DNA of 64,000 nucleotides from positions 162,986 through 226,985 of the IMG/VR virus record IMGVR_UViG_3300015265_000001. One strand, written 5' to 3'. Both the position numbers and the translations under genes were made by a program. The notes beneath the pieces were generated by a model. That model saw nothing but the letters and a program-made list of their open reading frames with translations. It made no database searches and was not told the DNA's origin. Numbering within the stretch: the stretch's first letter is position 1; each line of letters begins with the position of its first letter. This document shows positions 1 through 64,000 of the stretch, piece by piece.

Positions 1-703
1 GCTTGGTCTTGATGTTGATACCTTCCGTTGCAAACAGTTGGAGCAACAGAGGCATGAACACCGTCATGGTCTTCTTGTCAATCTTGAAGACCGCACCATC
101 GGCATTGGAATAAGTGAAGGTGTGATTCAACTCATCCCAGACGATATACCCCTGTTCGCTACCCCCGAAGGTCATCACCCCATCCATCGCATTGATCTGG
201 ATGTCAAAGGCTACCTTCTCACCATTGGCTTGGGACGTCCGCAAAGCCATCAACCCTTCGTGGGTTGAGATCTTCATCTGGTAGGTGTTGTTGATGTCGT
301 TAGGGGTGTTCTCGCTAACCTCTGGCGATGCACTCCAATTGTAGAACACCGTCTCCAGTCGCATGGTCTCGGTGTTAACACCGTCCAGCGTCCAGTACAG
401 CTTGTTCTGACCGGGTACCTGGTAGATAGCTACCTTACTGCCTTCCCGTACGTCAGGAGAGCTGGTACGGTTGCTGTCGGTCATGTTCTTCCAAGTGGCG
501 GGAAGAACGTTACTGTGCATCAGGTTACTCTTAACCTGCTCCCCTTGAGCGTTGAGGCTCGTTCTTTCTTTCTGCTGAGGGTTAGCGCTGATACGACCAT
601 CAGCGTTGGGAAACAGACTTGGGAGGTAAACGAAGATCTGATCGGTATTGGTATCTTTGGTCGCTGCGACCACACCAATACCAATGCAGTGCATTATGTT
701 CAT
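1..703 (-). CDS. Probable baseplate central spike / gp5-like OB-fold protein (its C-terminal end runs off the window)
   Basis: Not in the ORF track. Hand-translated from ATG at 703 (AGGA RBS), open to position 2: MNIMHCIGIGVVAATKDTNTDQIFVYLPSLFP...W...SNRTSSPDVREGSKVAIYQ. Resembles gp5/VgrG OB-folds followed by beta-strand repeats. Divergent from the SbcC gene, as I recall for phiKZ gp164/gp165. Confidence 0.6.
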   Translation of the reverse strand, partial: MNIMHCIGIGVVAATKDTNTDQIFVYLPSLFPNADGRISANPQQKERTSLNAQGEQVKSNLMHSNVLPATWKNMTDSNRTSSPDVREGSKVAIYQVPGQNKLYWTLDGVNTETMRLETVFYNWSASPEVSENTPNDINNTYQMKISTHEGLMALRTSQANGEKVAFDIQINAMDGVMTFGGSEQGYIVWDELNHTFTYSNADGAVFKIDKKTMTVFMPLLLQLFATEGINIKTK

Positions 704-756
704 ACTTGACGTCCTATTCTGTAGACCCTTCAAATTTTCTTAAAAAAGAATTCGTT

Positions 757-3222
757 ATGCTACTTAAATTAATTCTAGAGAACTATGTTCCGCTCTTGAG
801 TAGCAATATTCATAAAGTGGAACTTGACACCGAACATATGATCAACCTCTTTATCTCCCTGAACGGGGTGGGTAAAAGTTCGATCCTTAAGGAAATGAAT
901 CCGCTGCCACCTGAGAACGGCAATTACGAGAACGGACGCAAGTTTGTTCAGTGGAAGGTAGGTAGCAAGGTCTACACGATGGATTCGTACACCGGCATCG
1001 GGAACGGCCACAGTTTCAAGATAGATGACGGGGAAGAACTTAACAAGAACGGTACTTACAGCTCGCAGAAAGAACTGTGTGAAAACCACTTCGGTTTAGA
1101 CAACGGCCTGGTCAAGGTGATTAGCGGTATCCGTATTGCGGATCGTCTATCTGCCATGTCGGCAAGTCGCCGTAAAGATATCCTGATGCAGATCTATCCG
1201 AACAACACGGATTATGCACTGGGTGTTTATAACCGACTGAAGTCTGCACGTAACGAACTGAAGGCGGCGATCAAGAATCAGATCGGGCGTTACACCGAGG
1301 AGAACCGTAAGCTCTCCTACATCAACGAGTGCGGTGTAGAAGAACTCGAACGCCGTGTTAAGGGTGTGGAAGAAGAACTGAAGCAGTCCTTGTTGCTGCG
1401 CGGTAGTTTGGAGTCTGTTAAGCTTAATCCAGAGACCGCTCGTAAGAAACTGGAACTCGACCAACTGACCGATCAGTTGCTTGCGAATAAGCTGAGTGGT
1501 GTATGGCAGAGCAAGCGAGAGTACATCGACGCGATCGACACGTCTCGTCGTATTCTGGAAGGCTATCGGGATAAAGCCAACGTGCTGCAAGGTGTGATCA
1601 GCGAACACGCTGGTATGCTGGAAGGATTGGAAGAGTTCCTCAAAGATCCGGATGCGTTTAAAGCACAGACCAAGCACGTTAAGGGTGATATCGCTGAGAC
1701 CTTGATCAAGCTGGAAGTGATCGAGCAGAGTCTCAAGCAATACCCGGTCTTTAACGACCCTGAGAACCCGCTGGACGGGTTAGCGCAGATCATCCCTGCA
1801 CTGATGCCTTTCCTGGATCGCGTGACACCTGCGAGCACTCAGGAGCTTACAGGTAACCAGTACAAGGATTATCAGAAACGCATGGAAGTAGTCGGGACTG
1901 AGTTAAAGAGCTTTACCAACGACCTCGCCAACATGAAGCACCAGTTGGAGCATTATGAACAGGCGGAAACCGTTGAGTGTCCAGACTGCACGCATGAGTT
2001 CAAGTTGGGGATGACACCTCAGAAACTGGCGAACCTGAAATCCAACATTGAGTACTCGATCAAGAAGATTGAGAAGTTGGAAAAGGAACGGGACGAACTC
2101 AAAGAGAAATTGGATAACGACGCGGAATGGTTTATTTCGATGAACCAGTTGTTTACCTTTATCCGTGAGAACAACCACGTCAGGATTCTACCAGAACTGA
2201 TCAAACAGTTTGAAGTAGGCCGTCATGCCAGTCCTCGGTTGCAGAACGCTCTGGAGCTTGTTAGCCGCAAAGCTGAACTCCTAGGCTACCGCAACACCCT
2301 GGCGGAAGAAGAAAAGCTTCTGGACGCACGGATAGCCCTCCTGGACCGTAATAAGGTATTGGACGTTGCCATTTACGTCAGTACCACAGAAAAAGAGCTC
2401 GTGGATGTTAACAACAAAATCCTCTTCTACCGAGCCAAGATTGATGCCCTCAGTAATACCTTGCGGGGCATTCAAACCTATGGGGAGGATTTAAGGCGGT
2501 TAGAGCAATTGCGGTTCGAGATCCTGCAAGGTTTAGAGTGCGAGGGTAAGGTAAATCTGCGTGCAGCTGTGGATCAGCGCATCAGTGAACTGACCACGGA
2601 CAAAGAACACTACATGACCTCGATCATCAAGAGCAAGTCCCTGACAGCGGTGGTTCAATCCATTTCAGCTGACATCGACCGCTTGAAACGCCGGTTAACC
2701 ATTGTCGAAGTGCTCATGGATGGTCTCTGCCCTAACAAGGGTTTGATCGGTAAGTTGATGAGTGATTTCATCAGTGCCATCTGTGGCAACATGAATGCCG
2801 TGGTTAACAAGATCTGGAATACCCCGCTGTATATCAAACCGTGCAGCAAAGAGAACGGTGATCTGACATATCGCTTTCCTGTGGTCAAGGGTGAGAAAAA
2901 CCCTACACCGGACGTGGCAGATTGCAGCGGCGGCGAACAGGACATTTTGGATTGGGCATTTCGCTTTGTGTTACTGGGGTACCTCGGGTTTCCACTCCCC
3001 TTAATCATGGATGAAGTGGGTCCGTTTCTGGACGAAATCAAACGCGGCAGGTTCTTTAACTTTGTGGAGGAATACACACAGAGTAACGACGCCCGCCAAC
3101 TGTTCTTGGTGTCCCATTACTTCAATCAACTCGGGGTCTTCCGTGACCCTAACATCATCGCCTTGCGGTACGAAGGTCTTACCCTCCCGGGTGAGGTCAA
3201 CCAGCACTCAATAGTAATTTAA
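757..3222 (+). CDS. sbcC: SbcC/Rad50-like SMC ATPase
   Basis: Walker A SLNGVGKSS, long coiled coil with Zn-hook CPDC, signature CSGGEQ, Walker B/D-loop LIMDEVGPFLD, H-loop LVSH. Start moved to ATG 757. Confidence 0.92.
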   Translation: MLLKLILENYVPLLSSNIHKVELDTEHMINLFISLNGVGKSSILKEMNPLPPENGNYENGRKFVQWKVGSKVYTMDSYTGIGNGHSFKIDDGEELNKNGTYSSQKELCENHFGLDNGLVKVISGIRIADRLSAMSASRRKDILMQIYPNNTDYALGVYNRLKSARNELKAAIKNQIGRYTEENRKLSYINECGVEELERRVKGVEEELKQSLLLRGSLESVKLNPETARKKLELDQLTDQLLANKLSGVWQSKREYIDAIDTSRRILEGYRDKANVLQGVISEHAGMLEGLEEFLKDPDAFKAQTKHVKGDIAETLIKLEVIEQSLKQYPVFNDPENPLDGLAQIIPALMPFLDRVTPASTQELTGNQYKDYQKRMEVVGTELKSFTNDLANMKHQLEHYEQAETVECPDCTHEFKLGMTPQKLANLKSNIEYSIKKIEKLEKERDELKEKLDNDAEWFISMNQLFTFIRENNHVRILPELIKQFEVGRHASPRLQNALELVSRKAELLGYRNTLAEEEKLLDARIALLDRNKVLDVAIYVSTTEKELVDVNNKILFYRAKIDALSNTLRGIQTYGEDLRRLEQLRFEILQGLECEGKVNLRAAVDQRISELTTDKEHYMTSIIKSKSLTAVVQSISADIDRLKRRLTIVEVLMDGLCPNKGLIGKLMSDFISAICGNMNAVVNKIWNTPLYIKPCSKENGDLTYRFPVVKGEKNPTPDVADCSGGEQDILDWAFRFVLLGYLGFPLPLIMDEVGPFLDEIKRGRFFNFVEEYTQSNDARQLFLVSHYFNQLGVFRDPNIIALRYEGLTLPGEVNQHSIVI

Positions 3223-3223
3223 A

Positions 3224-3234
3224 CCTATATTACT
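3224..3234 (+). promoter_or_regulatory. phiKZ-type early promoter core (TATATTAC)
   Basis: CCTATATTACT immediately after the sbcC stop; TATATTAC at 3226-3233. Confidence 0.7.
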
Positions 3235-3334
3235 AAGTGGTAGAGATAACGCTTGTTGTTATCTCTTTTAGGTGTATTCGTACTGCAAGCCTCTGTTTAT
3301 GACAGCTTACATACTTCTGGAAGAGATAACGATC

Positions 3335-3616
3335 ATGCAAAGCGCACAGATCCCAATCATGCAAAACCTCGACGGGTCTTACTCGCCTAACAACCTCGGT
3401 CTTGGGGTTGCGGTGGTGACCTACAACTACGACATCAGCGGCAAAACCGCTATCATCAACTTCGATGGCATGAACCAGGCTGTTCTGACCTTCGACGCTA
3501 CTGGCACTACTGTGGTGTCCTACCACATGCTGAACCTGATGGCCTCCGCTCAGGACATGGCCACCGTTGAAAACATCGCCCGTTACCTGGCGAATGCACA
3601 AGCTACCCTGCATTGA
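3335..3616 (+). CDS. Hypothetical early protein
   Basis: ATG 3335 after a purine-rich RBS; strongly biased codons; first gene after the promoter. Confidence 0.8.
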   Translation: MQSAQIPIMQNLDGSYSPNNLGLGVAVVTYNYDISGKTAIINFDGMNQAVLTFDATGTTVVSYHMLNLMASAQDMATVENIARYLANAQATLH

Positions 3617-3623
3617 GAGCAAT

Positions 3624-4094
3624 ATGAATGTACTAAGGTTCTTTAGCAAAGATCCTGATCAGTTCACCGAACCTTTTGAACCAGTGATGGCGCACTTCGC
3701 GTTGGCTGGACAAAAGGTTCAGGTCGAGCTGGGTCTTGTTAAGGATAATAACAGGCTGTATTTCTTGATCGGGAAACGGTTCTCCAGCGACGGACCGCTG
3801 ATAATTCTAGATCGGAGGCCCGTATCCTCCGTATCTCAACAGACGTTTATGGCGCGTCCTAAACGCTGGAGCGAAAATGCTCTATATGGGCGTGAGTTTC
3901 TCCGCCATGCTTTTGAAGACTTTGTTTTGAAATCGCCATTCTCTGGCTTTATAAGAAAGAACGTGAATCCACTGGATATCACGCAGTTGTTTGCCAATCT
4001 GCGGAACTTAAGTTCCAACTTAATTAACTTCCAATCGGGTATAGGTCATGAAAAAGGACGACGTGATTGTGCAGTACAGAGCGTTGGTTCGTGA
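3624..4094 (+). CDS. Hypothetical protein
   Basis: ORF in the co-directional run; overlaps the next gene by 47 bp. Confidence 0.65.
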   Translation: MNVLRFFSKDPDQFTEPFEPVMAHFALAGQKVQVELGLVKDNNRLYFLIGKRFSSDGPLIILDRRPVSSVSQQTFMARPKRWSENALYGREFLRHAFEDFVLKSPFSGFIRKNVNPLDITQLFANLRNLSSNLINFQSGIGHEKGRRDCAVQSVGS

Positions 4095-4488
4095 GCTGGG
4101 AGAGAACGCACACAACGTAGTACTGAGCGCTGGAGCCGCTGCTGTAATGATGGGCATCCGCGATGAAACCAACGACCTCGACGTTGACGTGCTGCCAGGT
4201 GTATTCAAATGGGCAGCAACCACCAAAACCGTCATCGAAGAAGAAGGTTTCAATGCGCGGGTTGTTTACGCTGAGCATATCGATCTGCACGTATTGGATG
4301 AAGACCGTGGGAAAGTCTGCATCGAAGGCGTATGGACGTACAGTCCCCGTGAGTTGATTAATCAACGACGTGAACTGATTAAAACACCAGGTCGTGATGT
4401 CGGTAAGTTGGTACGCGATCAAGTCGAAGTGTCGTTGCTTGAAGGCATCGCACGTATGGGCAATAAATTCACCGCTAAAGCTGTTTAG
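4048..4488 (+). CDS. Nucleotidyltransferase (Pol-beta / AbiEii-MenT-like fold)
   Basis: SAGAAAVMMGIRDETNDLDVD = G[GS]xA...DxD motif; third Asp in HIDLH; C-terminal K..RD. Confidence 0.7.
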   Translation: MKKDDVIVQYRALVRELGENAHNVVLSAGAAAVMMGIRDETNDLDVDVLPGVFKWAATTKTVIEEEGFNARVVYAEHIDLHVLDEDRGKVCIEGVWTYSPRELINQRRELIKTPGRDVGKLVRDQVEVSLLEGIARMGNKFTAKAV

Positions 4489-4497
4489 GAAAGCATC

Positions 4498-4965
4498 ATG
4501 TTTAAACTTGAAGTAGACGTATGGCAGGCTGCCAATGACCGCATCGTGCAACAACTGGCCGTCCTGACCGACCAATACAAAATCCCCCTCGACAGCATCT
4601 GCGTTGGCGGTAGTGCGGCAATGGTTCTGATGAAGATCCGTAATGAAGCGCGTGCTATTAACGTGTGGGTCGATTCGCCGTACTTTGATCGTCTGGCCGA
4701 AGATCAAAAAGTACTGATACACCCGCTGCGCGATGTGGTGGTACAAATCCCGGACACTCCCATCTACGTCCGTCTCCGCAATCGCTACTTCGAAAGTCGT
4801 ACCCTGGAAAACGGCGTAGAAGTATTCGGTGAACTGGCGCTGCTGCTACAGAAGCGCACCAGTTACATCGATCCAGCTCGGCCACCGAAACAGAAGTTGA
4901 AAGACTTCCGCGATATCCAGATCCTGAACGACATCATGGCTACGCGTAACAAGGTTGCATCCTGA
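4498..4965 (+). CDS. Nucleotidyltransferase-like paralog, DxD motif lost
   Basis: VGGSAAMVLMKIRNEARAINVW aligns to the upstream paralog but lacks DxD; retains KR...KDFRD. Confidence 0.65.
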   Translation: MFKLEVDVWQAANDRIVQQLAVLTDQYKIPLDSICVGGSAAMVLMKIRNEARAINVWVDSPYFDRLAEDQKVLIHPLRDVVVQIPDTPIYVRLRNRYFESRTLENGVEVFGELALLLQKRTSYIDPARPPKQKLKDFRDIQILNDIMATRNKVAS

Positions 4966-4967
4966 CT

Positions 4968-5004
4968 GATTAGGCATTGGTGGGTAACTCCCCAGTGCCT
5001 AATC
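4968..5004 (+). terminator. Intergenic hairpin
   Basis: GATTAGGCA...TGCCTAATC stem followed by CTTT. Confidence 0.6.
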
Positions 5005-5038
5005 CTTTATAGCGCGTTTTGGTTTTTAGGTAACAGCA

Positions 5039-5329
5039 ATGACCGCTATTATTCCAACACTATTGGGTATCTTCTGTTTTTTGTTTTTGCTTGAAATGAT
5101 GACCGGTCCGTGGAAATGGGTGGATCGGTTACTGGGTTGGGATGACCACCCAAATGAGAAAGAGATCACTCAGATCCGGCTCAGCATATTGCTGGAGCAA
5201 GAGGATCTCAGCGTTAAGAACGACAGAGTCATCTGTAATGAATGCCAGCGGGAGAGTTGCGGCTTCTGCAACAATGGTCGCGTTATTCACCAGGCTCAAG
5301 AACTGCTGGACAAGAGGAATGAACTATGA
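5039..5329 (+). CDS. Small membrane protein with Cys cluster
   Basis: Hydrophobic N-terminus; CNECQRESCGFC. Confidence 0.75.
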   Translation: MTAIIPTLLGIFCFLFLLEMMTGPWKWVDRLLGWDDHPNEKEITQIRLSILLEQEDLSVKNDRVICNECQRESCGFCNNGRVIHQAQELLDKRNEL

Positions 5330-7260
5330 ATGCCTATGAGGAGATGAAAGCGCTCCATGACGAGATTGCTCGTCTCAACACTGAGTTCCATATGCAGAAC
5401 AAGGAACCCATCCCAAACGCTGAGTTCGACAAGAAGGTATTGCGGTTCGAAGAACTGACAGAGCTCTATCCGGACATTGCTCGTCACTTGGTGGGGGACG
5501 AAGCCCCAGTTACCATGGCCAACCCCATTACGGCCCTAGAGCTGGTCGAGTTCAAAGAGCCAATGCTCAGTCTGAAAAAGGCATTGAGCATTGAGGCCCT
5601 GGATAAATGGCGCGACAAACTCCCGCCCGGCACAATCGTTATCTACGAACTGAAGCTGGATGGTTTAGCGTTGGATCTGCTGTATGAGAACCGTAAGCTG
5701 TTTCGGATGTGTACACGTCGAGATGGGTTGTTCGGTGAGGATGTCACTCACTCGGCCAACCTGTTTAGCAATGTGCCTCTGACGCTTCCTATGCACTTCC
5801 CTGAGACGTTTTCTATTCGGGGTGAAGCGGTATTGCCATTTGCTGACTTCCTCGCCTATAACGAGGCTGTAGAGAAGCCGATGGTCACTCCGCGTAATGC
5901 GGCAAGTGGATGGGTGCGCACCAGTCGCGGTAACCAGAATCCTGAAACCATTGGTAAGTTGAAGTTCTTTGCTTATGGTTCCAGCGAGCGGTTTGATTGT
6001 GAGCTCTACATGGACTTACGCACTGTTTGGCGTGAGGCTGGTTTCGATGTGGCTCCTGTGTTGTCCCTGGAAGATCTGAAGAGCGGTGAACGCGATCTAT
6101 ATCTGCCAACAGACGGGGTGGTTGGTAAGGTCAACAGCTTTGCCGAACAAGACCGCTTGGGGGAGACCAACAAGTACCCTAACTGGGGTATCGCTTACAA
6201 GTATCCGGATGAAGAAGTCGAAGCGGCTTACGACACCACTATCTGGAAGACAGGTAAGACAGGGCGCGTTAACCCAACGATCATCTATCATCCGGTTAAG
6301 GTAGGTGGAGTGACCTGTAGTCGAGCAAGCATTGATAACTATCACCAGTTCATGGCCTTAGGACTGCGTGAGGACTCGACCCTGGCCGTTCGTCGCAATA
6401 ACGATGTTATCCCCCGGGTGCATCGTGTCGTTGATCCTGGAGCAGGAGAGCGTGTTAAAGCACCGGATACCTGTCCGAGTTGTGGAACCACTCTGCGACT
6501 CAAGACCAGTGATGCTAGCGCATTCCTTTACTGTGATAACGTAGCGGAATGTCCGAGTCAGTTGCTGAACCGTTGCCTGTCGTTTGTCAGCCGGGGTTGT
6601 CTCGATATTGACGGCCTAGGTCCAGTCTTGTTGTCTGAGCTGATCGAGCGAGAAGACATCGAGTATCCAGCGGATATCCTGTTCTTGGAGCCGACGTATA
6701 TCCATGCGTCTATCTGGGACAACATTCGCAAGGTCGACCACATACCCATGCACAAGGCTATCTTCGCGATGGGTTTGCCGGGTATTGAAGTCATCCGCGC
6801 CAAGAAACTTGCTACGGCCATGAACCAGGCCGGTGTTCGTCCTTTCCCGGAAGAAATCATCCACTGGCTGAGCAATAAGGATAACCTGAAAAAGATCAAA
6901 GGGTTTGGTAACAAGCTCGCTGATCCAATTGCCAGAGCTATGGAGACGGACGCTATTTTGAATAACGCAAACCGGTTATTCAAAAGGGTTTATCCGTTTT
7001 ACAAGGAGGAAGCAACCGAACAAAAGATTTGTATCACCGGCGAAGTGGGCCTTGCTCGTGAAGGCTTGAAGGACTCCCTGGAACTGGTGGGTATCGAGTT
7101 GGTGGATAACCTCACCAAAGACTGCCAGTTGCTCCTAGTGGGGGAGAAACCAGGAGAGAAGAAACAGTTAAAAGCAACCGCGCTGGGTATCCCTATGGTA
7201 ACTATTGCCAGGGTTTCCAGTATTGAAGATTTGGTCGACCAGATCAATAACCGCAAATAA
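5326..7260 (+). CDS. ligA: NAD+-dependent DNA ligase
   Basis: Domain Ia IPNAEFD, MLSL, ELKLDG (KxDG), RGE, PRNAASG, DGVVGK, IAYK, OB-fold (GKTGRVNP, NDVIP), Zn finger CPSC...C...C, C-terminal BRCT. Confidence 0.95.
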   Translation: MNAYEEMKALHDEIARLNTEFHMQNKEPIPNAEFDKKVLRFEELTELYPDIARHLVGDEAPVTMANPITALELVEFKEPMLSLKKALSIEALDKWRDKLPPGTIVIYELKLDGLALDLLYENRKLFRMCTRRDGLFGEDVTHSANLFSNVPLTLPMHFPETFSIRGEAVLPFADFLAYNEAVEKPMVTPRNAASGWVRTSRGNQNPETIGKLKFFAYGSSERFDCELYMDLRTVWREAGFDVAPVLSLEDLKSGERDLYLPTDGVVGKVNSFAEQDRLGETNKYPNWGIAYKYPDEEVEAAYDTTIWKTGKTGRVNPTIIYHPVKVGGVTCSRASIDNYHQFMALGLREDSTLAVRRNNDVIPRVHRVVDPGAGERVKAPDTCPSCGTTLRLKTSDASAFLYCDNVAECPSQLLNRCLSFVSRGCLDIDGLGPVLLSELIEREDIEYPADILFLEPTYIHASIWDNIRKVDHIPMHKAIFAMGLPGIEVIRAKKLATAMNQAGVRPFPEEIIHWLSNKDNLKKIKGFGNKLADPIARAMETDAILNNANRLFKRVYPFYKEEATEQKICITGEVGLAREGLKDSLELVGIELVDNLTKDCQLLLVGEKPGEKKQLKATALGIPMVTIARVSSIEDLVDQINNRK

Positions 7261-7272
7261 GGGACGCAACTC

Positions 7273-8694
7273 ATGACCACCGCAACCGAAAAGAAAGCAA
7301 ATGCACCTGATCTCAAAGCAGTACCAGCACCCAAGCAAATGGACAAAACGCCTAAGCCGGCTGAAAAAGCTGCCGACAAAGGTAAAGCGGTTCCTGGCGA
7401 TCAGCCTAAATCTGTGAAGATCGTTAACTCCAGCGTGTCCGGCAAACCCCTCAAGCAGGTGATGACCGTCGAACAGGCTGTCGACAAGATCAAGTCCGAA
7501 CTGCCGGCCGTTGCCAATGAATGGAACCTCGATAAGTTCGGCGGCTCGTTCACGCCCAAGTATCACACCAAAGAAGAGCTGGCCGCTCTGAAGACTCCGT
7601 GGGTAATGGTCAAGGGCGTTCTGATTGAACCGTCCCAGACCGATATCCCCGAATCCTACCGCATCCAGACGAATAGCGGACAGACCTTCTGGCTCCACAC
7701 CACACCGACGCTGACGACCCCCGCCACACCGCGTACGTTCTCGCACTTCCTCGTCGAAATTGACGGGTTTGTTGTGCAGTTCCTGCTCGATGACAAATCG
7801 TCGGTTGATATCCAGAGCTTCGATATTGGCCGCGCTGGCTTTGGTGCTAATGTTCGTCCGTCTCAGGGGTCTAACCAGGTGGTGCTGATCAACTCCGACA
7901 GTACCCACGACACCTTCCTCGGCGACGTAATGCTCGAGAATCAGTCGACACGTGGCTGTGTATTCAGCCAGTCTACGGTCAGCTCTCGTCCTCGTTATAC
8001 CGACCATAAGGCACCGTGGCTGGATCGCGACAGCGGGCACCGTCAGAAGCTGAAGTGGTCGCATATCAGCCGGTCTACCGTCTACAATTCGGTGCTGGTT
8101 GACTCGCTGTATCTGCGTGACTGCGCCATCGATAACAGCAACATCAAGACCACCGAAACATTCCGCGCCGATACCTGCACCATCAAGGATTCGACCATCA
8201 AGGGCAATGTGGCGGATCTGAAGTTCGCTAATCTGGAACGGACCTACATTCCGTCGACGGGTTCGGTACTGATCGTTAATACGCGCATGACCGACGAATC
8301 GCTGGGCGAGCGTCCGGTGTACATTCCAAACAAGTTCAGTACGCTGAAGGTCGATCTGCCGTTCGACCATCTCTTCATGCGTCGTGAAAGTGTGAAGAAG
8401 GTCGTTCTCGGCACCGGCTACCACAAACCAGTCGAACTGGATGTGGATGCAACGCTGGAAGAAACCGATGCCGCCGTACGCGCAGTGTTGCGTGGCTCTT
8501 CGTATCACAACCCGCTCGATCCGGACATGAAGGACCCAGTGGTGTCCAACTTGATCCATTATGTAGTGCAGTCGCTGCGTTCGCGTCTGCGTGTGGTCAA
8601 AATGCTCGACAGCACCGTGCGTACCGCTCGTGTGGTCACCGGCGAGATTCATCGCGAGGATTACGATGATGACTTTAGACCTCGTCCTTTCTAA
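7273..8694 (+). CDS. Hypothetical protein with Lys/Pro-rich N-terminus and beta-solenoid-like segment
   Basis: 473 aa, strong codon bias; short repeats such as SRSTV, YNSVL, DNSNI, KDSTI. Confidence 0.85.
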   Translation: MTTATEKKANAPDLKAVPAPKQMDKTPKPAEKAADKGKAVPGDQPKSVKIVNSSVSGKPLKQVMTVEQAVDKIKSELPAVANEWNLDKFGGSFTPKYHTKEELAALKTPWVMVKGVLIEPSQTDIPESYRIQTNSGQTFWLHTTPTLTTPATPRTFSHFLVEIDGFVVQFLLDDKSSVDIQSFDIGRAGFGANVRPSQGSNQVVLINSDSTHDTFLGDVMLENQSTRGCVFSQSTVSSRPRYTDHKAPWLDRDSGHRQKLKWSHISRSTVYNSVLVDSLYLRDCAIDNSNIKTTETFRADTCTIKDSTIKGNVADLKFANLERTYIPSTGSVLIVNTRMTDESLGERPVYIPNKFSTLKVDLPFDHLFMRRESVKKVVLGTGYHKPVELDVDATLEETDAAVRAVLRGSSYHNPLDPDMKDPVVSNLIHYVVQSLRSRLRVVKMLDSTVRTARVVTGEIHREDYDDDFRPRPF

Positions 8695-8708
8695 CCCTTA
8701 GCTAGTAG

Positions 8709-8733
8709 CCTGCCCTATTAACAGTAGGGCAGG
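8709..8733 (+). terminator. Hairpin
   Basis: CCTGCCCTA...TAGGGCAGG followed by TTT. Confidence 0.55.
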
Positions 8734-8747
8734 TTTAAGAGATTACC

Positions 8748-9230
8748 ATGAGTAAAAAACAACCCCCTATTACCTACAAGGTGCATACGGATGGCAGTGC
8801 GCTGGGTAACCCAGGTCCTGGAGGTTATGGGATTGTAGCGAGATGCGGAGACGAGGTTGTCACACTCTCGAAGGGTTACTACCGCACAACTAACAACCGT
8901 ATGGAGTTGCTAGCGGTTATTGTTGCATTGGAGGAGTTCGCCAAGCCAGGTACAGTCTTTGAAGTTACGACCGATTCGATGTACGTGATCAATTCGGCTA
9001 CTAAGTGGCTGAGTGGTTGGGCGCGTAGCAATTGGATCGCCTGGAAGACCCAACAGCCTATTAAGAACAAAGACCTCTGGCAACGCATTCAGCCTTTGCT
9101 GAAAGCTAACAAGGTTAAGTTCTTCTGGGTACGTGGGCACACTGGTGTACCAGATAACGAACTGGCGGATAAACTGGCTGTAGCTGCCGCTAATAATCCA
9201 ACTGAAACTGATGAAGGTTTCATGGGGTGA
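8748..9230 (+). CDS. rnhA: Ribonuclease HI
   Basis: TDGSALGNPGPGGYG, TNNRMEL, TDS, KNKDLW, WVRGHTG...NELADKLA. Confidence 0.97.
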   Translation: MSKKQPPITYKVHTDGSALGNPGPGGYGIVARCGDEVVTLSKGYYRTTNNRMELLAVIVALEEFAKPGTVFEVTTDSMYVINSATKWLSGWARSNWIAWKTQQPIKNKDLWQRIQPLLKANKVKFFWVRGHTGVPDNELADKLAVAAANNPTETDEGFMG

Positions 9231-9234
9231 TCAA

Positions 9235-9465
9235 ATGAGCGAACAGTGCTACATTTGTAAATTCGTAATGGAAGATAACGCGGGGACGGAGTTTATCCCC
9301 TACCAACTTCCAGAGCTGAGTGATTACCCTGTTATGGTTTGTGCTGTTTGCGAGCGATCTAAAGAGCACCAGGACAACGTGGAAATGACTGACCTCAACC
9401 ACAGAGCCGAAGCCAGTCACCAGGAATACATGGCGTCGCTTCACGAAGAAGAAAACAACGATTAA
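9235..9465 (+). CDS. Small putative Zn-binding protein
   Basis: CYIC...CAVC. Confidence 0.7.
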   Translation: MSEQCYICKFVMEDNAGTEFIPYQLPELSDYPVMVCAVCERSKEHQDNVEMTDLNHRAEASHQEYMASLHEEENND

Positions 9466-9487
9466 CTATCATTGGGGGCTAGGGGTA

Positions 9488-10423
9488 ATGGGAACTGATA
9501 TGGAATTTAAGCCGGTCTTGTGTATCTACCACAAAGACTGCCTGGATGGCATCGGAGCGGCTTGGGTCGTTTGGCGTCACTTCAAGAACATGGGCATTGA
9601 GATCGAACTCGTTGCCGCGAACTACAAAGACAAGATGCCCGACGTAGATGGCAAGGTGGTTTACGTAGTGGATTTCAGTTATCCTCGCCCTCTCATGGAA
9701 GACATGCTGCGTCGTGCCCATGATGTGGTGGTACTGGATCACCACACGTCGGCGAAGAAAAACCTCGAAGGACTCTTTGTGGTAGACGAGAGCCATTCGG
9801 GGGCAATGCTGGCCTGGAAGTATTTCAACCATACTCCTCCGCCACAAGGTTTGTTGTACGTTGAAGATCGTGACCTGTGGAAGTTCAAATACCCAGAGAC
9901 CAATAACTGGGTAACCGCGGCGTTCTCGTATCCTTTCAACGTCGAGCAGTTCGATGCGTTGATGAATACTGATCCATTGGACCTTATTCATGAAGGCAAA
10001 ATACTGTTGCGTAAACATCAGCAGGATTGTTCGCGAGTAGCCCTGAACACCCGCACGATGAAATGCATGGGCTATGAAGTACCTGTGGTCAACGCTAACA
10101 TCTTCTTTGCGTCTGACCTGGGTCACCTCCTTTCTGCAAACGCCCCGTTCGCGCTGATCTACATGGATCTGCCTGGCGGGCGTAAGTATTCCATTCGTTG
10201 TCAGAAAGACACTGACTTCGATGTATCGCTTATCGCCGAGTACTTTGGTGGTGGCGGTCATAAAGACGCGTCCGGTTTCACGATCGCTTATGACGACAAG
10301 CGCTTTGCTCGCAGCCATGAGGTGCTTGATTACACCGTCTGGGAGAAGATCAAGGGAACCTGCGGCTACATGATGTACAGCCTCAAAACTGAACTCAAAG
10401 CAATTGCTGGGATCTTCAAATGA
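9488..10423 (+). CDS. DHH/DHHA1 family phosphoesterase
   Basis: YHKDCLDG, VDFS, LDHH, EDRDLW, YFGGGGHKDASGF. Confidence 0.9.
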   Translation: MGTDMEFKPVLCIYHKDCLDGIGAAWVVWRHFKNMGIEIELVAANYKDKMPDVDGKVVYVVDFSYPRPLMEDMLRRAHDVVVLDHHTSAKKNLEGLFVVDESHSGAMLAWKYFNHTPPPQGLLYVEDRDLWKFKYPETNNWVTAAFSYPFNVEQFDALMNTDPLDLIHEGKILLRKHQQDCSRVALNTRTMKCMGYEVPVVNANIFFASDLGHLLSANAPFALIYMDLPGGRKYSIRCQKDTDFDVSLIAEYFGGGGHKDASGFTIAYDDKRFARSHEVLDYTVWEKIKGTCGYMMYSLKTELKAIAGIFK

Positions 10424-10713
10424 AAAACAAGGCAGTTAAGTTCTTTCGTTATGCCGGTGTCTGGCGTTATAAGGAAATCGGTAAGGATGTAGCAGACGCA
10501 GTTGATACCCGGATGTTGGAAACCGTTCTGGGTGTTATGGGCGGGCCTTTGGTGTATGTCTGCCGCGATACCGGTAAACCAGAGTTTACCAAACTGCGCA
10601 TTGAAGTACGTAACGGCTTTATCATCCGGGCTTCTGTAGCCGAAGACGATAACGTTCCTTTTGCAGAAGGTAAAGAGGTGGAAGAATTCTTCATCCGCCC
10701 ATTGATGAATTAA
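10420..10713 (+). CDS. Hypothetical protein
   Basis: ATGA overlap with the previous stop. Confidence 0.75.
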   Translation: MKNKAVKFFRYAGVWRYKEIGKDVADAVDTRMLETVLGVMGGPLVYVCRDTGKPEFTKLRIEVRNGFIIRASVAEDDNVPFAEGKEVEEFFIRPLMN

Positions 10714-10724
10714 GGAAACCAGGT

Positions 10725-10892
10725 ATGGAAAGCGAATATGTGTTTGCTATCTCGGACGAAGGTACCCTGTGTCCAGTCCCAGGCAATGAGGCGCTTTACG
10801 AAGCAGTTAAAGACGCCTGCCATCGTTTGAGGCCACGCGTCGGTTCCGGTAAGACCATGGTACGCGTGGAAGTTAAACGTATCAAGGACTAA
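10725..10892 (+). CDS. Small hypothetical protein (55 aa; not in track)
   Basis: AAGGA RBS, MESEYVFAISDEGTLCPVPG..., fills the gap between genes. Confidence 0.65.
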   Translation: MESEYVFAISDEGTLCPVPGNEALYEAVKDACHRLRPRVGSGKTMVRVEVKRIKD

Positions 10893-10897
10893 CCACA

Positions 10898-11347
10898 ATG
10901 GAACTCGATTACAGTTATGTGAGCGTGCAGCTTAAACCAGAGCTACAGGCGGACATCATCAACGCTATGGTGTTGGCGGGTGTTTCTCCGGAAGCTAAGC
11001 ACGAGCTGCACTGCACGATGGTTTACGATAAGCGTGACATCGACAAACCGCTGTGCAACCTGATGCCTCCATCTAAGGAATTCAAGGCGAACGTTATCTC
11101 CTTGGAAACCCTGGGTGATGGCATGGTGTTTCATCTTACCAGCACTGATATGCTGGAAGAGTTCCGCCGGTTGAAAGATGAGGGTTACGTGCATTCGTAC
11201 GGAACACCTTTGTTCCACATGTCGTTGAAGTATGATTTCGATAAACACGACATCCTCGCCATCAACCATGCGTTCGCTGATTGGGGTGGCCGTACGTTGA
11301 TCTTCCACAACGAACAGTTCGGCATCAAGAAACCCAAGAAGAAGTAA
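10898..11347 (+). CDS. 2H phosphoesterase, T4 57B / anti-CBASS Acb1-like
   Basis: Two Hx[T/S] motifs (ELHCTMVY, LFHMSLKY). N-terminal YVSVQL, G-x-x-H-x-[Y/F] before the second motif and ~150 aa length all resemble T4 57B. Confidence 0.75.
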   Translation: MELDYSYVSVQLKPELQADIINAMVLAGVSPEAKHELHCTMVYDKRDIDKPLCNLMPPSKEFKANVISLETLGDGMVFHLTSTDMLEEFRRLKDEGYVHSYGTPLFHMSLKYDFDKHDILAINHAFADWGGRTLIFHNEQFGIKKPKKK

Positions 11348-11354
11348 CCCGGTA

Positions 11355-11400
11355 CTACTCCTACTCCCTTTACGGGGAGTAGGAGTAGGCTACCTTTATT
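11355..11400 (+). terminator. Rho-independent terminator
   Basis: CTACTCCTACTCCC / GGGAGTAGGAGTAG stem, then a T-rich run. Confidence 0.8.
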
Positions 11401-11408
11401 TTTTGCAT

Positions 11409-11442
11409 TTTAACTTACAGCTTATTTCAAGGCTACATTATT
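11409..11442 (+). promoter_or_regulatory. Class II promoter (TACATTAT core)
   Basis: TTTAACTT-N15(acagcttatttcaag)-GCTACATTATT. Confidence 0.65.
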
Positions 11443-11482
11443 CGTGTGTATAAACAACATACTTCTCTTTGGGAGAAACATA

Positions 11483-11623
11483 ATGAAAGCTGCCTTCGTG
11501 CTTGTAGGTCTGATTTGCGTTGTAGTGTCCTGCGGCCTGATCGCAGTACATCATGAACCTTCCGATGCTGGCAATAGCTCCGAGTACATTACCCGGGGCA
11601 TTTTGAACGCTACTAAACACTAA
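11483..11623 (+). CDS. Small membrane/exported peptide (46 aa; not in track)
   Basis: GGAG RBS; MKAAFVLVGLICVVVSCGLIAVHH... Confidence 0.65.
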   Translation: MKAAFVLVGLICVVVSCGLIAVHHEPSDAGNSSEYITRGILNATKH

Positions 11624-11631
11624 CGGGTAAA

Positions 11632-11665
11632 TTTAAGATACAGTCGATTTCATGTCTATATTACC
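11632..11665 (+). promoter_or_regulatory. Class I early promoter (TATATTAC core)
   Basis: TTTAAGAT-N15(acagtcgatttcatg)-TCTATATTACC. Confidence 0.85.
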
Positions 11666-11734
11666 TGTGTGATTATTCAATAAAGATTATTCGCAATGAC
11701 GAATGATCTAACCTCACTTGAAAGGAGTACCGCT

Positions 11735-12871
11735 ATGAACACTAAGAACGTACAAGTTGAAAACACCGCATCCATGCTGGTAGCGGTAGTCTCCAACCTT
11801 CGTACTGAAAGTGCACCGGAGGCCACTCAAATGGCCTATGTGAAATCGGTGATGCTGGACCAATCCCAGGTTCCTACCCGGGATCGTCAAGTGGTGCTGC
11901 AACTGGTGAACAACCAGCTCGGCACCAAATGGACTTTCAACCAGATCAAGAAAGCTGGTGAGTTTGTCCCAGGTGATACCGGCCCGGTCAAAGTTCAAGA
12001 ACTGAACGGCGTCTCCCAGGTCAACGTCGGCGGCCAGCCAAATGAAGCTTCCTTCGTGGAGCCCAAGCTGACTGCCGATCACGCTCACCAACAATCGACT
12101 TCCCAGTCGACCACCACTGCTCCTGACCACAACGGTCAAACCACCTCCAACGCAAACGAACAGGATGACAACACCATGAACGCACAAGCCAACATGAACA
12201 ACGACACCGCCCAATCCGTACAGGGTTTCGAAGTCGCCATGATCGCCGTCGGCCGCACCACCCCAGAACAGCGCGCTGCTGCCTGGATCGCTTACCTGGC
12301 TACCTCCCCTGAGCTGACCGCCAAGTGGGACGCCTTCCTGCTGGCCGCTGACAAAGCCACGTCGTTCGACGAAAACTTCATCACCTTCAGCGACAACCTG
12401 GGCGAAGAAGAAGGCAGCCAAGCTGTTCACGGCTTCATGCGCTGGTGTGCAGCCAACCAGCCGAAAGACGATGCTCACTACGCCGACAAGTCGCGTTTCA
12501 GCCTGATGGGTGATCGTGACGAAGGCGTTCGCACCAGCTGGATTGCAGCCGGTAGCGCAGTGATCGGCGGCGGCATGGAAATGTTCGCTCGCGGTGGTCT
12601 GACCGCTGGTTCGGCAATCGGTACTCTGGCAGGTTCCGTCGGCGCGTTCTTCGCCGGTGAACAAGTCGACGAGCACGTCGAAAGCCAATTCGGTCGTTAC
12701 GTGGTCGGCGGCATGATCGGTCTGGCCCTGGGTGGCGCAGGTTCGGCCCTGGGTCGCAGCCTGCTGCCTGGCAACAGCCTGATCAACATGGGTACCGCTG
12801 AAGTGGTTCCTGCTGCGATCGAAGTTCTGCCTGCCCCACAACAAGGCCAGGTCGGCTTCTTCGGCCTGTAA
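11735..12871 (+). CDS. Early protein with C-terminal glycine-zipper membrane domain
   Basis: AAGGAG RBS; Q/T/N-rich linker; AGSAVIGGG...AGSAIGTLAGSVGAFFAG...GGMIGLALGGAGSALG. Confidence 0.85.
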   Translation: MNTKNVQVENTASMLVAVVSNLRTESAPEATQMAYVKSVMLDQSQVPTRDRQVVLQLVNNQLGTKWTFNQIKKAGEFVPGDTGPVKVQELNGVSQVNVGGQPNEASFVEPKLTADHAHQQSTSQSTTTAPDHNGQTTSNANEQDDNTMNAQANMNNDTAQSVQGFEVAMIAVGRTTPEQRAAAWIAYLATSPELTAKWDAFLLAADKATSFDENFITFSDNLGEEEGSQAVHGFMRWCAANQPKDDAHYADKSRFSLMGDRDEGVRTSWIAAGSAVIGGGMEMFARGGLTAGSAIGTLAGSVGAFFAGEQVDEHVESQFGRYVVGGMIGLALGGAGSALGRSLLPGNSLINMGTAEVVPAAIEVLPAPQQGQVGFFGL

Positions 12872-12884
12872 CCTGCCGTAGCTG

Positions 12885-12915
12885 TAAGGGGGATCTCCGG
12901 ATCCCCTTATTTCTT
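12885..12915 (+). terminator. Rho-independent terminator
   Basis: TAAGGGGGATC-TCCG-GATCCCCTTA then TTTCTT. Confidence 0.75.
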
Positions 12916-12971
12916 ATTTGCACAAACCCCTTTTGTATAACAACCTAATTAACCTATTTTGAGGGAACAAA

Positions 12972-13289
12972 ATGAACAACGAATTTAAAGTCCGCGATAA
13001 AGTTATTGTGGCAAACGAAGAAAACCCCAACGCCAACCGCATGGTTGAGCTGGTGGCCTATGTACAACCCGGCAATACCGTGTTCCACTACGACAGCTAC
13101 TTCACTGCTGGTAATGAAGGTGGCTGGATCGTAACTGCTGAAGACCTGGTTCACAAGACCAACTTCCGCGGTGAGATCATCAGCGACTTCGCTCTGGTGA
13201 AGCCATCTGAGATCCGTGAACTGGCTGCCGAGGATCTCGCCTTCCTCCCAAAGCTTAAAGTGAACAACCGCTACATGAACGCAGCCTAA
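12972..13289 (+). CDS. Hypothetical SH3/KOW-like protein
   Basis: FKVRDKVIV...GGWIVTAEDL; paralog of 13829. Confidence 0.8.
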   Translation: MNNEFKVRDKVIVANEENPNANRMVELVAYVQPGNTVFHYDSYFTAGNEGGWIVTAEDLVHKTNFRGEIISDFALVKPSEIRELAAEDLAFLPKLKVNNRYMNAA

Positions 13290-13346
13290 CATTGTTTTAC
13301 TGCTGCGCTCATCTTATCCCTTACCCGCAATAAAAGGATTTTACCC

Positions 13347-13496
13347 GTGGTCGGAAAACGTCGTCATGCCAACCCCCTCCCTGCTAGCATGTACTCCAGC
13401 AATGGCAGTGCAGACTATCAACGTTACATCAAGGGTGTTGCGCCGCAATCCAAAGGCAACTTACTAAAGGCGATCCTTAATTGGATCTGGGGATAG
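13347..13496 (+). CDS. Possible small protein (49 aa; not in track)
   Basis: AAGGA RBS, GTG start, ends in LLKAILNWIWG. Confidence 0.45.
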   Translation: MVGKRRHANPLPASMYSSNGSADYQRYIKGVAPQSKGNLLKAILNWIWG

Positions 13497-13500
13497 CGGT

Positions 13501-13532
13501 TACTACTTCCTTGGCATGCCAAGGAAGTAGTA
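13501..13532. repeat. Perfect 32-bp palindrome / terminator
   Basis: TACTACTTCCTTGGCA|TGCCAAGGAAGTAGTA. Confidence 0.9.
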
Positions 13533-13561
13533 CCGTTCACACTTCCTTTTAATTTTTGAAA

Positions 13562-13572
13562 CCTACATTATT
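13562..13572 (+). promoter_or_regulatory. Class II promoter core
   Basis: tttga-aa-CCTACATTATT. Confidence 0.55.
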
Positions 13573-13582
13573 AGGATGTAAC

Positions 13583-13819
13583 ATGGGCCAGGTATTGCCG
13601 TTTATTAGTAAGAAAGAGCAGGAACGTATTAAACGTGAATTGTTCCTACTTGACTACCTACAACGGTATGTCAAGGATCACGAGATTGTAAGCATGGCGC
13701 GTATGTTGGGTGGTACCTACACGTTCAACTATACACGCACGGCAGTAATGGTAACGTTCGGTAAAGAAGAAAAGCAATTGGTACTCGACGAAGTAACTCG
13801 TCGCAATCTGACTATCTAG
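13583..13819 (+). CDS. Hypothetical protein
   Basis: AGGA RBS; starts MGQVLPF. Confidence 0.75.
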   Translation: MGQVLPFISKKEQERIKRELFLLDYLQRYVKDHEIVSMARMLGGTYTFNYTRTAVMVTFGKEEKQLVLDEVTRRNLTI

Positions 13820-13828
13820 GAAATAAAC

Positions 13829-14155
13829 ATGGATAAACAGAACCTGAAAGAAGGGGATCTTTGTCTGATTGTAAGTTGTGATCCCAATATTGAAATCAAC
13901 AATATGGGGCGGTGTGTAACGCTTGAGAAGTTTGTTCCTGCTGGGTCACCACATCTGTCATACAACGGCAGCCACTACCGCACTATCGCTGAAGATGGGT
14001 GGATAGTAAGCGGTGACGATCTTTGGTGTTGGACGCTACAGAAAGGTTACTTCAAAAGCACAGAAACTGGTGTTTATGCTCGCCGTCTGAGAAAGATTGG
14101 CGACCAAGATGGACTTGACGTCAAATCAACTGAGAAGGAAAAAGAAAATGCGTGA
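13829..14155 (+). CDS. Hypothetical SH3/KOW-like protein
   Basis: LKEGDLCLIV...DGWIVSGDDL; paralog of 12972. Confidence 0.8.
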   Translation: MDKQNLKEGDLCLIVSCDPNIEINNMGRCVTLEKFVPAGSPHLSYNGSHYRTIAEDGWIVSGDDLWCWTLQKGYFKSTETGVYARRLRKIGDQDGLDVKSTEKEKENA

Positions 14156-14837
14156 ATACAACGGCCGTAAAGATTTCGCAATGCTCTCTGATTATGACCT
14201 GTCTCAGCAATTGAACCAGCTGATCGACTGGGCCAATCTGTCGGAGAACGCCAAACAGATGCTGGCAACGGTGAGCAGACGTATGGAGTTTGCCGACCAC
14301 AATGCTCCGCTGGTTCCACAAGCTGATCGCGACCAGAACCTGGTCCTCTGTTTCGAACCGCTCGAAAATCGCTCCTTCATGGATGCTTTGCAACACCACC
14401 TGCGCGATGCCTTCTGCCGAGACCGCACCGAGACCCCACGGGGAGATTTTGCTAACAAAGTTCTGTCCCTGATGGATCAGCTCGCCGTTAACGACTTCCA
14501 TCACAGTTCGCCGTACTACCATAAATACAATCTCCTTATCAAGAACGTGTTCGTGGAGTACAAACCGGATTACAGCGACTGCCGTATTATTTGTTTGGGC
14601 AAAATCGAACACGGCACTATGTCGGCCATGATGATCCGCCGTGGCGATTGCTATCCGTTCTACATCCGCTTTACCGACGGTGTTCGCGACGTTACCCCAG
14701 GCGATTTCCTGTTCTGGAACTACAACGAAGTTTATCGTGATATCACCATCGATACCGTACATCAAACGGTTGCCACCGAAATCCACATGTACAGTGCCGG
14801 CAAAACCTTGCGGTATCTGCATGGTAGCCAGGGGTAA
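14148..14837 (+). CDS. Hypothetical protein
   Basis: Start moved to ATG 14148, coupled to the upstream stop. Confidence 0.8.
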   Translation: MREYNGRKDFAMLSDYDLSQQLNQLIDWANLSENAKQMLATVSRRMEFADHNAPLVPQADRDQNLVLCFEPLENRSFMDALQHHLRDAFCRDRTETPRGDFANKVLSLMDQLAVNDFHHSSPYYHKYNLLIKNVFVEYKPDYSDCRIICLGKIEHGTMSAMMIRRGDCYPFYIRFTDGVRDVTPGDFLFWNYNEVYRDITIDTVHQTVATEIHMYSAGKTLRYLHGSQG

Positions 14838-14842
14838 GTAAA

Positions 14843-15196
14843 ATGACCGTTGAGCGATCGAGTCTGTTACGTGTCAGGTATCTGATTATCAATGCGATAG
14901 TGGGTTCTGACAAGAAAGTCAACATGCGGCGTCTTGGTCGGTTTGTGTTGCTGGGTTCGAGACCACCTCGGTCAAAAACCACTCCGGCTCGGGAAGCCCT
15001 GCTGAAGAACATTATCGATTCTGGTGCTGAAGCCAAAATAAATGAGTGGCTGGCGTTGGGGTACCGAATCGATTTCGTAATAGGGCATATGAAAGGTTAT
15101 GCCTTCCGTAAATCATCTCTCCTGGTTCCAGCCATTACTGAACCCTTTGAAGGTGACGGTTGGTTCCTTTATCCATTCTTAGAGACAGGTAAGTAA
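14843..15196 (+). CDS. Hypothetical protein
   Basis: Co-directional, tight spacing. Confidence 0.7.
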   Translation: MTVERSSLLRVRYLIINAIVGSDKKVNMRRLGRFVLLGSRPPRSKTTPAREALLKNIIDSGAEAKINEWLALGYRIDFVIGHMKGYAFRKSSLLVPAITEPFEGDGWFLYPFLETGK

Positions 15197-15197
15197 C

Positions 15198-16040
15198 ATG
15201 CTGAAAATCAATCTGCGTGATCATTGCAATCGACAGGATGCGCGTTTCGATATTGTCGCCATCTGTCATACAGCGTTAACCCACGGTCTCTCTCCAGCGA
15301 AAGTGGAAGAGATCAAAGGCAAGCTGATCTGGGACCTGAGTACTCCGGCACGCGATGGCGACGGTGAATCATCGGCGTTGTTTATTGCCAATCGCCTGAA
15401 ACGGTCCTGGAACGTTGATCTGATCTTGGATTACAACGCTGGCGTCGACGGCAAGCTGAGTGATAGCCATCACGGGTATTCCAGCAGCTGGGTCAACAGC
15501 GTGTACACCATCGCGTTCCGGCATCCCATTCATGTTGAATCTGCTGAACTCGCAGGAATGCGTAATCGGCTGGCCGCCTACGAGAAAGTGTTCGGCTGTG
15601 CCGGGATGTCGATCGAGGAGATTCTGAGTCTGGCCAGTGACAAACAGCCGGTTGTCGATGACGGTGCCGGTAATCGTCGTGGCCAAGCGCAGTTCGATGA
15701 GCCTGATGAGCCATCGCTGTTTGTAGAAGGTGATGAAGAACGACTCAACCCGTACTGGGTGCTGTACACCACCAACTACCATCGCGGCCTGCTCACCAAG
15801 GAACAAGTCGAGAACGTCGGCAACAACATGCTGACCCAACTCCAACAGTGTTCCGCAGAACGTCTGGCGGAAATCGGCCCTCGCGGTATCCCCAAAGTTC
15901 TCACCAAATACGGTCATGTGTCTATGGCCTGGGTGGTCTACTTCAAGAACACCCAGAAACCTGACCTCAACTTCGCTCAGATTACTCGTCTGGGTCTAAC
16001 TGTCGCTGAACAAGTAAAGGAGTACACCCCTCGTGGCTAA
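15198..16040 (+). CDS. Hypothetical protein
   Basis: 280-aa ORF, tight spacing. Confidence 0.8.
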   Translation: MLKINLRDHCNRQDARFDIVAICHTALTHGLSPAKVEEIKGKLIWDLSTPARDGDGESSALFIANRLKRSWNVDLILDYNAGVDGKLSDSHHGYSSSWVNSVYTIAFRHPIHVESAELAGMRNRLAAYEKVFGCAGMSIEEILSLASDKQPVVDDGAGNRRGQAQFDEPDEPSLFVEGDEERLNPYWVLYTTNYHRGLLTKEQVENVGNNMLTQLQQCSAERLAEIGPRGIPKVLTKYGHVSMAWVVYFKNTQKPDLNFAQITRLGLTVAEQVKEYTPRG

Positions 16041-17934
16041 TCTTAAAGTAATCGACCTCGTTCCTTACTTCACCGATCCCAAAAAGTGGATTGCTGAAAG
16101 CCGCAGGTTCTGGGAAGATCATCAGGTTTCCGTTGTAGAGGCTCTGGAAGAACTGATGGGTAAAAATCAGTTCCATCTTCAATCCTCACTCACCCTGATC
16201 GGTAACGAAATCGTTAACGCTCACGTTTATGACCGAGAACAGTGCTTTTTGATCCTCGGTCGGGGCAAAGATTTCAACAACTTCAGTTTCGACAACACTG
16301 GTGTTCGTGAGGCCTGTGTTTGTTATCTGAAGGGCAATCCTAAATTCGACCAGTTGTTCCATGTTGCCTACATCCCCAAACAAATCGAACAGGATAAGCA
16401 AGCAATGCTGACTTTTAATCTGAACCGCTTTATCGAGGTCGACGGTAACAACCGAATTGTGTTCAACGTGGAAAAGCTCCACGAGAACTTTCTGAAGCAG
16501 TTCGGTGGCGAACATGGGCGTGTCATTCGGTCTTTTATTAACGACATTACCTCTAATCCAGAAATCAAGCTCATGGTTGAGGCGTTTGACCCACATAACC
16601 GTGCGACTGTAGACCTGGTCTGGAAAGAGCCGGTTGCTGGCGAAAACTGGACTATGGTCAAATGGAATGAGTACAAGTGGAATAAGTTGTACTCCTATTC
16701 CATTCAACGCGTGGATTTCCGTGTTGGTGTGAACCCTATCGCCACCATCAAAGAGTATGTCAATATTTCTTTGGTCCCATTCATGAACGCCCATGGGGGT
16801 TTCGACATTCCGAAGATTGACGCATGCGTCAAAAACAATCCGGCTTACGAGAATTTTAGTGATCGCGAAAAGGATGTCTTCGACGAGTTCAAGGTTGAAT
16901 ACAGCGCGGGGGCTAACAACCGCGACGTTGCAGGCATCTTCGGTAACCCTCGACCACCGATGGCGTTTTACCTGGTATTGGGGGATCTGGACCAGGATAC
17001 TCTCGGTGCGTATCAATACTGCTTGGCAGGCAAAGGGTTCCACCTCATCGCCATTGCTGTTAACAAACAAGCTGATCGGCCAGCTGACTCTTTCGGTGCA
17101 TATGCGGGCGGCCAATTCGGTTACTACGGTGGCGCTCAGCTTAACCAGCAGAGCCTGCATCCTCAAGATCAGTGGCTACATGTCAATAGCGACATGCTGA
17201 TCGAGTTGTTGAACCACTATGCGCTGACGCAAGTAGTGCCGTTCCCTGAAAATGCTCCTCGCCACCAACTGCCGCAAGGTATGGATCTGCTCAAGTTGGT
17301 CCAGCTGCGTCTGGGCGCTGATCGCATGCATCGCGGTATTCCGGGTATGCCTGGGTTCAACCACATGTACGACCACATCCACAGCCGTGTTCACAACTAT
17401 GGTCCGGATATATTCAACCAGCCGTATGCCTTCCGCAACCCACAAGGGGGTATGTTCAGCCAGGACACGTATTTCCAACCGGCGGTAACGAGCGGGCGCT
17501 ATGCTCGTCATTCTCGTACCGGCGCTTGGACGTGGTATCCGAACGTGCCGTTTAACGCTGTCTATACCGTCGACAAATCGAGTATCAGCCCTCGTGACAG
17601 AACTCGTGAACTTATCGGTCAGATAGCCAACACCTTGGATAAACACCGTCCTGGCAGCGGTCGTGCTATCGACGTCATGATGGAAGAGATCGCCTTTGCG
17701 TTGGCTAACCACGAAGAGCCCAAAGTGCTTGAGTTGTTAGGTCAAGACAAGGTGATTCTATTTGTTGGCGGGCCTCTGGACGTCGATCAGACTTACTTGG
17801 CGTCAGCTTATGGCTCGTTTAGCAACTGGATTCTGCTCCCTTCGGAAATCGATCCTGAGCACCCAAAGGCGGGTATTGCGGGTATTGCTCGTGCCACACA
17901 CATGCCACAGAAGTTGCCAGTTGACTTCTACTAA
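16033..17934 (+). CDS. Large hypothetical protein
   Basis: 633-aa ORF followed by a terminator; no motif recognised. Confidence 0.85.
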   Translation: MANLKVIDLVPYFTDPKKWIAESRRFWEDHQVSVVEALEELMGKNQFHLQSSLTLIGNEIVNAHVYDREQCFLILGRGKDFNNFSFDNTGVREACVCYLKGNPKFDQLFHVAYIPKQIEQDKQAMLTFNLNRFIEVDGNNRIVFNVEKLHENFLKQFGGEHGRVIRSFINDITSNPEIKLMVEAFDPHNRATVDLVWKEPVAGENWTMVKWNEYKWNKLYSYSIQRVDFRVGVNPIATIKEYVNISLVPFMNAHGGFDIPKIDACVKNNPAYENFSDREKDVFDEFKVEYSAGANNRDVAGIFGNPRPPMAFYLVLGDLDQDTLGAYQYCLAGKGFHLIAIAVNKQADRPADSFGAYAGGQFGYYGGAQLNQQSLHPQDQWLHVNSDMLIELLNHYALTQVVPFPENAPRHQLPQGMDLLKLVQLRLGADRMHRGIPGMPGFNHMYDHIHSRVHNYGPDIFNQPYAFRNPQGGMFSQDTYFQPAVTSGRYARHSRTGAWTWYPNVPFNAVYTVDKSSISPRDRTRELIGQIANTLDKHRPGSGRAIDVMMEEIAFALANHEEPKVLELLGQDKVILFVGGPLDVDQTYLASAYGSFSNWILLPSEIDPEHPKAGIAGIARATHMPQKLPVDFY

Positions 17935-17943
17935 GTAGCAACC

Positions 17944-17980
17944 GGGCTGTAGGGTAATTCCTGCGGCCCCTTTCTTTTTA
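17944..17980 (+). terminator. Rho-independent terminator
   Basis: GGGCTGTAGG...CCTGCGGCCC then CTTTCTTTTT. Confidence 0.75.
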
Positions 17981-18001
17981 TTCAGTCAAGGAATAACAAT
18001 C

Positions 18002-18496
18002 ATGGATCCAATTGAAATCGAAGCAGCTTTGTCTCCTATCGAGCAAGAAAACCAGGTACTGGAGTATTTCAAAAATAACTTCACTACCAATCCTAAGAAG
18101 CTGTGCAAAATGGCGGTTCGTATTTGGAACGATCAGCCGCCGTTCATCCAGAAGGGTTTGTTGCAGAACATCCTCGACGCTGTTGATCCGGTCAACATGC
18201 TGCGGGATTTCTTCAAAATGATGGACGAGTGGAAACAAGTCGTTCCCGCTCTGATTGCTGATGGTGCGCACGGCATGATCGTCGACAAGAAGAACACCAT
18301 CTTCGGCGTCGAGATCAAAGCCAATGAAAAATGGCTGCGTGCTAATGATCTTTGGAACCCCGACCAGGAAGCTGATATCCAGGACGAGGTTATGAAACAA
18401 TGGATGGCCGATCAGGGGTTGAAACACTTCCATGGCAAGATTGTCCTATTTGACAACTTTGGCTTTAGCGGGATGTGCCGCGAAATTTGTCTCTGA
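18002..18496 (+). CDS. Hypothetical protein, NPKKL family member 1
   Basis: VLEYFKNNFTTNPKKL, IADGAHG, NEKWL. Confidence 0.85.
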   Translation: MDPIEIEAALSPIEQENQVLEYFKNNFTTNPKKLCKMAVRIWNDQPPFIQKGLLQNILDAVDPVNMLRDFFKMMDEWKQVVPALIADGAHGMIVDKKNTIFGVEIKANEKWLRANDLWNPDQEADIQDEVMKQWMADQGLKHFHGKIVLFDNFGFSGMCREICL

Positions 18497-18509
18497 GATG
18501 GAGGACAGA

Positions 18510-19127
18510 ATGGATTACGTATTTGATGAAACACTGTCTCCTTTTAACCAGGAGCTGCATGTACTGGATTGGTTCCAGCGTAACTTTACGACCAATCCCA
18601 AGAAACTGAAGAAGATGAATGAACGTATTCGTCCTCAGTTGCCAACCTGGATCCAGAAGAGCCTGTGTGACACCCTGGCGCGTTCTGCTGACCCGGTTAA
18701 GTTCATGCGTCACGCTTTCCGTGATCTCGCCGCCTACCCGGCTATCATGGCTCGTCTGATCGCCGAGGGTAACCACGGCATGATCATGATGGGTCCTGAA
18801 GTGTTCGGTTTCAGTCTCGATACCAACGAGAAGTGGCTGAATGCGGATAAGACCGGTAAGTGGACCCAAGACGATGAAAGCGACATCATCGACAAGGCTC
18901 TGCAATACTGGATGATCAAAGAACGTCGTCGCAAGGTAACCTGCCGTATTACGTTGTTTGCTGACTTCGGGTTCTCCGGTATTCCTTACGAGACCACTCA
19001 CAAACTCAGCGACCGGCTGTGGAATGAGTTGTTGCCACACTGGAAGAAAGAGGACGAGGCACGTGACAATCTCGAACTCCAGTATTTGTTGAACCCTGAA
19101 TTGCGGGAGCAACAGAATAATGGATGA
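18510..19127 (+). CDS. Hypothetical protein, NPKKL family member 2
   Basis: VLDWFQRNFTTNPKKL, IAEGNHG, NEKWL; GGAGG RBS before ATG 18510. Confidence 0.85.
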   Translation: MDYVFDETLSPFNQELHVLDWFQRNFTTNPKKLKKMNERIRPQLPTWIQKSLCDTLARSADPVKFMRHAFRDLAAYPAIMARLIAEGNHGMIMMGPEVFGFSLDTNEKWLNADKTGKWTQDDESDIIDKALQYWMIKERRRKVTCRITLFADFGFSGIPYETTHKLSDRLWNELLPHWKKEDEARDNLELQYLLNPELREQQNNG

Positions 19128-19476
19128 TAAACCTCAGTTTAGTTACGAGGTTGCGGAGATTGTTGGTAAGCGCCTGGAGAAGATGCTTGAGGGGTTGAAT
19201 AGAGAACATGCGATGGCTGCTATTGAAGAGTTCATCGACGACTACACGCACAGTTTCTTCGGCATTAGTGTCATTGATACGTTGCGTAAGGTCAAGTTCG
19301 CCGATCAGGGTCGTTCTCAGTGCATCCAGCCGTTGGCTAAAGGTCGTGCTGTGTTGGTGTCGGCTTATGGCTTTAATGTCAAAACTGATACCAAGTGCAA
19401 GTGTGGGCGGGCTTTCATTGTTTTGGATGAAAGAACCCGCGAAGACCGGGATAAAGAAATGGAAAGTATGGGGTAG
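19120..19476 (+). CDS. Hypothetical protein
   Basis: Overlapping start; CKCG near the C-terminus. Confidence 0.75.
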   Translation: MDDKPQFSYEVAEIVGKRLEKMLEGLNREHAMAAIEEFIDDYTHSFFGISVIDTLRKVKFADQGRSQCIQPLAKGRAVLVSAYGFNVKTDTKCKCGRAFIVLDERTREDRDKEMESMG

Positions 19477-19481
19477 TCATT

Positions 19482-19964
19482 ATGTCCGAAGATGAAAAGA
19501 AACGTCGCATCCTTCATATTGACAGCATTAGCATTACTCGTAGCGGCGGTGATAACGGGTCTACACCGCCTGAGAAGCGTGGGCCGGGTGATCTGGAGTG
19601 TGGTCCGCCAGATAAAGCCGAAACGCCAAACACGTTAGCAGACTTGTTCAAAGCAATGGATTACAGTCATAGCAAACCAGGTCAAGTGTTCGACGATATA
19701 CGCGCAATGAATCTTCATCTGCCACCGGCCCATCGTCATGTCTTCCCTGGCGCAGTACTGGATTACTCCAAACTGTCTGCGGAGATGCTTGGCAGGACGT
19801 GGCAGGATATCGAGATGGAGCGAATCAAAGGACTCATCAGGGATAATCCTGATATGGCCAACGATGAGCTCTATATGCTCGTTATGGGGCTGTCAAGTGG
19901 TCCCGCGCTCTATCAGACGACTAAGTGTCCAAAATGCAACCAGGGCGATTCTGAGAAGGATTAA
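19482..19964 (+). CDS. Hypothetical protein
   Basis: C-terminal CPKC. Confidence 0.75.
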   Translation: MSEDEKKRRILHIDSISITRSGGDNGSTPPEKRGPGDLECGPPDKAETPNTLADLFKAMDYSHSKPGQVFDDIRAMNLHLPPAHRHVFPGAVLDYSKLSAEMLGRTWQDIEMERIKGLIRDNPDMANDELYMLVMGLSSGPALYQTTKCPKCNQGDSEKD

Positions 19965-19985
19965 ACACAACTACCGAGGTGTCCA

Positions 19986-20336
19986 ATGAACAAAGCATTA
20001 CTAGACCGTATGGCAAGTAGTATCACCCTCACGCTTGATTCGGGCAAAGAGTATGTCGTTAAGCCCGTACCGGTTGCGTCAGCGGAGGAGTTTGCCACTC
20101 TGGGGATTACCGATCCTGATGATCCTAAACATGGCGTGCTGGCTCTGGTGGAGGTTAATCTGTCTACCCCCACCATCGAAATGCTGATGAACAATTTCGA
20201 GCCGTCCGATGTGAAGTACGACATCAAAAGCAATCGGTTTGTTCATTGGAAGAACCCCCTGGCCGATCGTCCTTTGCGGGAAGAACTCTGGGGTAAACTC
20301 GCTGACCATTTGACCAAGGATTCGAGCAATGAATAA
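19986..20336 (+). CDS. Hypothetical protein
   Basis: GAGG RBS. Confidence 0.75.
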   Translation: MNKALLDRMASSITLTLDSGKEYVVKPVPVASAEEFATLGITDPDDPKHGVLALVEVNLSTPTIEMLMNNFEPSDVKYDIKSNRFVHWKNPLADRPLREELWGKLADHLTKDSSNE

Positions 20337-21081
20337 AGATACCCCTTTCTATATTCCGGATGAAGACGAACCCAGCGTGTTCAGTTCTGTGGTCCGTGCT
20401 GATAACGAGTACCCTGGGAGCGGCGGCTTTAACCACCACCTGTGGAGCTGGCCGGATTGGCGTAAGGAAAAACGTTGGAACCGTCATTTCGAACACTGGC
20501 GCGCTAAGAATCCGGATGCCAACCCTCTGCACTGTCCTCCGTGCTTTGGTTCTGACACTACATCAAGTGAAGGTCTGAAGCTTATTGTTCGACTGCGCGG
20601 TGAAATTCAGGATCCGGATTATCCAGTCTTTGATCCAGCACCCACAATGTTCATTGGCGATACTCGCCAGATCAGCCTGCGCTGGGTGTTGCAGACAGCC
20701 AAGACTACTGGTATCAGTCCAGATGAAGCAGTCCTGATTGCAGAGAAGGAACGCGACTTGGGTGGTCTCACACTGCATGATCAGGGGCAGTGGTGTCATT
20801 ACTGGTGGAAGAAGATCATGGATCTGCCGGGTATCGCTTACCCGATCTGGCGTTACAGGGCAGATAAGGATTATGTAGCTGTACCTTATCTGCTGATGCC
20901 GGGTCCTCTGAGCGAATCGATCGTTATCGTGCAGGGCCATCAAACTAACCCGAAAATCACTTACAAGCTGGTTACCATCCGACAGCGGGGCGGTGAGGTC
21001 GTCGGTGAGTTTACCGGATATGAGGGGTTCGATCGGGAGCAGCTGGATACCTTGCTCGACACTTTCTGGGCGGGCTTTTAA
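20329..21081 (+). CDS. Hypothetical Trp-rich protein
   Basis: Overlapping start; 250 aa. Confidence 0.8.
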   Translation: MNKDTPFYIPDEDEPSVFSSVVRADNEYPGSGGFNHHLWSWPDWRKEKRWNRHFEHWRAKNPDANPLHCPPCFGSDTTSSEGLKLIVRLRGEIQDPDYPVFDPAPTMFIGDTRQISLRWVLQTAKTTGISPDEAVLIAEKERDLGGLTLHDQGQWCHYWWKKIMDLPGIAYPIWRYRADKDYVAVPYLLMPGPLSESIVIVQGHQTNPKITYKLVTIRQRGGEVVGEFTGYEGFDREQLDTLLDTFWAGF

Positions 21082-21093
21082 TTAGGAGCTGTT

Positions 21094-21279
21094 ATGAAGA
21101 TCGATATGGAAAAACGCTTTGGTCCTGGCGGCTCTGATGAGCAAGTCACGGACATGGTGAAGCGGGTGGCTGAAGAAGTTCGTTTTGGTCACACCGGTCC
21201 TACCTTGGATATTCTCGAAATCACAAAGAAAGGAAAACGTTTTCATGAAAAAGAAAAGAACGTTCGGGGTAAGTCCTAA
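21094..21279 (+). CDS. Small hypothetical protein
   Basis: AGGAG RBS. Confidence 0.65.
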   Translation: MKIDMEKRFGPGGSDEQVTDMVKRVAEEVRFGHTGPTLDILEITKKGKRFHEKEKNVRGKS

Positions 21280-22375
21280 AGGCGCGCTCGTTCTTCGTGA
21301 ACGCGAGGAACAACGTCGCGCTAATCTCCCACGGGTAGAAGCTATGCGCGATGGGGCGTTGAAACGTGTTGAAGAGAATCCATTGCTCAAACTGATGGCG
21401 GAGTTTCCAATGCTGCCGGTTATTGACCTGGATAAAGTAATTGATCCGTCGGTTAAAGATGCACTGGATATCTCGTTGCTGACAGTACGTGGCGGCGGCC
21501 TCGGTAAAATGCCTTGGGACAAGCATATCACGGGTCGGCATTACAACACTCAGCCGGCTGCTGACGAAGATTTCTTGAAGAAGGTGACTGATCATCTGAT
21601 CCGACCCTTAAAGGTCTTCGACCCTGCCTGGGAAGGTAAGGCGATCAATATGCCCAACAACCAGGAGGATATCCATTTCACCTTTGACCCACTCACTTCC
21701 TTCAATGATAAGCTGCAAATCGAGCTTGTCGAGAACGATAACCAGCCAATCAGCAATTGGTTGAACTCCTGGTATCCAGGTGGTGTGTTGGTCGACCCAG
21801 CTGAACGTGCCCTGTCGCCAAACTCTGCTGGGCTTGCGTATCGCATGAAAATGGCGAATGCCCGGGGTGAAGTTGGTCATGATGACAACAACTATCGGGA
21901 CTTCTTTGATACGATCACTTCGTGGTACACCCGTGACGCAACGCCTGTTGAATACCGGCTCTATACCTCCGAAGTGAAGATCTGCGCCGACATGGAAAAG
22001 CTGATGAAGTATTTCAGCGAATTCAAAGAACGGCATGGGGTGCGTCTTAGTGGTCTTGATATCACCCTCGGTTTTGAAGAGGATAACCGCTACAAGCTGA
22101 TGGTTACGGAAGTCTTCTACCAAGAGAAGAAAATGCTGTTGTTAGAAGTCGTTACCACCGTTCCCAACATGCGGCAGATGGGTTATGTACGGCTCTTCAA
22201 GGACCCTGGTACCGTCAGGGCTCGTCACGATGGCGAACGCGATATCTCGTATACGTTCAATACGTTCTTCAGCGACTTTAACGTGTTCGGTCGTGATCAA
22301 CTGTCGCAGTTCCTGGACATTGTTGTGTACTGCCTCGACAAAGGCGTTCGTGAAGACATTTCGTATTACGGGTAG
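21245..22375 (+). CDS. Hypothetical protein
   Basis: Probable start ATG 21245. Confidence 0.8.
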   Translation: MKKKRTFGVSPKGALVLREREEQRRANLPRVEAMRDGALKRVEENPLLKLMAEFPMLPVIDLDKVIDPSVKDALDISLLTVRGGGLGKMPWDKHITGRHYNTQPAADEDFLKKVTDHLIRPLKVFDPAWEGKAINMPNNQEDIHFTFDPLTSFNDKLQIELVENDNQPISNWLNSWYPGGVLVDPAERALSPNSAGLAYRMKMANARGEVGHDDNNYRDFFDTITSWYTRDATPVEYRLYTSEVKICADMEKLMKYFSEFKERHGVRLSGLDITLGFEEDNRYKLMVTEVFYQEKKMLLLEVVTTVPNMRQMGYVRLFKDPGTVRARHDGERDISYTFNTFFSDFNVFGRDQLSQFLDIVVYCLDKGVREDISYYG

Positions 22376-22380
22376 GTTAT

Positions 22381-22890
22381 ATGCAACAGATACCTGAGGG
22401 GGCGTACGAAGACCCCTTTGCTGACGAAGCGGTTATTCTTCAGTACTACAAGGACAACTGGCCAAAGAACCTCAAGAAATTGAAGTCGATGGCAGTGCAG
22501 TTGTCCAAAGAACCAGGTCAGAAACGTTACCTGGTTGAAGGTATCCTGAACTCCATCCAACGCTCTTCTCGACCGGATGCATACTTGCGGGAATGCTTTA
22601 AGCAGCACGACGATTATTCCGTTTTGATTCCTGAGTTTATCGCTGAGGGTCATCACGGTATTCTGTTTGTTAATCGCGTGCTGTATCCCGTTACAGTAGT
22701 GGCCAACAAGAAGTGGTTGCGTAAAAGCGACAAGTGGGACTTCCAGCAGGAACTCGAGATCATGGAGTCCCTGGCTAAGGAATGGATGAAGGAAAACGGC
22801 AAAGTACGTTTGGACGGTAAGATGCTGTTGTTCCCCGTGTTCGGGTTCAGTGGTCTCTACCGTAAACTAGTGATGGAATTGAAGGGGTAA
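22381..22890 (+). CDS. Hypothetical protein, NPKKL family member 3
   Basis: ILQYYKDNWPKNLKKL, IAEGHHG, NKKWL, LFPVFGFSGL. Confidence 0.85.
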   Translation: MQQIPEGAYEDPFADEAVILQYYKDNWPKNLKKLKSMAVQLSKEPGQKRYLVEGILNSIQRSSRPDAYLRECFKQHDDYSVLIPEFIAEGHHGILFVNRVLYPVTVVANKKWLRKSDKWDFQQELEIMESLAKEWMKENGKVRLDGKMLLFPVFGFSGLYRKLVMELKG

Positions 22891-22895
22891 TAATT

Positions 22896-23840
22896 ATGAG
22901 TCTGGCTAATGTAACTACCGCTACTCAACTGGAAGAGGAAGCGTCTCGTCTGGCGCGTTTCAAACATCACGAAATGATGGAAACCCTGTTCGACCAGGAT
23001 CTTCCAAAGATGGTGGAAGAAGAATGGCTGAAGGTACTCGGCGGTAAGCGAGTCCCTGCGGCATTGATCAGCGACATCAGAACGCTGGTCGAGCGTTTCA
23101 ACTACATGGCTGTTCGTCTGAAAGCCTACGAAAATCGCTACAGCCTCCAAGTGTTCGAGAACCCCAAGCTCCTGGAAGTACTCGAGCGCACGCCCCGTAG
23201 TGACGAGCCACCGCTCGATGAAAACCACATGGGCTGGATCCATGATCGCGATCCGCTGACCTGGCGAGAACTGATTCATCCGGACGTCCCCACTGAGGGT
23301 ATCGCCAACGTCATCGAAAGCTTTGTCACTCACTCGGCAGAAAAGCTGGGCCTAGACGAACGCGATATCCTTAACCTGCGTGCCGGCGCTGAACGACTGA
23401 GCTTCATGCTGCCGCGTCTGAAGCAGTTCGAGGGTACCCTGGGGCTGGGTGATTTCTCCACCCGTGATATCGAAACTTTCGTCAAGGATAACAAAGATCG
23501 CTTCGATGATCTCAAAGCACAGGTGCAATGCTATCGCGTCGGTGATGGTCCTGAACCAGATGCTTTCGAGGTGCGTAACTTCGGTACCCGTTCCATCCGC
23601 ATTCTCAGCAAGGCGTGGCTGGAGTGGTATTCGCGGTCTACCCCGAATCAAACCGTCGATTCCTGCATCAATGCATGTGGTCGTCGCGTGGTGGAGAAAC
23701 TCTTCCCTAGCGCTGAAAGTCGTGTTGGGTTGACCTGGTCCATCGGTACTGAAGATCAGTGGCGCAACTACCGTGGTGAGGAGGAACCTCTCTTCCCTAT
23801 GGAAATCCGCATTACCCGTGTAACCAAAACAGTTCTTTAA
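22896..23840 (+). CDS. Hypothetical protein
   Basis: 314-aa ORF. Confidence 0.8.
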   Translation: MSLANVTTATQLEEEASRLARFKHHEMMETLFDQDLPKMVEEEWLKVLGGKRVPAALISDIRTLVERFNYMAVRLKAYENRYSLQVFENPKLLEVLERTPRSDEPPLDENHMGWIHDRDPLTWRELIHPDVPTEGIANVIESFVTHSAEKLGLDERDILNLRAGAERLSFMLPRLKQFEGTLGLGDFSTRDIETFVKDNKDRFDDLKAQVQCYRVGDGPEPDAFEVRNFGTRSIRILSKAWLEWYSRSTPNQTVDSCINACGRRVVEKLFPSAESRVGLTWSIGTEDQWRNYRGEEEPLFPMEIRITRVTKTVL

Positions 23841-23851
23841 GGAGCCGGCTC

Positions 23852-24331
23852 ATGCACTTGATGTCTGAAGACGCGTTCCGGCGTCTCAAGGAACGTTGGG
23901 ATAAATGCGTTGAGCGTATCAACGATCCCAAAATGGTCGACGTGGAGATTACCCTCTCCATGTTGTTACTCAACAAACTTGACGAACTGGTCACGATCTT
24001 CTCCTGCCAGGGTCACCCCACTCCTCAAAAGCCACGAGCTGTTGGCTCCATGATGTTTGGGGTGCGAGATCCTAAAGCAGTCTACCGTTTTTACGAACTG
24101 CTTAAAGAAACCCTCGAGACCGAAAAACAGGCGGTTAGTCTGGTACTGCAATATAAGAAAGATATTACATTGCGAGGTACCCCTAACCAACCCTGGTACC
24201 CGGTCTGGATTGTACGCTGGCAGATTCTTCATGAGACCGCCGCGGAGACGTGGCTTAAAGTCAACAACGCAGCGGTTCAAGTAGCCGCAGAATTCAAAGG
24301 GGAAGGTCATGTCAGCAATCAAGCAGGATAA
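23852..24331 (+). CDS. Hypothetical protein
   Basis: AAGGAG RBS. Confidence 0.75.
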   Translation: MHLMSEDAFRRLKERWDKCVERINDPKMVDVEITLSMLLLNKLDELVTIFSCQGHPTPQKPRAVGSMMFGVRDPKAVYRFYELLKETLETEKQAVSLVLQYKKDITLRGTPNQPWYPVWIVRWQILHETAAETWLKVNNAAVQVAAEFKGEGHVSNQAG

Positions 24332-24470
24332 CACGATTCCAATGCCAACCGATCCGATGTGGTGCCTGGCTCGTAAACCGCCGGGTATCCGCAAGCAGAT
24401 CCGTCCTCGTCAACCTGTACCTCTGGCCGACCCTGCTAAGGCTCAGGAAGACAAAGGTCTTTACCTCTAG
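24309..24470 (+). CDS. Small Pro/Arg-rich protein (53 aa; not in track)
   Basis: MSAIKQDNTIPMPTDPMWCLARKPPG...; fills the gap. Confidence 0.55.
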   Translation: MSAIKQDNTIPMPTDPMWCLARKPPGIRKQIRPRQPVPLADPAKAQEDKGLYL

Positions 24471-24479
24471 GAGATAGTC

Positions 24480-24692
24480 ATGAACAAAGAAGTAGAAGAA
24501 GTGCTACAGACCGTTGTCGAGGAGAAAGCTAAGCAAGTGCTCGTCCTTGGCGTTGGTATCGCGGCTGGTGCTATCAGGGCGATGGTTAGCGACGTTAAGC
24601 TTCGTGCTATGGCTATCGAGGCTAAAGCCACTACCGTCCGCCGGCCCTCCTCTTACGCAAGAAAGGCCAAGAAAGGTCGTAAAAGTACTTAG
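24480..24692 (+). CDS. Small protein with basic tail (twin 1)
   Basis: AGGAG RBS; ends RRPSSYARKAKKGRKST. Confidence 0.75.
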   Translation: MNKEVEEVLQTVVEEKAKQVLVLGVGIAAGAIRAMVSDVKLRAMAIEAKATTVRRPSSYARKAKKGRKST

Positions 24693-24702
24693 GGGAATAA
24701 TA

Positions 24703-24921
24703 ATGAGTAAAGAAATCAGCGAAATCGTTGCATCGATCGGGTCTCAGCAACACGAAGACATGAGCAAGAACATCCTCTTGGTTGGTACTCATCAGGGTGC
24801 CAGTATGGTGATGGCTAACCTGGTTAAAGGTATCAAGGGAACCTTTACCGAAGCAGTTACCAAATTTTCTGCTCGCCCACAACGCTCATATCCACAAAAG
24901 AAAAAGAAGGGCCGTAGTTAA
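24703..24921 (+). CDS. Small protein with basic tail (twin 2)
   Basis: GGGGA RBS; ends RPQRSYPQKKKKGRS. Confidence 0.75.
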   Translation: MSKEISEIVASIGSQQHEDMSKNILLVGTHQGASMVMANLVKGIKGTFTEAVTKFSARPQRSYPQKKKKGRS

Positions 24922-25148
24922 TGAAAATTTACGTTATTGGTTTTATCGCTTTTGTCTACGTGTTCTGGTATCACAGACTGTACGTTCCTGCGCATCTCGA
25001 ATACATGAGAAAGAATGTTTATCGCCACATGAAAAACAACATCGAACGTGATGAAGCAAGGCTCGCTTTTATCTTTGCGTTTGGTATCGTGATGATTGCC
25101 TGGATCTATTTGGCCGGGTTGGCGATCTACTACTTCTTTTTCACCTGA
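24921..25148 (+). CDS. Small two-TM membrane protein
   Basis: Two hydrophobic segments. Confidence 0.75.
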   Translation: MKIYVIGFIAFVYVFWYHRLYVPAHLEYMRKNVYRHMKNNIERDEARLAFIFAFGIVMIAWIYLAGLAIYYFFFT

Positions 25149-25211
25149 GGGGGTTGACGACTTCGAGCATTATGTTGTCTATGACAGTAACAAACATCTC
25201 TAGGAGGACAT

Positions 25212-25475
25212 ATGTCCGCTGAACAAGCAACGCTGGAAAAAGAACGCAAGAAGAAGGTTGCAGAGTGGTTGGAAACCCGCGGGTCTATGGATCTGATTGC
25301 ACTCGCCCAAGCCCTCTTTACGGTCGTTTCGGATACCAAAGGAGGGATTGAAGAAATCGTTCATCTTTACTTCGACAAGGATGGCAAAAGCTGTCAGTTT
25401 ACTGTCCACGTATCCGATCACTATCAAGTCTTGATGGAATTGGGCATGCGTGTTAATAGCGAAGACCCTGATTAA
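25212..25475 (+). CDS. Hypothetical protein
   Basis: AGGAGG RBS. Confidence 0.8.
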   Translation: MSAEQATLEKERKKKVAEWLETRGSMDLIALAQALFTVVSDTKGGIEEIVHLYFDKDGKSCQFTVHVSDHYQVLMELGMRVNSEDPD

Positions 25476-25504
25476 GTTGTAGCTTGTTTCACGTCTACAT
25501 TATC
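25471..25504 (+). promoter_or_regulatory. Class II promoter
   Basis: ATTAAGTT-N15(gtagcttgtttcacg)-TCTACATTATC. Confidence 0.65.
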
Positions 25505-25552
25505 CACGTAGCAACATAATGCAATACTTTATTTCTTAAAAAGGATGTTTCC

Positions 25553-26323
25553 ATGTCTTCTAATCAACTGTTCGTAACCAAGCAAGAAGCTCGTCGTGTC
25601 AATGCGGTCAAGTCGTACAAACCGCGTGAGTTGAACCAACAGGAGAAGATCCTCCTGGCCGGGGTAGAGCTGTCGAAGAAATCGAAGTACGACATCGAAG
25701 AGCTCAAAGACCTCTGCAAGTTGCTGATCGATACCACCGGCGGCGAGCGCCTGGCAGACAAGCTCAAGGTGGCTGTAAACGATCCTGAGGCGATGCAGGG
25801 ACTGATCGAGGTCTACCCCCACGTTGAGTTCCAGGACGTCATCAACGCCGGCTACGAGGGTCTGAAGACCTTCGAACGACTGCACTACGCCGGTATCCCA
25901 ATGGAATCGCTCCAGAGCAAAGCATCGACTCTTGTCGAGTTCTTCGCGCTCCTGGAACAACTGCCGAAGGGTATCGACACCTACATCTACACCCCGTGGA
26001 CCAACATCCACGCTCTGCGTGCTGAATGGGAAGGTGACAAGAAACAAACCCGTTACCTGGGCTACACCTTGTCGCCGGCATTGCAGAAGGCTATCACTTC
26101 CACGGTACAAGGCCGTTGGAAAGAAAGTCAGTTGGGCGCAATCATCGCCGACGGTCTCCTCAACCACGAAGGGCTGTGGAAGCGTGCACGGATTACTGAG
26201 CCGCAAACTGATTTCGTGCTCTCGTATCACGACAACCAGAAGTTCTCCACCAGCGGCGTGTACGCTCGTGTTCTGAAAGCCACCAACAAGAAAACGAACA
26301 GCACGTATCACTTCTGCGTGTAA
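25553..26323 (+). CDS. Hypothetical protein (highly biased codons)
   Basis: AAGGA RBS; first gene after the promoter. Confidence 0.85.
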   Translation: MSSNQLFVTKQEARRVNAVKSYKPRELNQQEKILLAGVELSKKSKYDIEELKDLCKLLIDTTGGERLADKLKVAVNDPEAMQGLIEVYPHVEFQDVINAGYEGLKTFERLHYAGIPMESLQSKASTLVEFFALLEQLPKGIDTYIYTPWTNIHALRAEWEGDKKQTRYLGYTLSPALQKAITSTVQGRWKESQLGAIIADGLLNHEGLWKRARITEPQTDFVLSYHDNQKFSTSGVYARVLKATNKKTNSTYHFCV

Positions 26324-26340
26324 GTAACGAGGGTTCTCCC

Positions 26341-26619
26341 ATGTTCAGTCCAGGTAGGCTCGAACACATGGAGTGGCGCAATAAAGTGCTGCTCCGTGGA
26401 GAACCCGTCATTTCAGTCAAGGGTAAACTCAACCCTGACTGGGTTGACTGGTATCGTGCTAAACACAGGGTATCGGGTAACATCGCAAAGTCTGTAGGTA
26501 AACGACTGATCTTGGAGGCCAAGGAACCTAAACAGGAACCTTCAGTACCAGAGCCTCCAAAAACATTTAAAAAGATCAATCCCCACCACCAGCTTATGCT
26601 TTATTTCCAAACGGAGTAG
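26341..26619 (+). CDS. Hypothetical basic protein
   Basis: Co-directional ORF. Confidence 0.7.
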   Translation: MFSPGRLEHMEWRNKVLLRGEPVISVKGKLNPDWVDWYRAKHRVSGNIAKSVGKRLILEAKEPKQEPSVPEPPKTFKKINPHHQLMLYFQTE

Positions 26620-26623
26620 GACT

Positions 26624-27193
26624 ATGAACAATAAACAACAACGCCAAGCAGACCGCATGGCCGTGTTCGATAAGCTGTTTAACCCAGAAACCAAGATCAT
26701 CGCGACGCCGAATGCTGAGAACATCGGGCTGGCTCGTTATGTGTATGCAGCGGAAGGCATTCTGCGTGATGCTTACGAGCAAGTAAAGCGCAACGTTACC
26801 TTCTTGCAAAACGGGCTGGTCACTCCTAACGACCATTTCGAAGGTGCTCTGGCTGCATTCGACAAGAAGGCCAAGGCTCTGAAAATCAGAAAGACTCCGG
26901 TATCGGCGTGGGAGGATACCGGTGAGTTGCGTCCAGTCTTCGGCGGGTTGATTAACAGCTATTCGCAAGGCTCTTTCGGTGGGTCATTCTCGACTGGCTC
27001 AGGCGGCAACCCTACACCTGATGTAAACCCTGTGTTGGCTCTCGCTGAAAAGGAGTTACCACCACCAAGTGGTCGTAATTGCTGTAGTTGGGGCGACCGG
27101 GTTGGTAATGTTACGGAAGAGGTGACGCCTCGAAAAGGCGACTTCATCATGATCGGTTCCCGGCTCTGCGTCATCAAGAAAGTAAAGAAGTAG
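26624..27193 (+). CDS. Hypothetical protein
   Basis: C-terminal KOW-like PRKGDFIMIG. Confidence 0.75.
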   Translation: MNNKQQRQADRMAVFDKLFNPETKIIATPNAENIGLARYVYAAEGILRDAYEQVKRNVTFLQNGLVTPNDHFEGALAAFDKKAKALKIRKTPVSAWEDTGELRPVFGGLINSYSQGSFGGSFSTGSGGNPTPDVNPVLALAEKELPPPSGRNCCSWGDRVGNVTEEVTPRKGDFIMIGSRLCVIKKVKK

Positions 27194-27220
27194 CCCAAAA
27201 ATAATCAGGAGATACACTGC

Positions 27221-27706
27221 ATGAAAGCAATCAAGAAAATCGGGTTTGTTTTGATTTCCCTCATCGCTCTGGCATTTGTTGTCGCTCCGCTGTTCGCCGT
27301 TGCCAACACCAACGTCAACAGTCCAACGTACAACGTGAACGACAAGGAAAAGAAGTTCGTCTGCGAAGCGTTCACCCGCAACACCGTTCAGGCTGACGGC
27401 AAGCTGACGGATAACGACGCCATCTACGCCAAGACCACCGTCCTGGAGAATCAAGAAGGCTTCGTTATCAAATCCGGTCAGGCTTTCAAAGACACGCTGA
27501 AGCTCAGTAACGGGCTGATCGGTTACGGCGGTAACATGGGGTCCGACAACCATACTGTCCTTATGAAACGCTCCGAAGTGCCGGGTGCTTTGTATTTCAT
27601 GGTTTACACCTTCATCACCGACAAAGATCCGAAGGAACGCGTCGACGTTACGGACTCTCCGATCAAAGATCTGGTAGTCCTGGGCCAGTGCAAACGTAAG
27701 CAGTAA
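27221..27706 (+). CDS. Exported protein with signal peptide/anchor
   Basis: MKAIKKIGFVLISLIALAFVVAPLFAVA; Cys near both ends of the mature part. Confidence 0.8.
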   Translation: MKAIKKIGFVLISLIALAFVVAPLFAVANTNVNSPTYNVNDKEKKFVCEAFTRNTVQADGKLTDNDAIYAKTTVLENQEGFVIKSGQAFKDTLKLSNGLIGYGGNMGSDNHTVLMKRSEVPGALYFMVYTFITDKDPKERVDVTDSPIKDLVVLGQCKRKQ

Positions 27707-27717
27707 TCTCTGCCTAA

Positions 27718-27765
27718 ATAACCCACAGATGCCTTAGGGTGTCTGTGGGTTATACCTTTCTTTTT
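27718..27765 (+). terminator. Rho-independent terminator
   Basis: ATAACCCACAGAT...GTCTGTGGGTTAT then a T-run. Confidence 0.8.
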
Positions 27766-27829
27766 CTATTTCGGTAAATTTTTATTACTACTGCGGGCTC
27801 AATTTAATATACCGCTTGGGGGATTAATA

Positions 27830-28297
27830 ATGATTAACGTGGGATATCTCGTTATCCGCGAATACCCAATGGCGCAGATACCAACCATTGCCATGCAAGA
27901 CCTTTTATCGTTATTTGAAGGACTGATTTGTTTTGAAGCAACCGTAGCAGATGTAGACGTTCCCGATAATCCTCACGACATGGCGATAGTCGTGGAGGAG
28001 GTATTGGTTATGGTTGAAACAGCCGTTATCTGTTACATGGATAACAGGCCTGTAGGCTTGATGATGATCGACAAGGGATCACCTTACGCCATAGCCGCGT
28101 TGTTCGTTGTAGAGGATGCGCGCAGTAAGGGAGTGGGCGAACTCTTGATAGGCTGGTTGCAAAGTCGATATCCGTTACAGGAATTAACGGTAGATTGCTA
28201 TAAGGGTAACACCAGAGCTTTAAGCTTTTACCGTCGTTTGGGTTTCGAATTCACTGAAAGTCCGTTGATTATGAAAGGTGCTCGTAAGGTTCGTTAA
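27830..28297 (+). CDS. GNAT family acetyltransferase
   Basis: ALFVVEDARSKGVGELLI (motif A), NTRALSFYRRLGFE (motif B). Confidence 0.88.
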   Translation: MINVGYLVIREYPMAQIPTIAMQDLLSLFEGLICFEATVADVDVPDNPHDMAIVVEEVLVMVETAVICYMDNRPVGLMMIDKGSPYAIAALFVVEDARSKGVGELLIGWLQSRYPLQELTVDCYKGNTRALSFYRRLGFEFTESPLIMKGARKVR

Positions 28298-28326
28298 CTT
28301 ACAGTGTTTTTCAGATCTACATTATT
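28293..28326 (+). promoter_or_regulatory. Class II promoter
   Basis: GTTAACTT-N15(acagtgtttttcaga)-TCTACATTATT. Confidence 0.7.
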
Positions 28327-28366
28327 CGTATGAATTACAACCACTGTTCTTAATGGGAGAACGACA

Positions 28367-30037
28367 ATGTCTTTGAAATTGCATAATGTACCCGCTATGC
28401 CACAACTCGCAATGCTGGGCGACAACGGCGGCGTCGTAACGGTCAACCCTGATTGGTGCGACTGGTACGAGGAAGTGTTTAACGAACCTGCTGGCACCGG
28501 CTACATCAAAGGCCGCGAGATCATGCAACAGGTGGACGCCGTGTATTCAGAGTTCGTGGGCGTGCGTTCGGAAGCGGTGAAGTCGGCGATCCACACCATG
28601 ATGCAGCGTGATCCGAATACCACCGGTTCGCGTTTCAACACCATTGCGGAAGCTCGTGCGGTAATCGATCGTGGTCAGCACCGCGAAAATGAATTGGAAA
28701 TCGACGTCGAGGGCCTGGAGGCCATCCTGTTCATCCGTCGCGCTGAAAAGCTGATTGAACTGGCCAAGGAAAAATACGGCTCGTTCATCGAGGGCGCCGG
28801 GGTTACTGGCGGGTGGGAAAACGTCGACGTCAACCAGCTCATGCAGGTTCTGACTCCTGGTCAGGAAGTGACTGACATCGACTCGACCATCTTCGCAGCT
28901 CCTAATACGACGTCGTATGCTACTGCCGTCATGATGGAGAACATGAAACCCATCCATCAGAAGTTGGCTGAACCGTACAAGCCCTCGCCAATGGCTGAAA
29001 CGTTCAACTCTGTGGTTGAAGCCAAAGCTGTTCTGGAACGGTCCGGTATTCTCCGCCAGAACTTCGTTCGCCAACCCGGTGTGCGCAGCTTCATGATGGA
29101 CGGCTATTTCGAGCCTCAGGACCTGGAAGCGTTGCTGTACCTGTACCGCAACAACGACCCAATGGTATTCCCTGAAAAGGACGCCAACGGTTTGCCGAAA
29201 GACAAGGTGCGGTCTATCTGGAACTCGCTGAGCGGGAAGCCTGTTCCTGAAGGTTATGTCGTTACCCCACCACAGCTGGAAGAAGGTGATACGCTTCATC
29301 GCACCCACATCACCAGCGACGATTCCGTGCTGCACATCGCCTACGATCGGAATGGTGATCAGGCGTTTTACAAATGCACACGCAACGGGAACCTGCTGGT
29401 TGTTGGAAGGGAGCCCGAAGGAACGCGCGGTAAAGTACCTTCAATGTTTGCCGACCTTCCGAAAAGTGCGTACGAAGGTTACGCAGATCGTGCGGTAGGC
29501 ATTACCGAACAACGCATGTCGGTATCTATTGCCGGCGAGTTCGAAAACGGCGTAACCGGGTTGGCGGATCTTCTTCCGGGCAATACCTCCAGTGAGAAAG
29601 CGATTTTGCCTACGGGTAATGAAGTTCTCAACCGCATGATCACTGAAGGTGGCGGTCTGCGTCGCGGCGAGTGGCCGGGTGTGGTTTCTGCGACAACCCC
29701 TGCTGAGAAGAGTCTGGTGAAACCTGACGATTCTCCGGAGCGTCTGGACGTTACCGGTCGACCCCTGCCGAAGTTTATCATCACCGATTCGATCGGCGGT
29801 AATGCGGTAGAGAAAGACCTCACCGTCCTGCGTGAAATGGATTCCGATGATTTGTCGGAATCCCTGGACTGGATCATCAAGGGCTACCCGCTGTCTGAAC
29901 GCGATGATCAACGCTTCATCGGCTTTACCCTGAACGATTTCGTAAAGGTAGCCGCCGAACGTATCAAGCAACTGCAATCCGACAACCTCAGCCTGCAAGG
30001 CGACGTGTCCGGCCTGCAACACCAGATCGACAACTAA
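28367..30037 (+). CDS. Mosaic hypothetical protein with internal repeat and DnaB/RecA-like fragment
   Basis: FNTIAEARAVIDR..LEAIL / FNSVVEAKAVLER..LEALL repeat; PTGNEVLNRMITEGGGLRRGE. Confidence 0.85.
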   Translation: MSLKLHNVPAMPQLAMLGDNGGVVTVNPDWCDWYEEVFNEPAGTGYIKGREIMQQVDAVYSEFVGVRSEAVKSAIHTMMQRDPNTTGSRFNTIAEARAVIDRGQHRENELEIDVEGLEAILFIRRAEKLIELAKEKYGSFIEGAGVTGGWENVDVNQLMQVLTPGQEVTDIDSTIFAAPNTTSYATAVMMENMKPIHQKLAEPYKPSPMAETFNSVVEAKAVLERSGILRQNFVRQPGVRSFMMDGYFEPQDLEALLYLYRNNDPMVFPEKDANGLPKDKVRSIWNSLSGKPVPEGYVVTPPQLEEGDTLHRTHITSDDSVLHIAYDRNGDQAFYKCTRNGNLLVVGREPEGTRGKVPSMFADLPKSAYEGYADRAVGITEQRMSVSIAGEFENGVTGLADLLPGNTSSEKAILPTGNEVLNRMITEGGGLRRGEWPGVVSATTPAEKSLVKPDDSPERLDVTGRPLPKFIITDSIGGNAVEKDLTVLREMDSDDLSESLDWIIKGYPLSERDDQRFIGFTLNDFVKVAAERIKQLQSDNLSLQGDVSGLQHQIDN

Positions 30038-30053
30038 CACCCGTTGTAAAACT

Positions 30054-30080
30054 GGGCGGGGATTTTCTCCGCCCTTTCTT
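30054..30080 (+). terminator. Hairpin terminator
   Basis: GGGCGG...CCGCCC then TTTCTT. Confidence 0.6.
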
Positions 30081-30138
30081 AGCGCTACACCCACTTAACA
30101 GGAACCACTCGGGTTTCTGAAACTAATGGAGTTTTATC

Positions 30139-30705
30139 ATGGCTAGTCTTTTCCGCAACCGTAAACTGCTTGACGCTTTCGCTAACCGTAACGTGGTAGG
30201 TGAAAGCACTGGTATCCATACCAAAGATGGCGAGATTATCTTTCGTGTGAGCATTGATTTTGGTTCCCAGGGTAAACTGTCTCGCTACATGACAGTTAAA
30301 GCGCTGGGCAATGATCTGATCGGCGTAAGCAAGGCGATCAGTGAGTACGAAAGCTCTATCCTGGAAATCATCGATATCCTGGAAGAGATGCAGCGCTGGG
30401 TACTGGACCTGGACTTTGTTAACGGTTCGACTCAACCAATCCAACACCACGGTCACCCAATCTTTAACCGGGTACTGTGTGAAGAAAATCCGCTGATGGT
30501 TCATGCTGCATGGATGAACAAAAGCGTTAGCTGCATGATCTTCGGCAAAGGTCTGTATGACCTGGAGATTCGTCTGCCGCTGGGTGGGGAACATTCTTTC
30601 CGTTTGTTCCAGCTCAAGATCGTTTCGATGATCGACGTTCTGCGCGAACACCTGCGTGATGTAGAAAAAGCACCCGTAGCTCAACTGTTGAAAGGAAAGC
30701 ACTAA
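30139..30705 (+). CDS. Hypothetical protein
   Basis: GGAG RBS. Confidence 0.8.
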   Translation: MASLFRNRKLLDAFANRNVVGESTGIHTKDGEIIFRVSIDFGSQGKLSRYMTVKALGNDLIGVSKAISEYESSILEIIDILEEMQRWVLDLDFVNGSTQPIQHHGHPIFNRVLCEENPLMVHAAWMNKSVSCMIFGKGLYDLEIRLPLGGEHSFRLFQLKIVSMIDVLREHLRDVEKAPVAQLLKGKH

Positions 30706-31160
30706 TGCGTAAGGGATTACTGATTTTGATGTTGTTGGCCGGCGTTGTACAGGCTGACGAAACTCTGATGTGTGGTCAATACGGCTACACAGACAAGAGT
30801 GAGAACTTCCACCGAATGAATCTTCTTCCCCTGATCAGTATCTTCGAGGTCAGCAAGGATGAAGTTAAGTTCGGTAACGAAGTGTTCAAGAAGTCCGATC
30901 CAAAACTGGTGGACATGGATGGGTTGGCGACTACGTACGTCCAACCCGACAGTAATAAGCTGCTCTACGTGTACAAGAATGAGCAGGGCAAACAGGAAAT
31001 TGGTATCAGCCTGATAAAGGAAGATACTGACGACTTGTTTGCTGATAAGTCCGTGTTCACCGACTGTGAGACAAAGGCAACTGTACGCGAAGAGGTAGTG
31101 GCTTCTAAAGCCTCTCTTCGTCGTAAGGTTGACCCGTCTCAACCGCTGTTTACTTTTTGA
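30705..31160 (+). CDS. Exported protein with signal peptide
   Basis: MRKGLLILMLLAGVVQA-DE; Cys pair. Confidence 0.8.
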   Translation: MRKGLLILMLLAGVVQADETLMCGQYGYTDKSENFHRMNLLPLISIFEVSKDEVKFGNEVFKKSDPKLVDMDGLATTYVQPDSNKLLYVYKNEQGKQEIGISLIKEDTDDLFADKSVFTDCETKATVREEVVASKASLRRKVDPSQPLFTF

Positions 31161-31169
31161 GGTGTCGTA

Positions 31170-31559
31170 ATGGGACTTTATTATCAAGGTGACTTGGATG
31201 CTGATCTGGCATCCTTGGAAGGTCTGCAACATGTTCCAGCCATCAAAGCTTTGCTCGAGTGGTGGGCGTGCGGTCGTATCCAACAGATCGCCACTGATCG
31301 GTCTGATTGGCACATGACTCACGAGTTCGACAAGAACAACGCCCATTTGGTCCACAGTCTCGCTGACAGCATCGGTATCGATGAGTTCTGCCGAGTAGTC
31401 CAAATCTTGTGGGCTGAGAAAGCACGTGCTGATGGTTACCCGACGATCGGTGCGCTTAACCAGGCCTTCAACAAACCCGGCCAGGCGGAGAAAGAACTGG
31501 CAGAGATCAGAGCGCGTCGGGAAGCAACGCCTGATGGCAATCCACAAACCTTACACTGA
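31170..31559 (+). CDS. Hypothetical protein
   Basis: GAGG RBS. Confidence 0.75.
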   Translation: MGLYYQGDLDADLASLEGLQHVPAIKALLEWWACGRIQQIATDRSDWHMTHEFDKNNAHLVHSLADSIGIDEFCRVVQILWAEKARADGYPTIGALNQAFNKPGQAEKELAEIRARREATPDGNPQTLH

Positions 31560-31570
31560 GGGCGGCGGTA

Positions 31571-31792
31571 ATGGCTAACGGTACTTTCCTCGTCAGTATG
31601 CTGGTTTGTGGAGAACCGAGTTTGGTTCGGTTTACGTTCCAGCATGACGACCCAGTCGTTGTGGTTGAACCGTTTAAACCTGATGCGGGGGATTTCAGAC
31701 CGCGTCCGGTAACCGTTCACCAAACGGGTGATGACGAACTGAACAAACTGCTTACCGCCAATATCCCAGGAGATTATATCCAACATGACTAA
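31571..31792 (+). CDS. Small hypothetical protein
   Basis: Co-directional ORF. Confidence 0.65.
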   Translation: MANGTFLVSMLVCGEPSLVRFTFQHDDPVVVVEPFKPDAGDFRPRPVTVHQTGDDELNKLLTANIPGDYIQHD

Positions 31793-32591
31793 CCCACTTT
31801 TAAAGCTGGTCACGATCAATGGCCGCGTTGATCTGCTGAAGTTCACGGAAACTCCTGGGTCTCCTGTTGTGGTAGTGGAGTTCACTACCGCGATGGAACT
31901 GATCATGGATCCTCGTGGTGGCATGCCTGGTCTTAGCCATCGGGAAGTACACGTCTGCTATCCTTGGAGTGGTTACGCCAAACCTGTGGAGGAAAGTGTT
32001 CTCGAGCCTTCTTTGGATCAGACTATCCAAGGTGAGATTATCGCCATCGGCGAGGAAGCCTGGAAAAAGTTTCAGGCTGACGGCTACCCGTTTCAACGGC
32101 CTGTTGACTGGGACACAATGGTTAAAGCCAGCGTGTCAAAATTCCTTGCATACGGCGAAACTGCCAAACGTATTGCCGAAGCGGCATCGGGGGTTACTGT
32201 GAGTAAAGAACAATTGTATTCGACCAAGCATCTGGAAGGCACTTCTCAACTCGAGCGTTCTGGCGAACTGGGGAAGTTCCTGAGCTACATCACTGATTCG
32301 GAAAACGTCTGGGACAAAGAGAAATACGTCGCCAGCCGTCGTGTCAGCGGCACTGTCTTCGGGCAAGAAGCGGACTTCCGTTACATGTATGTCCTGGGCA
32401 ATGCGTTCCTGGAAGGTCACATCGGCGACAGCAAGGTGCGTATCTACTACCTGAAGTTGCAGGGCTTCCAGATCTACCTGGGTCCTCTCGGCGAGCCGCT
32501 CGATCAGCACGGTCAGCGACCACTCACGTACCACCCTGATGACAAAGCTGGCGTTCTGGCTTACTTCGACGAACTGTCCGTCAAGCGCTGA
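31785..32591 (+). CDS. Hypothetical protein
   Basis: GGAG RBS, overlapping start. Confidence 0.8.
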   Translation: MTNPLLKLVTINGRVDLLKFTETPGSPVVVVEFTTAMELIMDPRGGMPGLSHREVHVCYPWSGYAKPVEESVLEPSLDQTIQGEIIAIGEEAWKKFQADGYPFQRPVDWDTMVKASVSKFLAYGETAKRIAEAASGVTVSKEQLYSTKHLEGTSQLERSGELGKFLSYITDSENVWDKEKYVASRRVSGTVFGQEADFRYMYVLGNAFLEGHIGDSKVRIYYLKLQGFQIYLGPLGEPLDQHGQRPLTYHPDDKAGVLAYFDELSVKR

Positions 32592-32601
32592 GGGGTGGGG
32601 C

Positions 32602-33258
32602 ATGATCAGTCGTAATAAGGATTGGATTGTTAAGTGCAGTTACTGGCGTAATGTTAGTCGTGTGCTGCAACGTAAGGGCGGTAAGTACGAACACCAAATC
32701 GAAATATCGCTGTCGCCCACCAATCGTGATGATGAATCCTGGCTGCTCCTTGGCCAGGCTCGCATTCGCAAGCACATGACTACCGCCGATGTCAAAGATG
32801 AGTTCTCTCATCACTTCCCGGATTACCTGGAAGATGAACTGACTCGGCGGTTGGGTAAGAGCATCGCTAATGTTCTGCTGCACGTCAATCTTCTTAGTGA
32901 GATTGATCCGATCAAGTTACAAGAAGTATCCCGTCAGTGGGTGTGGGGTGGTGGGATTCCTTTTGTTTTGATTGCAAGGGAGCCTCACAAGTATCCGGCG
33001 TTGATCCAGTTCTGGATTGATCACCCAGGTGCGGTTAATCAACAACTGTTGTTTCTTCCCCTAATACGGGAGCACGAGGAGTTGTTGAAAAGACCAGTGC
33101 TGGACAAGGTTCCTCGTGCATGGGTAGAGCATTACAGCCGGATGATGACTCAAATGCAGCCGGGTGGATCTGTGGCTGCTGAGGTCCAACAATTTCTGGA
33201 AGACAATCCGGTTGAACCTATTGGCTTTCCACAGGTGCTACATCTTAACAAGGAATAA
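32602..33258 (+). CDS. Hypothetical protein
   Basis: Start moved to ATG 32602. Confidence 0.75.
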   Translation: MISRNKDWIVKCSYWRNVSRVLQRKGGKYEHQIEISLSPTNRDDESWLLLGQARIRKHMTTADVKDEFSHHFPDYLEDELTRRLGKSIANVLLHVNLLSEIDPIKLQEVSRQWVWGGGIPFVLIAREPHKYPALIQFWIDHPGAVNQQLLFLPLIREHEELLKRPVLDKVPRAWVEHYSRMMTQMQPGGSVAAEVQQFLEDNPVEPIGFPQVLHLNKE

Positions 33259-33260
33259 AC

Positions 33261-33845
33261 ATGAACTGGTACGTGCACGGTCGTAGTGACCGCTGTGTTG
33301 GATTTATCCAGGATGGTTCCGTCTGTGAAGGCGGTAACTGTGAACACCTGGAAGATGGGGATCAAGCACATGGCTTTTCGGGTGAAGCCGATAGCTTTGG
33401 CTCTGAGCATTACCTGATGTGCAAGATCTGCTACGAGCAGTTCCTGGAAAACCGTAAAACGGAACCCGTGGACTGTGAGGACTGTTGTATGGAAACACCC
33501 AGGAATGAGGGGATCAGCTATATCCCTTATTTCTGCGAAGAACTGCCGCGAGAACGCAATCGTATTTTCGTGTGCAACATTTGTAAAGAACTCCCCGCTC
33601 ATAAAGCGAGACTAGAGCGGGATGAACGCGACATGGAAGCCGATAAATTGGAGGCTGAAATGAACGACAACAAAGCACACATGTCGCGTGAAGACGACGG
33701 TGTAGACGAACTGCTCGATGACGATGACATCGACGTTTATGACGACCCGATCTTCGAACCTATTGAACCAGACGAAGGCACCGACATTATCGATGACGAT
33801 GACGACGATGATGACGTCATCTTTCCGGACGAGGAGCAGCATTAA
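33261..33845 (+). CDS. Cys-rich putative Zn-binding protein with very acidic tail
   Basis: C/H clusters (CEH, CKIC, CEDC, CNIC...H); D/E-rich C-terminus. Confidence 0.8.
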   Translation: MNWYVHGRSDRCVGFIQDGSVCEGGNCEHLEDGDQAHGFSGEADSFGSEHYLMCKICYEQFLENRKTEPVDCEDCCMETPRNEGISYIPYFCEELPRERNRIFVCNICKELPAHKARLERDERDMEADKLEAEMNDNKAHMSREDDGVDELLDDDDIDVYDDPIFEPIEPDEGTDIIDDDDDDDDVIFPDEEQH

Positions 33846-34045
33846 TGCTCCGCGACATCATTCTCTTGCTGGCATTTGCTTTAGCGGCGCTCGGCACTTA
33901 TATCCCCTGGAGTAAAATCGAGGGTTTGAGTGCCGGTCCTCGCAAGGCTGTATGCGCGGTTTATATCCTGAGCTGGCTGGTGCTTATTGCATTCGGCCTC
34001 TCAGGAATCAACTATCTCTACGAACTCAAGGAAGCGTTGCGATGA
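33845..34045 (+). CDS. Small two-TM membrane protein
   Basis: Two hydrophobic helices; TAATG coupling. Confidence 0.75.
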   Translation: MLRDIILLLAFALAALGTYIPWSKIEGLSAGPRKAVCAVYILSWLVLIAFGLSGINYLYELKEALR

Positions 34046-34659
34046 GCACCAAACCATTTGAAGCTGTTCCCGGTCTGCCACCTGTTACTGAATTCATGAC
34101 TGACCGTGCGCAAGGTAATCCAGCCGACCTCAAGATGAAAGAAGGTGATTATATCTTCCATGAACCTGTTGAGGTCACCCAGAATCGTTTCCGTCGTCAT
34201 GGGGAAGCGCGCGACAAACGTATCAAAGAGAAGTACCAGAAGCTGGTTGATCGTGGCCTGTACGAGAATTGCGACATGCGTTCTTTCTCTTTGGGGGTGG
34301 CTACGGCGATCGTGCACTTCAAAGACAAAGCCATCTACGTCATGACGTATCCGATCATCTCTGCTACTCCGGCTGCCTTCATCAAGACGTGTGCTTGTGG
34401 GGCGGTCATGTACAAAGAGATGGGTCATGACGATTACCAGCCGTCGGCTGACATCGAACGGGTTCTGGATGGCATCGCTCAGGTTCTCGACTTCGATGGC
34501 GACAAACCTACAGCCGGCATCGAGTTGTCTGGGCGTAACCCCGAACTCCACTACGACAGCCCCAACACAGATTTCGACGGCGATCCTGCCGTACCTAATC
34601 CACATGCCAAACCCAGTGAGTCAGGTCCAGCCGATTTCGGTGCGGACTTCCCCGGCTAA
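34042..34659 (+). CDS. Hypothetical protein
   Basis: ATGA overlap at 34042. Confidence 0.8.
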   Translation: MSTKPFEAVPGLPPVTEFMTDRAQGNPADLKMKEGDYIFHEPVEVTQNRFRRHGEARDKRIKEKYQKLVDRGLYENCDMRSFSLGVATAIVHFKDKAIYVMTYPIISATPAAFIKTCACGAVMYKEMGHDDYQPSADIERVLDGIAQVLDFDGDKPTAGIELSGRNPELHYDSPNTDFDGDPAVPNPHAKPSESGPADFGADFPG

Positions 34660-34694
34660 CAATCCACCTTACCTTAACAAAGGAAGCCAAGTAA

Positions 34695-34973
34695 ATGGCA
34701 ACGGTAAAGATCCAACAAAAGCTCGGCCTGGACGTGTTCAAGAAACTGAACGCCCAACTGAAAGAAACCGGGCTGCACGTGGTTCGTAGCGACGGTGAAG
34801 ACAAGCCTGACCGCAAGATCACCCAGGACAACGTGATCTGCAAAGTCAAGCAGGTGTTCAACCTGGGCAAGAAAATGGAAGCCGTCCTGGACGTCGACCA
34901 ATGCTTCAAGAATTACGAGATGCGCTTCCAGCAGTTCGAGAACGTCTTCTACCTCGTCCGTAAGGGCGGTTAG
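34695..34973 (+). CDS. Hypothetical protein
   Basis: AAGGA RBS; biased codons. Confidence 0.8.
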   Translation: MATVKIQQKLGLDVFKKLNAQLKETGLHVVRSDGEDKPDRKITQDNVICKVKQVFNLGKKMEAVLDVDQCFKNYEMRFQQFENVFYLVRKGG

Positions 34974-34975
34974 TC

Positions 34976-35266
34976 ATGGGCACGGTGTCGTTGTCCTTCT
35001 ACGCGCCAAAGCACCTGCCATTGACGAAATCCATCGAAGCCTTTACTGGTTTTTCCAAACAGTACTTCCTGAAGGCGAATAGCAGTTGGTGGGACCGCCT
35101 GTGGCGTAAACATGTTATCGGCGAACTTACCAAGGTTGAAGTAGAATACCCTTGGCTGCGGGTAACCATTGATCTGACTCATCCCAAACGTTTCGATACT
35201 GACAGCGAGTTCGAGATGAGGATCGAGAAAGGTCTCGCGGTTATTTACCAGCACAGGCGTTCGTAA
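34976..35266 (+). CDS. Hypothetical protein
   Basis: Tight spacing. Confidence 0.75.
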   Translation: MGTVSLSFYAPKHLPLTKSIEAFTGFSKQYFLKANSSWWDRLWRKHVIGELTKVEVEYPWLRVTIDLTHPKRFDTDSEFEMRIEKGLAVIYQHRRS

Positions 35267-35276
35267 AGAGCAACAT

Positions 35277-35330
35277 CCTCCCTAGTAAGTCGGGCCAACA
35301 GGCTTACTAGGGAGGTTTTATTTTTTGTTT
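35277..35330 (+). terminator. Rho-independent terminator
   Basis: CCTCCCTAGTAAG...CTTACTAGGGAGG then TTTTATTTTTT. Confidence 0.8.
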
Positions 35331-35348
35331 AGATAGGGAGTTTATTAA

Positions 35349-35990
35349 GTGGAAAACCATAAAGATGGGACCGTTGCGTTTGATCGCATCACGGTGTTGG
35401 GGAAAGACTTCTTATCGGGGAGTTATAAAGACGACTTAGCCGTTTATCACTACGGTTTCGACGTCGTACCGCGGATGAAACCTACCACAGGCAAAAAGAA
35501 GAAGGCTGAGCCTGAGTATGATTACATCTGGGAGGGTTTCTTCAATTTCGGCATGAACACCAGTCGTATCCGCTTACATCCCGTCTTAAACGACCATGGG
35601 CTGTTTGAGATGGAAAAGAAATTGGCCTTGGTCAAGGAGAAGTTCGACTTCTTCGTAAAGGAGCTCAAAGCTCGTCGTAAGACCCCGGCCAAGAAAACGA
35701 TCAACGATAAAGTCTGGTTGAATAAAGCAGACACTCCGTTTACCGGCTATATCAGCTCCACGATCTACGAAGATGGGTCTGGACAACTGGCTATCGCCGA
35801 CTGCCACAAAACCATCCACTGGTATCCAGAGGGTTGGTTGGATGACAAAGGTAAACAACACTTCGAAGCCAACTACACCAACGCGCTGAAGTCAATTGAA
35901 GATTTTGCTAAAGCGGCGGGTAAAGGGGTTAAAGCAATCCAAGAATTGCGGAAGTTCTTTGCTCGTGAGTTGGAAAGCCCACAAAGCTAA
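35349..35990 (+). CDS. Hypothetical protein
   Basis: GGGAG RBS, GTG start. Confidence 0.75.
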   Translation: MENHKDGTVAFDRITVLGKDFLSGSYKDDLAVYHYGFDVVPRMKPTTGKKKKAEPEYDYIWEGFFNFGMNTSRIRLHPVLNDHGLFEMEKKLALVKEKFDFFVKELKARRKTPAKKTINDKVWLNKADTPFTGYISSTIYEDGSGQLAIADCHKTIHWYPEGWLDDKGKQHFEANYTNALKSIEDFAKAAGKGVKAIQELRKFFARELESPQS

Positions 35991-35995
35991 AAGAC

Positions 35996-36013
35996 TTTCA
36001 AACCTACATTATT
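35996..36013 (+). promoter_or_regulatory. Class II promoter core upstream of groEL
   Basis: TTTCA-aa-CCTACATTATT. Confidence 0.55.
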
Positions 36014-36063
36014 AAACCGTAAGCACCATCAGTATATCCAAACCCAGCTATGGAGATTCACCC

Positions 36064-37752
36064 ATGTACATGCAGCTTTCTAACAACAGCAGCCGTTACG
36101 GTGATTTGCAACGTCGCGATACTCAAGATGTTGTTGAGGATGTGATGACGGATGTCCGTGACGCCGTTGTAGCGACCATGGGTCCAAACGGTAAGCTGTC
36201 CGCCATTACAGTCGGCACCAGTGTTAAAGTGACCAAAGACGGCGTAACAGTCGCCAAGTCGCTGAAGTTTGCCAACCCGTTCGAAGAAGCTGTTAACCGC
36301 ATCATTCTGGAACCGGCAATCAAGACCGATGACGAATGCGGTGACGGCACCACCACCACCATCCTGCTGACCGCAGAACTGTATCGCCTGTACGCTCAGT
36401 TCCCTCGTTATCGTGAACGCAAGTTCATCGACAAACTGGGTAACAAAATCATTGACCAACTTATCCGTTTGTCGGTGAAAGTCGACAACGACAGTGAGGA
36501 CCTGTTTAACCTGGCTCTAACGTCCTCTAACGGCGATGAGAAGCTCGCGGCGGTCATTACTAGTATCTATCTCGATGCTGGCGGCCGATACCCTGAGATC
36601 GAGCTCAAGGAAGGCCTGGGCGGTGATGACCAGATTGTTCGTAGCAACGGTCTGCCAGTAGCGCTGTCATACAGCAACCCATCCTTCTCGAAGAACGGCA
36701 ACGGCTCGACGTCCGACTTCACTGGATTCCGCGCGATTGTGATCGACGACAACGTCCGCAACATGGAGTCCCACGTCCTCGGTCCAATCCTGGCTAAACT
36801 GATCGAAGTTAATCCACAGCCGGTCCTGTTGATTGCTCGTTCTTTCGACAACCCAATCAACAGCATCATCCTGCAAGTCAACAACCAACTGAAGCGCCAG
36901 GCGTTCATCTGCGCACAAACCAACTTCGGTGGCTCGGTCGGTACTCTGCTGATGCAGGATATCTCCGTGCTGTTGAATGCACCGATGGTGAAAGTGTTCT
37001 CCGACGTCGTTAACGTCGAAACCACGATTTGCCTGGAAACTCTTCATATCGGTTCCGTTCGTTCGATCTTCGAACCTCAGATCGAGGCCACTCGTTTCCG
37101 TATCGACGAGCAAGTAGCATCGATCGAGAAGGAGCTGAACAGTTACGAGCGTGGTGAACGTTTCAGTGTTCGTGCACGTTTCAACGAGAAGCGTATCCGT
37201 GACCTTAAGGGCGAGCTGGTTACCGTGTTCGTCGGTGGCGAAACTCAGTCCGAGATCAAGGAACGCATCGACCGTTTCGAAGACGTATCGAAAGCTGTCA
37301 AGTCGGCGTTGGAGAACGGTATCCTGCCGGGCGTCGGTACTGCGTTGATTACTGCGGGTGTATTTGCACTCAACGATCTGTCCGATGAAGAAGAGGAAGA
37401 TCCAGAGTTCAAGAAGATCATTGAAGTGATGGAAGAAGTGATCTTCTCCCAGTACATGCTGCTGCAAGGCGAACTGATACTGCCGAACGACTCGCGTAAC
37501 CAACAGGCAAAAGAGCGCGCTATCCGCAGTGGGATCACCGGTCGGGTACTTGATATGGATGAACCTCGTCCATTCATCGTAACCAACCTGCGCGATAACA
37601 GTACTGGTACTCCGACTGAGTTGGGTATCTTCGATACGGCCTATGCATCGATCACTGCTCTGCGGGGTGGTATGCAAACGGCCAAGATCCTGGCGAGCCT
37701 CGATAGCGTTCTGATCGGGGACAAGCTGTCGGCGGTTAAAATCCAATCGTAA
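36064..37752 (+). CDS. groEL: Phage GroEL-like chaperonin
   Basis: TMGPNG, VTKDGVTVAK, GDGTTT, GG...EIKERIDRFEDV..AVKSALENGILPGVG, LGIFDT; no GGM tail. Confidence 0.93.
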   Translation: MYMQLSNNSSRYGDLQRRDTQDVVEDVMTDVRDAVVATMGPNGKLSAITVGTSVKVTKDGVTVAKSLKFANPFEEAVNRIILEPAIKTDDECGDGTTTTILLTAELYRLYAQFPRYRERKFIDKLGNKIIDQLIRLSVKVDNDSEDLFNLALTSSNGDEKLAAVITSIYLDAGGRYPEIELKEGLGGDDQIVRSNGLPVALSYSNPSFSKNGNGSTSDFTGFRAIVIDDNVRNMESHVLGPILAKLIEVNPQPVLLIARSFDNPINSIILQVNNQLKRQAFICAQTNFGGSVGTLLMQDISVLLNAPMVKVFSDVVNVETTICLETLHIGSVRSIFEPQIEATRFRIDEQVASIEKELNSYERGERFSVRARFNEKRIRDLKGELVTVFVGGETQSEIKERIDRFEDVSKAVKSALENGILPGVGTALITAGVFALNDLSDEEEEDPEFKKIIEVMEEVIFSQYMLLQGELILPNDSRNQQAKERAIRSGITGRVLDMDEPRPFIVTNLRDNSTGTPTELGIFDTAYASITALRGGMQTAKILASLDSVLIGDKLSAVKIQS

Positions 37753-37767
37753 CAGGCAAGTGAGTTT

Positions 37768-37795
37768 GGGGATCTTCGGATCCCCTTCTTTTTTG
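37768..37795 (+). terminator. Rho-independent terminator (UUCG loop)
   Basis: GGGGATC-TTCG-GATCCCC-TTCTTTTTT. Confidence 0.9.
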
Positions 37796-37809
37796 CTTAA
37801 GGGAGCAAC

Positions 37810-38016
37810 ATGACAGCACAATTCAGAAGTCTTCTATTTGGTCCAGGCGCGGTTTGTTTCTTAGGCTGGATTATTCTGGGCATTATGCAGCAGAGTCCAT
37901 TTCTGATTATCAGCTCAATACTCGTATCTTTCTTTGTATTGGTTGTGGGCATGGAGTCGTATAAAGCATGCGCGGCGGCTCTCATCGTATCTATAACTTT
38001 GAGTCTGTTCATGTGA
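37810..38016 (+). CDS. Small membrane protein
   Basis: Almost entirely hydrophobic; GGGAG RBS. Confidence 0.65.
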   Translation: MTAQFRSLLFGPGAVCFLGWIILGIMQQSPFLIISSILVSFFVLVVGMESYKACAAALIVSITLSLFM

Positions 38017-38084
38017 TATAAGCCAGGAGGATACTATGCCGAGTGTTATTACGCTCGGTTTTGTTCCTTTTCTGGAGAAAGTTT

Positions 38085-38681
38085 ATGGCCGCTAAGACGC
38101 ACATGGCGTTGTTCGTTGAACGTTTTGTCAAGTTCAACAAGCAGCGCTACGCCGACGACGCAGATTATCTTGCGTTGTTCATCGGATTGAAAGAAACCGA
38201 TCTCCAACTCGGCACTCCTGTCGATGCTGGCGACGGCACCTTCAACATGACCATCGCTTCTGCTGGTCGCAACTTCCGCTGTGATCCACTGCAATCGTGG
38301 ACCCCGGCTGACGCTTCGAAGACTTTGGGGCTTTACACCCTGAAGAACGTTACACCGCTGGCCGACATCAACGAACTGGAAGCGCAAACCGAAGCCGGTC
38401 TGTATTCCTACGTTGATGGCGCCAACACCCTCGTTGGTGTGGTGATTGCTTCCGACATCGCCGATGGTGGTGAAGAAGCTGCAATCGCAGCAATCATCAA
38501 CGCAGGCCTGAAGTACGCTATTCCGTCGATCGACTACACGGATGGCCAAACCTTCGTGGTGCTGGTCGGTTCTACCTTCAAGGGCAACCTGGAATGGGTG
38601 AAAGGCGCAGTACCGGTCAAAGTGATCCCGCCGACTGACTACGGTCTCCTGACTGTTGATCAAGACGCACCTGAAGTTTAA
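38085..38681 (+). CDS. Probable virion protein, paralog of 58029-58616
   Basis: LFVERFVKFNKQRY vs LFLDRFIAYNQDRY; GGAG RBS. Confidence 0.75.
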   Translation: MAAKTHMALFVERFVKFNKQRYADDADYLALFIGLKETDLQLGTPVDAGDGTFNMTIASAGRNFRCDPLQSWTPADASKTLGLYTLKNVTPLADINELEAQTEAGLYSYVDGANTLVGVVIASDIADGGEEAAIAAIINAGLKYAIPSIDYTDGQTFVVLVGSTFKGNLEWVKGAVPVKVIPPTDYGLLTVDQDAPEV

Positions 38682-38704
38682 CCCACTGGGTTGAGCTGCT
38701 CTAG

Positions 38705-38743
38705 TAAAGCCTACCGTTGGGGTTATTCCCGCGGTAGGCTTTA
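38705..38743 (+). terminator. Hairpin
   Basis: TAAAGCCTACCG...CGGTAGGCTTTA. Confidence 0.65.
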
Positions 38744-38834
38744 TGGCTGCTTGATGCCAGTAATAATTTAATATCACCCTCACGACTATTATCTACACCC
38801 GATAAAAGGTCATTTGTATCAAGGAGTTTTATCC

Positions 38835-39407
38835 ATGACCGCACAACTACAAGCAGCGATCGCAGCACCTATTCCGATGGACGATGAAGAGTACGCACTG
38901 GTATGCCGCGCACTGGATCCGTCCTTTGTGGACCATTTCCATAGCCTGGGGGTTATGAAAACCGTATTGCGTGAAATCGTGTACGGTGTTGATCATCTGA
39001 CAGAAATGGTAGATATGCCAGACTGTCCGGTTGACTGCACATTGATGACAGTCGACCTCGAGCATTACAAACTGGAGTCGTTCTTCCTGTTCGATCAGTT
39101 GTTCCGCGCTACGAACAACAAGACCTGGAAGATCAACCTGCCTGCTCCAGCGGTAAAGAAACATCTGGCAGAGTTCTTCAATCGTCGTTACATCGAAACG
39201 TTCCATTTCATTCTGGAAAGAATGGGGATCGACGAGCTGGAGTTGAAGGTGGATAACGTCCGGTATTCGATCGAGTTCAATGAGATCATTCCGGAAAGTA
39301 AACTGTTTATCTTCCACTTCACCAACCTGGATACACGCCAGATGATCAATCTGCCGTTTGCTCGTCGTCGTACCGGTCATTCGTTAAAGGTCAAACGAAA
39401 TGATTGA
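38835..39407 (+). CDS. Hypothetical protein, paralog of 39667
   Basis: LREIVYGVDHLTE...INLPFARRRTG. Confidence 0.8.
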   Translation: MTAQLQAAIAAPIPMDDEEYALVCRALDPSFVDHFHSLGVMKTVLREIVYGVDHLTEMVDMPDCPVDCTLMTVDLEHYKLESFFLFDQLFRATNNKTWKINLPAPAVKKHLAEFFNRRYIETFHFILERMGIDELELKVDNVRYSIEFNEIIPESKLFIFHFTNLDTRQMINLPFARRRTGHSLKVKRND

Positions 39408-39570
39408 TCCAAAAGACCTACTCAAAAAGAATGACGACTGGGTAGCCCGTATGGTGGAGGATCCCATCCGCAAGCAGCAACTCAAACGTCGTCGCAAGAC
39501 CTACAGACTGATCTGGGTATTGAGCTTTATTGCCGTTGTAATCGGCGCAGCGATCGGTCTGTACATGTAA
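39400..39570 (+). CDS. Small protein with basic patch and C-terminal TM (56 aa; not in track)
   Basis: MIDPKDLL...KRRRKTYRLIWVLSFIAVVIGAAIGLYM. Confidence 0.7.
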   Translation: MIDPKDLLKKNDDWVARMVEDPIRKQQLKRRRKTYRLIWVLSFIAVVIGAAIGLYM

Positions 39571-39571
39571 A

Positions 39572-39605
39572 TTTAAGATGAGGAGCCCTTCAGATCTATA
39601 TTACC
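39572..39605 (+). promoter_or_regulatory. Class I early promoter
   Basis: TTTAAGAT-N15(gaggagcccttcaga)-TCTATATTACC. Confidence 0.85.
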
Positions 39606-39666
39606 TATGTGTATCAAAGACGATCATTAATTGTGGTCCTCCACGTTAAGTAAATAGGGAAACATC

Positions 39667-40230
39667 ATGAGTGAAGCATTAAGAAAGATGGAGGTTATCG
39701 ATGGACTGACAACTAATTACGCTCAGGTGCTGGAAAGCAAACGCCTGGGTTATTTCAAGTATATCTTGAACGTAGAGTTTGTTGATACCTTCCTGAAGTT
39801 CATCCCCGACGTCAGGAAGTTGCAAGAGTTCGTCTACGCGATCGATTGCTTGACGGAAATTAGCAATAGCAGTTCATTTCCTTCCGGTCGACTGTTAAAC
39901 AACATCGATATCAACGAGAAAGCCGCAGGTAAGTTTGCAGAGCTCCGTTGGTTGACCCGCGACCAATCCTTTCTGGGCTGCCAAGTAGGTGCTGAGACTA
40001 CAGAGCTTATCAACGAGTTTTTCAGTTACGAATACCCTCGGTTGTTCGGAGAGCTGTTTGATAAATCGCGGCTTCCTTTCGCAACCTTCGCCTTGGATGG
40101 CGTGTGGTATCACCTGACCTTCAACCGCAGCTTCAACAAACTGAGAACGCACTCTGCGATCAAGTTGACCAGTGCGGACAGAAGTAAAGAAGTTTACCTG
40201 CCGTTCCTTAGAACTCGTGCTGGAGTCTAA
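39667..40230 (+). CDS. Hypothetical early protein, paralog of 38835
   Basis: LQEFVYAIDCLTE...VYLPFLRTRAG. Confidence 0.8.
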   Translation: MSEALRKMEVIDGLTTNYAQVLESKRLGYFKYILNVEFVDTFLKFIPDVRKLQEFVYAIDCLTEISNSSSFPSGRLLNNIDINEKAAGKFAELRWLTRDQSFLGCQVGAETTELINEFFSYEYPRLFGELFDKSRLPFATFALDGVWYHLTFNRSFNKLRTHSAIKLTSADRSKEVYLPFLRTRAGV

Positions 40231-40238
40231 GTGATTCG

Positions 40239-40290
40239 CTATAAACCCCCAGGCAGTCGAGCCTGGGGGTTTATAGTTTCTTTTTTATTT
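40239..40290 (+). terminator. Rho-independent terminator
   Basis: CTATAAACCCCCAGGC / GCCTGGGGGTTTATAG 16-bp stem then a T-run. Confidence 0.85.
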
Positions 40291-40333
40291 GTACCGCTGT
40301 AACTTTGTAAAGACCATTAACAAGGAGTTCCAA

Positions 40334-41809
40334 ATGAATACACCAATCAATAAAGAGGCCACTTTCATCCCCGGGCCTGTTGGTAAAACCTTCTCCGAAG
40401 AAGAGATGCTGCTGATCAACCCGCATGCCAGTAAGCTTGCTGGTAACCTCATGGACGGTTATGTTTTTACCTGGAACAAGGAACGTGAGCTGTACGAGAA
40501 CGTCGGCGCTATTGCGGACTTGCTTGGGCGTAATACCCCACCTGAGCCGACGAAGGTCATGAGCTTCAACATGAAGGGAAGCTTCCCACATGACCACGCG
40601 CTACCAGAAGAAGGTATCGAGCCTGGCGATTGTTGCTTGCGCGGAAAACACTTCTGGGCGGTCACCGAGGAAGGCGTCTGGAAGGACTACGGTAATGTGG
40701 AAGCCCTTCCCGATAGGACTGCTAATCTCGTGTCGTTCAATTCCGGACCTCGTGATTGGGAGCGCGGTGAGATCAACTATGTAGGTGAGTATCCAGGTGC
40801 TTATGACAAACTGCCTGAGTTCTTGCCCTTCGTAAGTAACATCGGCGACGTAATGACCTGGCGTGGTCAGGACTGGGTGCGTAACACAACCAATAGCTGG
40901 ATACCCTACAGCCGGACGCCTGAAGAACAGTGCGTGGGTGTAAAGGAAGCGGTAGAGTCTCCTGAGCCCAGCGTGTCGGATAAACTCCGAAAGGAACATT
41001 ATCTCGAGGATGTCAGAGCTGGTTACGGTGGTACTTTCGAACAATGGCGCAGGCAGAACGGTGATCTCAACGCTGTATTGTGTATGGCTTCCGGTACGCC
41101 ACGTTCGGTTGATCAGTTGGAAGAGCAACGCATCCGTATGCACCAGCGCGATCTCCTGGCTGACAGCAAAGAACATCCTTCTCTGGATGATGTTGCTGTA
41201 TTGCTGGAAGGGGCTTTGACCAACTTCGGCAATGAGGAAAGTAATGCGGCTTTCAAAGCGCTCGATGCCTTGAAGAGGGTGAAAACTGATCTGCGTCGTA
41301 AGCGTCGTAATGCCTGGTTCCGTCGCATTCTGTTCTTGTTGATCCTGGGTGTTATCGGTTACGGTCTGTACAAGTGGATACCTACCCAAGTGGTATCTGG
41401 GCGTTACACCGTACCAAAGACCTGCTCTGCTCCTTTCGGCAACGGTACGATCACCGGCATGCGTTATTACGACTATGGCTACAAGTCATTGTTCGGTATC
41501 CACATGACGCTGGAAAGTACTGTGCGGGAAAGTACCATAGTCAGTGCAAATGGCCAGGAGTTTTCGATCTTTGGTTTGTCTCCTCGGAATGAAGATGCTT
41601 CGCCGGAAGAAATGGCGATAGCTGACAAGGTACTGAAAGTCGCCGAGGTGGAAGTGGAAACTGCTCCTAAGCCGCCTAAAGGTAAATGGTGGCGCATGAA
41701 CATCTGGACCAGTGACAAGGGTACTCAGCCGATGAAGCCTGCCGAGCTTTATTTGTTCGCGTCTGAGAAGAATACAACGATGGTCGCTTATAAGGACTTC
41801 TGCAAATGA
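40334..41809 (+). CDS. Membrane-anchored multi-domain hypothetical protein
   Basis: RKRRNAWFRR followed by TM ILFLLILGVIGYGLY; AAGGAG RBS. Confidence 0.8.
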   Translation: MNTPINKEATFIPGPVGKTFSEEEMLLINPHASKLAGNLMDGYVFTWNKERELYENVGAIADLLGRNTPPEPTKVMSFNMKGSFPHDHALPEEGIEPGDCCLRGKHFWAVTEEGVWKDYGNVEALPDRTANLVSFNSGPRDWERGEINYVGEYPGAYDKLPEFLPFVSNIGDVMTWRGQDWVRNTTNSWIPYSRTPEEQCVGVKEAVESPEPSVSDKLRKEHYLEDVRAGYGGTFEQWRRQNGDLNAVLCMASGTPRSVDQLEEQRIRMHQRDLLADSKEHPSLDDVAVLLEGALTNFGNEESNAAFKALDALKRVKTDLRRKRRNAWFRRILFLLILGVIGYGLYKWIPTQVVSGRYTVPKTCSAPFGNGTITGMRYYDYGYKSLFGIHMTLESTVRESTIVSANGQEFSIFGLSPRNEDASPEEMAIADKVLKVAEVEVETAPKPPKGKWWRMNIWTSDKGTQPMKPAELYLFASEKNTTMVAYKDFCK

Positions 41810-42612
41810 GACTAAAGGGCGCCTTTGGCAACATCTTTAAGCTCGAGATTGGTGAGGATGACAGAACGGTAGAACGCATCTTGCAGTACACCGGTCGCGT
41901 TTCTTACGAAGAGCCTAATCTCGAAGAGTCACGTGAGTGGATACAACGGCTTTACCATATTTGCGAGGAGAATATCGTGGGAAAAGTAGTGAACGTTGGA
42001 ACGGTCGGTCATATTGACCACGGTCGTCGTGGGTACAAATCCAATCCAGAGGACTACGCGTCGGCCGTGCCTCACGTCAAGTCTTACTACAACCCTTACA
42101 AGCCAGAATGTATTTACTGGTGGGAGGGTTTGATCTACGTGGGTGGTCGCATCATTCACAATCTTCGTATCCACGAAGTTAACAACCGCGCCGCCGGTGG
42201 TACTGAAGAAGGCTTGATTGTAGCGAAGCCCGATATCGACTGCGATTCGATTACTGACCTATCCGCGCTGGAGACAAACCAGTTCAAGGACAGGATCGTT
42301 GCCAAGCTGAATAAAGGAGCTGGCAAGACCATGCCTCCTGAAATTTCCAAGGCTATCGAAGCCTTCCTGTCTCCTCAACCGATGAAAGTGCAACCTGCTT
42401 TCATCGAACGGGAGTTCGAACGGGATCGTCGTACTGTGATCCCTACGCGTAAAGCAATCGCCTGGGCCATCCAGTTGATGGTGTGGAACGATGATGCAAT
42501 GAAGAAGTTGGCGGGGGTAGGACGGAATGATGTTTACGTTCGCTACGTAGCCCCGCCGTTCCCTGGTTCTAAACATGACAAACTTACTGACGAAGGAAAA
42601 TGGGATGCCTGA
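41806..42612 (+). CDS. Hypothetical protein carrying an EF-Tu G1-like segment
   Basis: VNVGTVGHIDHG at aa 62-73. Confidence 0.8.
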   Translation: MRLKGAFGNIFKLEIGEDDRTVERILQYTGRVSYEEPNLEESREWIQRLYHICEENIVGKVVNVGTVGHIDHGRRGYKSNPEDYASAVPHVKSYYNPYKPECIYWWEGLIYVGGRIIHNLRIHEVNNRAAGGTEEGLIVAKPDIDCDSITDLSALETNQFKDRIVAKLNKGAGKTMPPEISKAIEAFLSPQPMKVQPAFIEREFERDRRTVIPTRKAIAWAIQLMVWNDDAMKKLAGVGRNDVYVRYVAPPFPGSKHDKLTDEGKWDA

Positions 42613-42787
42613 GAATAATTTCAAGGAAGAAATCGAACAGATCGTTCAGGAAATTAAAATGAACGGTCCTGATGTTTATACCACCCTGAAAACCGTTCCG
42701 GGTATTGGTACTGTTGTCATCAAATCGAAAACCGTTCCCAGCGGCCTGATCATCGAACCCTGGGTTAACCCAAATGGAGATAAGTAA
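42605..42787 (+). CDS. Small hypothetical protein
   Basis: Overlapping start. Confidence 0.65.
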   Translation: MPENNFKEEIEQIVQEIKMNGPDVYTTLKTVPGIGTVVIKSKTVPSGLIIEPWVNPNGDK

Positions 42788-43434
42788 TGGGGCAGAGTAA
42801 CAAGAGCGGTCAGCGTAATCCGAACAATCCGCCTAACCCTAACAAAGGACGCAGTATGGTTCCGGTTAATCATGCGCTGAAGTACACCGAAGAAGATCTG
42901 GCCAGAACCATGGAGTTCGCTAAGCGTAATGCGCGGGGCAACTTGCTGAAAGAACTCGGCCTTACCGAGCTTAACTCCGGTATTGGTAGCACTCCGTCTT
43001 CTAACTGGTTTGCTAAAGGTGAGCAGGATGACTTCCCTGAGTTGGTTAATCAGGATCGTGCAAGCCTGTGCCTCGGCAAGCTTACTGATGACGAGATCGC
43101 CAACCTGGTGTTTATGCAGGGTGACATCAGTAAAGAAGAAGACATGCGGTTGATGCTGGCCCATATGGAAGTCGGGAAAGAGTACTACTCGAAGATCGCT
43201 GCGGTCATGGGTGGTAAAGAGCGCATCCGCTGGCTGTCCCGTCATCTGGAACTGTCTCTGCAACGTCAGCGGTCCCAGCGTACCACTATCTGGAACTATA
43301 TCCTGGATACGTACGCTGAGTGCGGTGGCGAGGCGTCGATCCTTGAGGCCTGTGAGAAGTTGGGACTGCCGAAGGAATACGCAATGGCGCGTTTGCATCC
43401 AGAGCGTGAAGTTGTTAAGGAGGGAACATCGTGA
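42787..43434 (+). CDS. Hypothetical protein
   Basis: TAATG coupling. Confidence 0.8.
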   Translation: MGQSNKSGQRNPNNPPNPNKGRSMVPVNHALKYTEEDLARTMEFAKRNARGNLLKELGLTELNSGIGSTPSSNWFAKGEQDDFPELVNQDRASLCLGKLTDDEIANLVFMQGDISKEEDMRLMLAHMEVGKEYYSKIAAVMGGKERIRWLSRHLELSLQRQRSQRTTIWNYILDTYAECGGEASILEACEKLGLPKEYAMARLHPEREVVKEGTS

Positions 43435-43799
43435 TTGTTTCCGAACAGATCTTGGCGCTAACGTTTTCTATCCTCCGGGCACTTCCTAATTATCGGAAGT
43501 ATCGCGTCGATAGCTACGGGGTTACGATTGATTGGAGTGACGACCGTAAAACGGCCGATGTGTTTTACACCCAACATGACATCGTGATCCATGCAGTTAA
43601 AGCTGGTGTGGTAGAGGATAAAAAGCAAGACCGTGCTAAGGTCTCTTTGACACTTCTCCAGACGATGCCACCGCAAAATGCCGAGCACGAAGAACAGGTG
43701 AAAAACCTGTGGCGGTTACTGGAAGTTATTTCCATGACCAATTATCAAAATGACAGGGAATCTGAAGACACGCTAACTGCAATTAGCCGTTACTGGTAA
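43431..43799 (+). CDS. Hypothetical protein
   Basis: GTGA overlap, GGAGG RBS. Confidence 0.75.
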   Translation: MIVSEQILALTFSILRALPNYRKYRVDSYGVTIDWSDDRKTADVFYTQHDIVIHAVKAGVVEDKKQDRAKVSLTLLQTMPPQNAEHEEQVKNLWRLLEVISMTNYQNDRESEDTLTAISRYW

Positions 43800-43825
43800 C
43801 CTGTGTAACTATAAGGAAATAAATA

Positions 43826-44116
43826 ATGGCTCGTAATACAAACAACGAACTTTTGGTGTTACCCGGTTTCTTTTACTACCCGCGCTGTAATGACGGGTTA
43901 GAAAAGCTTACCGACTATGAGCGCTACACGCTTCTGCTCAACCAGGGTAATTACATCGTTGCCGCGAGCATGGAAGATCCTGTTCAGTTCGGCGATCTGA
44001 ACTGCGCCTGCGACAACGGTCGCATCCCAACCCATCGCCGTGCAGGCGCGGTGATTCCTGAATACGGTCATGTTCCTATTGATCTACGCGAGGTCATCGA
44101 CCTTAAAGGGGAGTAA
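43826..44116 (+). CDS. Hypothetical protein
   Basis: AAGGA RBS. Confidence 0.75.
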   Translation: MARNTNNELLVLPGFFYYPRCNDGLEKLTDYERYTLLLNQGNYIVAASMEDPVQFGDLNCACDNGRIPTHRRAGAVIPEYGHVPIDLREVIDLKGE

Positions 44117-44118
44117 CG

Positions 44119-44394
44119 GTGGACAAAATACCGGCACTGCTCGTTTACATTGATGGCGAACTTACCAGGGCTTATAAAGACGGTAAGAATGAGCGCTACT
44201 TCAAAACAATCACGGATAACGATCGTGCAAAGGAACATATCGGGATGGAGCTTGCTCGTCTCGACATGGGCCGTAGGCTTCTTAATGGGGCGGTCAAGTT
44301 GGGCAAACTCACTGAGGAAGATATCAAGGAGTTGTCTGAGTTGACTTTCCGTAAAGATGAAAGCGACATGTTTATGTCAAGACTAAAGGAATAA
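44119..44394 (+). CDS. Hypothetical protein
   Basis: GGGGAG RBS, GTG start. Confidence 0.7.
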   Translation: MDKIPALLVYIDGELTRAYKDGKNERYFKTITDNDRAKEHIGMELARLDMGRRLLNGAVKLGKLTEEDIKELSELTFRKDESDMFMSRLKE

Positions 44395-44398
44395 GAAA

Positions 44399-45121
44399 AT
44401 GGAACAGAAAACTGATTACCTGCGTTTGCTGTACGCTATCTGCAAAGGCAAGATCGAAATAAACGCCAACGATCACCGCGACGTTTACGATACGGTGGAA
44501 GAACGGCTGAAGCACATGGCTAAATTCAAGCCCTTTGCCGTTGCAGCAATTACTCCCGAAGTTCGGGCAGAGATGATTGCCACCAACACCTTGATTCAGG
44601 TTGAAATCGTCCCTAATAACCCAGAGGCGGGCGAAGATGAACTCTGTTTCATCGGCGCTTCCCTTGACAAGGTGCTGGAATCGGCATACATCGTAGCAAC
44701 CGAGGTGGGTGTTAAGGGTTGTGTGGCCTGGGCTGTTGACGGTGTTAATTGGACTGCTATCCTGAATGAGCTCATCGCTACCGCGAAGTGTTCGGTTACG
44801 CTGGAGATCAACCCGTTCAAGGCCAAACACTGGGACATAGAGAAACAGTGCGACGTCTATGACATGAACGCCAAGGAGTATTTGCGCGATCTTCTCGTCA
44901 TGAACCCAGATCGCTTCGAAGCAGATGAAGACGGCGATGCCGAAATAACACCTGGGCTTGGTCAGCAGATGGTTGATCGCAACGAGGTCTTCGAGTTGTC
45001 TTTCTACCCGAACACCCCCATCGGCTTCTATACCTTCATGCACATTGACCTTCCTGGCATGTTGCAGGGTGCGTTGACGTTGTGCAAAAAGGAAGTTCTC
45101 GCCATGGAGGCTATCCAGTAA
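44399..45121 (+). CDS. Hypothetical protein with two-fold internal repeat
   Basis: DVY..ITPE..M..N..PNNP / DVY..ITPG..M..N..YPNTP. Confidence 0.8.
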   Translation: MEQKTDYLRLLYAICKGKIEINANDHRDVYDTVEERLKHMAKFKPFAVAAITPEVRAEMIATNTLIQVEIVPNNPEAGEDELCFIGASLDKVLESAYIVATEVGVKGCVAWAVDGVNWTAILNELIATAKCSVTLEINPFKAKHWDIEKQCDVYDMNAKEYLRDLLVMNPDRFEADEDGDAEITPGLGQQMVDRNEVFELSFYPNTPIGFYTFMHIDLPGMLQGALTLCKKEVLAMEAIQ

Positions 45122-45702
45122 TGAAAGAGAACAAAGACAGGCACCAGGTCGTTATGGCTCGTGAGATGTATGACGAGCTGTACAGTATGGCCGCAACCCA
45201 TGCACGTAACTCAGAGCAGGACTCTCCTATAAAGGGCAGTCCTAATAGTGTTATCTCGCGTCTGGCTAAAATCCGACGTCATGTGCAGAAGTACAACAAA
45301 CCTCTCCACGAGGAACGTCAAGTTCAGGTTGCAAAGAACGCGGCCGAATACCGCCGACTGCGTGAGCTTGTCATCGATCTGGTTGTCAACCACGTGGGTC
45401 AGATTGTTTGGGTTAAATCTCAAGCACCCGCGCCACGAGGTTTGGATGTGCGGCCTACGTTCTATATTGCTCACGAGGTTGTTGGGCGTTCTGAACTGGG
45501 TAAGCTTGCCGTTAAGGTTGCGCCGGTGGTGGGTGGTCCTTTATCTGATAAGCATGTTTCGTCGCTTACCAAAGAACTTCCAGAGCGATATACCTACCAA
45601 ACTGAAGGCATGGGTGCTTATATCGCCTTTGACCCAAATGTTGTTCAGGTAAGGGACCCGTATGGCATAACTGTGAGAACCGCAGAAGTAAAGAAGGAGT
45701 AA
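45121..45702 (+). CDS. Hypothetical protein
   Basis: TAATG coupling. Confidence 0.75.
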   Translation: MKENKDRHQVVMAREMYDELYSMAATHARNSEQDSPIKGSPNSVISRLAKIRRHVQKYNKPLHEERQVQVAKNAAEYRRLRELVIDLVVNHVGQIVWVKSQAPAPRGLDVRPTFYIAHEVVGRSELGKLAVKVAPVVGGPLSDKHVSSLTKELPERYTYQTEGMGAYIAFDPNVVQVRDPYGITVRTAEVKKE

Positions 45703-45705
45703 AGG

Positions 45706-46293
45706 ATGATTTCTAAAGGGTTGTGTTACACCAACGACTTCCCCCTGCGAAATGCAGGAGAAGCTCAGTTCAAAGTTTCACGTGAAAATGGAGAGATCAT
45801 TACTCGCTCAGTACACTGGAGTCAACGGCAACACACGATCTTGATTCGCCACGGTCTCCGTGAACCGATCCAGTTCTACGGCGTTACACAAAGTGCTCAC
45901 GGTAACCTGATTGCCATGAGTGACGGGCATTACACTCGTTACTACTGGACTACCATGACAGGTCGTCGTGATACGTATGTGCTTCAAGGTTCTTCGGCTA
46001 CCTTCGAGGAAGCTTGGGAACATTTGTTTGAGGCGTTAGTGCTAGATGGGCGTATGCCGTCCATAGGGCTCTATAACCGCATCAGCTTCCTTTTCATCTG
46101 GTACTTCAACCAGATAGAAGAGCAACCCGTTGTACGTGCCACAGAAGGCTTCTGGCGCGGTGTAAAGAAACAAGTATTGTTTGAATGGTTACCTGAAATT
46201 GGCAAACGAGCCGTTAAGGTCACCATCGCTGGTTCCCAACCTGTCGCAGTACCCCTGGCGGATCACCCGCTTGTTGGCTTGCTGCGCAAATAA
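45706..46293 (+). CDS. Hypothetical protein, paralog of 46310
   Basis: TFEEAWEHLFEALVLDGR...VPLADHPLV. Confidence 0.8.
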   Translation: MISKGLCYTNDFPLRNAGEAQFKVSRENGEIITRSVHWSQRQHTILIRHGLREPIQFYGVTQSAHGNLIAMSDGHYTRYYWTTMTGRRDTYVLQGSSATFEEAWEHLFEALVLDGRMPSIGLYNRISFLFIWYFNQIEEQPVVRATEGFWRGVKKQVLFEWLPEIGKRAVKVTIAGSQPVAVPLADHPLVGLLRK

Positions 46294-46309
46294 GCAAAGA
46301 GGCTTCAAA

Positions 46310-46762
46310 ATGTCTAACGCTCAAATCAAGTACCACATGACCGCCCTTTTCCGTCTCGACAATGGTCAACAACTGTACATGTCCTCTCATGGGCATCAGA
46401 CCTCTTACATTGTGTCGGGCACGCCCAGCCGTGGCGGTACTGCTTACCTGATTGAACAACCATCCCATTCGGTAGAAGAAGCTATCGAAACGCTGTTCAA
46501 GAAACTCGTGATGGATGATCGTGAAGTGTCGATCAACTATTACAACCTGGTCAGTGAATTCTTCATCAAGTATTTTGATCAGGGGGCTACTGAATACAAA
46601 GCTACCCTGAGTGGCCGGTGGCACAACCTGTTTCTCCACGTAGAGCTGGAGCGTACCGAGGGTCTCAGCGGTTCTTTGATGTTCTTCCGTGTTCACGACA
46701 AAGAAATGTTGGTTCCGTTGTACACGCACCCAATGGTTCACATCCTTGCATCTAAGGTGTAA
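46310..46762 (+). CDS. Hypothetical protein, paralog of 45706
   Basis: SVEEAIETLFKKLVMDDR...VPLYTHPMV. Confidence 0.8.
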   Translation: MSNAQIKYHMTALFRLDNGQQLYMSSHGHQTSYIVSGTPSRGGTAYLIEQPSHSVEEAIETLFKKLVMDDREVSINYYNLVSEFFIKYFDQGATEYKATLSGRWHNLFLHVELERTEGLSGSLMFFRVHDKEMLVPLYTHPMVHILASKV

Positions 46763-46817
46763 CCACAATCTTACGCTTGAAACAAAAACGCCAGCAGCTA
46801 TGTAGAGGGGACAAAGC

Positions 46818-47018
46818 ATGCCAGTAGTAGAAATGACGGTAGAGGAACGCCTCAATGAAATCACTCGCGAGTGCTCTAAGCAGGGGATAGGGCTTACACT
46901 GGAGTATGATCCGGTGGAGGAGAAGTGGTACGGGTCCTTCGACGACAGCAGACATGACATTGAGGGTGACACCCTCGAAGAAGTCGTCGAAGGGCTCGAA
47001 GCAGAGTTGAACCTCTAA
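46818..47018 (+). CDS. Small acidic protein, HicB N-domain-like
   Basis: LEYDPVEEKWYGSFDD...IEGDTLEEVVEGLEAEL. Confidence 0.7.
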   Translation: MPVVEMTVEERLNEITRECSKQGIGLTLEYDPVEEKWYGSFDDSRHDIEGDTLEEVVEGLEAELNL

Positions 47019-47026
47019 ACGGCTAT

Positions 47027-47078
47027 AACTACTCTCACCCCACAAAGGGTGAGAGTAGTTAGCCTATTCTTTATTTTT
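47027..47078 (+). terminator. Rho-independent terminator
   Basis: AACTACTCTCACCC / GGGTGAGAGTAGTT then a T-run. Confidence 0.8.
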
Positions 47079-47117
47079 TGTTTTGGATCGTATGACAACC
47101 AACGCGAGATTTTAGTT

Positions 47118-47816
47118 ATGAACGAAGCTTTATTATCTACAGTGAAGAAAATAGCCAGTGGAGGAGGCCCGGGCCCCACTACACTTACTACGGGCGATGA
47201 CACCAATGGGCTGTTTGGTTCTGTTCCAGCCGGATCCTTCTTTACTGGCGGCGAGTTAGCAACTGCCGTAGGTGCGGGCTCAATGGGGACTTTGATCAAC
47301 GACACCACCGACTGGTTTAAACTAAGCAAAGATGGTCGGGTCATCTACATCCCACAGAAGGCCATCCGTATTGGGCTAACGTGGAACATGATTGATGGTC
47401 TAGGCATCAGAACCCGGGAGCAAAACAAGATCGTCACAAAAGACGGACATAATTATCTGGTTCGATTGATGACGGGGACGGGAGCTGCTTGGGCAGGACA
47501 GTTGGGTGATGACCCTGGGGGGTGTTCCGATAGTGAATACAACCGGTTTATCTATCGTCTCTGTGCTTTGAATCCTGCCAGCGAGACACCGCCAGTCTTG
47601 GGTTCTTACACATTAGCAGAGTTAGGACTGACCATAGCCAGTAACGGCTGTTGTGTGATTTGCCAAGAAGGTCTTAGCAGCACATACATACAGCGTAACG
47701 GCGGTGGCGAGACGAATAACAATGGAACCAGCTGGACCTCTATCCAGAATGGTGTGAACAGCAATCTCGGTGATCAGTATCGCGGTTGGCGTCCTGTGTT
47801 GGAACTTATTGATTAA
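47118..47816 (+). CDS. Virion/tail paralog (GWRPVLEL family), orphan + strand copy
   Basis: GLFGSV, WFKLSKDGRVIYIPQK, YLVRLMTG, SEYNRFIY, GWRPVLELID. Confidence 0.85.
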   Translation: MNEALLSTVKKIASGGGPGPTTLTTGDDTNGLFGSVPAGSFFTGGELATAVGAGSMGTLINDTTDWFKLSKDGRVIYIPQKAIRIGLTWNMIDGLGIRTREQNKIVTKDGHNYLVRLMTGTGAAWAGQLGDDPGGCSDSEYNRFIYRLCALNPASETPPVLGSYTLAELGLTIASNGCCVICQEGLSSTYIQRNGGGETNNNGTSWTSIQNGVNSNLGDQYRGWRPVLELID

Positions 47817-47825
47817 TGTCGACTA

Positions 47826-47861
47826 TACCCCCTCCTGGCCTTTGCGGACCAGGAGGGGGTA
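47826..47861. terminator. Bidirectional terminator between convergent genes
   Basis: TACCCCCTCCTGG / CCAGGAGGGGGTA. Confidence 0.75.
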
Positions 47862-47870
47862 ACGGATACC

Positions 47871-48329
47871 CTATGCGGCCAAGGCCACAGGCTTAGGTTG
47901 AGTTGGATTCTTAACCAGTCGGTACAGATTTACACCCAACATGATTGTTTTCTTTTTCCATGGAGTAACGCTGCTAACGTCCATGGATTCTTTCAGAATG
48001 GCGTCGATCTCTTTGCGTGTTACAGCAACTTGAGTTTCGACACCGTTCACTAATTCGGTGATGCAGTACGTGGTGCAAAGCTTGTCGTGGAGGGTGGTGT
48101 TCTGAGTGTATTCACCAATAGGAGGAAGTAACCACCACAACAACCGGGGGATTGTCGCTCCGTCGGTTTGGAATCCGGTTTCTACGTCAACCCAACGGGT
48201 AGAGTTTTCAGACCCGATGTAGTAGCGAAAACCCGGTACGGTATCCCACAGGTCTTTACCGTTGAGTACACTCGCAGTTTTGTTGTAACGCAGTTGTTCT
48301 TCAGCGCTGAACCGTGTAAATGTGCTCAT
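47871..48329 (-). CDS. DUF1353-like protein
   Basis: TGFQTDGATIPRLLWWLLPPIGEY...LHDKL. Confidence 0.75.
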   Translation of the reverse strand: MSTFTRFSAEEQLRYNKTASVLNGKDLWDTVPGFRYYIGSENSTRWVDVETGFQTDGATIPRLLWWLLPPIGEYTQNTTLHDKLCTTYCITELVNGVETQVAVTRKEIDAILKESMDVSSVTPWKKKTIMLGVNLYRLVKNPTQPKPVALAA

Positions 48330-48350
48330 CAACGTCCTCCTGGAATGGAT

Positions 48351-48375
48351 GCCTCCCCCTCATGGAAGGGGAGGC
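48351..48375 (-). terminator. Hairpin
   Basis: GCCTCCCCT...AGGGGAGGC. Confidence 0.5.
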
Positions 48376-48383
48376 GGTGGTGT

Positions 48384-49037
48384 TTACAACGAGAAGTATT
48401 CCGCGGGGGCTACCGGGAGATCTTCAATGGTAGCGGCATTGGCGATGGCGTCTTTGTACGCCCACGACACGTTGTAGCCAGCAACAACCTGTTGGAACGT
48501 TCTGTCAGCCAGAGCAACCATTTCTGGTGCAGTGAGTGATACCGAAACGTTTTCGAACACACGGAACGGGAACGACATCTCCTGGTTGGCTGCAATCATT
48601 TCCTTGGCGATGGTACGCAAGTCGGAAATGTTGCCGCGGTCAGAAGCGCGCACCTGTACGTGGTAGATGGTGTCTTCGCTGAACTGGTAAGGGAACCCCT
48701 TGGCGAACGCAGCAATACGCAACGACTCGGCTTGAGCAGCAAGCGTTGTCTTACGGTCCTGGAGCTGGCCTGCGGCTTCTACTTCGCTGTAGGAACGCAC
48801 TACCCAGGTTTGGTACCAATGGCCGTCACGCAGCTCTGGAGCGCCCTCAGTGACCACATCACCGGCAGGAGCGGGAGTGTCTTCGACAACTTCAAAACCC
48901 AGTTCGAAAAGCAGGTCCGAATCAACGGTTGGTCCGAAGCAAGTGTTCGGTTGATACTTGGGCATGTCAGCCAAGTAAATTGGGTACGCGCCCGAATCAG
49001 AATGAATCAGACGGGTGGTGCGAGTTACTGTGGTCAT
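48384..49037 (-). CDS. Tail-fibre assembly/chaperone-like protein (DUF4376-like C-terminus)
   Basis: N-terminal GxEVVEDTPAP...ELRDGHWYQTWVVR; C-terminal FR..EN....LTAPEM.......V..Y...W..KDAI. Confidence 0.65.
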   Translation of the reverse strand: MTTVTRTTRLIHSDSGAYPIYLADMPKYQPNTCFGPTVDSDLLFELGFEVVEDTPAPAGDVVTEGAPELRDGHWYQTWVVRSYSEVEAAGQLQDRKTTLAAQAESLRIAAFAKGFPYQFSEDTIYHVQVRASDRGNISDLRTIAKEMIAANQEMSFPFRVFENVSVSLTAPEMVALADRTFQQVVAGYNVSWAYKDAIANAATIEDLPVAPAEYFSL

Positions 49038-49047
49038 AAACGTTTCC

Positions 49048-49953
49048 TTAAAGGATGAGTTCGAAAAGAGGCCGCCAGCCGTGAAGTGAGTGAGTGGCAC
49101 TAGCGTTCAGGCTGACGTTCAGGAGATCAGGGTTGGCGCCGCTGCCTCGGTTAATGCAAGTGCTGCTTTGCAGGTCGGTAGAGAACGTAATCCAACTGGC
49201 GTTGGCGATATCGTCCAATTGCTTGAGCCCTAGCGTGTCAGGATAGTTACGAGCCTGGAACGCGTAGGAGAGAATCAAGTCATACTCGCCGCCAATCTGG
49301 TCAGCCGCCACAGCGCTGGTGCTTGCCATTACCGCACGAGAAGTAGGGACCCGCATAACAAAGGCGTTATCGCCACGGTTAACGACCTTACCCTGTGCAA
49401 TGGTACCAAACGTGGTCTTGGCATACGGCGCCCAGTCAGTGCTAGGGAAGTTACCGTAGATCACACCAGCTCGATACAGTTGCTCCCAGGTCAGTGTGCT
49501 GAACAGCGCCTGGCTAGCGATATAGATAATTTTTCCTTTATACACGAACTTCAACCAACCCAAGGTGGCGTCGGTGTTCTCTGTCACAGTGGCGGCAAAG
49601 CCACCCGCAAACACTTTGCATTCTTGTGCCGAGAACAGGTCAGACATCGGCATCTTGCCGAAGTAACCAAAGTTCCAGTCACCACGAAGCAGAGTCTGTG
49701 GGCCCGGGCCAGTATAAGGCATGTAGGCCAACGCCTTGTTAGGGGTCAGCGCCACATCGGTTCCCTTACGAGAAGCTACCCGGTAGTAGTACAGTTGATT
49801 ACGTACTACGGTGTTATCCGTGTAGGTCAACGTTCCGGCAGGGACAACCGCCAACGACGCAGGAAGCGACGCATCAGCAATCGGTGAAGCGGAACGGTAG
49901 ATCGTGTAGTCATCCGCCGTGTTAGGGTCGGTCCAATCAAGCTTGATGGGCAT
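49048..49953 (-). CDS. Tail-associated virion protein: Fn3-like + GWRPVLEL domain
   Basis: IKLDW...YTIYRS...YTD...YYYRV; GPGPQTLLRGDWNFGYFG; GWRPLFELIL. Confidence 0.85.
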   Translation of the reverse strand: MPIKLDWTDPNTADDYTIYRSASPIADASLPASLAVVPAGTLTYTDNTVVRNQLYYYRVASRKGTDVALTPNKALAYMPYTGPGPQTLLRGDWNFGYFGKMPMSDLFSAQECKVFAGGFAATVTENTDATLGWLKFVYKGKIIYIASQALFSTLTWEQLYRAGVIYGNFPSTDWAPYAKTTFGTIAQGKVVNRGDNAFVMRVPTSRAVMASTSAVAADQIGGEYDLILSYAFQARNYPDTLGLKQLDDIANASWITFSTDLQSSTCINRGSGANPDLLNVSLNASATHSLHGWRPLFELIL

Positions 49954-49964
49954 TTAACCCTCCG

Positions 49965-50912
49965 TTAAGCCGGGATGTATTCAAGAACAGGTACCCAGGA
50001 AATCCAGGACCCCGATGCGGCACCTGTGATGGCCCGCGCGAAAACGTCTGACCAGTTGCTGTTGCTAACCGACCAGTTGTTTGTAGAGTTGAAGTGTTGG
50101 GTGGCAGTCAACGGATAAGGAACCCCAGTTGCATCACCCCATTTGTTTGGTTGCAGCAATGGAACGTCAGCGGCCAGAATAGACGTGGTCAGGGAGCACA
50201 TCAGTTCACACCATTCACTGCCTTTAAAGGTGGTGCGATCTGGTACGTTCTGGTCTGTCGCCAGGGTGCTGTTTTTAGGGCAGCGCACTAGGAAGCTGTC
50301 ACTGCCTACCGTTACCACTCTTTTCTGGTTAACCGTGGTCGGGATGTTCGGGCTCGCCCCTACCGTGGTCAGGTTGAATGGAGCGGCACCAGGGCCGTCT
50401 ACTCCATACACCAAACCTTGGTTGTAGATCTGAGACCACGTCGCTGTCCCCGTTGCTGTAAAGATGGCGTTGGGGAAGAACAAGATCTTGCCTTTAAAGA
50501 CAAACTTGTACCAACCCGTCATCGTGTTATCAGCGGGAGCACTACCTATCTGGTTCGTGATCGATAAAGCGGATCTGAGACCAGAGATAGTAAACAGCTG
50601 GGCAACGGGGACAAACCCCATATACCCGGCGTTCCAGTCGCCCCGGAGAACGGTATTGTTACCAGGTCCCGTTTTGGAGAAGTTACCGTACAACATGCAT
50701 TGGCTGTATTGCGTCGTTGCGCCTGCTTTAACGGCCTCCAGCATGTAGTAACGAACACTTCGATCCGCAACCGTGGTATCTGTATAAGTCACGTCGGTAG
50801 GGCTCAACACAACCTTTGTAGCGGGTAGAGCAGCCCACGTAAACGGAGTGTCCGACCAATACAGCGTCAGACCATCTACCGTCATCGCAGGCCAATCGAT
50901 TTTAATCGACAT
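49965..50912 (-). CDS. Tail-associated virion protein: Fn3-like + GWRPVLEL domain
   Basis: IKIDW...YTD...YYML; GPGNNTVLRGDWNAGYMG; SWVPVLEY. Confidence 0.85.
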   Translation of the reverse strand: MSIKIDWPAMTVDGLTLYWSDTPFTWAALPATKVVLSPTDVTYTDTTVADRSVRYYMLEAVKAGATTQYSQCMLYGNFSKTGPGNNTVLRGDWNAGYMGFVPVAQLFTISGLRSALSITNQIGSAPADNTMTGWYKFVFKGKILFFPNAIFTATGTATWSQIYNQGLVYGVDGPGAAPFNLTTVGASPNIPTTVNQKRVVTVGSDSFLVRCPKNSTLATDQNVPDRTTFKGSEWCELMCSLTTSILAADVPLLQPNKWGDATGVPYPLTATQHFNSTNNWSVSNSNWSDVFARAITGAASGSWISWVPVLEYIPA

Positions 50913-50921
50913 AAGGACTCC

Positions 50922-51872
50922 TTAACTATCGATCAGTTCGAGTACTGGCCACCAGCCATAATTAAGGCCGTTGTACGTTGCGATACCACGGTTGGCAATA
51001 CCCGTACGGTTCGCCGTTGTGTTACCCCGCAACAGGTTGTTAGAGGCCGCTACAGCCGACACACGTTCCTGAATAATGGAACCGAGAGTTACGCCTGTCA
51101 GCGCCATGCCCAAGTCAGCAACGGTCGCCTGCTGAACGTTAGCCATGCGCTGAAGGTCTGGACAGTACATCGACAACGGATAGATAATGTCATTCCATTC
51201 GTTTGGCCAGAGTTCAGTTGGTTCCGTAACTGACGGAGTTGCGGGGAAACGTGTCAGGGTGTCATCAAACCCCGTCATGCAGCGAACACGGAACTGATCG
51301 CCACCGATGGTAACCTTGGCACTTTGGTTAACGTTGGCGCCGGCGTTGTACGGACCAGGGCCGTCCACACCGAAGACCAGACCCAGGTCGTAAAGGGTTT
51401 TCCAACTGATGTTACCGCACAAAGGACCGTTAGGAACAAAGAGTACTTTGCCGTTACGAATCCATTTATGCCAGATAGGGCCCTGTTGGTTAACCGAACC
51501 TACGGTCAGACCCACTGCGGCACGCAAGTCGTTGGTGTTAATCAACTCACCCGACGTAACTGTGCCGAAGTAACCGTAACTGAAATCGCCAATCGTAACC
51601 GCTACTGGGCCGGGGCCTTTACGAGGGTTTGCAACGATTGGGATGTTGTTGGAACTTTGCTTATCCCCGTTTGCGGTCAGGGTGGTTTCAAACACGTAGT
51701 AATACGTCGTACCACGAACAGTAGTGGTATCGGTGTACGTGCTCTCGCCTGCGCTCAACGTAGCAATGGGGTTAGCCAGGTTGGAGCGGTCAAGTGGCGA
51801 GGTGCCTCGGTAAATCTTTGTGGTGAACGTACCTGGGGCGTTCAGGTTCGTCCAGTTTAGTACCGTATCCAT
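50922..51872 (-). CDS. Tail-associated virion protein: Fn3-like + GWRPVLEL domain
   Basis: LNW...KIYRG...YTD...YYYVF; GPGP...GYFG; GWWPVLELID. Confidence 0.85.
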   Translation of the reverse strand: MDTVLNWTNLNAPGTFTTKIYRGTSPLDRSNLANPIATLSAGESTYTDTTTVRGTTYYYVFETTLTANGDKQSSNNIPIVANPRKGPGPVAVTIGDFSYGYFGTVTSGELINTNDLRAAVGLTVGSVNQQGPIWHKWIRNGKVLFVPNGPLCGNISWKTLYDLGLVFGVDGPGPYNAGANVNQSAKVTIGGDQFRVRCMTGFDDTLTRFPATPSVTEPTELWPNEWNDIIYPLSMYCPDLQRMANVQQATVADLGMALTGVTLGSIIQERVSAVAASNNLLRGNTTANRTGIANRGIATYNGLNYGWWPVLELIDS

Positions 51873-51882
51873 ATTTCATTCC

Positions 51883-52893
51883 TTAAGCGACGTAAGACCC
51901 AGAGATGGTGAAGGCCTTGAGCGTGGAGGACTCGTTGGTTCCTTTGATGCCGATAGGTTTTAGGGCCAAGTCGGCAAAGCTGTAGGTGACCTGCGGCAAT
52001 TGGTATTGCCAGAGTTGTTGACGAGGATTGGCTGGGCGTATGGCGCCCAAAGACCATTGCCGTACATCGTTGATGACAGGGGCGAAAGGACCGACCGAGT
52101 TATAACGGAGTGCGTACGGATCTTTAGCCACGGTATCAGGAATAAGTTCCAATACCGGACGCCAGCCATGAATGCTACTTGAGCCAGAAAGTTTATCCGT
52201 CTTAAGTATGGTTCTGGCCATAGCCAAGATTTGACCAGAGGTACCGTCACCACGAACAATGCATTGGTTGACATTAGACGTGATGGTTTCTTGCACAATG
52301 GTGTCTGGACTGGACGATGGGGACAGACCAGTAGCCGCGTAGGTAAAGTTTGCAAACTTGGGTGCACCTACTCCGCCGTTCGAATCGTTAACGGTACGAC
52401 CAAACAGTTGGTTCCATTCCCCAGTGAAGATGTTGCCTCCCGTAGTAGGATCAGCTGGGTAACCTGTCGGTAGACGTGGTTTCAGAACCCACAACTTCTG
52501 ACCTTCATACTTCGGCATCTGGATGTATTGGAACTTTGGAGTTGCCAACGGATACTTACCGTTATCCCGAGTTCCGTATACCAGACCGGCGGCATAAAGA
52601 TCAGCCCAGGAGATGTTGCTACGGAAAGGCATCTTCGCAATGAAAATGACTTTACCGTTCCAAATGAACTTCAGCCACATGTTACCGTTAGCCGCAGCGA
52701 CCGCAGTGGGGTTGTCCGTCCCCAGATACAAGCCAGCCTGCCCAGCAACCTGAGCAGGTGTAAACAGCTGAAGATCGGTTACCTCACCAAAGTAACCTAG
52801 GGTTGCATCACCGGCAATTAGAGTCTTAGGACCAGGCCCAGAATCGCCGATGTAAATTTGTTGGCCCCCCGTGGAGAGCAGCGTTTCAATCAT
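51883..52893 (-). CDS. Tail-associated virion protein (GWRPVLEL domain + C-terminal extension)
   Basis: Start at 52893 (MIETLL; GAGG RBS); GPGPKTLIAGDATLGYFG; GWRPVLELIP. Confidence 0.85.
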   Translation of the reverse strand: MIETLLSTGGQQIYIGDSGPGPKTLIAGDATLGYFGEVTDLQLFTPAQVAGQAGLYLGTDNPTAVAAANGNMWLKFIWNGKVIFIAKMPFRSNISWADLYAAGLVYGTRDNGKYPLATPKFQYIQMPKYEGQKLWVLKPRLPTGYPADPTTGGNIFTGEWNQLFGRTVNDSNGGVGAPKFANFTYAATGLSPSSSPDTIVQETITSNVNQCIVRGDGTSGQILAMARTILKTDKLSGSSSIHGWRPVLELIPDTVAKDPYALRYNSVGPFAPVINDVRQWSLGAIRPANPRQQLWQYQLPQVTYSFADLALKPIGIKGTNESSTLKAFTISGSYVA

Positions 52894-52906
52894 GATACTT
52901 CCCTCT

Positions 52907-54160
52907 TTAAGCAGGTCCGACGAGTTCCAATACCGGACGCCAGCCGTAACCACCGTGAGTGGATCCAGGAGCCTGATACCACAAACCATTGAACCCTGGA
53001 TAACCTCGAGTTAGAGGACCGTTGGTTGAGTACTTTTCTTGGCAGAGCGTCAGCTCGCCGTTGGCAGTACCGCCGTTCCAGTAAACATCAGTGTTGCTGT
53101 AGTTCGCCCATCGATCAGATGCTGGACCGGTGTAGTTCACAGTTACACGTCCAAAGTAGGCGTTATACTCACCACCACCCGAAGACGCCGGATCTGCGTT
53201 ACCACCCGTCATTACGCGGACTTTGTAAATGTTACCGCCGATGTTAAGTGTTTTGGTACCTTTAATAGCACCGATAGCATCGAGGGTTTCCCACAGTACC
53301 GCCGTCCGCATCGGTTTCTTAGCGATGTAGAACGTCTTGCCATTATCAATAAACTTCAACCAGTTCGGGTTAGGGTCAACCAAAACTGTACCCGTGATAC
53401 CCAATGCAGTTGCCAATGCGCTTGCCGTGATCAGATCTGCACCGGCGACCTCACCCTTAAAAGGACTTGGTGGAATGCTGGATTTCTTTACCAGCACTGG
53501 GCGCCAACCGTAATACCCTTGTGGGTTATTGGCCGGCATATTCCAGATACCCATGATTGGGTGGTTGCCGCTGGAGTTCTGCCAGTCGTTACCGCGCAAG
53601 CAGTAACCGTTAGTCAAACTTTCAGCACAAACGGTAAATACACCGTCGCTAAGGTCAGCACCACCAGGAGCACCTAACCCCAACATTGTTCTTGTGTAAT
53701 TACCCCAAATAGGAGCGGATTCGATACCGACACGATCCGTGTTGTCATAAATGGCGTACATGTAACGGTTCCACTCGCCGCCGGCGTTGGAAGGCACTGC
53801 CGCTGCTGCGGTAGAAATAGCACCCGTCATCATTCGGACAATGTACACTTCGCCCCTGACGGTGATTTCTTTTGCCCCGTTGCTTGTTGCAGCCATGATC
53901 TGTTCGTACGTTGCAGCTGCACGAATAGGTTTCTTGGCAATGTACAGCTCGAGACCAGAATCTTCGATGAAATGGAGCCAGCCGCTATCGACGTTCATCG
54001 CAACCCCTGCTGACAATCCCACCAGGGTAGCCAGGGCGTCCCCGTAAACAAAGTCGGCAGACCCTGTTATTCCTTTATACGGTGTTCCAGCTGGAAAGGG
54101 TATGTCCGAATTGTCGTTAGCTCCCTGTTTATATCCTAATCCAAGCATTGCTTCGATCAT
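52907..54160 (-). CDS. Tail-associated virion protein with two tandem GWRPVL domains
   Basis: YYGWRPVLVKK and GYGWRPVLELV. Confidence 0.85.
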   Translation of the reverse strand: MIEAMLGLGYKQGANDNSDIPFPAGTPYKGITGSADFVYGDALATLVGLSAGVAMNVDSGWLHFIEDSGLELYIAKKPIRAAATYEQIMAATSNGAKEITVRGEVYIVRMMTGAISTAAAAVPSNAGGEWNRYMYAIYDNTDRVGIESAPIWGNYTRTMLGLGAPGGADLSDGVFTVCAESLTNGYCLRGNDWQNSSGNHPIMGIWNMPANNPQGYYGWRPVLVKKSSIPPSPFKGEVAGADLITASALATALGITGTVLVDPNPNWLKFIDNGKTFYIAKKPMRTAVLWETLDAIGAIKGTKTLNIGGNIYKVRVMTGGNADPASSGGGEYNAYFGRVTVNYTGPASDRWANYSNTDVYWNGGTANGELTLCQEKYSTNGPLTRGYPGFNGLWYQAPGSTHGGYGWRPVLELVGPA

Positions 54161-54191
54161 GGTTTGATCCTTTAAAAGGAAAAGCAGCGCA

Positions 54192-54218
54192 AGGGGATCA
54201 CCCCGAAGGAGATCCCCT
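54192..54218 (-). terminator. Hairpin
   Basis: AGGGGATC...GATCCCCT. Confidence 0.55.
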
Positions 54219-54229
54219 GCACTAAGTGG

Positions 54230-57200
54230 TTAAGGAACTACGGCACCCGCTGCGCCCGTCCACTCCACACCATCCCAGGTGAAGGTGATGTAGGTACGGC
54301 TACCAGTCAGAGCTGGTGGCGAACCACCGTTCCAGACCAGCGCTGTCGCACCCGTAGGAGCAAAGGTAATTACCCCCGCTGCACCGTTGATTTTCATCAC
54401 CAGCACTTTGGCTCGGGCAGGGGATTTTGGTCCGTCGCCCAAGGTAATGGTTTTGGCTGTAGCGCCGGTGTTCGTCACAACGATGAACTGATCAACCAAT
54501 GCATCGATCGTAGCCGTTGCCGAAATAGTCCGGATAGCCAGATCGTACTGGTTGAATTCAATCCAGCCGTTGTTCTTGTAGACGTAGGTCTTGTTGTCGT
54601 TACCACCAGCTGGGCCGGAGATACCAGGAGTAACCGGCGTGTAGACAACCCACGTGTGGTCACCTTTACGCAGGTACAGGTTGGTATCAGTCGGTACGTC
54701 AGCAAAGCCAGGTACGAAGGCGTTGATCTGGGCTTGCAGCTTACCGAAGGCTGTGATGACAGTATCAGCGGCTACAACAGCGGTGGCGGTTGCCAGGCTG
54801 AAGCCAGTCAGCGTAGTCGAACGAACCCGTGCTTGCGTGAAGTAGAGGTTAGTGGTGCCCTCTACAACAGCGTCCGAGGTACCTGGAGAAGCTACCAGCC
54901 CTACATACGTCGAACCCGACCAACGGTATTGCGCGTTGGTGTTGAGCGCGATGTAGATTTTGCCAGATTCACCTGTAGCCGGGAAAGCCGCTTGGTTAGC
55001 GAACTCCAACACGTCATCGACATAGCTCGGCAGTTGACCTGCCGGGATGGTGCCGTTAACGAGGGTAGCAACCGAAACGCCCAGCTCTGTAAGAGCAACA
55101 CCGCCCAGGCTAGCCAGTGTAGGAGGGGTATAAACCGCCCAGTCACCGAGCAGCTGCCCATTCAGGCGCAGACGCATGTACGGATTGCCATCAGCCGGTG
55201 GTTCGTTGATTTGAGGTGGGAATACCAGCTCAACCCACTCACCTTCGTTGGTGGTACTGCCGTCAACCAATTGGCGAACGTACAGCTTACCGTCAACCAT
55301 GTTCGGCGCTTCGTCTACCAGCAGAGGTACCCACTCGTTACCGAGGCGGACAACCTTACCAACAGACACCTCTGGCGAGTTGACATCACCCGCAACCAGC
55401 TGACCCCAGTAGACCCAACCGCGATCCGCCGTTTTGTAGTAGACCTTGAAGCTGTCCGATACAGCCCAGTCACCGATGTTACCGGTGAAGCCAGCACCCG
55501 GAGCATCTTGGCCGGCAGGCAGAGTAATCCAGGACGAACCTTTATCACCCTTGTCGCCTTTCTTGCCAATGCCCTGAGGGCCAGGAACACCCTGGATACC
55601 CTGAGGACCACGAACCAGACCGATGTCGATCCACTTACCACCATCGGCAGTCGTCCAGATGGCCAGGTTGTTACCAACCAGATAACCGTCACCCAGGTTG
55701 CCTGTAGGGTGAGCAGTTGCCAGATCACCCAGAGTGTTGTACGCACCGAGGATGTTGATCGACGTACCCGCGTCACCTTTCTCACCGTCTTTACCTTGAG
55801 GACCAGGCAGACCAGTGATATCGAAAGGACCGGCCCACGCACCATCGGTCAGGACATAGAGCATCTTGTCGTTGGCGGTGAAGTAACCATCGCCTTCTTC
55901 AGCAACAGAGGTAGTTGGCAGGTAAGTAGGACCAGCCACCACACCACGCAGCTTGATACCGGTACCCATCGGGCCTTTGTCGCCAGGCGCGCCTACGGCA
56001 CCACCATCAACCCACTCACCACCGATAGACAGCCGAATGCGTTTGTCCAGGTCAACGTAAGCCTTACCTGGGTTAGCCGCAGCATCCGGTGGAGTGGCGT
56101 CTTCTGGTGTCAGTACCTTGATGATGGTAATCGAGGAACCATTTGCACCATCGTTACCGTTCTGCCCGTCTTCACCTTTGAAAGACCCCAGAGGGATCCA
56201 GCCACCACCTACATAAGCGTAGAGGGTATTGGTGTCACGTACCGAGTAAACATCTTGCTCGGCAGGTGTAGCGGTCAGTTCAGTAAAGGTCGAAACCGAA
56301 CCTTTGATGATGATGTTGGTACCGTTAGTGCCGTTGGTGCCTTTAAGGCTGACCAGGAACTCATTCTCGGAACCGCTGTGACCTTGAGCCAGCCACAGTT
56401 GATACGTCGATTGACCGCGGAATGGACCTACGTCTTCCCACACGCCTTCGGTGAGAATGTGCAGGTGGCCATCGTCATTGGTGACGTAGCCGTCTTGCTC
56501 TTCTGGGTTTACGATGTTGCCCAGTTGAGCAGCGTTGGCCACGGTGCCTTTAACAGTCAGGTTCTTACCGCGAGGACCATCCGGACCTGGTACAGTCGAC
56601 TTGAGGGAAACCAGCCACTGTTGCAGAGTACCGGAGAAACCGTCTTCCACAGCCAGTTCGTAGGCGGACAGACCACCAACCGAACCGAGGTCAACGTATT
56701 GGGCTTCATCGGTCACCCAGACGTACAGGTGACTACCGACATACCAGGCTTCAGTTGCAACACCCGGCGTCGGCAGAGCGGCTTCAGATGGCTGAGAACC
56801 CTTGACTTCGAAAGGAGACCGCGCAGGACCTTCGTTGCCCGGAGGACCAGGTTCAGTGGACTTCAGGGTATTCAGGAAGTCTTGCAGCGTGCCAGCGTTG
56901 CCGGCCTGCAACCAGAGTTGGTAGTTATCCTTACCGACCAGGCTTGCCAGCCATTGAGGCTTAGTACCCGAGAAGCCATCTTCGACGGCGATCTCATAAG
57001 CACTTTGACCAGCAGGACCTTCCAGACCCAGCGAAGACCATACTGGTGTTTCTGGATCATTACCCGCACCGCCAGGGATCAGGATCCAGAGATCGCTCTT
57101 CCACAGGTATGCATCACCAACAGCGTTGATGCTTGGATCCGGCAACGCTTGACCCGAAGGCCAGGTACCCAGCAGTGTCAGACCGCGGTCGCCCAACAGG

Positions 57201-57988
57201 CTACCAGAATCGACCCACTCAGTGCTGTTCCAGATAAACAGCGCGCCTTCTACGAAGTAAGCCGTACCGTTGGCCAGACCTTCAGTAGGAATGGCATCCA
57301 GCTCAGCCTGAGAATTCAGACGACCGATAACCTTGATGTTACCGACCTCGCCATCCTTACCTTGCAGGCTGGCAATCCATTCTGCTTCGGTACCGATGGT
57401 AGGGTCCAGGCGTTTGGCCGTTTGGTAAGCGGATTCACCCACCAGCTTGGCCAGCCACTGAGGTTCAGTACCGGTTTCGCCGTTGGCTACCGCAACCTCG
57501 TAGGCGCTCCTGCCGTCGTCACCTTTCAGACCGATAGTGACCCAGCCGTCAGGTTGAGGAATGAGCAGCCAGATGTCGCTCTTCCAGACATACGCGTCAC
57601 CCACTTCGTTCAGGGTGTGATCCGGCAGGGCCTGGTTATCTGGCCAGGTACCCAGCAGGGTGATACCACGAGGACCCAACAGGGAACCCGAGCTTACCCA
57701 TTCAACGGCGTTCCATACTTGCAGCGAGCCTTCAACAAAGTAGGCGTCGCCTTTGCCCAGGCTTTCGGTTGGGAGAGCATCCAATTCAGCCTGGGTGATA
57801 CGACCGATAACGTTCAGACCGTTAACCACCAGAGCCAGGAACTGGTCGTAGAGGTAACGGGTACGGTTAGCCAGGAGAATAGGGGCACGGTTGTCCGGGC
57901 CATCAGGACCGCCACGGACGGGTTCCCCTTGATCGATAAGGGGGATGTCTTGGGGGAATACACTTTCTTCAGTGATGTTTGTAGGCAT
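54230..57988 (-). CDS. Long tail fibre with collagen-like, SAYExA repeat and foldon-like modules
   Basis: Gly-X-Y runs; SAYExAVxxGFxGTxxxWLASL repeats; ~50-aa knuckle repeats; DVLEFANQAAFPATGESGKIY; VVEGTTNLYFTQARVR. Confidence 0.88.
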   Translation of the reverse strand: MPTNITEESVFPQDIPLIDQGEPVRGGPDGPDNRAPILLANRTRYLYDQFLALVVNGLNVIGRITQAELDALPTESLGKGDAYFVEGSLQVWNAVEWVSSGSLLGPRGITLLGTWPDNQALPDHTLNEVGDAYVWKSDIWLLIPQPDGWVTIGLKGDDGRSAYEVAVANGETGTEPQWLAKLVGESAYQTAKRLDPTIGTEAEWIASLQGKDGEVGNIKVIGRLNSQAELDAIPTEGLANGTAYFVEGALFIWNSTEWVDSGSLLGDRGLTLLGTWPSGQALPDPSINAVGDAYLWKSDLWILIPGGAGNDPETPVWSSLGLEGPAGQSAYEIAVEDGFSGTKPQWLASLVGKDNYQLWLQAGNAGTLQDFLNTLKSTEPGPPGNEGPARSPFEVKGSQPSEAALPTPGVATEAWYVGSHLYVWVTDEAQYVDLGSVGGLSAYELAVEDGFSGTLQQWLVSLKSTVPGPDGPRGKNLTVKGTVANAAQLGNIVNPEEQDGYVTNDDGHLHILTEGVWEDVGPFRGQSTYQLWLAQGHSGSENEFLVSLKGTNGTNGTNIIIKGSVSTFTELTATPAEQDVYSVRDTNTLYAYVGGGWIPLGSFKGEDGQNGNDGANGSSITIIKVLTPEDATPPDAAANPGKAYVDLDKRIRLSIGGEWVDGGAVGAPGDKGPMGTGIKLRGVVAGPTYLPTTSVAEEGDGYFTANDKMLYVLTDGAWAGPFDITGLPGPQGKDGEKGDAGTSINILGAYNTLGDLATAHPTGNLGDGYLVGNNLAIWTTADGGKWIDIGLVRGPQGIQGVPGPQGIGKKGDKGDKGSSWITLPAGQDAPGAGFTGNIGDWAVSDSFKVYYKTADRGWVYWGQLVAGDVNSPEVSVGKVVRLGNEWVPLLVDEAPNMVDGKLYVRQLVDGSTTNEGEWVELVFPPQINEPPADGNPYMRLRLNGQLLGDWAVYTPPTLASLGGVALTELGVSVATLVNGTIPAGQLPSYVDDVLEFANQAAFPATGESGKIYIALNTNAQYRWSGSTYVGLVASPGTSDAVVEGTTNLYFTQARVRSTTLTGFSLATATAVVAADTVITAFGKLQAQINAFVPGFADVPTDTNLYLRKGDHTWVVYTPVTPGISGPAGGNDNKTYVYKNNGWIEFNQYDLAIRTISATATIDALVDQFIVVTNTGATAKTITLGDGPKSPARAKVLVMKINGAAGVITFAPTGATALVWNGGSPPALTGSRTYITFTWDGVEWTGAAGAVVP

Positions 57989-58028
57989 GACTCGTCCCTT
58001 CAGGAAATGAGTTTAAAGATGTAGGTCC

Positions 58029-58616
58029 TTACTGGTAGGTAAGAGTCCCGTCGTGCAGATACGTGCCGTCGTGGATAGCGTCAGTGATAACACCACCGTT
58101 ACTTTCAACAATCGTCAGAGTACCTACAACGGTATGTGAATCGATGGTAACCAAAGTCACCGGTTGATCAATCGAGATTTCTTCATCAGCCAGCACATAC
58201 TTGCAGCTGTTCTTGATGATTTGCAGCACTGTTGCAGCGTCTTTGGAACCCTTACTCACCAAAACTGCCCCCGACACACTATCACCCTCTCCTGACAGAA
58301 GGTAAATGCCCTGTACCGTTTTTGCCTGAAGATCAGCAAGGGCCAGCGGTGTGGGTTCAATCAGGTTAGCCGGTCCATTGGCAGTGTAGTCAGCCGGCTG
58401 ATACTTCTGGTCGACTCCTGTGAAAAGGGACGGTGAATCAACATCGACCAGGTAAGTGATGATGCCCGCATTGTCCGCTTTACGGAAATTCGAGAAAGTG
58501 ACTTGGCCGAGGGTCAGGGCTGTGAGTGCATTTACGAAGGTCGGTTCATCCTTATAGCGGTCTTGGTTATAAGCGATAAACCTGTCCAAAAACAGTTGTT
58601 CGTTTGGAAAGGCCAT
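58029..58616 (-). CDS. Probable virion protein heading the fibre operon, paralog of 38085
   Basis: Start at 58616 (MAFPNEQLFLDRF); C-terminal HDGTYLHDGT. Confidence 0.75.
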   Translation of the reverse strand: MAFPNEQLFLDRFIAYNQDRYKDEPTFVNALTALTLGQVTFSNFRKADNAGIITYLVDVDSPSLFTGVDQKYQPADYTANGPANLIEPTPLALADLQAKTVQGIYLLSGEGDSVSGAVLVSKGSKDAATVLQIIKNSCKYVLADEEISIDQPVTLVTIDSHTVVGTLTIVESNGGVITDAIHDGTYLHDGTLTYQ

Positions 58617-58685
58617 ATTTAGTTCCACAGTGGGGTCAGGGGGCTTGGAGCATAAAATCAAAAGTAAAATATAATAGCCAAACCT

Positions 58686-58719
58686 ATTAAGTTATAATAA
58701 AACTCAAACCTACATTATT
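58686..58719 (+). promoter_or_regulatory. Class II promoter
   Basis: ATTAAGTT-N15(ataataaaactcaaa)-CCTACATTATT. Confidence 0.65.
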
Positions 58720-58762
58720 TACTTGTAAACCCATTTCTTTTTAAAAATTAGCAGGGGCATTT

Positions 58763-59197
58763 ATGACTACCGAACAAAAGAAAGCTAAAGTCGTTATCCG
58801 TGCTAACGAAGACGGGATCGACGTGAACTATGGCCCATTGGTTGCTGGTAACCTCAATGGTTTGCCGTTCATTGCTGAGGACTGGTACCTCGACATGCTC
58901 AAGTTGCCGTACGTGGTAATGGACACGATTCCGCCTTTCCTGTTCGACTACAGACTGGATGTAGAGCTCAGCGAGACCAGTGGTCGCAAGATCATCATCC
59001 ACGTATTGGATATGGCCGACATTGCGCAGCTGGGTCTTGAGTTCTCCAAGGTAGGCGGTGGTCGCTGGGTAGGTGCGGGTCCTGGCGGTTGCTGGCAGCA
59101 GACCTGGCGCAATGGTGCGGTGGAGAACCCACATCAAACCATTGATAAGTTCTACATTGGTATGACCCAGGAACAGATCGAACGTTCCAAGTTCTGA
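58763..59197 (+). CDS. Hypothetical protein
   Basis: AGGGG RBS. Confidence 0.8.
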   Translation: MTTEQKKAKVVIRANEDGIDVNYGPLVAGNLNGLPFIAEDWYLDMLKLPYVVMDTIPPFLFDYRLDVELSETSGRKIIIHVLDMADIAQLGLEFSKVGGGRWVGAGPGGCWQQTWRNGAVENPHQTIDKFYIGMTQEQIERSKF

Positions 59198-59206
59198 GGA
59201 GGCTCT

Positions 59207-59314
59207 ATGGCCAGAAGACGTGTTAACAGGCAAGCACTGATCATTTTCTTGATTCAGGTGTTCGGTCCTTTCATTGCGATTGGAATCGCTGCTTTGATCG
59301 GACCTTTGCACTAG
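59207..59314 (+). CDS. Small membrane peptide (35 aa; not in track)
   Basis: GAGGAGG RBS; MARRRVNRQALIIFLIQVFGPFIAIGIAALIGPLH. Confidence 0.65.
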   Translation: MARRRVNRQALIIFLIQVFGPFIAIGIAALIGPLH

Positions 59315-59326
59315 CGAGGTAATGCG

Positions 59327-59590
59327 ATGGACGGTAGTCAAGGTGGTAAAGTCTTTTTAGGCATTAGCAAACTTAACGGCGGGCTGTTCATCGCAGATCA
59401 GGATGTTCTGATCAAATTAAAGGTTTGCTTTCGACCTTACAAAAGCAAGTACGAGTACAAAAGCTTTAATGTTCCAACTGTGTACGCGATGACTCGCGGC
59501 TGTGAAAAGCTGTTGGTTGCGCACTTTAATAAACATCGGATTGACGTGCGAGTCATGCTTGAGTATTCCGCGCGCAAGAAACCCATCTAG
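59327..59590 (+). CDS. Hypothetical protein
   Basis: GAGG RBS. Confidence 0.7.
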   Translation: MDGSQGGKVFLGISKLNGGLFIADQDVLIKLKVCFRPYKSKYEYKSFNVPTVYAMTRGCEKLLVAHFNKHRIDVRVMLEYSARKKPI

Positions 59591-59599
59591 GAGAAGGTA

Positions 59600-60016
59600 A
59601 TGGGAGAAGTAGTTAGTCTCGGCGAGCACAAAGCTCGTAAGCTGGGGTTCCCTGATCATGTTGCTGTAGGGACCTACATCGATGCAAACGGTCATCAGTG
59701 TGTTCGTTTGAAGCCCAAGGACGAAGTGAATGGCAAGTTCCTCAATGCCGTTCAGTACAAAGCAAAGACCGAATCCAAACCTTTCAATTACCATCCCGGT
59801 GTGATTGAGCAGAAGATCACCGAGATTCAAACTCTACTGCAACAAGGTCTTGACTGCATGGCTTACATGCCTCAGCTCAGAACTGTTGCGGCTCGTGAAC
59901 AAGCTGTACTGGATTCGATGAAGTTTCGCGAACGGGCTGACAAGCTGGCAGCCGAGAATGGTTGGGTCATCCGTAAGGGCGCTGATAACGAGTTCATTAT
60001 CAGTCCTAAGGAGTAG
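59600..60016 (+). CDS. Hypothetical protein
   Basis: AGGAG RBS; starts MGEVVSL. Confidence 0.8.
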   Translation: MGEVVSLGEHKARKLGFPDHVAVGTYIDANGHQCVRLKPKDEVNGKFLNAVQYKAKTESKPFNYHPGVIEQKITEIQTLLQQGLDCMAYMPQLRTVAAREQAVLDSMKFRERADKLAAENGWVIRKGADNEFIISPKE

Positions 60017-60018
60017 CC

Positions 60019-60525
60019 ATGAAACAGAAGCGATTACTGAAGCTTTTGTTTTGGCATCATGGTGATCTCTACTTTCCTGATAGCTACAGGAATGTGGAAG
60101 AAGTTGATACAGCGTTAACAGCTTTCGTTAGCAATCGTGAGTCCACCGAGCGCTGGGATCAGATAAATGATCTCCGTATGCGCGTACAGATTCACGATGC
60201 AATGAAAGCCCGTGGGCGGTGGTGGGAGTATGTAAACGACCCCGTGTTTGATAAACACCAGCCCATGGTGGAATTGAACAGGCAGCTGATCAAAGCAGAA
60301 CTGTTACATCCCGGTACCCTGGAGTGGCCTCCAGTTATAAAGCTCTGTCAACTGGGTGATCACTTTGTGGTTTTCATGGAAGGGCCTGATAAAAGTAACA
60401 CACGGTTCTTCGTACAAAGAAGTCACGCAGATCGTTACTTCGAACACTTGATCTGGGGCCATTCTCGCAAGGGTGAACCCGGCACACCAGAATACGGCTA
60501 CCGCGCAATACCAGTAGCTGCTTAA
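60019..60525 (+). CDS. Hypothetical protein
   Basis: AAGGAG RBS. Confidence 0.75.
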   Translation: MKQKRLLKLLFWHHGDLYFPDSYRNVEEVDTALTAFVSNRESTERWDQINDLRMRVQIHDAMKARGRWWEYVNDPVFDKHQPMVELNRQLIKAELLHPGTLEWPPVIKLCQLGDHFVVFMEGPDKSNTRFFVQRSHADRYFEHLIWGHSRKGEPGTPEYGYRAIPVAA

Positions 60526-60538
60526 AGGAATAAAGACA

Positions 60539-61591
60539 ATGATGAATAAGCTGAATGCTCACAAAGACATGTTCTTCCTCGTTGAAGAGGCGAACGGTAC
60601 CAGCGACAGCCCTATCCTTAACTACCTGGTTAAGACCACGCTTAAGTGTAAGCATGGGGGAATGGATTTCTTTGCCGTCTTCCAAGACGAAGGCGATTCC
60701 AATGCTCCAAAGGGCTACTTCTTTGAGAAGGGCCGTTTCTTTACTGAGCGGCGTTACGCGAAGGAGTTCATCGACAAAGCTCAGAAAGACTTCAGCGTGT
60801 ATGACAACCTGCTGATCAACGGCTTGTCGCTGGAACAGGCGCAAGAGTGGTTGGATACGTTAACCGCTCTGGAGTACCAACGTCGTGCTGATCCGTATCG
60901 GTACGAGCAAGGCGCCGTTTATCGAGAGTACGCTGGCGTTCAAGTGATCGGCGAACGTCGTTCCCTCAAGTTGTTGGAACTAATGGGGGAAGAGGAAGAG
61001 CTTCCAGAGTACGAGGGTAATCACGACGATTACTTCTGCATCCGGGTAGATCTGACCGAACACCAGGATGAAAGCGTGATGGCACATTTGTACGTGAAGG
61101 AGAAGCACGATCTGGTTCCGGTCATGAACCAGCTGTTTGACACCTTCATCAACATTGAAGTTGTTGTGGACAGTGTCGAGCGACTGGTATCGCTGTTGGC
61201 CGAGCCAGCACATGAGGGGAAACTCTATGCCCCTGGTTCTCTCGATCGATTCGCTCATAATGAGGAGCAGGTTCTTCCTTATGACGATCTGGTCGTTAGC
61301 AGAATTGGCGGCATCGTCACGTACGGTCGAGCGACGGACTTTAACCTTCTGGGGTTGCGTATCTTACCAGGTCAGAAAGTTGAAGAAGCGTTCACTGACT
61401 ACCATTTGGCGGTCAGAACATCCGGGCACAGCGAGATCCTCTTCTGGGCACGTGACGCTGATCTGCTTGCGATGTTGGCACAGGCAATCACCGTTATGGT
61501 GAAGAAGTCTGTGGTGGCGATCATGAAAGGCACCAAAGTTCAAAGTACTTTCTTCGACGGGGTTCAACAACCGAAACCTCGTCACACTTAA
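60539..61591 (+). CDS. Hypothetical protein
   Basis: 350-aa ORF. Confidence 0.8.
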   Translation: MMNKLNAHKDMFFLVEEANGTSDSPILNYLVKTTLKCKHGGMDFFAVFQDEGDSNAPKGYFFEKGRFFTERRYAKEFIDKAQKDFSVYDNLLINGLSLEQAQEWLDTLTALEYQRRADPYRYEQGAVYREYAGVQVIGERRSLKLLELMGEEEELPEYEGNHDDYFCIRVDLTEHQDESVMAHLYVKEKHDLVPVMNQLFDTFINIEVVVDSVERLVSLLAEPAHEGKLYAPGSLDRFAHNEEQVLPYDDLVVSRIGGIVTYGRATDFNLLGLRILPGQKVEEAFTDYHLAVRTSGHSEILFWARDADLLAMLAQAITVMVKKSVVAIMKGTKVQSTFFDGVQQPKPRHT

Positions 61592-61610
61592 ATATAAAGG
61601 AGTATGGCGT

Positions 61611-61904
61611 ATGGCAAGTGAAACAGCGGTGTTGAGTGGGGCGCTTCTTCGTGACGCAATCCATCGTAAAGCCAAGGCCATCTTTGGTAACATGGAACTG
61701 AACTCACGGATCCAGCAAGACCGTGAGTTCCACAAGCAATTCGTTCTTGCTCCAGGTGTAGACTTGTATCCAAAAAAGAAACGTAAGACCGATCCGGATA
61801 AATGTGCGACGGGTCTTATTGGTCATCTGGCCGAGGTTGCAATTCACATCTTGCCGGAAGAAGAAGCACTTGTTTACTTCCAGGTTCGCTGCGATTACGA
61901 CTAA
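61611..61904 (+). CDS. Hypothetical protein
   Basis: AAGGAG RBS. Confidence 0.75.
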   Translation: MASETAVLSGALLRDAIHRKAKAIFGNMELNSRIQQDREFHKQFVLAPGVDLYPKKKRKTDPDKCATGLIGHLAEVAIHILPEEEALVYFQVRCDYD

Positions 61905-61922
61905 GGCAATAAGGAGCAATGT

Positions 61923-62123
61923 GTGGAAAATGATGAAGTGGTAGAACCTAAGACACGTATCACGTGGGCAGGTCTGGCGTCCTTCATGATCTTCATGGTC
62001 ATGTGGGTTGCCGGGTGGGTGTTAGCCAAGGGTTTCTGGAGCACCCTCTTCTCGGTCATCTTCTTCCCCTGGGGTTGGTACTTGGTGGTAGAGAAGATCA
62101 TGATCGCCTACGGACTGGCGTGA
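61923..62123 (+). CDS. Small membrane protein
   Basis: Two hydrophobic Trp-rich helices. Confidence 0.75.
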   Translation: MENDEVVEPKTRITWAGLASFMIFMVMWVAGWVLAKGFWSTLFSVIFFPWGWYLVVEKIMIAYGLA

Positions 62124-62125
62124 TG

Positions 62126-62165
62126 TAAAGCCTCTGCCCTTTATTGGGCGGAGGTTTATTTTTTA
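62126..62165 (+). terminator. Rho-independent terminator
   Basis: CCTCTGCCC / GGGCGGAGG then TTTATTTTTT. Confidence 0.75.
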
Positions 62166-62195
62166 AGATACATTCTTTTTTGGACCTATATTACC
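62162..62195 (+). promoter_or_regulatory. Class I early promoter
   Basis: TTTAAGAT-N15(acattcttttttgga)-CCTATATTACC. Confidence 0.85.
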
Positions 62196-62244
62196 AATGT
62201 GATTAAGACAATAAGTCTTTCACTAACGTTTAGAGGATTCCTTT

Positions 62245-62613
62245 ATGAGCACTGCAAACAACACTGTTACCCGTCGTCGCGTTGTAGCCACCATGTATCG
62301 TGGCAAATCCAAAGAAGTCATTATGGTTCGTTACTACAACTATTTTGACACTGCAATGCCTCGCATGTTGCAGCTGGCTATCACCCAATGCAACGAAGGC
62401 GACTTCATCGAATTCGCCAGTACCGAGATCGGTCACCAGCTCGGTATCCTCCGCATTCTCAAAGGCGGTCGTTTCGAGATGGAAATGAGTGACCTGGTTA
62501 AGGCCAGTCCATCTCTGCTCAAACTCATGAACGAAGATCACAATTACACCAACAGTTTGGTGACTGCGGCCATGAAGAAAGCCACCGCTAATCAATCGCG
62601 TTCTATTCACTAA
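62245..62613 (+). CDS. Hypothetical early protein
   Basis: GAGGA RBS; first gene after a class I promoter. Confidence 0.8.
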   Translation: MSTANNTVTRRRVVATMYRGKSKEVIMVRYYNYFDTAMPRMLQLAITQCNEGDFIEFASTEIGHQLGILRILKGGRFEMEMSDLVKASPSLLKLMNEDHNYTNSLVTAAMKKATANQSRSIH

Positions 62614-62623
62614 GGAGAAGAAC

Positions 62624-63229
62624 ATGCAACTCCATTCCAAAGCACGCGCTGTAGGCCAAATCACTTTCCCAGAGTTCTCGGGCGCCCATGTCTACATGGC
62701 ACGTAATCTGGTCGGCCATCCGCTGGAAGGTGTTCCAGAAGCCTATCACGATATCGTGAACGGTATGCTCAGCCAGGCAGGTATCCCGGAGCATACCGGC
62801 TTCTACATCACCATCGACGAGCAATTCCTCAAGAAGGACACCAAGCTCCGTCGTGGCGGCGTGCATATTGACGGCAACTACCTGTTCAGTTGGGGCAGCA
62901 GTGGCGGCTGGCTCAATGGCACTCCTGGCCGCATGCTGACCGAAGATCAGCACCGCCTGCAATACCAATCCGAACTGGGTGGTGTTGTAATGGCAAGCAG
63001 CTTTGTTGCTTGTGAAGGGTTCCTCGGAACTGTTGACGGCGCAGCTGGTCATGGCGGTGACTGTGAGCACCTGCGTGATCAGTTAGGCAAGATGGAAAGT
63101 TTCTGGCTCCAGGAAAACGTTGTTTACCTGGGTAACTCGACCTTTGTTCATGAAGGTCATGTGGTCAGTCAGGATACCAACCGTCAACTGATCCGCATCA
63201 CACTCGACACCACTTTCCAGTATCGGTGA
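62624..63229 (+). CDS. Probable 2OG-Fe(II) oxygenase-like protein
   Basis: RRGGVHIDG (HxD), FVHEG (distal His), RQLIRITL (terminal Arg strand). Confidence 0.65.
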   Translation: MQLHSKARAVGQITFPEFSGAHVYMARNLVGHPLEGVPEAYHDIVNGMLSQAGIPEHTGFYITIDEQFLKKDTKLRRGGVHIDGNYLFSWGSSGGWLNGTPGRMLTEDQHRLQYQSELGGVVMASSFVACEGFLGTVDGAAGHGGDCEHLRDQLGKMESFWLQENVVYLGNSTFVHEGHVVSQDTNRQLIRITLDTTFQYR

Positions 63230-63234
63230 CGGTT

Positions 63235-63444
63235 ATGGGTAAGGTCGTCAACATTGAAGACTATCGAAAAGAAACCCTGGATCAAATCTGGGATCGGATC
63301 GAGAGTATTCGCAACGTTATACATGCAGTAATGCAGGACAGGCGTAGCACGGTTCTTGACTTTGAAAGGGTTCAGTTGTTAAAGCCCCTCAAAGACTACC
63401 TCGTTAACAAAGCCTACGCACGTATACAAAGTTCTGCTCGTTAA
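63235..63444 (+). CDS. Small hypothetical protein
   Basis: MGKVVNIEDYRKE (GTG at 63226 is an alternative start). Confidence 0.7.
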   Translation: MGKVVNIEDYRKETLDQIWDRIESIRNVIHAVMQDRRSTVLDFERVQLLKPLKDYLVNKAYARIQSSAR

Positions 63445-63466
63445 CCTTAACTATTGGAGATTTACC

Positions 63467-63640
63467 ATGGAATACAAACAAGGTCTTGAAAAAGCAACTG
63501 CGCTGTTGGCCTCTGCTCCTGAGAACATCGTAGACACAATTCCACCTATGCCGCAAGAGTTCGTCGACAAGGTTCATGCAGAAGGTGGTCGTATCACCCA
63601 CCGCGGCATTGTCTACGATCAGCCAAAAGCTACGCAGTAA
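63467..63640 (+). CDS. Small hypothetical protein (57 aa; not in track)
   Basis: GGAG RBS; MEYKQGLEKATALLASAP... Confidence 0.65.
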   Translation: MEYKQGLEKATALLASAPENIVDTIPPMPQEFVDKVHAEGGRITHRGIVYDQPKATQ

Positions 63641-63652
63641 GCAACTCAATTA

Positions 63653-63675
63653 TCAGGGGTCGCTCTGACCCCTGA
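63653..63675 (+). terminator. Hairpin
   Basis: TCAGGGGTC...GACCCCTGA. Confidence 0.5.
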
Positions 63676-63692
63676 AACTATGGAGAATAATC

Positions 63693-63959
63693 ATGGGACA
63701 AGTCCTTCCACTTTTCCAGAACAAGCCTGCGGTATACTGCCGTAGCCAAAAGGCCATTGACCTGGACAGGAAACTCAAAATGCTCAAGCACATCGAGCAG
63801 CTTGAGTTCACTAAAAAGTGTTTTGTCGATCTTGTCCCTCAGTTGGAGAATCCGGCGGATTCTTTTACTGCTCGGCAGATGGCGGCAGAAACACAACGCG
63901 ATATCGACAAAGCTGTTGCTGTGTACACTGGCTTCTACGGCCCAATCGATAACTGGTAA
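63693..63959 (+). CDS. Small hypothetical protein
   Basis: GGAG RBS; starts MGQVLPL. Confidence 0.75.
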   Translation: MGQVLPLFQNKPAVYCRSQKAIDLDRKLKMLKHIEQLEFTKKCFVDLVPQLENPADSFTARQMAAETQRDIDKAVAVYTGFYGPIDNW

Positions 63960-63966
63960 TCCGTTA

Positions 63967-64000
63967 TACTCCTCCTAACCCACGTGGGTTAGGAGGAGTA
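63967..64000. repeat. Perfect 34-bp palindrome / terminator
   Basis: TACTCCTCCTAACCCAC|GTGGGTTAGGAGGAGTA. Confidence 0.9.

What the first reader, a model, noticed from the sequence alone, without database searches (positions are those of the whole stretch)
41989..42024. Near-exact EF-Tu G1 (P-loop entry) peptide embedded in an unrelated phage protein
Seen: residues 62-73 of ORF 41806-42612 read VNVGTVGHIDHG, followed by RRG. Known: E. coli EF-Tu reads VNVGTIGHVDHG-KTT, so 10 of 12 positions are identical and the other two are I/V swaps. The catalytic GKT is replaced and no G2-G4 motifs (RGITI, DCPG, NKxD) are visible, so this is not a GTPase. Inference: a captured tuf fragment kept as a mimic or decoy of EF-Tu. 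EF-Tu is a target or cofactor of anti-phage effectors (Lit protease, Doc kinase).
Basis: partly seen in the sequence, partly recalled or inferred. Interest (0 to 1): 0.68.

Follow-up and report, generated by a model that had tools for sequence, protein, structure and literature searches.

The report
EF-Tu-like relic in jumbo-phage protein
A 12-residue stretch almost identical to the start of the bacterial translation factor EF-Tu is the best-conserved part of an otherwise unknown giant-phage protein, and similar stretches recur in many unrelated phage proteins; it is not a working GTPase, and the proposed role as a decoy for anti-phage defences is not supported.

Summary
ORF 41806-42612 (+) encodes 268 aa, and residues 62-73 read VNVGTVGHIDHG then RRG. 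That is 10/12 identical to EF-Tu, against 6e-7 such matches expected in the window.

The gene is real (dN/dS 0.15-0.23). It belongs to a small family known only from 214-233 kb EL/phiKZ-like phage contigs in metagenomes.

The 12-mer is the most conserved window of the protein (0.90 against a mean of 0.35). N63, V64, G65, T66, G68 and H69 are invariant in 35 sequences, and the codons vary synonymously. The family profile hits only EF-Tu in the PDB (E 1e-6).

A second motif, ERILQYTGR at residues 23-31, hits almost only EF-G, at the helix just after its P-loop.

I read this as an old, exapted remnant of the N-terminus of a translational GTPase. The Lys-Thr of G1 and all of G2-G4 are missing, so it cannot be a GTPase.

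The same octamer without GK[ST] occurs in 56 ORFs (29 sequence clusters) of viral contigs. Shuffled controls gave 1 and 3 hits. Cultured phages carry it in genes annotated "putative elongation factor Tu".

The decoy idea is unsupported: the known defence sites on EF-Tu lie outside this segment. Both structure predictions failed, so the function is inferred, not shown.

The parts
41806..42612 (+). Gene for the 268-aa protein. It is the long form of a family found only in jumbo phages. Its ATG overlaps the stop of the upstream gene (ATGA at 41806-41809).
   Evidence: 13 homologues by word search, 10 by exhaustive phmmer, more by profile. dN/dS is 0.15-0.23 against P0001-P0003. The same ATGA overlap is seen in L001, L003, L121, L122, L243 and L244.
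41989..42024 (+). EF-Tu G1-like peptide VNVGTVGHIDHG (residues 62-73). It corresponds to strand beta1 plus the first half of the P-loop of EF-Tu (E. coli residues 12-23).
   Evidence: Invariant N63, V64, G65, T66, G68 and H69; D71 at 97% in 35 sequences. It is the top-ranked sliding 12-mer for conservation. The family profile against the PDB gives 59 EF-Tu sequences first, E 1.1e-6 to 1.5e-3, aligned only here.
41983..42036 (+). Extended conserved block KVVNVGTVGHIDHGRRGY (residues 60-77). R74 sits where EF-Tu has the phosphate-binding Lys24, and R75 where it has Thr25.
   Evidence: Column statistics: R/K 83%, G76 69%, Y77 86%. P0007 and P0009 lack H72-G73 altogether.
41872..41898 (+). Second motif ERILQYTGR (residues 23-31). 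It resembles helix alpha1 of EF-G, which directly follows the P-loop (GKTTTT-ERILFYTG in E. coli).
   Evidence: A profile of this motif alone (A6, 18 columns) against the PDB gives 42 of 43 hits to EF-G, mitochondrial EF-G or RRF2mt, all at residues about 20-45 of the chains; best E 0.026. The E. coli EF-G N-terminus was read by tool. The pattern [ILVM]L.YTG occurs only once in all six frames of the window, in this ORF.
42103..42171 (+). Conserved block PECIYWWEGLIYVGGRIIHNLRI (residues 100-122), predicted as a three-strand meander. It is the core of the C-terminal module.
   Evidence: G108 invariant; V112, G114 and R115 near-invariant. Strands E103-106, E109-112 and E115-119 appear in a low-confidence model. 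An 80-aa paralogue of this module alone lies at L010:2437-2679 (BLASTP E 5e-4).
42424..42477 (+). Conserved block DRRTVIPTRKAIAWAIQL (residues 207-224). It is helical in the weak models.
   Evidence: D207, R208, V211, P213, R215, I218, W220 and A221 are invariant in 14 sequences. P213 is invariant in 35.
40289..41809 (+). Upstream gene, up to 506 aa, with a hydrophobic span (RRILFLLILGVIGYGLYKWIP). It looks translationally coupled to the gene studied and keeps that position in relatives.
   Evidence: No Pfam family reaches its threshold.
42575..42787 (+). Downstream 70-aa ORF that overlaps the 3' end of the gene by 38 nt. It is syntenic in relatives, where it is 60-64 aa.
   Evidence: No family hit.

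Best explanation
The protein belongs to a small family, so far found only in phages. Its N-terminal region is an old, exapted remnant of the first 35 or so residues of a translational GTPase. The remnant has two pieces: strand beta1 with the first half of the P-loop (EF-Tu-like, residues 62-73), and a piece of helix alpha1 (EF-G-like, residues 23-31).

The residues that bind and hydrolyse GTP are gone: Lys-Thr of G1, and all of G2, G3 and G4. Domains II and III are also absent. So the protein is a non-catalytic 'pseudo-G1' module fused to an unrelated C-terminal module (a beta-meander plus helices).

Shown:
- Sequence similarity that is significant and specific to EF-Tu.
- Extreme purifying selection on the peptide itself, not on the DNA.
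- Loss of the catalytic residues.
- Recurrence of the same octamer in many other phage proteins.

Inferred:
- The strand serves to present the loop H69-x-D71-(H/W)-G-(R/K)-x-G-Y, which is the only conserved polar patch, as a contact site for a partner or ligand.
- H69 and D71 are the P-loop residues that set translational GTPases apart from other G proteins. In ribosome-bound factors the Asp lies next to the sarcin-ricin loop. My preferred guess is therefore a partner within the translation apparatus. I put about 0.3 on that guess, given that the rest of this explanation is right.
For: 1. The motif matches EF-Tu 10/12 with 6e-7 matches expected in the window. The short-form relatives start MKSIKHVNVGTVGHVDHG, which is 12/13 identical to E. 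coli EF-Tu and lies at nearly the same distance from the N-terminus. Real EF-Tu proteins that read HVNVGTVGHVDHGKT exist.
2. phmmer of P0011:1-60 against the PDB gives 59 EF-Tu sequences first, E 5e-4 to 0.03. The profile of 35 family members gives 59 EF-Tu sequences first, E 1e-6 to 1.5e-3.
3. An independent profile of the second motif hits EF-G-type factors in 42 of 43 cases, at the helix that follows their P-loop. In short forms the order is canonical, GHVDHG-R-MLQYTGRR, with the KTTxTE segment missing.
4. The 12-mer is the most conserved window of the protein (0.90 against 0.35). Third codon positions vary freely. dN/dS is 0.15-0.23. Relatives found through C-terminal patterns alone all carry the motif.
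5. The positions that vary in the family (67 V/I, 70 I/V/M, 72 H/W) correspond to EF-Tu residues 17, 20 and 22. D71 corresponds to Asp21, which is a signature of translational GTPases (PMC5084732).
6. VNVGT[VIM]GH without GK[ST] occurs in 56 ORFs of viral contigs, which fall into 29 BLASTP clusters. Shuffled-order control patterns gave 3 and 1 hits. The set includes cultured phages.
Against: - There is no usable structure. AlphaFold2 gave pLDDT 42.6 and 50.5 and left the motif region unstructured.
- The similarity to EF-Tu covers only about 15-20 residues. The second motif is individually marginal (best E 0.026). The long N-terminal extension alone does not retrieve EF-G from the PDB.
- In the window protein the two motifs lie in the reverse of the GTPase order. 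Their relative position changed at least 5 times on well-supported branches of the family tree, so the ancestral order is not known.
- I know of no single GTPase that has both the EF-Tu-type strand and the EF-G-type helix.
- A few distant members have lost D71 and the loop (P0039-P0041).
- The gene neighbourhood points to no translation function.
- The window protein has no basic, RNA-binding-like tail (pI 6.7).
Confidence: 0.5

Rival explanations
1. Factor mimic acting on the ribosome. The module copies the P-loop face of EF-Tu/EF-G, docks at the GTPase-associated centre (sarcin-ricin loop), and so tunes or blocks host translation factors or shields the site.
For: - H69 and D71 are conserved, and they correspond to the residues specific to translational GTPases (PMC5084732).
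- Other phage proteins with the same strand also keep ERGITI (G2) and end in very basic K/R tails, as in Vibrio phages 150E35-1 and Va2, PaBG gp192, Dolphis gp88 and henriette VPDG_00052.
- The octamer recurs in 29 sequence clusters.
Against: - A 12-residue strand-loop without switch regions or domains II-V cannot rebuild the factor's ribosome-binding surface.
- The window protein has no basic tail.
- No ribosomal or translation genes lie nearby.
- Nothing was tested directly.
Confidence: 0.15
2. One reading: a decoy or mimic of EF-Tu that absorbs or misleads anti-phage effectors acting on EF-Tu (Lit, Doc, the type IV Thoeris caspase, Avs7).
For: - EF-Tu is a repeated player in anti-phage defence (PMC13581612; bioRxiv 10.1101/2024.10.24.620036).
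- The motif stays EF-Tu-like over long evolutionary distances.
Against: - The known target sites are absent from the protein: Gly59-Ile60, R45 and R59, Thr382, and domains II-III.
- The Thoeris caspase is promiscuous and needs only an Arg at P1.
- The copied segment is buried in folded EF-Tu.
- PaBG gp192 reads NVGTVGHIDHGK, whereas the one Pseudomonas EF-Tu in the PDB hits reads NVGTIGHVDHGK (4iw3_B; that this chain is from Pseudomonas is my recollection). So the motif does not strictly track the host's EF-Tu.
Confidence: 0.07
3. Convergence. A beta-strand followed by G-H-x-D is a common metal-binding arrangement (for example in zinc exopeptidases of clan MH; my knowledge), and the likeness to EF-Tu is coincidental.
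For: - Only N, V, G, T, G, H and mostly D are fixed.
- Variants GHCDHG, GHCDW and GHCDY, with a Cys between H and D, recur in other phage families.
- The order of the two motifs is not fixed.
Against: - In short forms the identity extends to 12/13, including the preceding His. In ChrisDB gp215 it runs on through a recognisable alpha1.
- The second motif independently points to EF-G.
- PDB hits are exclusively EF-Tu, with no metalloenzyme among them.
- No third or fourth conserved metal ligand is present.
Confidence: 0.1
4. A tag for self-assembly or strand addition. The exposed strand VNVGTxGH pairs with a beta-sheet edge of another copy or of a phage or host partner.
For: - In several families the octamer is the extreme C-terminal tail, for example L083 ends ...NVNVGTIGHVA and L065 ends ...GHIDHGR.
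- It appears at the N-terminus, internally or at the C-terminus of unrelated proteins.
- AlphaFold2 leaves the region unstructured in the monomer, which is weak evidence.
Against: - There is no positive evidence of binding.
- Invariance of the polar residues N, T and H is not what generic strand pairing would need.
- The different contexts may be one divergent, permuted superfamily, in which the strand is part of the fold (weak hhalign lead, E 0.029).
Confidence: 0.1
5. Chance resemblance, or a neutral leftover with no function.
For: A 10/12 match to some protein of a whole host proteome is expected about 0.6 times per window.
Against: - The motif is invariant in 35 sequences with mean column identity 24%.
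- Its codons change synonymously.
- Profile E-values reach 1e-6.
- Shuffled control patterns gave 1-3 hits against 99.
Confidence: 0.02

Closest known systems
EF-Tu G domain, G1 region (Pfam PF00009 GTP_EFTU)
   Same: Residues 62-73 match EF-Tu residues 12-23 at 10/12, and short-form relatives match at 12/13. The pattern of fixed and variable positions resembles that of EF-Tu. The Asp and His that mark translational GTPases are kept.
   Different: Lys24-Thr25 are replaced by Arg-Arg, and deleted in some relatives. There is no G2, G3 or G4 and no domains II/III. No Pfam hit. The rest of the protein is unrelated.
EF-G helix alpha1 (GKTTTT-ERILFYTG)
   Same: ERILQYTGR at residues 23-31. The family consensus eERiLyYTGr equals the Thermus EF-G sequence TERILYYTGR at 9/10. 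The PDB hits are almost only EF-G, at that position.
   Different: In the window protein it lies 38 residues before the strand instead of just after the P-loop. The E-values are marginal. EF-G's own strand and P-loop (NIGISAHIDAGKTT) are less similar than EF-Tu's.
Small phage proteins annotated 'putative elongation factor Tu' or 'putative GTPase' (phrog_12626, phrog_27465, phrog_28329, phrog_11003). Examples: Erwinia phage ChrisDB gp215, Salmonella phage pSal-SNUABM-04, Vibrio phages Va2 and henriette, Pseudomonas phages PaBG gp192 and Dolphis gp88.
   Same: They are phage proteins of 59-267 aa that keep the EF-Tu N-terminal strand and loop, lack a complete G domain, and have unknown function.
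   Different: There is no detectable similarity outside the motif. Many of them keep GK[ST], a longer alpha1, sometimes ERGITI, and basic tails. The window family has none of these, and it carries a different C-terminal module and the extra EF-G-like motif.
Pseudo-GTPases, meaning G-domain relatives that have lost nucleotide binding (my knowledge; not tested here).
   Same: GTPase-derived sequence kept for a non-catalytic role.
   Different: Known pseudo-GTPases keep the whole G fold. Here only about 15-35 residues are recognisable.

Membership tests
Translational GTPase (GTP_EFTU, PF00009) | G1 Walker A motif GxxxxGK[ST] | tested here: not met
   The sequence reads G68-H-I-D-H-G73-R74-R75. 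R or K stands at the Lys position in 83% of the family, and no Ser/Thr follows. P0007 and P0009 lack H-G.
Translational GTPase (GTP_EFTU, PF00009) | G2 switch I (RGITI with the catalytic Thr) | tested here: not met
   No RGIT[IVL] pattern in the ORF. The only one in the window lies in an unrelated minus-strand ORF at nt 57670.
Translational GTPase (GTP_EFTU, PF00009) | G3 DxxG (DCPGH) and G4 [NT]KxD | tested here: not met
   No D.PGH pattern. Reading the 268 residues gives no DxxG. The only NK is LNKGAG, which is not NKxD.
Translational GTPase (GTP_EFTU, PF00009) | Profile match to the G domain, and beta-barrel domains II/III | tested here: not met
   No Pfam family at E<=1 for the window protein. 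Only 6 of 35 relatives touch GTP_EFTU, best E 0.12 against a cutoff of 26.5 bits. The PDB alignments cover only the motif.
Jumbo-phage 'VNVGT' family (defined here: P0001-P0041, P0043) | Invariant NVGT[VI]GH, an LxYTG motif nearby, the G-L-x-x-V-[GA]-G-R-[VI]-I hairpin, and the V-[IL]-P-[ST]-[RK] helix | tested here: met
   All four elements are present at residues 63-69, 26-30, 108-117 and 211-216. E-values to relatives run from 1e-166 to 1e-15.
Jumbo-phage 'VNVGT' family (defined here) | Conserved position: GroEL-like gene, then a 187-aa gene, a 417-596-aa gene, this gene (ATGA overlap), a gene of about 62 aa, and a gene of about 214 aa | tested here: met
   Window; L001 and L003; L009; L122; L243 and L244.
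phrog_27465 / phrog_12626 (small EF-Tu-like phage proteins) | Full-length profile match | tested here: inconclusive
   phrog_27465 scores E 0.0041, but only residues 60-74 match profile positions 11-25 of 59. There is no hit to phrog_12626. With the motif masked, the families do not cluster together.
Decoy substrate of EF-Tu-directed defence effectors (Lit, type IV Thoeris caspase, Doc, Avs7) | Presence of the targeted EF-Tu site: Gly59-Ile60 in RGITI, R45/R59, Thr382, or the domain II-III surface | tested here: not met
   None of these segments has a counterpart in the protein. The site positions come; those for Lit and Doc are from my own knowledge.
Decoy substrate of EF-Tu-directed defence effectors | Protection of the phage against such systems | not testable with these tools
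   This needs plaque assays.

The most novel reading that the evidence does not exclude
The strand and half P-loop of EF-Tu may be a portable module that large phages have attached again and again to different proteins, at N-termini, internally and as C-terminal tails. Its purpose would be to engage a conserved host component that recognises translational GTPases: the ribosomal GTPase centre, EF-Tu itself during folding, or an unknown sensor. That would make it a new class of translation-directed mimicry module, and the window protein would be one member of it.
Probability: 0.15. Interest if true: 0.85.

Novelty: new variant of a known kind. Interest (0 to 1): 0.55.

Why it matters
If the module has a function of its own, it marks an uncharacterised way for large phages to touch the host translation machinery or its guardians. 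It also gives a simple sequence handle, NVGT[VI]GH without GK[ST], for finding such genes.

Several cultured phages carry related genes and could be tested at once: the Erwinia and Salmonella Machinavirus-like phages, PaBG, and Vibrio phages Va2 and henriette.

There is also a practical point for annotation. These genes are being labelled 'elongation factor Tu' or 'GTPase', although they lack every catalytic motif except part of G1.

Tried and rejected
- **Structure.** AlphaFold2 of the window protein with 20 sequences gave pLDDT 42.6. The minimal 122-aa member P0030 with 39 sequences gave 50.5. Both are too poor for a fold search, so none was run.
- **Complex.** Complex prediction on two copies of the window protein returned no answer, neither support nor evidence against. 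I did not test EF-Tu or EF-Ts as partners.
- **Circular permutation.** The L022/L065/L112/L080 proteins have a VAG hairpin, then a PRN...W helix, then VNVGTIGH. They might be a circular permutation of the window family. hhalign does pair the hairpins, but at E 0.029 and probability 1.7%, so this is not established.
- **HTH reading of the N-terminal extension.** phmmer of residues 1-60 hits Lrp/AsnC-type regulators at E 0.14-0.5, which is not significant.
- **Host identification.** There is no family member in 185,579 species genomes. EF-Tu with Val at position 17 occurs in scattered taxa and gives no host clue.
- **Wider searches.** Nothing in 50,697 cultured phage records at the protein level or at the DNA level. 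Only 4 loci in JGI metagenome contigs. A motif-free search for relatives of the L112 family found only the three loci already known.
- **Neighbours.** Pfam and PHROG scans gave only the GroEL-like gene and families of unknown function.
- **Literature.** Eight full-text searches found no study of phage EF-Tu-fragment proteins.
- **A DNA- or RNA-level role** (antisense, recombination site). Rejected, because close relatives differ at synonymous positions all through the motif.
Full report
**The observation.** ORF 41806-42612 (+) encodes 268 aa. Residues 62-73 (nt 41989-42024) read VNVGTVGHIDHG, followed by RRG. I took the EF-Tu sequence from tools rather than memory. PDB chains 2hcj_A and 5i4r_C read VNVGTIGHVDHGKT, and E. 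coli tufA read from NC_000913.3 agrees. Ten of the 12 positions are identical, and the other two are I/V swaps.

With the window's own amino-acid frequencies, 6.2e-7 matches of at least 10/12 are expected among its 127,930 six-frame 12-mers. The runner-up in the window has 6/12, and 100 shuffled windows reached 5-7/12. One caveat applies. Against an entire host proteome, about 0.6 generic 10/12 matches would be expected, so the match needs independent support. The ORF has no G2, G3 or G4 motif and no Pfam hit.

**The setting.** The window is the last 64 kb of IMGVR_UViG_3300015265_000001, a 226,985-bp contig. Its 1252-aa fibre-like protein matches Psa21, EL-like and phiKZ-like Pseudomonas jumbo phages at 27-37% identity. 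A GroEL-like chaperonin lies at 36064-37752. There is no close DNA relative among 50,697 phage records.

The gene sits in a plus-strand block of unknown genes, in this order: GroEL-like gene, other genes, a 187-aa gene, a 506-aa gene with a hydrophobic span, this gene (ATGA overlap), a 70-aa gene and a 215-aa gene. That order is kept in related 214-229 kb contigs.

**The family.** Word-based and exhaustive searches and two profile rounds gave about 40 distinct relatives. All come from metagenomes, and several lie on 214-233 kb contigs. None is in 185,579 bacterial and archaeal species genomes, and none is in cultured phages. The gene is under purifying selection, with dN/dS 0.15-0.23 against three close relatives.

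In 35 aligned sequences with mean column identity 24%, the invariant columns are N63, V64, G65, T66, G68, H69, G108 and P213; D71 is at 97%. Codons within the motif differ at third positions even between close relatives. Selection therefore acts on the peptide, not on the DNA. Relatives retrieved only through the C-terminal patterns PE[WC]IYWW and GLIYVGGR all carry the motif.

**Is it EF-Tu-like by descent?** Many relatives are short forms that begin MKSIKHVNVGTVGHVDHGR... That is 12/13 identical to E. coli EF-Tu and lies at nearly the same distance from the N-terminus. The exact 13-mer, with Val at position 17, exists in real EF-Tu of scattered bacteria.

phmmer of the first 60 residues of a short form against 177,635 PDB sequences returns 59 EF-Tu sequences first, with E 5e-4 to 0.03. 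The 35-sequence profile returns 59 EF-Tu sequences first, with E 1.1e-6 to 1.5e-3. In every case only the motif and a few following residues align.

A second conserved motif, E[RK][IVM]Lx-Y-T-G, is ERILQYTGR at residues 23-31 of the window protein. I modelled it on its own with 18 columns that exclude the first motif. 42 of its 43 PDB hits are EF-G, mitochondrial EF-G or RRF2mt, all at the helix that follows the P-loop. The best E is 0.026, and the family consensus eERiLyYTGr compares with TERILYYTGR of Thermus EF-G. The E. coli sequence GKTTTTERILFYTG was read by tool. That pattern occurs once in all six frames of the window, in this ORF.

In short forms the two motifs are adjacent and in the GTPase order, GHVDHG-R-MLQYTGRR. 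Only the six residues that hold the catalytic Lys-Thr are missing. Taken together, the N-terminal region is best read as a remnant of the N-terminus of a translational GTPase. The capture is not recent. Identity to E. coli tufA is 29/36 nt, which is what the amino acids impose, and blastn finds nothing.

**Limits of that reading.** In the window protein the helix-like motif lies before the strand, not after it. On the family tree its position (before, after, both or absent) changes at least five times on well-supported branches, and the window's arrangement is nested among 'after' forms. Two members have a copy on both sides (P0031 and P0036). That fits an ancestral duplication followed by differential loss, but the root is unknown. 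The second motif is individually marginal. Residues 1-60 alone do not retrieve EF-G, and weakly resemble Lrp-type HTH proteins at E 0.14-0.5.

**It is not a one-off.** I scanned 2.9 million viral contigs with a degenerate DNA pattern for V-N-V-G-T-[VIM]-G-H and found 99 loci. Two control patterns with the same codons in shuffled order found 3 and 1.

- 42 of the ORFs have GHxDHGK[TS]. Many of these are full-length EF-Tu-like ORFs, probably host DNA next to prophages or genes of very large phages.
- 56 ORFs lack GK[ST], though most keep GH-x-D. With the motif masked they fall into 29 BLASTP clusters, 12 of them with two or more members. The window family is the largest.
- The octamer sits at the N-terminus, internally, or as the very C-terminal tail. 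For example, L083 ends ...NVNVGTIGHVA, with the next gene starting 10 nt later.

Cultured phages have such genes too. There is a 109-aa protein in Erwinia and Salmonella jumbo phages (ChrisDB gp215, phrog_12626), which GenBank annotates as 'putative elongation factor Tu' or 'putative GTPase'. Others are PaBG gp192, Dolphis gp88 and Cygsa01 'tuf' (148 aa). Vibrio phages henriette (59 aa), 150E35-1 and Va2 also keep ERGITI and end in very basic tails.

All matching PHROG families are of unknown function. Eight full-text literature searches found no study of these proteins.

**What it does.** It cannot be a GTPase. R74-R75 replace Lys24-Thr25, two relatives lack H-G altogether, and G2-G4 and domains II/III are absent.

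The polar residues kept are N, T, H, D and a basic residue at the Lys position. D71 corresponds to Asp21, a residue specific to translational GTPases. Asp21 contributes to ribosome-stimulated catalysis, and in ribosome-bound EF-G it coordinates Mg2+ next to A2662 of the sarcin-ricin loop (PMC5084732).

My best explanation has two parts. The strand is kept to present this loop as a non-catalytic contact site. The module has been fused to different partner domains, and an 80-aa paralogue of the window family's C-terminal module exists without it. A partner in the translation apparatus is my preferred guess, but nothing here shows it. The window protein has no basic tail (pI 6.7), and its neighbours are uninformative.

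**The decoy idea.** Defence systems do act on EF-Tu, but elsewhere on the protein:

- Lit cuts at Gly59-Ile60.
- The type IV Thoeris caspase cuts after R45 and R59, and it is promiscuous for Arg.
- Avs7 binds domains II-III.
- Doc phosphorylates Thr382 (my knowledge).

None of these sites exists in the window protein, and the copied segment is the buried central strand of the G domain. PaBG gp192 has V17/I20, whereas the one Pseudomonas EF-Tu among the PDB hits has I17/V20 (the organism of that chain is my recollection). So the motif does not strictly track the host sequence. I give the decoy idea about 0.07.

**What failed.** Both AlphaFold2 jobs gave unusable models (pLDDT 42.6 and 50.5), with the motif region unstructured. 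The homodimer test gave no answer. A possible circular permutation linking the window family to the families with a C-terminal motif is only a weak lead (hhalign E 0.029).

**Verdict.** The peptide is an EF-Tu-type relic under strong selection, and the protein is not a GTPase. There is no evidence for the decoy role, and there are positional arguments against it.

The wider pattern is a recurrent EF-Tu strand/half-P-loop module in many phage proteins, some already mislabelled as EF-Tu. It is uncharacterised and testable in cultured phages. Novelty: a new variant of a known but unstudied kind. Interest: 0.55.

Noticed in passing
window 36064-37752 (+): A phage-encoded GroEL-like chaperonin (Pfam Cpn60_TCP1 E 5.6e-23; phrog_5725 E 5e-119), as in Pseudomonas phage EL. 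It is syntenic in related contigs.
   Followed up: partly
window 54230-57988 (-): A 1252-aa protein like a fibre or virion structural protein. It matches Psa21, EL-like and phiKZ-like jumbo phages at 27-37% identity, which places the window among phiKZ/EL-like jumbo phages. GC rises to 0.56 here.
   Followed up: partly
L037, L051, L098, L028 (viral contigs): These ORFs read KFERTKPHVNVGTIGH, exactly as in EF-Tu, and then switch abruptly to unrelated sequence (ILPGGRTGYARSLL... or VLPRRHGG...). They look like junctions inside the 5' end of tuf: either an integration site or an assembly chimera.
   Followed up: no
L024, L027, L054, L073 (35-48 kb viral contigs); L046, L101: Small ORFs of 72-77 aa, and two of 194 aa, that copy EF-Tu residues about 3-40, including KEKFERTKP and GK[ANT]. 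They probably correspond to the 59-position family phrog_27465, which has unknown function.
   Followed up: partly
L117 (Vibrio phage 150E35-1 P0089), L120 (Va2), L116 (henriette), L115 (PaBG gp192), L118 (Dolphis gp88): Phage proteins that combine the EF-Tu G1 strand (some also with ERGITI) with strongly basic, arginine-rich C-terminal tails. This suggests RNA or ribosome binding. Two of them are annotated as EF-Tu.
   Followed up: partly
L019, L021, L025, L079, L081, L087 and others (viral contigs up to 533 kb): Full-length EF-Tu-like ORFs of about 390-430 aa on contigs classed as viral. Many share the unusual helix LTAAILAVQAxxGLA. They are either host DNA flanking prophages or EF-Tu genes of very large phages.
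   Followed up: no
L010:2437-2679 (+): An 80-aa ORF directly downstream of family member P0024. It is a paralogue of the C-terminal module alone (LIVAGWVVW...PSREHIDKVLENYY; BLASTP E 5e-4) and has no EF-Tu-like part.
   Followed up: yes
L013:5001-5942 (P0037), L042: A 313-332-aa protein of a different phage type that carries FIKHVNVGTVGHIDWG near its C-terminus. It has no similarity to the window protein or to its upstream neighbour.
   Followed up: partly
window 42787-43434 (+): A 215-aa protein with a sub-threshold Myb-like DNA-binding hit (E 0.001, 19.5 bits against a cutoff of 24.4) and a hit to phrog_36034, which has unknown function.
   Followed up: no
P0042: A 162-aa database protein with two EF-Tu N-termini in tandem. 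This is almost certainly an assembly chimera. It shows that genuine EF-Tu can read HVNVGTVGHVDHGKTT.
   Followed up: no

What the first reader, a model, noticed from the sequence alone, without database searches (positions are those of the whole stretch)
49048..54160. Array of lectin-like tail paralogs with hypervariable C-termini but no reverse transcriptase
Seen: five tandem genes carry six copies of one domain, and a seventh lies at 47118. The shared scaffold is GPGP..L..GD...GYFG, W.KF...GK...I, W..LY..GL.YG, ..VR.MTG, [GS]E[WY]N, then G-W-R-P-V-L-E-L. The ~20 aa before GWRP differ completely: SLNASATHSLH, AITGAASGSWI, GIATYNGLNY, KTDKLSGSSSIH, MPANNPQGYY, QAPGSTHGGY, NGVNSNLGDQYR. Three copies have an N-terminal Fn3/Ig-like domain. 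Known: DGR targets (Mtd, TvpA; C-type lectin fold) present their variable residues just before a terminal G-x-R strand. Inference: a fixed, duplication-built receptor-binding repertoire, analogous to a DGR library.
Basis: partly seen in the sequence, partly recalled or inferred. Interest (0 to 1): 0.6.

Follow-up and report, generated by a model that had tools for sequence, protein, structure and literature searches.

The report
DGR-type lectin tail tips without retroelement
A 227-kb soil jumbo phage carries seven old gene copies of a lectin-like tail-tip domain that smaller phages mutate with a diversity-generating retroelement, but this phage has no such element and seems to rely on duplication and ordinary mutation instead.

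Summary
Six genes carry exactly seven copies of one ~190-240 aa domain: gF 47118-47816 (+), and gA, gB, gC, gD and two-copy gE at 49048-54160 (-). The complete 226,985-bp genome has no other copy.

The domain has no Pfam model. It belongs to the phiKZ gp83 / EL gp155 / 201phi2-1 gp452,456 family of "virion structural proteins". An AlphaFold2 model (pLDDT 95) matches only C-type-lectin/FGE-like folds: Lcl-C Z 7.5, TvpA 6.4, Mtd 5.2. gA-gC also have an N-terminal Fn3 domain.

The key new result is homology to real DGR targets (31% identity, E 3e-22). In four other phage contigs the domain ends a ~1000-aa fibre and is followed by Avd. A reverse transcriptase follows in three; the fourth contig ends first. 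The adenine-biased variable repeat encodes exactly the residues before GWRP.

The window's genome and eight jumbo relatives have no RT, and the window's genome also lacks Avd and a template repeat. The paralogs are ancient, with 1:1 orthologs across relatives. In gB-gD the pre-GWRP loop is a replacement hotspot between close strains, about 2.6-fold pooled over all five array genes.

Best reading: germline-encoded receptor-binding tips, a DGR-less counterpart of a DGR library. Binding and virion position are inferred, not shown.

The parts
47118..47816 (+). gF: single-domain copy (232 aa), convergent with the array; long-branch singleton
   Evidence: The domain HMM scores 269 bits. PHROG 1062 matches at E 3e-41. 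The tree places gF on a long branch on its own. A close strain (L100) has a 447-aa two-domain gene on the other strand at this place instead.
47736..47783 (+). gF loop equivalent to a DGR variable repeat (16 aa before GWRP)
   Evidence: The equivalence comes from alignment to DGR targets.
47871..48332 (-). DUF1353 protein (PHROG 1158, 'tail assembly chaperone')
   Evidence: Pfam matches at E 8e-17 and PHROG at 7e-33. The same gene follows lectin-ending fibres in L019, L068 and L100.
48384..49037 (-). DUF4376 protein (PHROG 4998), directly after gA
   Evidence: Pfam matches at E 1.5e-12 and PHROG at 1e-60. In DGR-bearing relatives the avd-TR-RT cassette sits between the lectin-ending fibre and this gene family.
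49048..49953 (-). gA: Fn3 + lectin-like domain (301 aa); VR-equivalent loop at 49081-49128
49965..50912 (-). gB: Fn3 + lectin-like domain (315 aa); VR-equivalent loop at 50001-50048
   Evidence: Against strain L100 the loop holds 6 of 21 replacements.
50922..51872 (-). gC: Fn3 (residues 1-84) + lectin-like domain (85-316); VR-equivalent loop at 50958-51005
   Evidence: AF2 models reach pLDDT 94 and 95. Among 59 orthologues the entropy peaks at residues 284-306.
51883..52893 (-). gD: lectin-like domain + conserved ~85-aa C-terminal extension (336 aa); VR-equivalent loop at 52168-52215
   Evidence: Against L100, 8 of 24 loop residues are replaced versus 20 of 312 elsewhere. A soil strain has a diverged 67-nt patch of the same length at 52165-52231.
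52907..54160 (-). gE: two lectin-like copies (E1 53471-54160, E2 52907-53485), 417 aa; loops at 53510-53557 and 52946-52993 are conserved
   Evidence: Relatives fuse a Kelch propeller to its C-terminus.
54230..57988 (-). 1252-aa collagen-like tail fibre gene heading the operon
   Evidence: PHROG 3904 'tail fiber protein' matches at E 1.5e-168.
58029..58616 (-). ~195-aa protein homologous to the N-terminal domain that is fused to a lectin copy in Erwinia phage RisingSun gp201
   Evidence: It matches PHROG 21620 positions 1-187. BLASTP against RisingSun gp201 residues 1-186 gives 30% identity, E 6e-17. The lectin domain of gp201 lies at residues 207-402.

Best explanation
The array encodes seven germline versions of a divergent C-type-lectin-fold receptor-binding domain. 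This is the same domain family that forms the distal tip of ~1000-aa tail fibres in smaller phages, where a diversity-generating retroelement (DGR) mutates it.

In this jumbo phage the retroelement is absent. Variety is supplied instead by ancient gene duplication (A, B, C, D, E1, E2, F). Each copy carries its own loop immediately before the terminal GWRPVLEL strand. That loop is the ligand-contacting patch by homology with the DGR variable repeats. Ordinary point mutation concentrated in that loop in gB-gD, plus cassette turnover at the gF slot, adds slow variation.

The proteins are probably made with the 1252-aa collagen-like fibre and mounted on the tail or baseplate periphery. The likely attachment points are the Fn3 domain (gA-gC) or the conserved M-I-E-x-L-L N-terminus (gD-gF). 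There they would bind different host surface glycans.

Shown: the fold, the homology to DGR targets, the position of the variable repeat, the absence of a DGR, the age of the paralogs, and the replacement hotspot.

Inferred: ligand binding, glycan specificity, virion location and mode of attachment.
For: **Fold.** The AF2 model of the gC domain has pLDDT 95.3. All 50 best VIA-align matches are CTLD/FGE-type folds: Lcl C-terminal domain Z 7.5, PvdO 7.1, TvpA 6.4, Bd2740 fibre tip 6.1, Mtd 5.2, TaqVP 4.7. Foldseek's weak hits fall in the same families.

**Family.**
- PHROG 1062/3589/16120 match.
- Related proteins are 201phi2-1 gp452/gp456, found in virions by mass spectrometry per the record's notes, and PhiPA3 080-083.
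- RisingSun gp197-204 all carry the domain, and gp200 and gp204 were detected by MS.
- 33 BFVD matches are all jumbo-phage virion proteins.

**Tail-tip role.**
- A profile search finds 2,792 cluster representatives.
- In 120 of the 147 best hits in which the domain was delimited, the last copy ends within 10 aa of the C-terminus.
- Fusion partners are Kelch, Laminin_G_3, CBM_5_12 and collagen.

**DGR link.**
- L014 and L018 have the order fibre, bAvd, RT, DUF4376. At template adenines lie 18 of 19 (L014) and all but one (L018) of the VR/TR mismatches, and the VR ends at GWRPC.
- L075 and L082 have targets ending in GWRPVLEL. L075: 15 of 20 mismatches at template adenines. L082: 7 of 11.
- The gE2 domain versus the L014 tip gives 31% identity, E 3e-22.

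**Synteny.** The order lectin gene, DUF4376, DUF1353 recurs in the window, L019, L068 and L100.

**No DGR here:**

**Ancient paralogs:**

**Hotspot:**. The loop composition is enriched in Ser, Tyr, Thr, His and Asn.
Against: - No binding or virion-location data exist for any member of this family.
- phiKZ gp83 is not mentioned in the 2026 phiKZ structural atlas.
- Fold Z-scores are middling (at most 7.5, rmsd 3-4.5 A). The fold call rests on the uniformity of the hit list and on homology to DGR targets.
- The loops of both gE copies are conserved, not variable.
- Strict 1:1 orthology and fixed gene order also fit non-redundant structural roles.
- The substitution spectrum between strains is ordinary transitions. 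Synonymous sites are saturated, so positive selection could not be tested.
Confidence: 0.7

Rival explanations
1. The paralogs are obligate, non-interchangeable building blocks of one hetero-oligomeric baseplate or fibre complex, as proposed for phiKZ gp131-135. On this view the lectin fold and its loops make phage-phage contacts rather than host contacts.
For: - Each paralog is a 1:1 orthologous clade with conserved gene order.
- Purifying selection dominates.
- The gE loops are highly conserved.
- An N-terminal adaptor-like domain is encoded separately.
- phiKZ has a precedent for a paralogous fibre-base family.
Against: - Homologous domains are DGR targets, and DGR targets are diversified at ligand-binding surfaces.
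- The domain is typically the very C-terminal, distal element of long fibres.
- It is fused to carbohydrate-binding modules.
- The loops of gB-gD are replacement hotspots between close strains.
- Copy number varies from 2 to 8 genes among related phages.
Confidence: 0.2
2. The array is a cryptic or trans-served DGR target. An RT and template encoded elsewhere (host, helper or an unassembled segment) would still diversify the loops.
For: The domain family is a bona fide DGR target elsewhere. An Avd-like orphan gene sits in the cassette slot of one jumbo relative, L068.
Against: - The complete genome has no RVT_1, Avd or template repeat.
- Eight related jumbo records also lack an RT.
- Orthologous loops are largely conserved across phages whose synonymous sites are saturated.
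- Differences between strains are ordinary transitions with no adenine bias on the coding strand.
Confidence: 0.03
3. The proteins are head, inner-body or ejected proteins, or FGE-like enzymes, rather than tail adhesins.
For: PHROG files the family under 'head and packaging / virion structural protein'. In Noxifer and PhiPA3 the genes sit beside RNA polymerase and DNA polymerase genes, not tail genes. FGE-type enzymes are among the fold matches.
Against: - The PHROG label is generic.
- In the window the genes lie in one operon with a tail fibre gene and with DUF4376/DUF1353 tail-fibre accessory genes.
- In small phages the domain ends the fibre gene that lies a few genes downstream of the tape-measure gene.
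- No Pfam FGE-sulfatase signal appears even at E 5 in 84 members.
Confidence: 0.05

Closest known systems
DGR-targeted tail fibres of uncultured phages (loci L014, L018, L075, L082)
   Same: - Same domain family: 28-31% identity, E 1e-11 to 3e-22.
- Same R-G ... G-W-R-P terminal scaffold.
- The domain sits at the C-terminal tip.
- A DUF4376 gene lies downstream.
   Different: - They carry avd, a template repeat and an RT directly after the fibre gene, and show adenine-biased VR/TR mismatches.
- The domain is fused to a ~900-1000-aa fibre.
- The window has seven free-standing copies and no retroelement.
phiKZ gp83 / EL gp155 / 201phi2-1 gp452, gp456 / PhiPA3 080-083 / RisingSun gp197-204 'virion structural proteins'
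   Same: Same sequence family (PHROG 1062, 3589, 16120, 21620). Tandem paralogs are common, and several members were detected in virions by mass spectrometry.
   Different: Copy number and architecture differ. Relatives fuse Kelch propellers or an N-terminal adaptor domain. In the papers searched, none is described as a lectin fold or linked to DGRs.
DGR variable proteins Mtd (Bordetella phage BPP-1), TvpA (Treponema), TaqVP (Thermus)
   Same: C-type-lectin fold with the variable patch just before the C-terminal strand. Structural matches are Z 5.2, 6.4 and 4.7, with alignments running to the C-terminus of both proteins.
   Different: There is no detectable sequence similarity: a profile search of PDB sequences found nothing. 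The window has no RT or template repeat.
Legionella Lcl C-terminal domain (DUF1566-type), on a collagen-like stalk
   Same: It is the best structural match: Z 7.5, with 115 of 131 residues aligned. It is an adhesin tip associated with a collagen-like fibre.
   Different: The window's domain is about 100 residues larger, with insertions. No Pfam DUF1566 match was found.
phiKZ gp131-135 paralogous fibre family
   Same: A paralog array encoding peripheral tail-fibre components of a jumbo phage.
   Different: The fold is different: a shared N-terminal domain plus a beta-propeller. It is a different sequence family.

Membership tests
Diversity-generating retroelement (DGR) system | A DGR-type reverse transcriptase encoded near the target or elsewhere in the genome | tested here: not met
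   The complete genome has no RVT_1. tblastn with the RTs of the related DGRs finds nothing at E<=0.1. As a positive control, the same family search finds the RT in L075's record.
Diversity-generating retroelement (DGR) system | A template repeat / variable repeat pair differing at template adenines | tested here: not met
   blastn of all six genes against the genome, and the repeat finder, give only short motif-level matches.
Diversity-generating retroelement (DGR) system | Accessory variability determinant (Avd) | tested here: not met
   PF22296 is absent. tblastn with Avd finds nothing significant.
Diversity-generating retroelement (DGR) system | A target protein with a C-type-lectin-fold domain whose C-terminal segment is the variable region | tested here: met
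   The fold is shown. Homology to four DGR targets, whose VR maps onto the pre-GWRP segment, is shown.
C-type-lectin-like (CLec / FGE-type) fold | Overall fold similarity to solved CTLD/FGE-type structures, spanning the domain from the N- to the C-terminal strand | tested here: met
   All 50 top VIA-align rows are of this fold, with Z 4.5-7.5, and the alignments span model residues ~1-235. The model is predicted, not experimental.
C-type-lectin-like (CLec / FGE-type) fold | Canonical Ca2+/sugar-binding motifs of animal CTLDs (EPN/QPD, WND) | not tested
   No residue-level structural alignment or coordinates were available. DGR-type CLec domains generally lack these motifs (my own knowledge).
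Pfam DUF1566 / FGE-sulfatase / DUF6273 | A match to the family HMM | tested here: not met
   The seven copies have no Pfam match at E<=0.1. The 84 members have none at E<=5. DUF6273 appears only as a weak language-model or structural lead.
phiKZ gp83-like virion structural protein family (PHROG 1062 and relatives) | A significant HMM match over the whole domain | tested here: met
   All six proteins match at E 8e-40 to 2e-134.
phiKZ gp83-like virion structural protein family (PHROG 1062 and relatives) | Presence in purified virions | not testable with these tools
   It is reported for homologues only: 201phi2-1 gp452/gp456 in the record notes and RisingSun gp200/gp204 in PMC6034870.

The most novel reading that the evidence does not exclude
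The jumbo-phage lectin arrays descend from a DGR-diversified tail-fibre tip whose retroelement was lost. Duplication then captured and froze several variable-repeat states as separate genes.

Two observations point this way. An orphan Avd-like gene sits in jumbo contig L068 exactly between the last lectin gene and DUF4376, which is the slot of the avd-TR-RT cassette in small phages, and that record has no RT. The loop composition is rich in Ser, Tyr, Asn and Thr, which would be a remnant of that history.
Probability: 0.3. Interest if true: 0.75.

Novelty: new variant of a known kind. Interest (0 to 1): 0.6.

Why it matters
**A function for an uncharacterised family.** The result gives a testable function, glycan- or receptor-binding tail tips, to a large family. 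The family has about 2,800 clusters at 50% identity and no Pfam model. It includes phiKZ gp83-like proteins found across jumbo phages. A 2021 survey reported no C-type-lectin-fold DGR-type domains in jumbo phages (PMC7824862).

**Two routes to variety in one domain family.** Small phages use retroelement mutagenesis. Jumbo phages use a germline multigene repertoire. This is a natural comparison of somatic-like and germline strategies for host recognition. It also suggests that large genomes may buy host-range breadth with gene copies.

**Where to mutate.** The homology tells experimenters which ~16-24 residues to mutate or compare.

Tried and rejected
**Searches that found nothing**
- Megablast of the region against GenBank phages gave no match.
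- The search for related loci failed with the 7-copy alignment because no stretch was conserved enough.
- The search for related loci with the L014 tip found no relatives in IMG/VR.
- A profile search of PDB sequences gave only chance hits.
- Pfam found nothing.

**Fold search on the full-length gC model.** It was swamped by the Fn3 domain. I therefore folded and searched the lectin domain alone.

**Literature.** The phiKZ atlas, the Goslar preprint and the phiKZ transposon-mutagenesis preprint do not mention gp83 or this family. A search for gp452/gp456 found no paper.

**dN/dS.** Synonymous sites are saturated (pS about 0.7), so positive selection cannot be assessed.

**Complex prediction.** gE with the 58032-58616 protein gave no verdict, with a score of 0.00 and an uncertain partner fold. 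This is evidence neither for nor against binding.

**Chimallin and DUF7941.** Neither was found in the genome, but the controls were silent, so the result is inconclusive.

**Pairwise comparisons.** The window's fibre versus the L014 fibre body showed only collagen-like noise. The two DUF4376 proteins showed no pairwise similarity.

**Template-repeat remnant beside the orphan Avd in L068.** None was found.

**Readings rejected**
- A conventional or hidden DGR: there is no RT, Avd or template repeat, and the mutation spectrum is ordinary.
- An FGE-like enzyme: there is no family signal.
- The 23-nt identity between gD and gE2 as a DGR cis-element: it is only the shared GWRPVLEL codons in one pair of copies.

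Full report
**What the window is.** The window is the last 64 kb of a 226,985-bp virus record with direct terminal repeats, which CheckV rates 100% complete. It holds the finding's genes. The closest named relative by protein similarity is Pseudomonas phage Noxifer, with 64% identity for the two-domain protein. Weaker relatives occur across phiKZ-related jumbo phages of Pseudomonas, Erwinia, Ralstonia and Salmonella. Contigs nearly identical to the region occur in rhizosphere and soil metagenomes.

**Checking the observation.**
- ORF listing and motif search confirm five tandem minus-strand genes: gA 49048-49953, gB 49965-50912, gC 50922-51872, gD 51883-52893, and gE 52907-54160 with two copies. 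gF lies at 47118-47816 on the plus strand.
- A six-frame HMM search finds no further copy in the genome.
- The array lies in a minus-strand operon. Its order is a ~195-aa protein (58029-58616), a 1252-aa collagen-like tail fibre (PHROG 3904), gE, gD, gC, gB, gA, a DUF4376 protein and a DUF1353 protein.

**What the domain is.**
- Pfam has no model for it, even at E 5 over 84 members.
- PHROG places it in families 1062, 3589, 16120 and 21620, labelled 'virion structural protein'.
- GenBank notes identify the family as phiKZ gp83 / EL gp155 / 201phi2-1 gp452 and gp456 (both found in virions by mass spectrometry) / PhiPA3 080-083.
- Erwinia phage RisingSun has eight tandem genes, gp197-204, that all carry the domain. 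Six of them have the same ~84-aa N-terminal region as gA-gC. Two, gp200 and gp204, were detected by mass spectrometry (PMC6034870).
- Tandem arrays of this family therefore already exist in published genomes, but only as unnamed structural proteins.

**Fold.**
- AlphaFold2 with a 94-sequence alignment gave gC at pLDDT 94. Residues 1-84 are an Fn3 domain, with Z 8.0-8.5.
- The lectin part alone, with 84 sequences, gave pLDDT 95.3 and pTM 0.92.
- VIA-align against 48,161 PDB representatives returned only C-type-lectin or FGE-type folds in all 50 rows listed: Legionella Lcl C-terminal domain (Z 7.5), PvdO (7.1), TvpA (6.4), the Bdellovibrio Bd2740 fibre tip (6.1), many animal CTLDs (5-6), Mtd (5.2) and TaqVP (4.7).
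- Foldseek's weak hits and the second-look alignment agree.
- The Z-scores are middling, so the fold call rests on the uniformity of the list.
- The alignments reach the C-terminus both of the model and of Mtd, TvpA and FGE. This places the pre-GWRP segment where DGR variable regions lie.

**The decisive link.**
- A profile of 59 domain copies, searched against 1.84 billion cluster representatives, found 2,792 proteins at E<=1e-3. Some have up to eight copies per protein.
- In 120 of the 147 best hits in which the domain was delimited, the last copy ends within 10 residues of the C-terminus. GWRPVLE is the dominant terminal motif.
- Fusion partners are Kelch propellers, Laminin_G_3, CBM_5_12, collagen, DUF285 and CotH.
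- Context look-ups were done for six of these hits; four were long proteins ending in the domain:
  - P0139 (locus L014), on an 84-kb contig a few genes downstream of a tape-measure gene, is followed by bAvd, an RVT_1 reverse transcriptase and a DUF4376 gene.
  - P0137 (L018) has the same order.
  - P0141 (L019) and P0131 (L020) have DUF4376 (and, in L019, DUF1353) but no RT.
- In L014 a 98-nt repeat links the end of the fibre gene to the region between avd and the RT. It has 19 mismatches, 18 of them at template adenines. A second variable repeat ends the protein's first domain copy.
- L018 shows the same pattern.
- BLASTP of the window's gE2 copy against the L014 tip gives 31% identity over 199 residues, E 3e-22. 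That is as close as the window's copies are to one another.
- A scan of IMG/VR for the terminal motif returned 77 loci, about 46 of them on contigs of 200 kb or more. Two small contigs carry DGR parts directly after a target ending in GWRPVLEL:
  - L075 has Avd and an RT, with 15 of 20 mismatches at template adenines.
  - L082 has Avd and is then cut off by the contig end, with 7 of 11 mismatches at template adenines.

**No DGR here.**
- The window's genome has no RVT_1 and no bAvd.
- tblastn with the RT and Avd of L014 and L018 finds nothing.
- There is no template-like repeat.
- Eight related jumbo records and L068 also lack an RT, while the same search does find the RT in L075's record.
- gA's stop and the DUF4376 start overlap, so no room is left for a cassette.

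**Age and dynamics of the copies.**
- A maximum-likelihood tree of 60 copies from the window and nine related loci puts A, B, C, D, E1 and E2 each in a strongly supported clade shared by several phages. gF is a long-branch singleton. The duplications therefore predate these phages.
- Among 59 gC orthologues the entropy peaks at residues 284-306, at 2.49 bits against a domain mean of 1.62.
- Across orthologue sets, the 21 residues before GWRP differ 1.4-1.7x more than the rest in A-D, but not in E1 or E2.
- Non-synonymous divergence is 0.27 versus 0.16, and synonymous sites are saturated.
- The closest strain (L100) is 92-97% identical for gB to gE and 83% for gA. Against it, replacements are enriched in the 24 residues before GWRP in gD (8/24 versus 20/312), gC (5/24 versus 15/292) and gB (6/24 versus 15/291), but not in gE or gA. 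Pooled enrichment is 2.6-fold, p 3e-5.
- A soil contig that is 96-97% identical in the flanks has a 67-nt patch of the same length, too diverged to align, at 52165-52231. That is gD's loop.
- The substitution spectrum there is ordinary transitions, with no adenine bias on the coding strand.
- At the gF position, L100 has a 447-aa two-domain gene on the other strand. That slot therefore turns over between close strains.

**A possible trace of history.** In jumbo contig L068 (220,598 bp, with terminal repeats) the gene order is a DUF7941 protein, a lectin gene, an Fn3+lectin gene, a 115-aa bAvd-like ORF, DUF4376, DUF1353 and a muramidase. The bAvd-like ORF matches PF22296 at E 1.5e-5 and 25.9 bits, below the curated cut-off of 40, and covers positions 3-98 of 107. 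The record has no RT, and no template repeat lies nearby. The Avd-like gene occupies the slot that the cassette holds in L014 and L018. This is suggestive of loss of a DGR in a jumbo lineage, not proof of it.

**How it most likely works.**
- The seven domains are germline-encoded receptor-binding tips.
- The scaffold, from GPGP..GD..GYFG through W.KF..GK, VR.MTG and GEWN to R-G and GWRPVLEL, holds a loop that contacts the ligand. The loop is rich in Ser, Tyr, Thr, Asn and His.
- Different paralogs present different loops.
- The Fn3 domain (gA-gC) or the conserved M-I-E-x-L-L N-terminus (gD-gF) would attach them to the fibre or baseplate.
- The protein at 58029-58616 is homologous to the N-terminal domain that RisingSun gp201 fuses to a lectin copy. 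It may be the adaptor. A complex prediction gave no verdict.
- These mechanistic steps are inference.

**Novelty.** Phage receptor-binding proteins with C-type-lectin folds, DGR targets, non-diversified relatives of DGR targets and paralogous fibre genes are all known. Three things seem unreported in the papers I could search. The first is that the widespread gp83-like jumbo-phage family has this fold. The second is that it is homologous to DGR-mutated fibre tips. The third is that it is deployed as multi-gene arrays without the retroelement. Iyer et al. 2021 state that they found no such domains in jumbo phages (PMC7824862), and only two papers hold the three search terms together. I rate it a new variant of a known kind, with interest 0.6.

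Noticed in passing
window 47118-47816; L100:7681-9024: The gF slot differs between close strains. L100 is 92-97% identical for gB-gE. After DUF1353 it has a 447-aa two-domain gene ending in GWRPIIEEV on the array's strand. The window instead has the 232-aa gF on the opposite strand.
   Followed up: partly
L068:7874-8221: An orphan bAvd-like ORF (below the Pfam threshold but aligned over its full length) lies between the last lectin gene and DUF4376 in a 220-kb jumbo contig. The record has no RT and no template repeat nearby. It may be a relic of a lost DGR cassette.
   Followed up: partly
L003:10001-12088, L005:16217-18403 (also Noxifer gp78): In relatives the two-domain gE-type protein carries a ~280-aa C-terminal Kelch beta-propeller. 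This explains the old 'Kelch-like ECH-associated protein' annotations of EL gp155. The window's gE lacks it.
   Followed up: partly
window 58029-58616 (-): A small protein upstream of the fibre gene is homologous (30% identity, E 6e-17) to the N-terminal domain that RisingSun gp201 fuses to a lectin copy. It is a possible split adaptor.
   Followed up: partly
window 51883-52140 (-): gD has an ~85-aa extension after GWRPVLELIPD, ending in ...FTISGSYVA. It is conserved in orthologues, has no family match, and its role is unknown.
   Followed up: no
window 52145-52167 and 52923-52945: An identical 23-nt stretch encodes GWRPVLEL in gD and gE2, although the two genes are only ~30% identical in protein. 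The other copies use different synonymous codons. It may be chance or a small gene-conversion tract.
   Followed up: partly
window 53999-54066: A soil-metagenome contig (run X5) has a 68-nt patch of the same length, too diverged to align, in the N-terminal part of gE. It is a second local mosaic patch besides the one in gD's loop.
   Followed up: no
L016/L017:8001-14519: One 2,172-aa protein carries eight copies of the domain plus a DUF285 region. Its gene lies about 2 kb from a chimallin gene on a contig of up to 210 kb.
   Followed up: no
window 36064-37752 (+): The phage encodes a GroEL-like chaperonin (PHROG 5725, E 5e-119).
   Followed up: no
window 45706-46293 and 46181-46762 (+): By eye, two adjacent small ORFs look paralogous: they share a ...EEA.E.LF..LV.D.....I..YN..S..FI.YF.Q tail. 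Neither has a family match.
   Followed up: no
window 47026-47061 (+): A perfect 15-bp stem-loop lies just upstream of gF. It is probably the terminator of the preceding plus-strand genes.
   Followed up: no
window 48000-58000: The minus-strand fibre and lectin module has higher G+C (0.51-0.56) than the surrounding plus-strand genes (about 0.49-0.50).
   Followed up: no
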